Source: Candidatus Nitrospira inopinata (GTDB lineage: Bacteria > Nitrospirota > Nitrospiria > Nitrospirales > Nitrospiraceae). From it: DNA of 32,000 nucleotides. Below, piece after piece: positions 1 to 32,000 of the stretch (positions within the stretch are counted from its first letter, which is position 1; the number at the start of each line of letters is the position of its first letter). Location: the NCBI RefSeq assembly GCF_001458695.1, contig NZ_LN885086.1:1470001-1502000 (forward strand). The letters run 5' to 3'. Under the pieces are notes generated by a model that was not told the DNA's origin, searched no databases, and worked only from the letters and a program-made list of their open reading frames with translations. A program made the position numbers and the translations under genes.

Positions 1-334
1 TCGTCACGTCCCCTTGCCGGAACGTGACGTTGGTCGAGCCCAGACGCTTGGCCTTCCGTTCGGCGGCGGCGACCATCTGCTCGGCGAGATCAAGCCCGAT
101 CACCCTGCCCGACGGTCCGACTGTCTGGGCGGCGAGCAGGGCTGGATAACCGGTGCCGGAGCCGAGGTCGAGCACCTTCATGCCGGGGCGTAGGCGCGCG
201 TCGCCGACCAGCCGGTGATTGAGGAACGTCATCTGCTCGTCGAAGAACCGGTCCCACTTTTCCCAGCCGGGGGCGACACGGTTCCAATCCGATCGTTGGG
301 TTGCAATGATCTGTTCAGCGGTTGGCCGTGTCAT
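1..334 (-). CDS. Class I SAM-dependent methyltransferase, N-terminal part only (C-terminus runs off the left window edge)
   Basis: My own translation of the minus strand from the ATG at 334-332 gives MTRPTAEQIIATQRSDWNRVAPGWEKWDRFFDEQMTFLNHRLVGDARLRPGMKVLDLGSGTGYPALLAAQTVGPSGRVIGLDLAEQMVAAAERKAKRLGSTNVTFRQGDVT. It contains SAM-binding motif I (VLDLGSGTG). The frame stays open to position 1. It is missing from the ORF track because there is no stop codon in the window. Confidence 0.7.
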   Translation of the reverse strand, partial: MTRPTAEQIIATQRSDWNRVAPGWEKWDRFFDEQMTFLNHRLVGDARLRPGMKVLDLGSGTGYPALLAAQTVGPSGRVIGLDLAEQMVAAAERKAKRLGSTNVTFRQGDVT

Positions 335-360
335 GGTGTCACGATCCTTGCTGTCGTTTG

Positions 361-813
361 TTAAGAAGAAAGGGCCTGCCTCTTGAGACCCTGGAGGACC
401 TCGCGCAGCGACTTCAATTCGGCGAGGCACCGATCAAGGTGCTGATCCCGTTGGGGCTGTTGATCCTTGAGTGCCCAAAGCCGGTGAAAGAGCAGCCGCA
501 GCGTTTTCTTGTGGGTGATGAGCAGGTCGGAAGCCGGCTGGGTGATCTGCGAGGCGACCGCCGCGTCCATGGCGTCGAACAAGGCGTGCAATTGATTGTG
601 ATAATCGTCCAGGGCCCGGTCCTTCCCTGTGCCGCCTTTGGCTTGGGTCGCGCTCGCCTCCAACATGGCTGTCAGGTTGAGCAACGTGTCTACGGCGGTG
701 GGACCCTTGGCCTGCCGGACATAGTCATCGGCGCGGGGATAAAACAGGTAACTGCATCCGCTGGAGACGGTAACAAGCAAACAGAGCCCAAGGATTCCGG
801 ATAAGTGTTTCAT
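361..813 (-). CDS. Hypothetical lipoprotein (signal peptide ending in Cys)
   Basis: 150-aa ORF. The N-terminus MKHLSGILGLCLLVTVSSGC looks like a lipoprotein signal peptide. A Shine-Dalgarno (SD) sequence AAAGAGG lies 3-4 nt upstream of the ATG. I recognised no family. Confidence 0.55.
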   Translation of the reverse strand: MKHLSGILGLCLLVTVSSGCSYLFYPRADDYVRQAKGPTAVDTLLNLTAMLEASATQAKGGTGKDRALDDYHNQLHALFDAMDAAVASQITQPASDLLITHKKTLRLLFHRLWALKDQQPQRDQHLDRCLAELKSLREVLQGLKRQALSS

Positions 814-918
814 GGGACCTCTTTTAGCACGTCAACCGGCTCCGTTCTTGAACGTCGAGGCCGGCACGGTGGTCGCGTCGAATCTTATGCGATACCGGTA
901 TGGTCTTGCAATCGACCG

Positions 919-1242
919 TCATCCTCCCGCCATGGCACCGACGATCAGCAACGGCTCCTCCCCTTTGGCCACCGCTTCCGGCAGCGGCGCGTCCAGGGAT
1001 TCATGAGAAAGATCCCGTTCGCAGGCGAAGAAGCGGATGAACGGCCGGCGCTTCAGCGTCACGTGATCGCGGATCGTGCCGCGCAGCATCGGATACCGCC
1101 GCTCCAGCGCATCGAGCACGGCGCGCTGCGTGATCGGGGCCGGCACGTCCAATTGGACTTCGCCGCCCACGCGCGCCAGCGTGCGCAAGTGTTGGGGCAA
1201 CACAACTCGGACCAGTCGGTTCTCCGTCGCGTCATTCGTCAT
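919..1242 (-). CDS. MoaD/ThiS-family ubiquitin-like small protein (C-terminal Gly-Gly)
   Basis: 107-aa ORF ending ...[10 protein letters not shown] immediately before the stop. The N-terminal [13 protein letters not shown]...VQLDVP pattern is typical of MoaD/ThiS beta-grasp sulfur carriers. The SD is weak, so the exact start is uncertain. Confidence 0.7.
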
Positions 1243-1315
1243 GCGTTAACCGTCTTTCGCGGGAAGCACGACCGTCGATTCCGTCGTTTGAAGGTTGCCG
1301 CTCGACCATTGACGC

Positions 1316-2500
1316 TTACGGGAGCGTTTGCACTTCCACCGACAGCACTGGCGGCAAATCCCGCGCGATGGGCTCCCAACTGTCGCCGCCATCGGCGGAC
1401 CCATAGACCTGCCCGCCGGTCGTTCCGAAGTAGATGCCGCATGGATCGAGATGATCGACGGCCATCGCGTCCCGCAGCACATTCACATAACAGTGCTGCT
1501 GCGGCAATCCCTTTGTGAGCGGCTCCCACTCGTTGCCCCCTGTCCGGCTTCGATAGACGCGCAGCTTGCCGTCCGGCGGGAAATGTTCCGAATCGCTCTT
1601 GATCGGGACGACGTAGATCGTATTCGGCTCGTGCGCATGGACCTCGATCGGAAAGCCGAAATCGCTCGGCAGGTTGCCGCTGATCTCACGCCACGATCGG
1701 CCCGCGTCGTCGCTCCGCAGCACGTCCCAATGTTTTTGCATGAAGAGCACGTTCGGACGGGACGGATGCATGGCAATCCGGTGCACGCAATGGCCGACAT
1801 CGGCGTCCGGGTCCGGCAGCTCATAATTCGAGCGCAGTCCCTTGTTGATCGGCCGCCAGGTCTTCCCGCCATCGTCCGTGCGGAAAGCCCCGGCCGCGGA
1901 GATGGCGACATAGATGCGTTGCGGGTCGGCTGGATCCAGCATGATCGTATGGAGGCACAGGCCGCCCGCGCCGGGCTGCCAGAGACTGCCCTTCACCTCG
2001 CGCAAGCCGGCCAACTCGCGCCACGTCTTCCCACCGTCGGTGGAGCGGAAGAGGGCGGCATCTTCGACGCCCGCGTATACCGTCTCCGGATCGGTCAACG
2101 AGGGCTCGAGGTGCCACACCCGTTTGAACTCCCATGGCTTCTGTGTGCCGTCGTACCACTGGTGCGTCGTCAACGGTCGTCCGGTTTCGATCGAGGTGTC
2201 ATACGCGAACATGTTGCTGGTCCCCGTCGGCATGCCGTCCGGCCCCATCAGATCCTCTGGCTTCGTTCCCGGCGGAGTCCATGTCTTGCCGCCGTCGTCG
2301 GAGCGCTGAATTACTTGGCCGAACCAACTGCTCGTTTGCGAGGCGTAAATCCGGTTCGGATTCACGGGCGAGGCCTTGAGATGGTACAGCTCCCAGCCGC
2401 CAAAGTGAGGGCCGTTGACGTCCCACCGTTTCCGTTTGCCGTCCGACGTGAGAATGAACGCGCCCTTCTTGGTTCCGACCAATAACCGTATGCCGCTCAT
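1316..2500 (-). CDS. BNR/Asp-box repeat beta-propeller protein (sialidase-like / glycosyl-hydrolase-like fold)
   Basis: 394-aa ORF with five SxDxGxTW-type Asp boxes: [53 protein letters not shown] lies 6 nt upstream of the ATG. No signal peptide is visible. The 385-aa antisense ORF is rejected. Confidence 0.8.
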
Positions 2501-2518
2501 ATCCCGCTCCTTTCCACG

Positions 2519-3013
2519 CTATCGGCCTTCGTACGCATCTTGGATCGCCTTGAGATCGGGCTTGGTCATTCGCAGAATGGCCTCCATCACTCGCTCCGAT
2601 CTCCTGCCGTCAGAGTCCCGCAACATGTCATCCCACATCGGTGATACGATCTGCCAGGACAGCCCGTAGCGGTCTTTGAGCCATCCGCACTGACCTTGCT
2701 CGCCTCCCTCGGAGAGTTTCTCCCACATCTCGTCAATCTCCTGTTGCGAGTCGCATTTCACCATGAACGAGATCGCCTCGCTGAATTTGAAGAGCGGCCC
2801 GCCATTGAGAGCCAAGAACTGCTGACCTGCGATGACAAACTCCACGGTCATGACCGAGCCTATCGGTCGGCCCGAGACCCGGGCGCCGGCTTCTCCATAA
2901 CGGGTGATCGCTCCCAGCTTCGAATTCTTGAATACTGACACGTAAAATATCGCCGCCTCTTCGGCTTGGTCGTCAAACCAGAGACATGGACTGATCCGTT
3001 GCAAATACGCCAT
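2519..3013 (-). CDS. VOC-superfamily protein of the PhnB-like / '3-demethylubiquinone-9 3-methyltransferase domain' type
   Basis: 164-aa ORF. The N-terminal ISPCLWFDDQAEEAAIFYVSVF, and later ...CGWLKDRYGLSWQI, are characteristic of this family. SD GAAGGGGAG lies upstream. Confidence 0.8.
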   Translation of the reverse strand: MAYLQRISPCLWFDDQAEEAAIFYVSVFKNSKLGAITRYGEAGARVSGRPIGSVMTVEFVIAGQQFLALNGGPLFKFSEAISFMVKCDSQQEIDEMWEKLSEGGEQGQCGWLKDRYGLSWQIVSPMWDDMLRDSDGRRSERVMEAILRMTKPDLKAIQDAYEGR

Positions 3014-3067
3014 GGTGCGCTCCCCTTCTTCGCCCGCCTTGTTCTATTGAATACTCTTTCGCGGAGC

Positions 3068-3433
3068 CTATTCATTTGGCAGCGCCGGCACCGTTCGAAC
3101 CGGGCGGATCTCCACCGTTCCGATCCGCGCGCCTGGAATCCTGCCGGCGACGGCGATCGCGTCATCGAGATCGCGCGCGTCAATCAAAAAGTAGCCCGCC
3201 AATTGCTCACGCGTTTCAATGAACGGCCCGTCGGTAATCGAGCGTGTGCCGTGACGCACGTGGACGCAGGTGGCGGTGGACGTGGGCTGCAGCGGCGAAG
3301 CATGCACGTATTGGCCTGTGGCATGAAGCTCATGGCAGAGCCGGATGGATTCCGCCAGCATGTCGCTCCGCACGGCCTCGCTCATCTTCGCGAACGCCTC
3401 TTCATTGTGATACACCAACAACAAGTACTTCAT
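3068..3433 (-). CDS. YciI-family (DGPF-domain) protein, copy 1
   Basis: 121-aa ORF. It has MKYLLLVYHNEE... and the signature ITDGPFIETREQLAGYFLIDARDLDDAI. SD GGAGAGGAG lies upstream. Confidence 0.85.
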   Translation of the reverse strand: MKYLLLVYHNEEAFAKMSEAVRSDMLAESIRLCHELHATGQYVHASPLQPTSTATCVHVRHGTRSITDGPFIETREQLAGYFLIDARDLDDAIAVAGRIPGARIGTVEIRPVRTVPALPNE

Positions 3434-3463
3434 GGGCTCCTCTCCGATGGCTTGCCGACATAA

Positions 3464-3495
3464 GATAGTCGTGCGGCAAGCCGAAAATCGACAGG
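3464..3495 (-). promoter_or_regulatory. Candidate ECF-type promoter (site A): TGTCGA-N16-CGAC
   Basis: Minus strand 3495..3464 reads CCTGTCGATTTTCGgcttgccgcaCGACTATC and ends 30 nt upstream of the YciI ATG at 3433. It is 26/32 identical to the element at 5852..5883, with the same spacing. Confidence 0.55.
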
Positions 3496-3729
3496 CGTCT
3501 TAGAAGGCGTGAGACGCGCACGACGGATCAAGACCGGCGAGATCCGCAGGCGGACTCTCCATCGTCTTAGAAATGCAGGGATTAGACAAGGGGATGGAAG
3601 CCCGTCGGCAAAGGGCAGACCGACGCGGATGGACGCGCCAACAAGCTGCTCCCTGCGAATCACCGCGGCTTCGAGGCGGCACGTATGGACTTCGGATCAG
3701 GGATTGAGATTGAGCCGGTGCTCAGCCCT

Positions 3730-4980
3730 CTATCCCAGCTCGTGCAATCGCCGCTCCAAAAACCGCCGTTCCGGTTCCAACTTTGTGAGATCGAGGGCTC
3801 GTTGGTAGGACGCCCGCGCATCTTCTTTCCTTCCGAGTCGGCGGAAGAGATCGGCCCGCGCGGAATGGATCAGGTGATAGCCGGTCAGCTCACCGCGCGC
3901 CAAAATCGCTTCGACCAGCTCGAGTCCGGACGCCGGTCCATCGCGCATCGCGACCGCCACCGCGCGATTGAGTTCGACGATCGGCGACGGTTCAACCCGC
4001 AAGAGCAGCTCGTAGAGCGCGACGATCTGAGCCCAATCCGTCCCGGCGGCGGTGGCAGCCTCGGCATGGACCGCTGCGATCGCCGCCTGCAGCGTATAGG
4101 GACCGAACCGCTTCGACGACAGCGCCCGTTCAACCAGCGTGATGCCGTCAGCGATGTCGTCGCGATTCCACCGCGAACGGTCCTGGTGTTCCAAGAGGAT
4201 CAAGTCTCCCGTCTCCGAAGTCCGCGCGGCACGCCGTGACTCATGGAGCAGCATCAGGGCGAGCAGGCCCATGACTTCCGGCTCCGGTAGGAGCTGTAAC
4301 AGCAGCCGTCCCAATCTGATGGCCTCGCCGGAAAGATCGGCCCGAGTCAGCGAGGCTCCCGACGAAGCGGCATAGCCCTCATTGAACACCAGATAGATGA
4401 CGTGCAAGACCGCATCCAACCGCGTCGGCAGTTCAGACGGCGGAGGGACCTTGTAGGGAATGCGCGCATCACGGATCTTCGCTTTGGCCCGCACGATCCG
4501 TTGCGCCAACGTCGAAGGCGACGCCAAGAACGCCCGCGCCACTGCCTCCGTCGTGAGGCCGCAGACTTCGCGAAGCGTCAAGGCGATTTGGGCTTCCGGT
4601 TTGAGCGACGGATGGCAGCAGGTGAAGATCAATCGCAGGCGGTCGTCCTGGATAGGGTCGTCGTCTTCCTCCTCCGACGGATTGTGCGTGGCCGTCTCGA
4701 TCTGCTTGGCCAGCTCGTTCAGCGAGGCATCGTAGCGGGCGCGCCGCCGCATGCCGTCGATCGCCTTGAAGCGCCCGGTGGATACCAGCCAGGCGCGTGG
4801 GTTGGCCGGCACACCGTCCCGAGGCCACTGCTCCATGGCGGCGGCGAAGGCCTCGTGTAGGGCTTCTTCGGCGAGGTCGAAGTCCTTGAGCAGGCGAATC
4901 AGGGTCGCGAGGACGTGCCGCGACTCGGTCCGATAGACCTGGTCCACCGTTGTGCGCGCCTGGTCCACCGCGTCGTTCAT
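3730..4980 (-). CDS. ECF sigma factor with long C-terminal TPR-like extension (ECF42-type)
   Basis: 416-aa ORF. The N-terminal sigma-70 region 2/4 core includes ...[55 protein letters not shown] helical-repeat tail of about 200 aa follows, ending ...[26 protein letters not shown]. The start lies 6 nt after the stop of the upstream YciI gene. Flanking YciI/DGPF genes are the context described for group ECF42. Confidence 0.85.
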
Positions 4981-4986
4981 CGCCCA

Positions 4987-5346
4987 TCAGTCCGCGCAGC
5001 CGAGCTCTTTCATCGGACGCACCTCGACGCTGCCGATGCGCGCGGCGGGAAACCGGGAGGCAATGCGGACGGCGTCGTTCAGGTCCTGCACATCGAGCAT
5101 GAGAAATCCGCCGAGCTGCTCCTTCGTCTCGGCAAAGGGGCCGTCGGTGATCGAGACCTGGCCGTTGCGGACCCGTACGGTTGTGGCGGTCTCCACTGGG
5201 TGAAGAGGAGAGGCGGCAAGAAGCTGGCCGATCTTCTGCAATTGGTCGCAGTAGGCGATCGATTCGTCGGAGATAGCCTTTCGTTCGTTCTTTGGGAGCG
5301 CGTTCAGGGCTTTCTCTTCAACATAGATGAGGCAGAGATATTTCAT
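4987..5346 (-). CDS. YciI-family (DGPF-domain) protein, copy 2
   Basis: The track ORF is 4987..5358. I prefer the ATG at 5346 (MKYLCLIYVEE...), which matches the paralogue's N-terminus and has a GGAG SD 6 nt upstream. Signature: ITDGPFAETKEQLGGFLMLDVQDLNDAV. Confidence 0.85.
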   Translation of the reverse strand: MKYLCLIYVEEKALNALPKNERKAISDESIAYCDQLQKIGQLLAASPLHPVETATTVRVRNGQVSITDGPFAETKEQLGGFLMLDVQDLNDAVRIASRFPAARIGSVEVRPMKELGCAD

Positions 5347-5397
5347 GATGAACTCCAAGTCGATTTAGTGGTTTTGAGGCGGATTGAACATCCGATA

Positions 5398-5811
5398 TTA
5401 CTTGGCGCGCTGGTTCGTTTCCCACAGTGCAAACGAGTTGCCTTCCGTGTCTGAGCAGATCGCAAAGTAGCCCATGCCTGGCACCGCGGTTTTCGATTTA
5501 CAAATCGTTCCCCCGAGTTGCCCCACTTTCGCAATCGCGTCGCTTACCGAGGGCACGCTGACATAGTTCGTGATGGGCTGTTGGGGATGCATGCGCGGCA
5601 TGAGGCCTCCGTCCGGTGAGGCATCCGCGCCGCCCGTATCGATGTGCCAGTAGTCGTATATGGGCGATGGAATCTTGTCGAACGTCCAGCCGAAGAGCGA
5701 GCCGTAGAATTTCTTGGCTCGCTCGATATCATCGGCCGGAATTTCAAACCAGACGATACTGGCTGCTGTCTTGCCGTTCTTGGCTTTCTGCTTCTTTGTC
5801 TCTTGTGCCAT
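5398..5811 (-). CDS. VOC / glyoxalase-bleomycin-resistance-family protein
   Basis: The track ORF is 5398..5847. I prefer the ATG at 5811 (MAQETKKQ...), which has a strong SD GAAGGAGG 5 nt upstream. The candidate promoter at 5852..5883 would also place the transcription start site (TSS) downstream of 5847. Motifs: VWFEIPADDIERAKKFYGSLFGW ... GYFAICSDTEGNSFALW. Confidence 0.8.
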   Translation of the reverse strand: MAQETKKQKAKNGKTAASIVWFEIPADDIERAKKFYGSLFGWTFDKIPSPIYDYWHIDTGGADASPDGGLMPRMHPQQPITNYVSVPSVSDAIAKVGQLGGTICKSKTAVPGMGYFAICSDTEGNSFALWETNQRAK

Positions 5812-5851
5812 TACATCCTCCTTCTCTATGGTGAGTGGGCCGCTCACATCG

Positions 5852-5883
5852 GATAGTCGTTGAGAGAGACGAAAATCGACAGG
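5852..5883 (-). promoter_or_regulatory. Candidate ECF-type promoter (site B): TGTCGA-N16-CGAC
   Basis: Minus strand 5883..5852 reads CCTGTCGATTTTCGtctctctcaaCGACTATC and ends 40 nt upstream of the ATG at 5811, the first gene of the VOC-YciI-sigma unit. It is a near-duplicate of site A. Confidence 0.55.
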
Positions 5884-5947
5884 AGACCCTGACCCCTCCT
5901 TCTTATCAGGCTTTTCCTCGTCGCAGTTTCAAAAGGGAAAGGGTCGG

Positions 5948-6130
5948 TCAGGCCTGGTCATCGCTGGGAGTCGGCCATAACGAAAGTGTGACACCGGCGA
6001 TCAAGTATACGATAGCTGCAATGATGGCGCCCGTGTTCAGCTCATACCAGGCGTTTATCCCCAGAAACAGTTCGTTGAAAAAGAGTGCCAGGATCAACAT
6101 GACGATTCCAACCCAATTGAGTGCACTCAT
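5948..6130 (-). CDS. Small membrane protein (about 60 aa, two predicted TM helices)
   Basis: The track ORF is 5948..6214. The internal ATG at 6130 is preceded by AAAGGAGA 7 nt upstream. Product: MSALNWVGIVMLILALFFNELFLGINAWYELNTGAIIAAIVYLIAGVTLSLWPTPSDDQA, which contains two hydrophobic stretches. Confidence 0.55.
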   Translation of the reverse strand: MSALNWVGIVMLILALFFNELFLGINAWYELNTGAIIAAIVYLIAGVTLSLWPTPSDDQA

Positions 6131-6205
6131 GGGATGTCTCCTTTCTTGTGAAGGCGTTCGCCTGGCCAATACAGTCTCTGACGGATGACCCTCCCTGCTC
6201 GAACT

Positions 6206-6233
6206 GGGGCGCATAGTACGGGGCGCATTCTAC
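6206..6233. repeat. Tandem 14-nt direct repeat (2 copies, 12/14 identical)
   Basis: GGGGCGCATAGTAC followed directly by GGGGCGCATTCTAC, inside the AT-richer divergent spacer 6131..6617. Confidence 0.6.
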
Positions 6234-6617
6234 GCCACGTCGATTTAAAAATGCCAGAGCTACGTGAGGCGGGATTTCTCCCTAGCGTTATCTCGTGTAA
6301 CCCTCCGATTTTCATCTCATCCCTCCCCGGTGAGACGTTGATGATCTTTAATGATTGTCGATGCGAAGGTCACATCATCCTCACGGTAGGCAAACTCATA
6401 CAGTTTCGAAAACCATCGATGAATTCAGTAGATACGCTAGGCCAAGCGTGGAGAGTGAATCCAAAGCCCTTCAAAGGAAAGGGATGAACGAATAGAGGGG
6501 ACGCTTCGGAATGCTTCAATAATGGCATCAAACATGAAGAGGGTGTTACAGGGGCACGACCCTTGCTGACTTCCGAAAATCGCCTCTCACTTCCATCTCC
6601 TTCAAAAGGAGGGTGCC

Positions 6618-7055
6618 ATGAGATTGGGAACTCGAGAAATCGTTCGTGCCGGATCCTATATCCCGAAAACCGTGTCCGCTCAGATTGCTGACGGTGTTCT
6701 TGCGAGAGAGGGGCTGGATGTCTTTTCCCCGAATCGCCGGAAGGAAACACGAACCGCCGAACAGAAGGTCTGCGAATACGAGATCTGTACGTCGATAGAC
6801 GAGGCCGGCGCGGTTATCGAACAGGGAGAGGCGTACAGTTTGAATCGAAGCGCCCATGGCATTCTCTTGTTGACGGGCTGTTTCCCTCAGGTGGGACAGA
6901 TTCTGGAGCTGCGGATCTCCGAATCTCGCTGGAGTCGCTCGGTCAGTTTGTACAACGTTCAATGGACCAAGCCGCTGCCGGTCGACTCCTGCGGTCGGCT
7001 TTGCTTGGTCGGATGCCGTCTGGTGTTCGGCCCCTCCCGTTACTGGGCGGTCTGA
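6618..7055 (+). CDS. PilZ-domain-like protein (putative c-di-GMP receptor)
   Basis: 145-aa ORF with an excellent SD (AAAAGGAGGgtgccATG). It contains RRKETR (RxxxR) followed about 30 aa later by NRSAHGILLLTGCFPQVGQILELRI, which matches (D/N)xSxxG plus the hydrophobic/G pattern of PilZ domains. Confidence 0.55.
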   Translation: MRLGTREIVRAGSYIPKTVSAQIADGVLAREGLDVFSPNRRKETRTAEQKVCEYEICTSIDEAGAVIEQGEAYSLNRSAHGILLLTGCFPQVGQILELRISESRWSRSVSLYNVQWTKPLPVDSCGRLCLVGCRLVFGPSRYWAV

Positions 7056-7095
7056 GCTCTTTCGTTTCTGGTATTGTGTCGCGACGGAGCGTCGC

Positions 7096-7791
7096 CTATT
7101 GGGGCGCTGTGAACGCGGCCTGTTCCTGTCCTTCGACCACCGGTTTGAGATAAATCTCCACGCGCCGGTTCTGACTGCGGCCTTCAAGGGTGGCATTGGA
7201 AGCCTTCGGCTGATTTTCGCCTCGTCCTTCCGTTCTTACGCGCTGCTCGTTGACCCCGGCGCTCATCAGTTTCGCGGCGACGGCGGCGGCGCGCGCCTGC
7301 GAGAGTTGCTGATTATAAGCCGTTGAGCCTTGATTGTCGGTATGGCCGATGACGTGGACCGCCGTGCTGTCGTACTCGGCGATGACCCCGCCGAGCTTGG
7401 TCAAGGCGTCCCCGAACGACGGTTTCACGTCGCTGCTGTTGGTGCCGAACGTGGCTTCGCCTCTCAAATCGACCTCGATGGTGTTGTCGGGGAGTTTTTT
7501 CAGCTCGATATCGTGATTCTTAAGCTCCTTGGCCAGTTTCTCTTCGATCGCTTTCTTTTGCTTGTCCATGTAGAGACCCACGCCGCCGCCGGCCAGGACA
7601 CCGACGGCGGCGCCGATGGCGGCCCCTCGGGCGCGGTTGTTTTTGTCGATGGCGGCGCCGGCCCCGGCGCCGATGGCGCCGCCGATGGCCGCTCCCATTT
7701 TTGTCTTTCGATAGGGGTCGTCTTCCGCGCATCCGGCGGTGAACATCGACAACAGGACGAAAGCCGCAGTCAGGCGATCCAAGCGAGGCAT
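7096..7791 (-). CDS. OmpA-family lipoprotein with N-terminal glycine-zipper segment
   Basis: The track ORF is 7096..7884. I prefer the ATG at 7791 (MPRLDRLTAAFVLLSMFTAGC..., lipobox), with SD AAGGAG 7 nt upstream. The Gly/Ala zipper is GAAIGGAIGAGAGAAID...GAAIGAAVGVLAGGGVG. The C-terminal OmpA-like domain includes HTDNQGSTAYNQQLSQARAAAV...NRRVEI. Confidence 0.8.
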   Translation of the reverse strand: MPRLDRLTAAFVLLSMFTAGCAEDDPYRKTKMGAAIGGAIGAGAGAAIDKNNRARGAAIGAAVGVLAGGGVGLYMDKQKKAIEEKLAKELKNHDIELKKLPDNTIEVDLRGEATFGTNSSDVKPSFGDALTKLGGVIAEYDSTAVHVIGHTDNQGSTAYNQQLSQARAAAVAAKLMSAGVNEQRVRTEGRGENQPKASNATLEGRSQNRRVEIYLKPVVEGQEQAAFTAPQ

Positions 7792-8010
7792 CAGAGTTCT
7801 CCTTTGTTTTTGGTCGTCGCGCTTGAGGTCGTCATTGAAAATGAGCGAAGAGCGCATCCGGTTGAGCAAGAAGCGATTACGCATGTATCAGACTCCCTTG
7901 TGCGCGGCAAGAAAAACTCTTTTTCGTGCCCATTGCCCCTTGTCACGAGCCCCGATAGAATCCGCCCTTCGCAGTGGCCGGGCCTTTGATCGTGTTTGGG
8001 GTGGGACCGC

Positions 8011-9423
8011 ATGTTGCTGGGGTTTGTCATTCTCTATCTTCTGGTCTCCGTGGGGATCGGGTTGTACGCCGCGACTCGCGTTCACAATGCAAAGGATTTT
8101 GCCGTGGCGGGGAGGAGTTTGCCCCTGCCCATCGTCACGGCGACCGTGTTTGCGACCTGGTTCGGGGCGGAAGCGGTTCTCGGCATTTCCGCGACGTTCG
8201 TGAAGGAGGGATTGCGGGGCGTCATCGCCGATCCGTTCGGCGCGAGTCTGTGTCTCATCCTGGCCGGGCTCTTTTTCGCGCCGCGTTTGTACAGACTGAA
8301 CGTGCTCACCGTCGGCGATTATTATCGCCTGCGCTATGATCGGACGGTTGAGACCCTCTGCACGGTGTGCATCGTCGCTTCCTATGTGGGATGGGTGGCA
8401 GCCCAGTTCAAAGTGCTCGGATTGGTGCTCAACGTGGTGACGGAGGGCGCGGTGAGCCAACCCGTCGGCATCGTGATCGGGGCCGCCATTGTGCTCGTCT
8501 ATACGACGTTCGGCGGAATGTTCTCCGTCGCGATTCTCGATTTCGTTCAGATCTCCGTCATCATGGGAGGGCTGTTGTACATCGTCTCCGTCGTGAGCGG
8601 CCTGACCGGCGGAGTGGAGGCCGTCATCGAACACGCGGCCGCCGCCGGCAAGTTGGAATTGTTTCCGCCGCCGCGTTGGGCGGAGTGGATCCCCTTTGTC
8701 GGCGCGGGAATGACGATGATGTTGGGGTCTATTCCCCAGCAGGACGTGTTTCAGCGCATCACGTCCGCCAGGAATGAGCGCACGGCGGTGCGCGGTTCGC
8801 TCTTGGGAGGAACGCTCTATTTCGCCTTCTGTTTCGTCCCGATGTTTCTGGCCTATGCGGCGACGCTCGTCGATCCCGCGAAGTTCGGCGCGTTGCTCGA
8901 ACGGGACTCGCAACTGATTTTGCCGACGCTCATTCTGCAACATACGCCGCTCGCGGCACAGGTCGCCTTCTTCGGCGCCGTGCTGTCCGCCGTCATGAGC
9001 TGCTCGAGCGCCACGTTGCTGGCGCCGTCGGTGGCGTTGAGCGAAAACGTCATCAGGCCCGGGCTTCCCCGGCTGAACGATTCGGAATTCCTGCGCCTCA
9101 TGCGCGTCGTGCTCGTCGGCTTCGCCGGCGTGGTGCTGGCCATCGCGCTCTTGTCCGACGCGTCGATCTACAAATTGGTGGTCAACACCTACAAGGTGAC
9201 GCTGGTGGCGGCGTTTATTCCGCTGTTCGCGGGACTGTATTGGAAGCGGGCGACCACGCAGGGCGCTCTGTGCGCGATCGCCATCGGCCTGACGAGCTGG
9301 CTTGGGTTGGAGTGGGCGACCCCATCCGACTCCTGCTGGCCGCCTCAGCTTGTGGGGTTCGTCATGGCCGGCATCGGGATGGTTGCCGGATCTTTATGGT
9401 GGCCGTCGCGAGCCATGAAGTGA
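8011..9423 (+). CDS. Sodium:solute symporter (SSS) family transporter
   Basis: The ORF is polytopic and hydrophobic. The N-terminal ...AKDFAVAGRSLPLPIVTATVFATWFGAEAVLG is typical of the SSS family. ATG at 8011 is preferred; the track start at 7996 is a TTG. Confidence 0.85.
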   Translation: MLLGFVILYLLVSVGIGLYAATRVHNAKDFAVAGRSLPLPIVTATVFATWFGAEAVLGISATFVKEGLRGVIADPFGASLCLILAGLFFAPRLYRLNVLTVGDYYRLRYDRTVETLCTVCIVASYVGWVAAQFKVLGLVLNVVTEGAVSQPVGIVIGAAIVLVYTTFGGMFSVAILDFVQISVIMGGLLYIVSVVSGLTGGVEAVIEHAAAAGKLELFPPPRWAEWIPFVGAGMTMMLGSIPQQDVFQRITSARNERTAVRGSLLGGTLYFAFCFVPMFLAYAATLVDPAKFGALLERDSQLILPTLILQHTPLAAQVAFFGAVLSAVMSCSSATLLAPSVALSENVIRPGLPRLNDSEFLRLMRVVLVGFAGVVLAIALLSDASIYKLVVNTYKVTLVAAFIPLFAGLYWKRATTQGALCAIAIGLTSWLGLEWATPSDSCWPPQLVGFVMAGIGMVAGSLWWPSRAMK

Positions 9424-9484
9424 CGGCGTTGTCCGATGAAAGACCGATTGAATTCTCCCGGAGGGGTGGCGGCGACGCGCACCG

Positions 9485-9847
9485 TCAATGATCCAGGGTA
9501 AAACGAACGAGACGGCGAATTTCTTCGACCGCGAAGGGTTTCTTGATGACTTTTCTCGCCCCGAAGAGTTTCGCGACGCGCAGCATATGCTCATCGCCGC
9601 TCGCGCCCGTCATGGCGATGACCTTGGCGTCCAGGAATTCCCTCGTGAGATCGAGCAGGACGTCCATGCCATCTCGCTCGGGCATCACAATATCGGTAAT
9701 CACGAGATCGGCGGGGTCTTTCTGATAGAGCGCCAGCGCGACGGCTCCATTGGCCGCCTCGCGGACGGTGTGCCCGTCTTCTTCAAGAACGCGGCGCAGA
9801 AAAGTGCGGATCGGCTCTTCGTCGTCGACGATCAAGATCGAAGCCAT
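9485..9847 (-). CDS. Receiver-only (CheY-like) response regulator
   Basis: The track ORF is 9485..9907. The ATG at 9847 gives MASILIVDDEEPIRTFL...DLVITDIVMPERDGMDVL...KVIAMTG...KKPF. The acidic pocket, phospho-acceptor Asp and conserved Lys are present. There is no output domain. Confidence 0.85.
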   Translation of the reverse strand: MASILIVDDEEPIRTFLRRVLEEDGHTVREAANGAVALALYQKDPADLVITDIVMPERDGMDVLLDLTREFLDAKVIAMTGASGDEHMLRVAKLFGARKVIKKPFAVEEIRRLVRFTLDH

Positions 9848-10162
9848 AGTTGATCTCGTTCCATACGCCGCCTCGATCGGCGGCGAAATCTTTGTGAAAC
9901 CCGTCAAGATGACCGGCCGGCTTCCCCGCGAGGCTTCGCGCGCAACCGGCTCGTCGCGTCGTTCATCTATACATCAGGGTTTTACCGAGGTCCAGCACAT
10001 GATAGCACCCGCCCTCTCAAAAAAGAGAGCGGTGCATGCCTGCCCGATTGAGGCAAGCAAACGAATCGTCCCCGGCGAGGCATCCGGTTCGCATCCTCCA
10101 GCCGCTAACGGTGGTCGTCGAGGAGCGGTTTCCTTCCGGGCAGGTACGCGATATGCTTGGCC

Positions 10163-12469
10163 ATGGCCGATCATGTTCCACACAGTCGAGTTCGGCCGCT
10201 CCGGCGCGGCCTGCCGGTGTTGCTTGGCCTCGTCGCGATCGGCGTCATCGCGCTGGCGGGCTATGGGCTTATCCTCTCGGCGACGCTGGCGCTCCCCAGG
10301 AGCGATGAGCATCCGCCTCTCCTGATCTACGGCGCGCCGTTCATGGTCTCGCCGGGTCTTGATGTGACCGGTTCCGGACTGGTCGATCGGCTGCGGCAGT
10401 TGGGCTATCGGTCGGTGTCGGTCTCGCCGAGGGCGGCCGGCGAATATGCCGCGACGGACGATTCCATCGAGATTTTTCTGCGCGCGCAGCCGGAAAACCG
10501 TCTTCCCGCCAAGATTGTGCGGCTCCGGTTGGCCGCCGGGAAGATTCGGGAGCTTCGCTCGATGCCCGACGGCCAACCGGTCCCGTGGGTATTCCTTGAG
10601 CCGGCCGTGATCAGCGGCATGCGCGACGGGTCCAAACAGGTCAGGGAGTGGATTCAGCTCGATCGAATTCCATCGCGGTTGATCGACATGGTGCTCGCCA
10701 TCGAGGACCGGCGGTTTTTCTCGCACATCGGCATCGATCCTTTTGCCATTGGCCGGGCCCTGTGGGCGAACCTCGTACACGGCGCCGTCGTGCAAGGGGG
10801 CAGCACGTTGACCCAGCAATTGGCGAAAAATCTCTACTATTCGCCGCAGCGGACGATCAGCCGCAAGCTGAAGGAGCTGGTTGCCGCGGTCGTTCTGGAG
10901 TTGAAGTACAGCAAACAGGAGATTCTCGAAAGTTATCTCAATGAAATCTATCTGGGGCAGTCCGGCTCCGTGTCCATCTATGGCGTCGGGGAAGCGGCCC
11001 ATCGCTACTTCGGGAAAACGCTCGACGAGTTGTCGGTCGAAGAGATGGCGATGATCGTGGGGTTGATCAAGGGCCCCAACAGCTATTCGCCGACGAGAAA
11101 CGCGGCGCAGGCGACGGAGCGGCGGAACGTGGTGCTTCGCCGATTGCGGGAGCAAGGCATTGTATCGGAAGAGGCGTGGGCGAACGCGGCGGGTCGGCCT
11201 GTCAAGATCGTGCCGGCCCAGGATGCCGTGGGCGACGCGCCGTATTTTGTCGATTATCTCCTCCGCGAAGCGGAGGAAGCCGTCGGCGATCTTCCGGAGG
11301 GAATCAAGATTTTCTCGACGCTCGATCCATGGGTTCAGCAAACGGCCCACCGGGCTTTGCAAGAGGGACTGGTTCGGTTGGAAGCAACGTATCCGTCGCT
11401 GAAAGAAGCCGGATCGCCCCTTCAGGGCGCCATTGTCGTGCTGGAGCCGAAGACCGGCCGCATTCTCGCGATGGTCGGCGGACGCGATTATCGAACGAGT
11501 CAATTCAACCGCGCGGCGCAGGCCCGTCGGTCGGCCGGCTCGCTGTTCAAGCCGTTTGTGTATCTGGCGGGGTTTGAAGCGGCCCGAACGCAGGGCGCGG
11601 CGGGCCTCACCCCGGCGACGTTGCTTGACGACGAGCCCGTCACGTTGGAGTCGAAGGCCGCTCCGTGGTCGCCGAAGAATTATGACCAGCGGTACCACGG
11701 CCGGGTGACGGTGCGGACGGCGCTTGAACAGTCGTTGAACGTTCCGGCCGTGCGGGTCGCCCACCGCACCGGTCTTGCGCCGCTTCTTAACCTGTTGAGG
11801 GCGTTCGGGATTGCCGTGCCGCAGCCGGGCGATCTCTCCGTGGCCTTGGGGAGTTCTCCCGTCTCTCTGCTGGAGATCGCCTCGGCATACGGCGGGTTGG
11901 CCAACGGCGGCGTGATGGTGCGCCCTTCGGCCGTCTCTCGCGTCGACGATGAAACAGGCGAGACGGTCTGGAATCGAGCGGCGGATCGGCGCCAGGCCGC
12001 GTCTCCGCAAGGAACCTATCTTGTGACGTCGCTGCTCAAAGGTGTAATCGATCGCGGGACCGGCGCCAAAGCAAGGAATTTGGGCGTGGAAGGGGCGGTT
12101 GCCGGCAAGACGGGGACGACCGATGGATACCGCGACGCCTGGTTCGTCGGCTATACGACCGACCTCGTGATCGGCGTGTGGGTGGGATTCGACGATGAAC
12201 GGCCGATCAAACTCACGGGCGCGCAGGCGGCGCTCCCCATTTGGAGCAAGTTGGCGGCGCGGCTGATCCCACGCGATCAGCCGGATTTCCCCATGCCCGA
12301 GGGAGTGGTCGAGCGTCGGATCGATCCCCAAACCGGTCAACTGGCGACCGCTCAATGTCCGGAGCCCATCACCGAGGTATTCATCGGCGGCACCGAGCCG
12401 GCCGACTATTGCGAGGTCCACGGCGGAGGCCTGTGGGAACGGCTCAAGCGGGCGTTGGGGCTGTTCTGA
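10163..12469 (+). CDS. mrcA: Class A penicillin-binding protein (bifunctional glycosyltransferase/transpeptidase, PBP1A-type)
   Basis: GT51 motifs are EDRRFFSHIGIDP and GGSTLTQQLAKN. Transpeptidase motifs are SLFK (SxxK), SLN (SxN) and KTGTT (KTG). An N-terminal TM anchor is present. ATG at 10163 is preferred; the track start at 10157 is a TTG. The symbol is tentative. Confidence 0.9.
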   Translation: MADHVPHSRVRPLRRGLPVLLGLVAIGVIALAGYGLILSATLALPRSDEHPPLLIYGAPFMVSPGLDVTGSGLVDRLRQLGYRSVSVSPRAAGEYAATDDSIEIFLRAQPENRLPAKIVRLRLAAGKIRELRSMPDGQPVPWVFLEPAVISGMRDGSKQVREWIQLDRIPSRLIDMVLAIEDRRFFSHIGIDPFAIGRALWANLVHGAVVQGGSTLTQQLAKNLYYSPQRTISRKLKELVAAVVLELKYSKQEILESYLNEIYLGQSGSVSIYGVGEAAHRYFGKTLDELSVEEMAMIVGLIKGPNSYSPTRNAAQATERRNVVLRRLREQGIVSEEAWANAAGRPVKIVPAQDAVGDAPYFVDYLLREAEEAVGDLPEGIKIFSTLDPWVQQTAHRALQEGLVRLEATYPSLKEAGSPLQGAIVVLEPKTGRILAMVGGRDYRTSQFNRAAQARRSAGSLFKPFVYLAGFEAARTQGAAGLTPATLLDDEPVTLESKAAPWSPKNYDQRYHGRVTVRTALEQSLNVPAVRVAHRTGLAPLLNLLRAFGIAVPQPGDLSVALGSSPVSLLEIASAYGGLANGGVMVRPSAVSRVDDETGETVWNRAADRRQAASPQGTYLVTSLLKGVIDRGTGAKARNLGVEGAVAGKTGTTDGYRDAWFVGYTTDLVIGVWVGFDDERPIKLTGAQAALPIWSKLAARLIPRDQPDFPMPEGVVERRIDPQTGQLATAQCPEPITEVFIGGTEPADYCEVHGGGLWERLKRALGLF

Positions 12470-12561
12470 GCGGCCGGCTGTTCGTGAATCAACTACTGCT
12501 AGGAGGCGATCGACTCTTGCGGTAAGCTAGGGCTCGCAACGGATTCACCGAGGAGACCGTC

Positions 12562-13005
12562 ATGAAAAAGAGCGGGTATATGGACGACGGCAACATCACC
12601 CTGCTGGCCAAGGGAGTCGAGATGAAGGGCGAGATCCGGGTCGAGGGGACCGTGCGGATCGACGGTCGGCTGGAAGGGGACGTGCACACCAAGGGCGAAG
12701 TGATCGTGGGGGAGGACGGAGTGGTCAAGGGCACGATCACCGCCGGGTCCTTGATCAGCAGCGGGCGGATCAAGGCCTCGGTCACGGCGACCGATCGGGT
12801 GCAGTTGTTCAAGACGGCGATTCTCATCGGCGAAGTGCGCAGTCCCATCATGATCATGGAGGAGGGCGCCAAGTTTCAGGGCCTCAGCGACATGGGCGCC
12901 ACGGCCTGGCCGGAGGAGGCGCCTCGATTGTCCGGCAACGTCCGCGACATGAATCAGCACCGTGGCAGGCCGGTGGCCTTGCTGGCGAAAGACCAGGATC
13001 TCTAG
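12562..13005 (+). CDS. Bactofilin (polymer-forming cytoskeletal protein)
   Basis: 147-aa ORF with SD GAGGAG. It has the repetitive beta-helix pattern GEIRVEGTVRIDGRLEGDVHTKGEVIVGEDGVVKGTITAGSLISSGRIKASVTATDRVQL and a disordered C-terminal tail. Confidence 0.85.
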   Translation: MKKSGYMDDGNITLLAKGVEMKGEIRVEGTVRIDGRLEGDVHTKGEVIVGEDGVVKGTITAGSLISSGRIKASVTATDRVQLFKTAILIGEVRSPIMIMEEGAKFQGLSDMGATAWPEEAPRLSGNVRDMNQHRGRPVALLAKDQDL

Positions 13006-13144
13006 CCCCGTTCTGTTTCTAGAGCGGCCTTGTGACGGGTTCTTCTTCGTTTCCCGTTCCGCGTCCCGTTCGGATTCCCGGTCGTGACAGATTCATCGGG
13101 ATCTGCTATCAACACAGGGTCCCCTCGTATCCCTGCGACATTCG

Positions 13145-14239
13145 ATGACGCGACAGCACCTGTTTTCGATCGTTTTCTTCGCCCTGCTGGGCCTGCTGCT
13201 GTACCAGATGGGGCTTGTCCTCCAGCCGTTCGTCTTCCCGGCGCTGTGGGCCGTGCTCTTGGCCCATGGAACGTTCCCTCTCCATCGACGGCTGTCGAAA
13301 TTGTTGCAAGGGAACGAGACCCTGTCGGCGGCGGTGCTGACGATGGGCGCGCTGGGCATGGTCGTCGTGCCGTTGGCCTTAATGGGCGTGTTGCTCGTGC
13401 GCGAGGCCGGCGTGGCGGAGGAGGTCATTCGCGCGTGGGTTGAGGGCGGAGGGCTCCAGCGGTTGCCGGAGCAGGTGGCGACCGTCCCGATCATCGGAGG
13501 ATGGTTGCGGACGGCGCTGGCCGGAATCGATCTCCAGCGGGTGTCCCTTGAACAATCGGTCGTGGCGGGAGTCACGACGGTCAGCCAGTTCCTCGTCGGA
13601 CGGATGGGCGACCTGTTGAAAAACGCCGTGCTGCTGGTGACGGACTTTTTCATCATGCTGCTGGTGCTGTTCTTTTTGTATCGCGACGGCCGGACTTGGT
13701 TTTCGTCCTGGTATCAATTGATTCCGATGGACGAATCGCACAAGCAGAAAATCATGGCCCGCTTGGATCAGACGATCCGCGCGGTCGTCAAGGGGATCTT
13801 GGTGACGGCAATCGTCCAGGGAGGACTGGCCGGGCTGGCCTATCTTGCTTTGGGTGTTCCGTTCCCGGTGGTGCTCACGGCGCTGACCATTCTGTTGGCG
13901 CCCATTCCCTTCGGCGGCACGGCGCTGGTATGGGGACCGGTCGGTCTGTACCTTCTGTGGATCGGGGAGGCCGGCAAGGCGCTCATGATGCTGGCGTGGG
14001 GCGTCGGCGTCGTATCCATGGTCGATCACGTCCTCCGCCCGTGGCTGATCGGGCAGGACGTGCAGATTCCCGTGTTGCTTCTGGTGCTCAGCGTGCTGGG
14101 AGGGTTGGCGTTGTATGGAGTGTTGGGAATCTTTGTCGGGCCCGTGCTCGTCAGTTTGTTGATGACGGCCGTCCAAATTTATCGGGAAGAATATCAAGCC
14201 GTCGAAGCGGGCACGCCGCCCCCTCCCGCGTCGTCATGA
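13145..14239 (+). CDS. AI-2E family transporter (PerM/UPF0118-like permease)
   Basis: 364-aa polytopic membrane protein. The architecture and the stretch ...FFIMLLVLFFLYRDG...GILVTAIVQGGLAGLAYLALGVPFPVVLTALTILLAPIPFGG... are characteristic of the family. Confidence 0.8.
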   Translation: MTRQHLFSIVFFALLGLLLYQMGLVLQPFVFPALWAVLLAHGTFPLHRRLSKLLQGNETLSAAVLTMGALGMVVVPLALMGVLLVREAGVAEEVIRAWVEGGGLQRLPEQVATVPIIGGWLRTALAGIDLQRVSLEQSVVAGVTTVSQFLVGRMGDLLKNAVLLVTDFFIMLLVLFFLYRDGRTWFSSWYQLIPMDESHKQKIMARLDQTIRAVVKGILVTAIVQGGLAGLAYLALGVPFPVVLTALTILLAPIPFGGTALVWGPVGLYLLWIGEAGKALMMLAWGVGVVSMVDHVLRPWLIGQDVQIPVLLLVLSVLGGLALYGVLGIFVGPVLVSLLMTAVQIYREEYQAVEAGTPPPPASS

Positions 14240-14338
14240 CGTTTCCCCATCCGTCGCCGGTCGATCATCGAGATGCCGCAAGGCGCGGTTTCGACCGCGC
14301 GCGTGACGACCGGAGCCGTGGGATAACATCATCTTCCG

Positions 14339-14935
14339 TTACTCCAAGGGGATCGTAATGGCGATGGCGCCCATGACGTCGTTCAACTTGAAGTCCTGTT
14401 TGGGGCTCAAGGGATGGGTATTGTGGCAGGAGACGCAAGCGGGAGAGACCGCTCGGTCGGCGTAGATGGCTTGGAAGTAACGTTTCTTGCCGCTGGTGAC
14501 GATGCCGGTGACCGGCTGCTCCGGTCGTTTCCGAAGCGTTTCCAGGGCTTGGCGCTCGAACTGGGTGGCGGGGGCGTTGCGCTGATAGATCGGCGACAAG
14601 CCGATCAGCCGAAAGCGGATCCCGCGTCCGCTCTCCGCGACGATTCTGCCGGTATGTTGAAGAAGTTGGGCGGGGAGGGGAAGGGTATTGTCCCGCTCCC
14701 AATGTTCCGTCGCGGACAGGAGTCCTTTCTCTTGCAGACGGTTGACGATCGAGGTGGTGTAAACGGTGCGGTTCGCCTCGAGGATCGCATGGATGTAGTC
14801 GGCGACTTTGTCGGGTGGAATGCCGTCGGCGCCGAGGGCCTCCTTGGCGAGAAGAAATGAGGCGCCGCTCCACAGGCATCCTACGGTGACAAACGCGCAG
14901 ACGGCGATTCGGATTGTGACGCGGATGGATCCCAT
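14339..14935 (-). CDS. Secreted DUF3365 (Tll0287-like) protein with c-type heme-binding motif
   Basis: The track ORF is 14339..14983. The ATG at 14935 is preceded by SD GGGGAGG 4 nt upstream and gives the signal peptide MGSIRVTIRIAVCAFVTVGCLWSGASFLLA. The C-terminal ACVSCHNTHPLSPKQDFKLNDVMGAIAITIP contains CxxCH and the family's conserved tail. Confidence 0.8.
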   Translation of the reverse strand: MGSIRVTIRIAVCAFVTVGCLWSGASFLLAKEALGADGIPPDKVADYIHAILEANRTVYTTSIVNRLQEKGLLSATEHWERDNTLPLPAQLLQHTGRIVAESGRGIRFRLIGLSPIYQRNAPATQFERQALETLRKRPEQPVTGIVTSGKKRYFQAIYADRAVSPACVSCHNTHPLSPKQDFKLNDVMGAIAITIPLE

Positions 14936-17376
14936 GTGCCCTCCCCTGATGCGGCGGGAGGGGCCGGCAGGGTCACGATACACGTCGTCCCCCGTCCCTC
15001 GCCGCTCTCGATGCGAAGCTCGCCGCCGAATTTTCGGATAATCCGCCGTGCGACCGTCAGCCCCAGGCCTGACCCTTCGCCTTGGCCTTTGGTCGTGAAG
15101 AAGGGGTCGAAAATTTTCGAGAGGTGCTGTTTGGGAATGCCGGGGCCCGAGTCCGTGATCGTCACGGTGCCGACGCGATCGGACCAGGCCGTGGTCAGCG
15201 TCAACGCGCCGGTCCCCTTCATGGCTTGAACGGCGTTGGTGAGCAGGTTCGCCAACGCTTGCTGAAGCTGGTCCGGCTTCGCCAATACGCGGACACCCCC
15301 CGCATACAGTTTGTTGACGATCACGTTCTTCATGTCGCTTGCCGACTGGACGATGGCCAAGGCCCGATCCATTTCCTCTTCCAGCGACACGGGCACGGCT
15401 TGGTCATGTTCTTCTTTTCCCGTCACGCCGGCGAAATCCCGGATGACCGTCGCCATGCGCCGCCCTTGCGCCACGATGTCGCGCGCATGGGCCTTGGCTC
15501 GTTCCAAGTTTTGTTCCTCTTGAATCGCTTCGCCCAGTCCGATGATGCCGAACAGCGGGTTGTTCAGCTCATGGCCGATGCCGGCGGTCAACACGCCGAG
15601 GCTGCCGGATTTTTCGGCTTGGACGAGTTGATCGTGCAGGCGGCTTTCGTCGGTCGTATCGCGCAGGACCAGCCCGATGACGGGCTCTTGTCCCGGTCTG
15701 GCCGGCAAGCGAAACCATTGATAGTGGTAGAGGCGCGATCCGATGTGAAATTCCGGACGATGATCGGACGGCTCCTGATCGCCGGCCGGAGCCAGGGGGT
15801 CGCGCGGCACCTTCCGCTCGGAGGTTTGTTCACGAGCGCGGGCGGCTCCGTCGGCGCGAAACTCTTGCCGCAGGCGCTGCCGCGCCTGAGAATCCAGTGG
15901 AAGCACGTCGAAGAGGGACATCGGTAATGGCTGGTCGAGCCGCATGCCGAATGACTCGCGCGCCGCCCGATTGACGTACCGCACCTGTTCGTCGGCGTCG
16001 ATCAGGAAAATCGGAGTCGAGACCGCGTCCAAAATATGATCGGTCGATTGTTGCAGCGCTTGAACCTCCCGCGTCTTCAATTCGACTTGGTCGGTGAGTC
16101 CGGCGAAAGCCGCGTTCAGTTGCTGATTCATGCGGTTGAACTCTTCGGCCAGCTCTTCCAGCTCGTCGCCGGATCGGATGTCGATCGGCGTCTTGAGCTC
16201 GCCGCGCCCGATGGCGCGGGCCGCCTGCATCAGTTGCCGGACGGGCGTGACGATGCGGCCCGCCGCGACGTAGCCCAGGGCGGCCAGCAGCAGAAGGCCC
16301 GCGGCTCCGAAGACGGTCACCCAGGTGAACAGATGTTGGATCGGGGCGAAGATTTCGTCCGACGCCTGCCAGACGAACGTGTGCCACGATCCGTTCTCGA
16401 TGGAACCGTTGGTCGCGCGGCTGGTTTCAGGCAGCGGCGCGAATCCGATCACGGACGTCGAGTGCCCGCCGTGACCGTCGCTGGAGGCTTGGACCCAGCC
16501 CGGCTGGAGAGGAGTCACGAGCGGGACGAGATTCGGATCGGACAGCGGGACGCCGGTGGGCAAGATCGGGCAACTGATGACGAGGCCGTTCGAGTCGATC
16601 AGCATGACGTGGCCGGTCTTCCCGAAGCGAATGGCGTGCGTGGCCGGAGAGAAGAATTCCTTGGCGTCGATCACGCGGTGAAGAACCCCCACGACTTCGT
16701 ACCGCAATTGGTCCATCACGGGGACGGAGATCGTGAAGACGTAGGCGTTGACTCGTTTGTCGAAGTGGATGTCTTCGATGAAGAGCCGCCCGACGGCCTT
16801 GTGGTAGGCGCCTTGCCACCAGCGGGTCTGGTCGTGGCGGAGTTCCGGCTTCTCTCCGATGGCGGCGACGAGGAGGCCGTGGACGTCCGTCAAAAACAGC
16901 ATTTTGGTGGACGCGCGGACGATCTGCGGCTGCAATTGCCCGGGAGCGTTGTGGATGCCCGTGTAATACTCGCGCAGGAGAGCGCTCAACGGGTTCTCCA
17001 GGACGGAGCGAACGGCGGCCGGGTCTCCGGCGCTCCATTTCGCTTCGAAGTCGCTCGTCTCGACGGCGGCGACCCGGTGGCTCTGCGGCGTATCCCGCCG
17101 GTGCTCCAGTTCGCCGATGATCGCCGGATCGTTGGCCATGCGGGCGGTTTGGGCGATTTCCTCCGCCACGAGAAGATCGAGTTTTCTGGCCGCCTCCATG
17201 GCGAGGGCTTTGAAGCTTTCCCCGCTTACATCCCGAATTTCCCTCGATCCTTGCCAAAACGCCATGCCGAGCCCGATGACGAGCGGGACGGTTCCGACCA
17301 CGAGCATCGAGACGATCAACTTGGCTTTGAGTCCCCAGCGTGTCTTGCGAGGGAGGGCTGATGGCGTCGTGCTCAT
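14881..17376 (-). CDS. Membrane sensor histidine kinase (TM, Cache-like periplasmic domain, TM, HAMP, PAS, HisKA, HATPase)
   Basis: 831-aa ORF. TM1 is LIVSMLVVGTVPLVIGLGMAFW. A periplasmic region of about 310 aa follows, then TM2 WVTVFGAAGLLLLAALGYVAAG. The HAMP region contains PVRQLMQAARAIGRGEL...EFNRMNQQL. The H-box is GIGHELNNPL, and the G-boxes are DSGPGIP and GSGLGL. Confidence 0.9.
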   Translation of the reverse strand: MSTTPSALPRKTRWGLKAKLIVSMLVVGTVPLVIGLGMAFWQGSREIRDVSGESFKALAMEAARKLDLLVAEEIAQTARMANDPAIIGELEHRRDTPQSHRVAAVETSDFEAKWSAGDPAAVRSVLENPLSALLREYYTGIHNAPGQLQPQIVRASTKMLFLTDVHGLLVAAIGEKPELRHDQTRWWQGAYHKAVGRLFIEDIHFDKRVNAYVFTISVPVMDQLRYEVVGVLHRVIDAKEFFSPATHAIRFGKTGHVMLIDSNGLVISCPILPTGVPLSDPNLVPLVTPLQPGWVQASSDGHGGHSTSVIGFAPLPETSRATNGSIENGSWHTFVWQASDEIFAPIQHLFTWVTVFGAAGLLLLAALGYVAAGRIVTPVRQLMQAARAIGRGELKTPIDIRSGDELEELAEEFNRMNQQLNAAFAGLTDQVELKTREVQALQQSTDHILDAVSTPIFLIDADEQVRYVNRAARESFGMRLDQPLPMSLFDVLPLDSQARQRLRQEFRADGAARAREQTSERKVPRDPLAPAGDQEPSDHRPEFHIGSRLYHYQWFRLPARPGQEPVIGLVLRDTTDESRLHDQLVQAEKSGSLGVLTAGIGHELNNPLFGIIGLGEAIQEEQNLERAKAHARDIVAQGRRMATVIRDFAGVTGKEEHDQAVPVSLEEEMDRALAIVQSASDMKNVIVNKLYAGGVRVLAKPDQLQQALANLLTNAVQAMKGTGALTLTTAWSDRVGTVTITDSGPGIPKQHLSKIFDPFFTTKGQGEGSGLGLTVARRIIRKFGGELRIESGEGRGTTCIVTLPAPPAASGEGTWDPSASQSESPSARLSP

Positions 17377-18524
17377 TACGGGGTTCCGTCTTTCGCTCGC
17401 ACGTCATGGGGAAAGGTGATGGTGAACGTCGTGCCCCGTCCTACTTGACTGTCGACGTCGATGGAGCCGTGCATGCGGTGAACGACGTTCTTGATGTTGT
17501 ATAGTCCGAGCCCCGTGCCCTTGCCGGGCGGTTTGGTCGTGAAGAACGGCTCAAAGATCCGTCCCATCACGTCCGGCGGGATGCCGTGCCCCGTGTCGGA
17601 AATTTTGACGACCGTCGCTCCATCGACGGTGGAGGTGGCAATGGTCAACACGCCTCCCCGTTCCATGGCCTGGACGGCGTTGGTGATGAGATTGATGAAC
17701 ACGTGGAGAATTTCGTCGGGGTTGCCGATCGCTGTCGCCTCGGGCCAATAAGACTTGCGCACCTCGATGTCTTGAAGTCCCACGGCGTAGCGGGCGATTT
17801 TGAGCGCCTCGTCCAGTTTGGCGTTGATGGGGACCGCCTGATCGGAACGGGCGGAGGTTCGTCGGGAGTAGGACGTGAGATCCCGACAGATGGCCGTCGT
17901 GCGTTTGACGGCTTCGACGATGTCTCGCGCTTGGAGGTGAACCGCCTCGAGATCCCGCTCGTCGGTGAGATTTTCGGCCAGGCCCAAAATGAGCTGGAGC
18001 GGGTTGTTCATGTCGTGGGCGATGCCCGCGGCGAACGACCCGATTCCCGCGAGTTTGTCCGTTTGGAGCAACTGGGCCTGGAGCGCGAATTCATGCCGGA
18101 CCAAGTCATACAGCAGGCGGGAGGACGGACCGCTCAAGATGCCGACTCCCGCCGGGACCTGTTGCCGGAGGGTTTTCTCCATGGCCGTGTCTCCGGTGAC
18201 GTCGATCACCAGATCCGGTTCGGCGACGCGCAGGAGGTCGGCGCTCTCGCTGAACACCGGCACGTGGAGCTCGCGCGCGTGCCGGAGACCGGGGGCGTCG
18301 GGGTGTCGGTCCGCGATGCCGACCACTTCGACGGTCCGAAGTTGGTGGAGCAGCGTCAGCATCGCCGTGCCTCCCCGGCCCGCTCCCACGATCGCGATTT
18401 TCGTGGGAGCCGGAGCGGGCGTTCCCTCATAACCGTCGAGACCGGACAACCGATCGGTCGTCGTGACGGGGGCGTGAGGCCGGCTCGCCGAAGGGTCAGA
18501 TTTGGTCAGTTCAGGGTTCGTCAC
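17376..18524 (-). CDS. Soluble histidine kinase with N-terminal Rossmann-type (GxGxxG) domain
   Basis: 382-aa ORF starting at a GTG. The N-terminal IAIVGAGRGGTAMLTLL...VEVVGIADRHPD... resembles a dinucleotide-binding fold. The H-box is GIAHDMNNPL and the HATPase boxes are DTGHGIP and GTGLGL. No TM segment is present. Confidence 0.85.
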   Translation of the reverse strand: MTNPELTKSDPSASRPHAPVTTTDRLSGLDGYEGTPAPAPTKIAIVGAGRGGTAMLTLLHQLRTVEVVGIADRHPDAPGLRHARELHVPVFSESADLLRVAEPDLVIDVTGDTAMEKTLRQQVPAGVGILSGPSSRLLYDLVRHEFALQAQLLQTDKLAGIGSFAAGIAHDMNNPLQLILGLAENLTDERDLEAVHLQARDIVEAVKRTTAICRDLTSYSRRTSARSDQAVPINAKLDEALKIARYAVGLQDIEVRKSYWPEATAIGNPDEILHVFINLITNAVQAMERGGVLTIATSTVDGATVVKISDTGHGIPPDVMGRIFEPFFTTKPPGKGTGLGLYNIKNVVHRMHGSIDVDSQVGRGTTFTITFPHDVRAKDGTP

Positions 18525-18955
18525 AGGCGCGCCAGCTCCCTTTGCTCCATCGCGCGGGCCACGGAGGCTTTGAGTTTCTCGCCTTCGACCGGCTTGACCA
18601 GGTAATCGACGACGCCCTGCCGCAAGAGCGAGGTCGCCATGTCGGTGTCGGGGAATCCCGTCAGCACGATGAGCGGCACGCGGGGATAGTTCTGACGAAA
18701 GTACGAAATGGCCTCGATGCCGTTGACCTTCGGCATGCGGATGTCGCAGATGATGACGTCCAGCAGGAGACGATTCTCGCCCGTATTGATCGTTTCGATC
18801 GCCTTCGCCCCGTTTTCCGCTTCGAGGACTTCGTATCCGGCTTTTTGAAGAGTCATTCTGACCACCTTGCGGATGTCCGGCTCATCGTCGACGACGAGCA
18901 CTCGGCCGTTGCAGCTTTCACCGCCCATGAAAAACCCTGATTTGAACTCGTTCAT
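18521..18955 (-). CDS. Receiver-only response regulator
   Basis: The track ORF is 18521..19030. The ATG at 18955 has SD GGGAGG 5 nt upstream. Motifs: RVLVVDDEPDIR...DVIICDIRMPKVNG...LIVLTG...VKP. There is no output domain. Confidence 0.85.
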   Translation of the reverse strand: MNEFKSGFFMGGESCNGRVLVVDDEPDIRKVVRMTLQKAGYEVLEAENGAKAIETINTGENRLLLDVIICDIRMPKVNGIEAISYFRQNYPRVPLIVLTGFPDTDMATSLLRQGVVDYLVKPVEGEKLKASVARAMEQRELARL

Positions 18956-19238
18956 GGCAACCTCCCGGTAAAGTGTGATGGGCGACTGTCGTAACCTTGT
19001 CGGTCTTGACACGATTGTGAGAGAACGCAAGGCCCGTGCCGCATGAGATGGGTGAAGAAAGTTGAATTTTCTGCGGAGTTTGAGGGGCGCCGTGTCGATG
19101 CTTCAGCGTGGTGGCTCAGTTGCACCACCAACGTGGTGATATCAACCAGGGGGAGTGCATTGCCTTCAGCGGGGAACTTCGGCTAGGGTAGTGGCCGGGA
19201 AGTTTCTCAGAACGGATAGAACAAGCCGAGGGGGACTC

Positions 19239-19493
19239 GTGATTACAGAAGAGACGTTAACAGACTACATTCGAAAGGGCATGCCGGACGCGGCAGTGAC
19301 CGTGACGGATCGAACGGGAACGGGGGACCATCTCAAAGTGTTCGTCATTTCATCGGCGTTTGAGGGGAAGACCCTGTTGGATCGGCACCGGATGATTTAT
19401 CAGGCGCTGGATGTTCCTCTAAAAGACGGTCGTATTCACGCGTTGGAGCTGACGGCCAAAACACCGGAAGAAACGGGCAAGACGAGCGATTGA
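19239..19493 (+). CDS. BolA-family protein
   Basis: The track ORF is 19155..19493. The GTG at 19239 is preceded by GAGGGGGA. Sequence: ...VTVTDRTGTGDHLKVFVISSAFEGKTLLDRHRMIYQAL...RIHALELTAKTPEE, containing the BolA signatures (RHR...IHAL). Confidence 0.8.
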   Translation: MITEETLTDYIRKGMPDAAVTVTDRTGTGDHLKVFVISSAFEGKTLLDRHRMIYQALDVPLKDGRIHALELTAKTPEETGKTSD

Positions 19494-19536
19494 ACGTCGG
19501 AGCAGGGGGGAGATTCGAGAGAAAGGAGACTGGACG

Positions 19537-19860
19537 ATGGCGGATCCGATGGAAGAAGAGATTCAAAAAGAAGTGAAGGCGCACAAGATTTTGATCTATG
19601 GCAAGGGCACCAAGCAGATGCCGATGTGCGGGTTTACGCGTGAGACCATGCAGTTTTTCGACAAGTATGGCTACCCCTATGAGGTCATCGACGTACTCTC
19701 TCAGCCGGCCAAGCGGGAAACTCTCACGAGAATGACCAATTGGCCGACGTTGCCCAAAGTTTTCATCGACGGAACCTTTTATGGGGACACCGACATTCTT
19801 GATCCGATGGAAGCCAAGGGCGAGATCGAGCCTCTGTTAAAAAAGGTGTTCGGGAGATAG
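19537..19860 (+). CDS. grxD: Monothiol (Grx4-type) glutaredoxin with CGFT active-site variant
   Basis: 107-aa ORF with SD AAAGGAGA. Sequence: KILIYGKGTKQMPMCGFTRETMQFF...WPTLPKVFIDGTFYGDTDIL. It is collinear with CGFS-type glutaredoxins and is paired with BolA. Confidence 0.85.
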   Translation: MADPMEEEIQKEVKAHKILIYGKGTKQMPMCGFTRETMQFFDKYGYPYEVIDVLSQPAKRETLTRMTNWPTLPKVFIDGTFYGDTDILDPMEAKGEIEPLLKKVFGR

Positions 19861-20008
19861 ACGTCTCCGTCGGCCCACCGTTTGCTCGGCGGTCGTGCTG
19901 CGATCCGCTTGAGGCGCTGGTTTGCGCCGTGGCCTCATCATCAAGACAGAGGGGCCATCTCCGATTCTTCTTCTTTTCCCGTCGTCGGTTTTGGGGTCGA
20001 TTGTGACC

Positions 20009-20845
20009 ATGAAGTTGTCTCCGTGGGGGACATTCAGGCGGATGCCGTTGGGGCTGGTCATGGTCTGGACTACGACGTTCGTGACCGGCTGCGCTCACGA
20101 TGGTCGGCACGGGAGTTTTAACTGGGATCGTGCCCGGTTCGTCGATTTGACCCATGCGTTCGGATCGGACACGATCGTGTGGCCGACCGAACAGGAGTTC
20201 CGCCTGATCGTCCAACACGCGGAGCAGTCGGAAGGCGGCTATTATTATGCCTCGAATCGTATCGAGATGCCCGAACACGGTGGGACGCACATCGATGCTC
20301 CCGTTCATTTTTCACGGGGCGGACGGACGGTCGATCAGATCCCGTTGGACGGGTTGATCGGCCGGGCGGTCCGCGTCGACGTCAGGTCCCGTTGCGAGGA
20401 GGATCGGGATTATTGCGTGACGGTTCAGGACCTCGAGCGGTGGGAGGCCGAGCATGGGCGAATTCCGGATCGAGCCATCGTGTTGTTGGAAACGGGCTAT
20501 GGGCGGTACTGGCCTTCGCGGGAGCGGTATCTGGGGACAGAGCAGCGAGGATCAGACGGCGTGCGAGCGCTGCGGTTTCCCGGCCTGCACCCGGACGCGG
20601 CCGCCTGGCTGATCCGCGAGAGGCGGATCAAGGCCGTCGGCATCGATACGGCGTCGATCGATCATGGTCGATCGACCACGTTCGACACACACGTCACTCT
20701 TCTTGCGCATCAGGTGCCGGTCTTTGAAAACCTTGCCGAGTTACGCCAATTGCCGGATCGCGACTTCGCGGTGATCGCCCTGCCCATGAAAATTGCGGGG
20801 GGAACAGGCGGACCCTTGCGCATCATCGCGGTTATTACTCGATAA
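20009..20845 (+). CDS. Cyclase-family protein (kynurenine formamidase / arylformamidase-like) with lipoprotein-type signal peptide
   Basis: The track ORF is 19922..20845; I prefer the ATG at 20009. The metal-binding motif HGGTHIDAPVHF (HxGTHxDxPxH) is present. The N-terminus MKLSPWGTFRRMPLGLVMVWTTTFVTGC looks like an export/lipoprotein signal. The SD is weak, so the start is uncertain. Confidence 0.75.
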   Translation: MKLSPWGTFRRMPLGLVMVWTTTFVTGCAHDGRHGSFNWDRARFVDLTHAFGSDTIVWPTEQEFRLIVQHAEQSEGGYYYASNRIEMPEHGGTHIDAPVHFSRGGRTVDQIPLDGLIGRAVRVDVRSRCEEDRDYCVTVQDLERWEAEHGRIPDRAIVLLETGYGRYWPSRERYLGTEQRGSDGVRALRFPGLHPDAAAWLIRERRIKAVGIDTASIDHGRSTTFDTHVTLLAHQVPVFENLAELRQLPDRDFAVIALPMKIAGGTGGPLRIIAVITR

Positions 20846-21117
20846 ATAAGAGCAACGGATGCCTCCTCTTCGGCCGGTTTTAGGCCTGCCCGATGTCTTC
20901 TGCCGAGCCTTTCACGATTGGCGACGAGGAAACGTGAAATAGCCTGCTCAGGCAAGGAGTTGCGCCCTGCTCGTTGACGATGCGCCAACGGATGATACAC
21001 TGAGAACCGGCACGACGTCGCCGGGTGACCGTTCGCGTTTCCGTTTGCGGAGAGACGGGCGAACGTGAGGAGTGACAAGCGATCATTGTCCGAGAGTGAT
21101 CTCACGATAACGAGAGC

Positions 21118-21390
21118 ATGATCCATATTCTTTTGGCAGCCGGGCTGACCGTGGGAGTTGTTTTCGTGTATTGGTGTTACGACCTGTTCTGCCGATTTGA
21201 GGACGATCCCACGATGCACCCCGAACATTCCCATGGTCCGTTGCATGCGGATGTGACGGCCCCAAGCGCGACGCTTTCAGAGAGGGAGCGGCCTTTCCTT
21301 CGACATAGCCGAAGCGGGAGCAGGTTTCGATCCAAGGCCGACAGTCCTCTCCTCGGGGAACAACCGGAGGATCTCCGTCGAGCGGCCTAA
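21118..21390 (+). CDS. Possible small membrane protein with His-rich segment (hypothetical)
   Basis: 90-aa ORF. The N-terminal TM-like helix is IHILLAAGLTVGVVFVYWCYDLF, followed by MHPEHSHGPLH and a charged, disordered tail. The SD is weak. It lies in an otherwise unassigned 585-bp gap. Confidence 0.3.
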   Translation: MIHILLAAGLTVGVVFVYWCYDLFCRFEDDPTMHPEHSHGPLHADVTAPSATLSERERPFLRHSRSGSRFRSKADSPLLGEQPEDLRRAA

Positions 21391-21430
21391 TCATCTTAGT
21401 GCGTGCTCTTTTTATCCTGGAAAAAGCCGA

Positions 21431-22633
21431 CTAGGACGCGACGGCCTGTTTGGTTTCGTCCAAGTGCTTTTGGAGATACGTCATGAAGGGAGTGCCGCCG
21501 GTCCCCACCGAGGTGGGATTGCTTGCGTGGGTTTGGTGTTGGCGATGGATGTACTCATCGGCGTAGCCGATGTGGACTTCCCGGAACTGAGCCAAAAGAT
21601 CGACGCAATCACAGTAGGCGGACCACAGTTCGGGATGGCGCCGCTTGCGATCGCGAACATAGCCCGACAGCAGGGGGCGTCCCTGATCGTCGGTTCGATT
21701 CTCCAATGTCTCAAGGAAAGCACGGTGGCGCGGCGGCATGTAGTCCCGCATCTCCTGGAGATAGACCGTCAAAGGATCTGGAGCGTGACGGATACCGAGT
21801 CCCGCGTCCAGGCAGGGGACGATGGTGCTTTGGGCGCCGGTCTCTCCGCGAAACTGCCGCGGCTGCTTCCCGTAGGCTTCAACCTGTTCATAGACGAGAC
21901 CGTCGGGCAACGACGGATTGTTTTTCCACCCGTGGATATAGGGCCTGACCCGGGTGTAATACACGTAGGGATCGCAGCGCTCTTTCATCCGGAGCAAGGT
22001 ATCCCGCATGGCGATTTGCCCGGCGGCCAAGGCTCGCAATCCGGATAGAACCTCCTCGTCGTTTCCCTGCGAGGCGGCGTTGATTGCTCTCGCTAAACCG
22101 TCGAGACCGGGGCCCGCTTGCCGTTCGATTTGGATGTGGACCACGACAAACCACTCTTCATCGATCCCGCCGAGGAAGTTCTGGAGCAACACGATATTGT
22201 CGAGCTGAACGGGTTTCGACTTGTCCAACCGGCGCCAGTTATCCAGCGCATAAGAGGCATAGGACAGGACGGGGGGACGGCCGACTCGCTTGGCGATCTC
22301 ATGCCAGGGAGCGGAAAGTTGTACGGGAATCTTGTTGGCCGGATGATCGGGTGTTTCCCACACGTAGGCGTGACCAGCGAAAGAAAGGACCCGCATCGCG
22401 GCCCGATGCTCGGCGTCGCCCCAGCCGGCTGGAACGGTGGGGAGCAACGGCGCATGTTCGTCAATAAACCGGCGGACCTGGCGCGCGCTCAACAATTTCG
22501 GTAACTCTCGGCCAAGAAAATTGAGCGTGGCGCAATCGGGGACCGTTTCCAGGGGGTCTGACGGCAGGAATCCCCTTTCCGGAGAAAGGTCAAAATCCGC
22601 GAGCGCTAGCGGGCGATGGGTACTTGGTGCCAT
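21431..22633 (-). CDS. Indoleamine 2,3-dioxygenase (IDO) family heme dioxygenase
   Basis: The track ORF is 21431..22720; I prefer the ATG at 22633 (MAPSTHRPL...). From memory, it is collinear with human IDO1. Pairs (this protein / IDO1): GWKNNPSLPDGLVYE / GWKGNPQLSDGLVYEG; GETGAQSTIVPCLDAGLGI / GGSAGQSSVFQCFDVLLGI; YMPPRHRAFL / YMPPAHRNFL; REVHIGYADEYI / RSYHLQIVTKYI (proximal His); GTGGTPFMTYL / GTGGTDLMNFL. Confidence 0.85.
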   Translation of the reverse strand: MAPSTHRPLALADFDLSPERGFLPSDPLETVPDCATLNFLGRELPKLLSARQVRRFIDEHAPLLPTVPAGWGDAEHRAAMRVLSFAGHAYVWETPDHPANKIPVQLSAPWHEIAKRVGRPPVLSYASYALDNWRRLDKSKPVQLDNIVLLQNFLGGIDEEWFVVVHIQIERQAGPGLDGLARAINAASQGNDEEVLSGLRALAAGQIAMRDTLLRMKERCDPYVYYTRVRPYIHGWKNNPSLPDGLVYEQVEAYGKQPRQFRGETGAQSTIVPCLDAGLGIRHAPDPLTVYLQEMRDYMPPRHRAFLETLENRTDDQGRPLLSGYVRDRKRRHPELWSAYCDCVDLLAQFREVHIGYADEYIHRQHQTHASNPTSVGTGGTPFMTYLQKHLDETKQAVAS

Positions 22634-22851
22634 GGTGATCTCAGAACCTACTCTATCATTCTGCGGCGAGATTGCAATAAGCCCGGTGGCACGGTTTACA
22701 ATTGACGTGGAAGGACACAAGAGGACAGCCGGGTATCGACGGCGCTCGTTTGGGCCGGGGCGAATGGCACACCCGTCTTAATCTTAATCACGAATATCAA
22801 TGGACCTGTCGCGGGTTATTGCTATAGTTGAGCCAGCAAGGAGGTGTCGTC

Positions 22852-23658
22852 GTGGCGTATTTGCAAAAGTCTCTGCTGTGCACCGTGAGCGGCTTTTTCT
22901 TTCTGTTGGTCGGATCCGTGGCCGGCGCGGAAGGAGACGGCCGAGGGCATCAGGGTCGTCATCTTTATCTCAAGCATGATGGAGGAACATTTGCGCATTA
23001 TCTCGAGCTTCGAGCCGACGGATCCTATCGGCGGGTCGCTAAAGGCTCTCAATACATCGAAGAGCGAGACCATGGAAAGTGGCGACAAAACAGTGAGCGG
23101 AGGCTGCTGCTGAGATCCGATGCCCACCTTCGGAATATCAGTTCGGGAGATTTGCTGATTTCCATGCGGCAACGTGATCGGCTGAAAACCCTGCCGGACC
23201 TCAAGCAGCGCATTCAGGCATTCCTCAAAGCCCATCGCTCTCAAGAGTTCCCGCCCGAGGATATCGAGCGCATCAGAGAAACCAGTATCGGCGGCGATCT
23301 TCACATCAAGGTCGCCGATATCACGGTGCTGGGCGCCAGGCGAGTGCAGCGGTCCGATCTGGAAAAACTTGTGGGCGAAATTGATCGCTTCTTGTCCAGC
23401 AGTGAGAAAAATCTCTTTACCTTGGTCCCGCTGGAGTACAAAGCCGCGACCATCTATGTCGATGATGATCGGGCCGAATTGACCAAAAAGATCATTGCGG
23501 ACGAATTGGCCGGAGTTCCTACCCCGACTTCAGCCGCCGATCAGCATGGATACCAGGAAATTGACGAGGCGCAATTTCTTAAAGAGACGAACGATTCCCA
23601 GACGGTGTCACTCTCCTCGCAGGAAGGCGACCGTCTCAAACGCTCCGGTCACGATTGA
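22852..23658 (+). CDS. Hypothetical secreted protein (no recognised domain)
   Basis: The track ORF is 22828..23658, starting at a TTG. The GTG at 22852 lies 7 nt after AAGGAGG. The signal-peptide-like N-terminus is VAYLQKSLLCTVSGFFFLLVGSVAGAEG. GC is lower than in neighbouring genes (spot count 30/60 at 23041-23100). Confidence 0.55.
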   Translation: MAYLQKSLLCTVSGFFFLLVGSVAGAEGDGRGHQGRHLYLKHDGGTFAHYLELRADGSYRRVAKGSQYIEERDHGKWRQNSERRLLLRSDAHLRNISSGDLLISMRQRDRLKTLPDLKQRIQAFLKAHRSQEFPPEDIERIRETSIGGDLHIKVADITVLGARRVQRSDLEKLVGEIDRFLSSSEKNLFTLVPLEYKAATIYVDDDRAELTKKIIADELAGVPTPTSAADQHGYQEIDEAQFLKETNDSQTVSLSSQEGDRLKRSGHD

Positions 23659-23683
23659 TGAGATGGCCCTGAGTCTCCTCTCC

Positions 23684-23708
23684 CAAGCTGGGCAAGCTGG
23701 GCAAGCTG
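23684..23708. repeat. Short tandem repeat, CAAGCTGGG x about 2.8
   Basis: CAAGCTGGGCAAGCTGGGCAAGCTG, read directly, in the convergent intergenic region between the hypothetical gene and ahcY. Confidence 0.6.
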
Positions 23709-23729
23709 CGGCCGCGGAGATGGCCGCAG
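23706..23729. terminator. GC-rich hairpin between convergent genes (possible bidirectional terminator)
   Basis: CTGCGGCC-gcggagat-GGCCGCAG forms a perfect 8-bp stem with an 8-nt loop. No adjacent U-tract is present, so this is weak as an intrinsic terminator. Confidence 0.25.
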
Positions 23730-23816
23730 CGGAACGCACGGCCGGGGCGTGTGCGCCGTGATGAGCGAGAGGGTAAGTCTCGGCAGGTGGAAAGTCGAAC
23801 GGAACCGGCCCCCGGG

Positions 23817-25154
<1,338 letters not shown>

Positions 25155-25207
25155 TCAAACTGGTCTTTGATCGCCCCACGTCGGTCCGGCGCCGAAATCC
25201 GTCTCGG

Positions 25208-26356
25208 TCAGAGTCCCGCGTCTCTGCGCAGAGCTTTGGCCTTGTCGGTCTTTTCCCACGTGAATTCCGGCTCGTTGCGACCGAAATGCCCATAGGCGGC
25301 GGTTTTGCGGAAGATGGGCCGGCGCAGCTTGAGATGATCGATAATGCCGCGCGGAGTCATGGGGAAATGTTTGCGCACGAGCTTGTCGAGGTGATCGACG
25401 GACACCTTTTCAGTATTCTTGGTGTCAACGAGGACCGAGACGGGATCGGCCACGCCGATGGCATAGGCCAACTGCACCTCGCACTTGTCGGCCAAGCCGG
25501 CCGCCACGATATTCTTGGCGATATAGCGGGCCATGTAGGAAGCGGATCGGTCGACTTTCGTGGGATCCTTTCCGGAGAAGGCTCCGCCCCCATGGCTGCC
25601 ATGGCCGCCGTAGGTGTCCACGATGATTTTTCGGCCGGTCAGGCCGGTGTCGCCCATCGGGCCGCCCACGACGAATCGTCCCGTCGGATTGATGTGGTGC
25701 TTGACGCCGGCCGGGTCATAGAGCGATTTGGGCATGACGGGCTTGATGACGTGCTCCATGATGTCCCGCTCGATTTGTTTGTTGGTGACGTTCGGGCTGT
25801 GTTGGGTGGAAATGACGATGGTGTCGATTCGCACCGGCTTGCCGTTTTTGTACTCGACGGTCACCTGGGACTTGCCGTCCGGGCGTACCCATTTGAGTTT
25901 TTCCGTTTTGCGCACCTCGGCCAGCCGTCTGGTGAGGCGATGCGCCAAGACGATGGGCATCGGCATCAATTCTTCCGTCTCGTTGGTCGCGTAGCCGAAC
26001 ATGAGGCCCTGGTCGCCGGCGCCGCCGGAATCGACGCCCATGGCGATGTCGTTCGATTGCTGATGAATGGCGGTCAATACCGAGCACGTGTGATAGTCGA
26101 ATCCCCATGAGGCGTCGGTATAGCCGACGCTCTTGATGACGTCCCGAATGACGTCGGGGATCTCGACATAGGCGTGGGTGGAAATTTCTCCGGCGACGAA
26201 GGCGATGCCGGTCGTCAGGATGGTTTCGCAGGCGACGCGGCTGTATTTATCCTTGGCGATCAGGGCGTCCAAAATGCCGTCGGATATCTGATCGGCGATT
26301 TTATCCGGGTGCCCTTCGGTGACGGATTCCGAGGTGAACAAATAGTTGCTTCGCAT
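25208..26356 (-). CDS. metK: S-adenosylmethionine synthetase (methionine adenosyltransferase)
   Basis: The track ORF is 25208..26410. The ATG at 26356 ([26 protein letters not shown]...) has SD GAGGA 4 nt upstream. Conserved motifs include [12 protein letters not shown] and [16 protein letters not shown]. Confidence 0.95.
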
Positions 26357-26452
26357 AGGGTCCTCTGGGTTGTGAGAGTGATCGATGCGTTGACTCGTAT
26401 GACGGGGCATTCGTACTCGGCGAGGCCGAACGTCCCGTTGAAACCGAAGAGG

Positions 26453-26481
26453 ATTCTAGAGAAGCCGGCGTCTTTTGTCCA
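26453..26481 (-). promoter_or_regulatory. Candidate sigma-70 promoter for metK (TGGACA-17-TAGAAT)
   Basis: On the minus strand the -35 is TGGACA (26481..26476), followed by a 17-nt spacer and the -10 TAGAAT (26458..26453). Each hexamer matches consensus at 5/6 positions. This would give a leader of about 90 nt. Confidence 0.4.
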
Positions 26482-26526
26482 TTCTTTCTGTGGGCTGAGC
26501 CTGTGAGGAGGCACGTCGTGCGTTCC

Positions 26527-26556
26527 TTGACAGGTTTTGAAGGCCGTTTGTAAGAT
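26527..26556 (+). promoter_or_regulatory. Candidate sigma-70 promoter for the tlpA-like/ccdA pair (TTGACA-18-TAAGAT)
   Basis: Perfect -35 TTGACA (26527..26532), an 18-nt spacer, and TAAGAT (26551..26556; 4/6 match to TATAAT). It lies about 30-50 nt upstream of the candidate start codons. Confidence 0.35.
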
Positions 26557-26587
26557 GACCCGATTTTCGATCGAGTTGGGATGATCA

Positions 26588-27166
26588 GTGTCTCGGAGGA
26601 GAGGATCGGTGCGATGGTTCCCACCTATCAGGCTGCTGGCCGGAGTGATGGTTGCCGTGTCGATGCAGTGGGCCTCGGCGCTCGATGCGACGGCGATGTC
26701 TTCGCTGGGGGCGCAGGACGGCGAGCGGAATGTCGTGCGGGTCGGAGACCTGGCGCCGGATTTTTACCTGCGGGATCTTCATGGCGAGACCGTGCGTCTC
26801 TCCCAATTTCGAGGAAAGGTTGTCCTACTGAATTTCTGGGCGACGTGGTGCGGACCCTGCCTGATCGAAATGCCGGCTCTGGAACAACTGTATCAGAGGT
26901 TCGCCCGCAAGGACTTTGAAATCCTCGCCATCTCCACGGATCCTCAAGGCGCGGCGGTGACCCGTCCCTTTCAGCGGGAAAGGGGGTTGACCTTCCCGAT
27001 TTTGCACGATCCCGATATGCACGTCGGGCTGACCTACGGGGTGCGGACGCTTCCCCTGAGCTTCATGGTCGATCGCCGGGGGGTGATTCGCAAGAAAATT
27101 TTCGGCGCCCGCGACTGGGATTCGCCCGAAGCCCATGACTTGATTCGGATACTGATGAAGTCGTAA
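26588..27166 (+). CDS. TlpA/ResA-like thiol:disulfide oxidoreductase (thioredoxin fold, exported)
   Basis: The sequence VVLLNFWATWCGPCLIEMP contains the CxxC motif. The signal-peptide-like N-terminus is ...IRLLAGVMVAVSMQWASA. The start is either the GTG at 26588 or the GTG at 26609; the latter follows GGAGGAGAGGA. Confidence 0.85.
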   Translation: MSRRRGSVRWFPPIRLLAGVMVAVSMQWASALDATAMSSLGAQDGERNVVRVGDLAPDFYLRDLHGETVRLSQFRGKVVLLNFWATWCGPCLIEMPALEQLYQRFARKDFEILAISTDPQGAAVTRPFQRERGLTFPILHDPDMHVGLTYGVRTLPLSFMVDRRGVIRKKIFGARDWDSPEAHDLIRILMKS

Positions 27167-27168
27167 GC

Positions 27169-27915
27169 ATGACGCAAGCTCTCCCCCAGATTTCCTTTCT
27201 GGCCGCGTTCTCCGCCGGGCTGTTGTCGTTTGTGTCTCCTTGCGTGCTTCCCTTGGTCCCGTCCTATATCTCGTACATCACGGGGTTGTCGGTCGAACAA
27301 CTGGTGGACGTGTCGGCTCGAGAGAAATTCAAGAAGTCGATCGTGCTGAATTCGTTGTCGTTCATCGCCGGGTTCTCGGCGGTCTTCATTGCGTTCGGCG
27401 CGTCGGCTAGCTTTTTAGGGCAGGTTCTCATCGCCTATCAGGACTACATCCGCCGGATCGGCGGGGTTCTGATCGTGATCTTCGGGCTCTATCTGCTCGG
27501 CGTTCTCAATCTGAGTTTTTTAAAAACGGAGCACCGCTATCAGTTTCGCAATCGTCCGGCCGGCTATGCGGGATCGTTTTTGGTGGGTGTGGCCTTTGCG
27601 GCTGGGTGGACTCCTTGCGTAGGGCCGGTTTTAGGCTCGATTCTTCTGTACGCGAGCACCAGCGATTCACTTGTGAGCGGGGTCGTGCTCTTGACCTGCT
27701 ATTCTCTGGGGCTCGGTCTGCCGCTGTTTCTCACCGCCTTGGGCGTCGATCGATTTTTAGCCTATTTCAAGGAGCTGCGGGCCTACCTGTGGGGCGTCTC
27801 GACGGTGAGCGGCATCCTGCTGATCGTCGTCGGTGTCCTGATTTACGCCAATTCCCTCACCATGGTGACAAGTTTTCTCGAACGATACGGAATCGGCTGG
27901 TACGTCGGCCAGTAA
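27169..27915 (+). CDS. ccdA: Cytochrome c biogenesis thiol-reductant transporter CcdA (DsbD-family membrane protein)
   Basis: 248-aa polytopic protein carrying the two conserved Cys motifs, SPCVLP and TPCVGP. It starts 2 nt after the TlpA-like stop. Confidence 0.9.
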   Translation: MTQALPQISFLAAFSAGLLSFVSPCVLPLVPSYISYITGLSVEQLVDVSAREKFKKSIVLNSLSFIAGFSAVFIAFGASASFLGQVLIAYQDYIRRIGGVLIVIFGLYLLGVLNLSFLKTEHRYQFRNRPAGYAGSFLVGVAFAAGWTPCVGPVLGSILLYASTSDSLVSGVVLLTCYSLGLGLPLFLTALGVDRFLAYFKELRAYLWGVSTVSGILLIVVGVLIYANSLTMVTSFLERYGIGWYVGQ

Positions 27916-28075
27916 GGAATGCCGTACTCTTTCCCCGTGCATTCCCAGCCACTTGGTGTATCACCGCTTCGTCAAGCTTGCTGGAGGTTGCGATGCCTCC
28001 GATGGGAATGTATGTGCCAGGCGCCATCGCGGTGCACGTCGAGCTTGAGAAGTGGAGGAACTGGAACGTGAGAAG

Positions 28076-29008
28076 TCAGCACCAGGCTCCGAGACGGCAG
28101 GTCGTAAAGGTCTGATTGAGCGCGTTGGAGGATCGGCCGCCGAACGACGGTAGTCGCGAAGCGGACAGCATGTCCGGAATGGAGGAGAGGCTGGCCGTGG
28201 CGTTGCCGGCATTCTCTTCAGGATCGGAAGTTCCGGCATAGGGTGGAACGGCGGGCGTGTCTTTGAGTTTTGCCAACAGACTCTTCCCTTGGTTTGCCGC
28301 CGCGCTGTCCGGGTATTTTTCAGCCAAAAGACGAAGGCGTTCCCGCGCCCAATCGTCGGCTCCCATTTCATGGTAACTGCTGGCAAGCAAGTACAGGGCA
28401 TCGGGAGCGACGGGCCTATCCGGGTAGAACTTGATGATCTGTTCAAAGCGATGCGCGGCGGCCAAATAGGAACCCCGCCGGTAGTAAAACCGGCCTACGA
28501 ATAAGTGCATCTCCCCCAGCCAGTTGTGACACTCATCGAGTTTTTCCAGAGAGAGCGCGTCGTAGCGGCTCCCTGGATACTCTTTTCGAACGTGCTCGAA
28601 CGCCACGATCGCCTTCTGCATCGGTTCCGGGTCCCGATCGATCGTTTTGGCCATCTTCATGTAGACCTCTCCGACTCGAAAGGCGGCGTATGGAGCGAGA
28701 ACGTGTGTCCTATAAAATTCGAGGAAACGATTGTACTCGGTCAACGCTTCGGCGTACTCCTCCTTTTCGAAGAAGGCTTCCCCGCGTTTCATGATGACGT
28801 TGGGGTGATAGTACCGCTCCGTGCTGTCTTCGATGAAAATCTGTTCGTCGGTGCCGGAGATCGGATTTTTGATGAGGTCTCGTATGTCCTTGGGACCGTT
28901 GGCGCAGGCCGTAAGCAAGGTCAACCCGGTTATCAATAAACCCATCCTCGTGAGAAGATGAGCCCCTGCCTGTAGCGGCAGGCACGGAGTTCCGGATGGG
29001 CGATCCAT
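28076..29008 (-). CDS. TPR-repeat outer-membrane lipoprotein, BamD-like
   Basis: The lipobox is LLTAC. TPR-like repeats include GEAFFEKEEYAEALTEYNRFLEFY, ...RFYYRRGSYLAAAHRFEQIIKFYPD and ...ALYLLASSYHEMG. The start is uncertain: neither the ATG at 29008 nor the one at 28945 has a good SD. Confidence 0.55.
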   Translation of the reverse strand: MDRPSGTPCLPLQAGAHLLTRMGLLITGLTLLTACANGPKDIRDLIKNPISGTDEQIFIEDSTERYYHPNVIMKRGEAFFEKEEYAEALTEYNRFLEFYRTHVLAPYAAFRVGEVYMKMAKTIDRDPEPMQKAIVAFEHVRKEYPGSRYDALSLEKLDECHNWLGEMHLFVGRFYYRRGSYLAAAHRFEQIIKFYPDRPVAPDALYLLASSYHEMGADDWARERLRLLAEKYPDSAAANQGKSLLAKLKDTPAVPPYAGTSDPEENAGNATASLSSIPDMLSASRLPSFGGRSSNALNQTFTTCRLGAWC

Positions 29009-29215
29009 GGGGGTTGTTCATAGCAAGGAACGGCATCGAAATGCAACCATCGAAGTACGCCATGGATCGGAAACATTACGCCGGCAAGACGCGGGACGGT
29101 TGACGGGGGAGGTTGCGGGAGGAGGTTGGTTGATTGACCGGTCTTCCGTTGCTCCCTATAATCCCTTCCTCTTTGAAGCCAGGCCGTTGCCTTTCGGAAC
29201 CAACCGGTAGGATCG

Positions 29216-30208
29216 ATGATTCGAACGAGGCTTGTTGGAACGGGGAGTTATCTGCCCGACCGTGTCGTGAGCAACGAGGAGATCGCTCCCTTGTTGAGGG
29301 TCGATCCGGCACACATCCATCGGGTGACCGGCATCCGGGAGCGTCGGTGGGCGGCCCCTCACGAAGCGTCTTCCGACATGGCGATCGAAGCGGGGCGTCG
29401 CGCGCTCGCCGCCGCCGGATGCGAGGCGTCTGACCTGGAGGCGATCATTCTTTCGACGACGTCGCCGGACATGGTGTTTCCTTCGACCGCCTGCATGGTT
29501 CAGCGGGGGCTTGGATGTAAACGAATCGGAGCGTTTGACGTGTCCGCTTCATGCTCCGGTTTTCTCTATGGGCTCTCGATGGGACGGGCGTTGATTCAGA
29601 GCGGTCAGGTGAGGACCTGTCTTGTGGCGGCGTCGGAGGTCAAATCTCGGTACGTCGATCCGAACGATCGAGCCACCGCCATGGTGTTCGGCGACGGGGC
29701 GGGGGCCGTCGTGTTGCGCGGCGAGGAGGGCCGAAATCCCGAAGAAAGTGGAATTTTGGGGATCAGGATCCATGCGGACGGATCGCGGCATGACATGATT
29801 CGCGTTGCGGCGGGCGGATCAAGGACTCCGATTTCATCGGACGAGTTGGAGAGGCGGGCGCATACGATTCGCATGAACGGGGCCGCGCTCTATCGGGTCG
29901 CCGTTCGCCGGCTCGAACAGGCCGTGCGGGAGATCTTAAAAGAAAACGGAGTCGATCGAGGCGATCTCAAGCAGGTGGTGCTCCATCAGGCAAACGGCCG
30001 TATCTTGAGTCACGTGGCGGATCGACTGGAGATCGCCCCTGATCGGTTGTCATCGGTCATCGAGCGGTACGGCAACACCTCGTCCGCGTCGCTGCCCATC
30101 GCGTTGGATGACGCGGTGCGCGGCGGACGAATCGCCGGCGGGGATGTGGTGTTGTTGGGCAGCTTTGGTGGAGGCCTGACGTGGGCGACCGGACTGATAC
30201 GGTGGTGA
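29216..30208 (+). CDS. fabH: Beta-ketoacyl-ACP synthase III
   Basis: 330-aa ORF. The catalytic triad context is SASCSGF (Cys), VLHQANGRI (His) and YGNTSSASLP (Asn). The N-terminus is typical (GTGSYLPDRVVSNEE). Confidence 0.9.
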   Translation: MIRTRLVGTGSYLPDRVVSNEEIAPLLRVDPAHIHRVTGIRERRWAAPHEASSDMAIEAGRRALAAAGCEASDLEAIILSTTSPDMVFPSTACMVQRGLGCKRIGAFDVSASCSGFLYGLSMGRALIQSGQVRTCLVAASEVKSRYVDPNDRATAMVFGDGAGAVVLRGEEGRNPEESGILGIRIHADGSRHDMIRVAAGGSRTPISSDELERRAHTIRMNGAALYRVAVRRLEQAVREILKENGVDRGDLKQVVLHQANGRILSHVADRLEIAPDRLSSVIERYGNTSSASLPIALDDAVRGGRIAGGDVVLLGSFGGGLTWATGLIRW

Positions 30209-30214
30209 AGACGA

Positions 30215-30242
30215 CGCGGCTTCACGGCCGCGCAGGCCTTTT
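30215..30242 (+). terminator. Possible terminator after fabH
   Basis: The hairpin is CGCGGC-ttcacg-GCCGCG, followed 6 nt later by TTTT. It lies in the 50-bp convergent gap. The stem is short and the geometry imperfect. Confidence 0.3.
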
Positions 30243-30258
30243 GGCGGGAGCGGCGCCG

Positions 30259-32000
30259 CTACCGGGCCGGACCATGGTGACCGCTGTGAATCGGCAGGCG
30301 AACCATGAACCGGCTGCCTTTGGGCTCATTGGCTTCGACCCAGACTTCTCCGCCGTGTCCTTCGACGATATGCTTCACAATGGCGAGGCCGAGGCCGGTT
30401 CCGCCCAACTCGCGGGATCTGGCTTTATCGACGCGATAAAAACGTTCGAAGACGCGCGGTCGATCCGTTTCCGGAATGCCGATCCCCGTATCCGAGACGC
30501 TCAATTCGAGAGCTTCCCCCGCCGGGCGGTCGCCCGTCCGCGGTTTTGACGCCCGTCTCGCCGCCACGGTGATGGTGCCGCCCAGCGGCGTGTATTTCAC
30601 GGCGTTGTCCAGCAAGTTGGTCATCACTTGAACCAACCGGTCTTCGTCGCCGGCAATGGAAGGCACGGCGTCTTCAAGAAAGGTGACGAGCCGGTGTCCT
30701 TTTTTTTCGGCCAGCGGTTTGATCGTCGAGAGCGCGCGGTCGATGACCGCGCGAAGATCGATCGGATCCTGGCGAAACGAGACGCGGCCCGATTCGATAT
30801 GCGAAAGTTCGAGCAGGTCTCCGATAATAAGGTTCAATCGATCGCTTTGCTTGAGGATGATATCGAGAAAATTTGCCGCCATCTTCGGGTCGTCCTTGGC
30901 GCCGTCCAGCAGCGCTTCCACGTACCCCTTGATCGAGGTGAGCGGCGTGCGCAATTCGTGGGAGACGTTGGCCACGAAGTCCTTGCGGATGGTTTCCAGG
31001 CGGCGAAGCTCCGTAATATCGTGACAAACCAGCACCACGCACGCCTCGTTGTCCCGTTCCCCTCCCGCGAATGAAGCTTCGATCTGCAAACATCGCCCCG
31101 TCAGCGGGAGGATCAGTTCGGCCTCGCGATGGCTTCGAGATCGAAGCGTCGCCTCCACCAGCTCGCTCAACTGCCGGTTGCGGAACAATTCCGCAAACGG
31201 ACGCCCCCGCGCCTCGGCGCGGGAGATGCCGAAGATGCGCTCCAATGCGGGGTTCATTTGCAAGACATAGCCCCGTCGATCCAAGACCATCACGCCCTCG
31301 ATCATGGACGTCAGCACGGCCAACAGTTGCGCCCGGTCTTCGGACAGTTCGGCGAGCTTGGTCTGCATGCGGTCGGCGACTTGGTGGAGAGCGTCGGCGA
31401 GACCATCGACTTCATCGTGTGCGGCGCGCTTGGAAGAGACGGTGAAATCTTCCGATTCCAGACGTCTGACAGCCCGTGCTACGGCCGAAAGCGGTTGTGT
31501 CAGGCTGTGGACAAGCCACACAGTGAACGCCGCGACCGCCAAGAAGACGAGCCCCAGCGCGATGACGATGGTTCGTTTGGCGCGTTCGATGTCTCGGTCC
31601 ATCTGAGTCGTCGCAAGCCCTACGCGCACAATGATCGGACCATGAGGAGCGCCGGACGCCGTTGTCACGGCTCGATAAAGGGTGCGCTCACCGGTTATCT
31701 CGTCGACCCTGATATCCTGGCCCCGTCCCGTGGAGAGGGTCTGTCGGACTTCCGGCTTGTTTGCTTGATTTTCAGGAAAGGGTGGGGCGTCGCCCTGGAT
31801 GGCGCTGTCGGCGATGACGGTGCCGTCCGAGGCGATGAGCGTAACGCGGGCGGCGGCATGGGCGCCAAGCTCGCGAGCGGTGGTTTGGAGATGCGAGGGC
31901 GAAGCAAGGTGATCCGGCGATGCAAACAGAAAGGACAAGTTGTACTCGACGAGCGTGACCGTGGTTTCCAAGACGCTGTTTTGCCGGAGCAGGTGCTGCC
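30259..32000 (-). CDS. Sensor histidine kinase, PhoR-like (HAMP, PAS, HisKA, HATPase); N-terminus outside the window
   Basis: The H-box is DFVANVSHELRTPLTSIKGYVEAL and the G-boxes are DTGIGIP and GTGLGLAIV. A TM helix (IVIALGLVFLAVAAFTVWLV) precedes the HAMP domain. The track start at 31971 is a TTG, and my reading shows the frame stays open to position 32000, so the gene is 5'-truncated here. Confidence 0.85.
   Translation of the reverse strand, partial: QHLLRQNSVLETTVTLVEYNLSFLFASPDHLASPSHLQTTARELGAHAAARVTLIASDGTVIADSAIQGDAPPFPENQANKPEVRQTLSTGRGQDIRVDEITGERTLYRAVTTASGAPHGPIIVRVGLATTQMDRDIERAKRTIVIALGLVFLAVAAFTVWLVHSLTQPLSAVARAVRRLESEDFTVSSKRAAHDEVDGLADALHQVADRMQTKLAELSEDRAQLLAVLTSMIEGVMVLDRRGYVLQMNPALERIFGISRAEARGRPFAELFRNRQLSELVEATLRSRSHREAELILPLTGRCLQIEASFAGGERDNEACVVLVCHDITELRRLETIRKDFVANVSHELRTPLTSIKGYVEALLDGAKDDPKMAANFLDIILKQSDRLNLIIGDLLELSHIESGRVSFRQDPIDLRAVIDRALSTIKPLAEKKGHRLVTFLEDAVPSIAGDEDRLVQVMTNLLDNAVKYTPLGGTITVAARRASKPRTGDRPAGEALELSVSDTGIGIPETDRPRVFERFYRVDKARSRELGGTGLGLAIVKHIVEGHGGEVWVEANEPKGSRFMVRLPIHSGHHGPAR

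Follow-up and report, generated by a model that had tools for sequence, protein, structure and literature searches.

A repeated 32-nt element as a probable ECF42-type promoter pair at a sigma factor locus of Candidatus Nitrospira inopinata

Two copies of a 32-nt element in the DNA of the complete ammonia oxidiser Candidatus Nitrospira inopinata are very probably promoters read by an ECF42-type sigma factor whose gene lies between the two, with one copy (site B, 5852..5883, minus strand) placed before the sigma factor's own operon and the other (site A, 3464..3495, minus strand) before a second, downstream cluster of stress genes. The window, that is, the whole stretch of DNA that was analysed, comprises 32 kb. 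Two comparative tests, each independent of the other, support the promoter reading; one proceeds from the sigma factor to the motif and the other from the motif to its genomic context. The locus is a clean but unexceptional case of a known type of regulatory module and presents no new mechanism. An ECF42 system has no prior description in comammox Nitrospira, the host here, and a literature search on Nitrospira together with YciI or sigma factor returned nothing relevant.

The repeated element and its surroundings

On the minus strand, site A reads CCTGTCGATTTTCGGCTTGCCGCACGACTATC (3495..3464) and site B reads CCTGTCGATTTTCGTCTCTCTCAACGACTATC (5883..5852). In site B, the −35 box TGTCGA (5881..5876) is followed by a spacer (5875..5860) and the −10 box CGACTA (5859..5854), and the corresponding parts of site A lie at 3493..3488, 3487..3472 and 3471..3466. 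The minus-strand letters bear out the original observation of a 32-nt repeat with 26/32 identity and a 16-nt TGTCGA–CGAC spacing in both copies; all 22 flanking positions are identical, and 4 of the 10 spacer positions agree. The distances noted originally were likewise recovered: 30 nt separate the end of site A from the ATG of YciI copy 1 (3433), and 40 nt separate the end of site B from the ATG of the VOC gene (5811), which has AGGAGG 8 nt upstream. A partial inverted repeat, GTCG...CGAC, is contained in the element. Both sites combine a −35 box of the form TGTCG(A/G) with a −10 box of the form CG(A/T)C at 16–17 nt, co-oriented upstream of YCII/glyoxalase-type genes.

In the whole 32-kb window, the pattern CCTGTCGATTTTCG-N10-CGACTATC has two occurrences only, at 5883..5852 and 3495..3464 of the minus strand. 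Sites A and B are also the sole matches to the 22-base pattern when up to three mismatches are allowed, and the pattern had no match across 100 dinucleotide shuffles of the window. The only exact matches to TGTCGA-N16-CGWC in the window are the same two sites, and TGTCGATTT occurs twice, with both strands counted. With a position weight matrix from other phyla, site A scores 31.1 bits and site B 29.9, versus 13.0 for the next best position in the window. The absence of a third copy, which had been proposed from a search by eye, therefore holds for the 32-kb window under both the mismatch-tolerant pattern and the weight matrix.

Outside the element, the two sites share 13/60 upstream and 14/60 downstream positions. 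Because the flanks are unrelated, the repeat is not a by-product of segmental duplication, and this origin is ruled out. The consensus scan detected no sigma-70-like promoter on the gene strand of either intergenic region. Neither region has a convincing terminator, and a weak terminator-like hairpin overlaps the −35 box of site B. The window has no Rfam match, and the 234-nt conserved stretch from the sigma stop codon to site A folds no better than shuffled sequence (z = −0.49).

The sigma factor and the genes of the two units

The sigma factor (416 aa; 3730..4980, minus strand) is 100% identical to the Ca. Nitrospira inopinata protein and has the Pfam domains Sigma70_r2, Sigma70_r4_2, DUF6596 and a C-terminal TPR. 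Only the ECF core is present (PF04542 at 16-82 and PF08281 at 118-169), with regions 1 and 3 absent; the protein scores above the cutoff of TIGR02937 (sigma70-ECF), and the NCBIfam assignment is to the generic sigma70-ECF superfamily only. The extension spans residues 172-416 (245 aa) and includes DUF6596 (187-286, E=1e-37) and a TPR at about 357-399, in which the TPR_2 match (371-399, E=3.9e-5) falls below the Pfam curated cutoff; TPR_2/TPR_12 are precomputed matches in many homologues. A search of solved structures matched distant ECF cores only, with no match to the extension. The architecture reported for ECF42 consists of sigma2, sigma4 and a TPR-bearing C-terminal extension (PMC8999054, PMC7826278, PMC6180224), and the protein shares this architecture, which marks it as ECF42-like. 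Pseudomonas, from which ECF42 members have been reported (PMC8999054), has homologues with 68-71% identity.

The first gene after site B encodes a VOC/glyoxalase-bleomycin-resistance-fold protein (137 aa; 5398..5811, minus strand; Pfam Ble-like_N and Glyoxalase). It is followed by YciI/DGPF protein copy 2 (119 aa; 4987..5346, minus strand; Pfam YCII, 3.4e-23; TDGPF motif), whose stop codon lies 6 nt before the start of the sigma gene. YciI copy 1 follows the sigma gene, and the same linkage of YCII/DGPF genes to the sigma gene is found in related loci. No anti-sigma gene was found among the neighbours (VOC, YCII, PhnB-like, BNR). A 60-aa membrane ORF upstream of site B, which has no Pfam match, lies outside the VOC–YciI2–sigma unit.

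The first gene after site A encodes YciI/DGPF protein copy 1 (121 aa; 3068..3433, minus strand; Pfam YCII, 1.9e-17; TDGPF), which is 50% identical to copy 2. The next gene, for a PhnB-like VOC-fold protein of the 3-dmu-9_3-mt family (164 aa; 2519..3013, minus strand; Pfam 6.6e-47), is probably co-transcribed from site A, and in other phyla this family directly follows motif copies in 5/78 cases. The gene for a BNR/sortilin-like beta-propeller protein (394 aa; 1316..2500, minus strand) begins 18 nt after the PhnB-like gene and probably belongs to the same unit; it is kept in the cluster of related Nitrospira loci, and in locus L043 and in N. moscoviensis (L091:9770) members of the family are served by a motif copy of their own. 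Possibly, the unit ends with a 107-aa ORF (919..1242, minus strand) that terminates in Gly-Gly, has no Pfam match and is MoaD/ThiS-like by position, the genes at this position in three other loci (L089, L093 and L094) being PF02597 ThiS.

Linkage of the motif to the sigma family

Within Nitrospira, the two closest relatives, L087 and L088, have both sites in matching positions, with site A at 6387 and 6497, respectively. Site B is retained in L087, L088, L090 and L007 in surrounding intergenic DNA that has diverged, and upstream of the VOC gene this divergence has left nothing conserved but the two boxes, the ATG and its Shine-Dalgarno sequence. In 8 of 10 related Nitrospira loci, the sigma operon is preceded by a site; post-sigma sites equivalent to site A are found in L091, L093 and L094, with a weak match only in L089. 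Spacings of 16 and 17 nt are mixed across the Nitrospira loci.

The sigma-to-motif comparison covered 80 loci encoding 64-78% identical sigma factors from Acidobacteriota, Planctomycetota, Gemmatimonadota, Pseudomonas, Chloroflexota, Verrucomicrobiota and others. In these loci, TGTCGA-N16/17-CGAC matched 84 times on the sigma strand and 10 times on the opposite strand, versus 3.6 ± 1.4 matches per strand expected by chance (Markov, dinucleotide-based shuffles). The matches are always co-oriented with the following gene; 31/84 are found no more than 150 nt past the sigma stop codon, and 23/84 upstream of the sigma gene. Positions that were not part of the search are also conserved in the 84 matches, giving TGTCGA-W-T-T ... 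C-C-R-W-W-CGAC-T-A, with W, T and T after the −35 box in 82, 68 and 57 sites, C-C four to five bases before CGAC in 65 and 64, and T-A after CGAC in 66 and 79. Both window sites have TTT after the −35 box and TA after CGAC, and C-C is present in site A only. The spacing is 17 nt in 65/84 cross-phylum sites, versus 16 nt at sites A and B. The first downstream ORF belongs to YCII in 49/78 cases, and the others include SnoaL, glyoxalase (VOC), PhnB-like, RibD_C, AHSA1 and BNR. Conservation from Nitrospirota to Pseudomonas and Acidobacteriota extends to about 20 motif positions, and the ECF42 module together with its promoter is unusually conserved across phyla.

In the reverse direction, at least 121 exact motif matches were found in metagenomes. 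Among the matches listed with at least 400 nt downstream, a YciI homologue starts within 300 nt downstream on the same strand in 71/97; among the matches listed, the downstream ORF is YCII in 65/101, and a sigma homologue is present on 45 of the metagenome loci. A soil variant, probably acidobacterial, predominates among the matches listed, which include no N. inopinata contig, and one 32-nt variant is unchanged in dozens of soil contigs among them.

Promoter model, alternatives and the start of the VOC gene

In the proposed mechanism, region 4 of the sigma factor would read the −35 box TGTCGA(TTT) and region 2 the −10 box CGAC(TA), 16 nt beyond the −35 box. By analogy with S. meliloti, in which transcription starts at the 9th nucleotide after CGTC, transcription would begin about 9 nt after CGAC, near G5847 for site B and G3459 for site A. 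Site B would then drive VOC–YciI2–sigma and, since this unit contains the sigma gene, would exert positive feedback on it, and site A would drive YciI1–PhnB-like–BNR and perhaps the MoaD-like gene. Because an anti-sigma gene is missing, activity is presumably controlled through the C-terminal extension with its TPR, the mode of regulation proposed for ECF42. The original prediction of an autoregulated sigma operon plus a second target operon is supported in its promoter reading, with motif and sigma factor linked in both directions, whereas we infer its autoregulation, together with binding by the neighbouring sigma factor, the start sites and co-transcription.

The closest known system is RpoE10 (ECF42) of S. 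meliloti, which induces glyoxalase-like/conserved-hypothetical operons and whose mapped promoters, TGTCGG-N17-CGTC, precede YCII and glyoxalase-like genes. A TGTCGA / CG(A/T)C logo for ECF42 reportedly appears in Liu et al. 2018. Overexpression of RpoE10 does not raise the upstream YCII gene in S. meliloti; thus, autoregulation is not general in ECF42. The Nitrospira locus resembles ECF42/RpoE10 (PMC8999054, PMC7826278) in the sigma2–sigma4 core followed by a C-terminal extension that exceeds 200 aa and has TPR at its end, in having no nearby anti-sigma gene, in a YCII/DGPF gene directly upstream in the sigma operon, in YCII and glyoxalase-fold targets, and in the TGTCG-type −35 and CG(A/T)C-type −10 boxes. 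It differs from RpoE10 in its 16-nt spacer, versus 17 nt there and in most homologous loci, in its boxes (TGTCGA/CGAC versus TGTCGG/CGTC), in the VOC gene that heads the sigma operon, in a second unit that adds PhnB-like, BNR/sortilin-like and MoaD-like genes, and in the predicted autoregulation, which is not seen there. Counted against the promoter model were the low proportion of cross-phylum sites upstream of sigma (23/84), the 16-nt spacing, although Nitrospira loci use both spacings, the unseen autoregulation of RpoE10 and the partial inverted repeat, which would also suit a dimeric DNA-binding protein. ECF41 sigma factors (e.g., M. tuberculosis SigJ, S. meliloti RpoE9, and those of R. 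sphaeroides and B. licheniformis) likewise have a fused C-terminal regulatory extension and no anti-sigma gene; their regulon is small and local, and their promoter, TGTCACA-N16-CGTC, is related. In contrast, their extension is SnoaL-like (NTF2 fold) rather than DUF6596 plus TPR, their neighbours are carboxymuconolactone decarboxylase/oxidoreductase genes rather than YCII, and their −35 box is TGTCACA rather than TGTCGAT.

The 4–5 bp inverted repeat formed by TGTCG and CGAC(T) could instead represent an operator for a dimeric transcription factor, bound at inverted half-sites GTCG(A)/(T)CGAC with centres about 21 bp apart, rather than a sigma-read promoter. About 10/84 cross-phylum sites match on the opposite strand too, and PadR genes follow the motif in 3 metagenome matches among those listed. 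This explanation is nevertheless highly improbable, as the element is directional (84 versus 10, always co-oriented with the next gene) and asymmetrically conserved (WTT follows the left box, and the right box is preceded by CC-R-W-W and followed by TA); its 16/17-nt spacing varies even within one locus, which is usual for −35/−10 boxes and unusual for dimer operators; no regulator besides the sigma factor is consistently linked; and the two intergenic regions contain no further detectable promoter. It is equally hard to credit that the elements are genuine ECF-type promoters read by another sigma factor, e.g., one of the ECF41 type (TGTCACA-N16-CGTC), with the neighbouring sigma gene only a target. 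The motif travels with the ECF42-type sigma family across phyla, 31/84 sites lie directly behind its stop codon, and the −35 box here is TGTCGAT, not TGTCACA, even though the two groups have related motifs, as in the S. meliloti RpoE9 promoter CCATGTCACA...CGTC; moreover, Todor et al. call ECF42 sigmas local regulators of syntenic genes.

That the repeat is a relic of YciI duplication, or a small mobile/REP-like repeat without a regulatory role, can be given almost no credence and is already contradicted by the comparative data. Two YciI paralogues with 50% identity are indeed present in the locus; however, site B precedes the VOC gene and not a YciI gene, the likeness is confined to 32 nt between flanks with 13/60 and 14/60 identity, only two copies exist in 32 kb, and in many phyla the element stands before genes of unrelated families. 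A speculative and rather unlikely reading is that the ECF42 promoter could greatly exceed normal ECF promoters in length and rigidity. The DUF6596/TPR region or a partner, such as a DGPF protein, might then contact spacer or extended −10 DNA, or sigma factor, promoter and DGPF gene might move as one horizontally transferred module, wiring positive feedback to the BNR/MoaD-like cluster in Nitrospira.

The two promoters with their predicted start sites give an alternative sigma factor of this complete ammonia oxidiser a testable predicted regulon, comprising seven to eight genes (VOC, two YciI/DGPF, PhnB-like, BNR propeller, MoaD-like and sigma). For the VOC gene, the analysis also settles the start codon, which is ATG 5811 and not GTG 5847. 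The longer start had been argued against from the outset, and the argument holds: the start site predicted from S. meliloti would land on the G of that GTG. In the upstream alignment, the relative L007 lacks the GTG, and a 29-nt insertion there would also break the VOC reading frame. The 137-aa form of the VOC protein was chosen by gene callers in six contigs.

The 32-nt repeat and its surroundings

The genes concerned all lie on the minus strand, in the order site B, VOC, YciI copy 2, sigma factor, spacer, site A, YciI copy 1, PhnB-like, BNR and a 107-aa ORF. Site B (5883..5852), CCTGTCGATTTTCG-TCTCTCTCAA-CGACTATC, precedes the gene for a 137-aa VOC/glyoxalase-fold protein (5811..5398), which is followed by YciI copy 2 (5346..4987) and, six bases later, by the gene for the 416-aa sigma factor (4980..3730). 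After a 234-nt spacer, site A (3495..3464), CCTGTCGATTTTCG-GCTTGCCGCA-CGACTATC, precedes YciI copy 1 (3433..3068), a PhnB-like VOC-fold protein (3013..2519), a BNR/sortilin-like propeller (2500..1316) and the 107-aa ORF with Gly-Gly at its end (1242..919). The sigma factor, which is identical to a Candidatus Nitrospira inopinata protein, possesses Sigma70_r2, Sigma70_r4_2, DUF6596 and terminal TPR domains, and the two YciI copies share 50% identity and the TDGPF motif. A consensus scan found no sigma-70-type promoter on the minus (gene) strand and no convincing terminator within either unit.

The coordinates and counts of the original prediction were all correct: the two sites are identical at 26 of 32 positions, both have a 16-nt spacer between the TGTCGA (-35) and CGAC (-10) boxes, and they lie 30 nt (site A) and 40 nt (site B) from the ATG codons at 3433 and 5811. 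Its claim that no third copy exists also held in the 32-kb window, where only sites A and B matched the 22 specified bases with up to three mismatches (zero matches in 100 shuffles); TGTCGATTT, searched on both strands, is likewise present at these sites only. In contrast to the element itself, the 60 bases on each side are identical at a random level (13/60 and 14/60). The repeat is therefore discrete, rather than a vestige of segmental duplication.

Just upstream of site B (5948-6130, minus strand) is an ORF of 60 aa for which two hydrophobic helices are predicted and which is also called as a gene in the contig L006 and in the Nitrospira relatives L087 and L088; Pfam gave no match for it, and no likeness to known anti-sigma domains was detected. 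In L087, L088 and five contigs with an identical sigma factor (L001-L005), approximately 1.8 kb containing a ROK-like 288-aa gene and a 117-aa ORF separates this ORF from site B (L001:7290-9095). This segment is missing from L006 and from the window, where its place is at about 5884-5895 (minus strand). The junction, with CAGGGT between AGGAGGGGT and CTCCTGTCGA, falls at a GGGT microhomology, 2-8 nt upstream of the element, and thus the deletion ends just short of the promoter. N. inopinata, L087 and L088 share 91% identity over the 234-nt stretch from the sigma stop codon to site A (3496-3729, minus strand), and the same interval is only approximately 60 nt in other Nitrospira. The stretch shows no Rfam match, no fold better than random (z = -0.49) and no convincing ORF; it could be the remnant of a lost gene, given the opposite-strand glyoxalase gene at this place in N. 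moscoviensis.

Co-occurrence of the motif with ECF42-type sigma factors

ECF42 sigma factors consist of sigma2-sigma4 and a C-terminal extension some 200 residues long with TPRs, which is needed for activity, and regulate syntenic genes locally, without an anti-sigma factor (PMC8999054, PMC9023288, PMC7826278, PMC7776599). In S. meliloti, the ECF42 member RpoE10 induces the SMc01149/SMc01148 and SMb20475 operons, which encode glyoxalase-like and hypothetical proteins, from the mapped promoters CCCTGTCGG-N17-CGTC-CTTGGAAT-g and TGTCGG-N17-CGTC, respectively; a near-identical motif lies ahead of the YCII gene preceding rpoE10. Both mapped transcripts start at the ninth base after CGTC. Applied to the window, this rule would place the starts at G3459 (site A) and G5847 (site B), with predicted leaders of 26 and 36 nt and good Shine-Dalgarno sequences. 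ECF41 was rejected as the class of this system, since its promoter (TGTCACA-N16-CGTC), SnoaL-type extension and neighbours differ from the TGTCGA-N16-CGAC element, the DUF6596 and TPR domains and the genes of the window.

A scan for sigma homologues, with one genome per species, yielded 80 loci (890 kb in total; sigma identity 64-78%) from Nitrospirota, Acidobacteriota, Planctomycetota, Gemmatimonadota, Verrucomicrobiota, Chloroflexota, Cyanobacteria and several proteobacterial classes including Pseudomonas. These loci hold 84 copies of TGTCGA-N16/17-CGAC on the sigma strand and 10 on the opposite strand, against 3.6 +/- 1.4 per strand expected from dinucleotide-based Markov shuffles. Of the 84 sites, 23 are upstream of the sigma gene; downstream of its stop codon, 31 are found in the first 150 nt, 24 between 150 nt and 3 kb and 6 beyond that. 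Most spacers (65) measure 17 nt, and the other 19 measure 16 nt. Positions left free in the search are also conserved, namely W-T-T directly behind TGTCGA, C-C at the fifth and fourth bases before CGAC (65/84 and 64/84), and T then A directly behind CGAC (66/84 and 79/84). TTT and TA are present at both sites of the window and the C-C at site A only, so most of the extra identity between the two copies represents the family-wide promoter. The first ORF behind the motif is YCII in 49 of 78 cases, and others are SnoaL-like, glyoxalase, PhnB-like, RibD_C, AHSA1 and BNR/sortilin proteins, which together include all four target families of the window (YCII, glyoxalase/VOC, PhnB-like and BNR). In one Thermomicrobiales locus (L043), the BNR gene has its own motif copy. 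The identity of the sigma protein over at least eight phyla is unusually high for an ECF sigma factor and points to strong constraint or to a sigma-promoter-DGPF module that spread horizontally.

Metagenome contigs contained at least 121 matches to TGTCGATTTTCG-N10-CGACTATC. Among the listed matches having at least 400 nt downstream, a YciI homologue starts within 300 nt on the same strand in 71 of 97; the downstream ORF is YCII by Pfam in 65 of 101 listed matches, the others including MacB/FtsX permeases, PadR and RibD_C proteins. A sigma homologue is present on 45 of the loci listed, many of which are short. The motif thus sits in a YciI/sigma context and is not a common sequence lacking ECF linkage, the outcome that would have counted against the original prediction. 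The 10-nt spacer GTCTCCCGAA is shared by 56 of the 121 listed matches, mostly as the exact 32-nt variant GCTGTCGATTTTCGGTCTCCCGAACGACTATC, so that in this lineage not even the spacer varies. MacB/FtsX-type permeases of 826-845 aa follow five of the listed copies, and PadR regulators follow three.

Conservation within Nitrospira

Ten further Nitrospira loci were compared. In the two closest relatives, whose sigma factors are 89% and 87% identical, both sites are retained with unchanged distances to the same genes, and L090 and L007 retain site B before the VOC gene. A site lies in front of YciI-sigma in L060, L089, L092, L093 and L094. Behind the sigma gene, L091, L093 and L094 possess one to three additional strong sites before YciI or PhnB-like genes, and L089 has just a weak match directly there and one strong site further downstream. 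N. moscoviensis (L091) carries further sites before PhnB-like and BNR genes; its upstream site was not accepted as a sigma-operon site, the YciI gene that this site precedes being parted from sigma by a diverging gene. Spacers of 16 and 17 nt occur side by side within single loci.

In an alignment of the DNA upstream of VOC, nothing but CTGTCGATTT, ACGACTATC, the Shine-Dalgarno sequence and the ATG is common to the more distant sequences. The longer ORF from GTG 5847, already doubted in the original prediction, is not real because the GTG is unconserved and is followed by a 29-nt insertion in L007; gene callers likewise start VOC at ATG 5811.

Proposed mechanism and alternatives

The cross-phylum, metagenome and Nitrospira comparisons support the reading of sites A and B as ECF42-type promoters around the sigma gene, and the best explanation of these sequence data is that the sigma factor encoded between them directs RNA polymerase to both. 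Recognition of site B would create positive feedback of the sigma factor on its own operon, and recognition of site A would switch on the YciI1-PhnB-BNR cluster, with sigma activity presumably gated via the TPR extension. The least secure part is autoregulation, because RpoE10 overexpression did not raise the upstream YCII gene in S. meliloti and only about a quarter of the cross-phylum sites are found upstream of sigma, yet a site lies ahead of the sigma operon in 8 of 10 related Nitrospira loci.

The partial dyad GTCG...CGAC could suggest an operator for a dimeric regulator; however, the element is strictly co-oriented with the following gene, its conserved flanks are asymmetric and two spacer lengths are tolerated, which makes an operator unlikely. 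Reading of the two sites by a different sigma factor has little support, as does a functionless duplication relic.

With the encoded sigma factor acting at both sites as the preferred reading, the locus is a well-formed instance of the published ECF42 system in an organism where it was not previously described. It extends the textbook picture modestly, by the number of promoter positions that the phyla have in common, the occurrence of both 16-nt and 17-nt spacers and the predicted inclusion of BNR/MoaD-like genes in the regulon of Nitrospira. The Nitrospira ECF42 cluster has a conserved tail (L089, L091, L093 and L094) made up of a BNR/sortilin-like propeller gene and, after it, the gene for a small Gly-Gly-ending protein; this small protein (919-1242, minus strand, in the window) is PF02597 ThiS in relatives.
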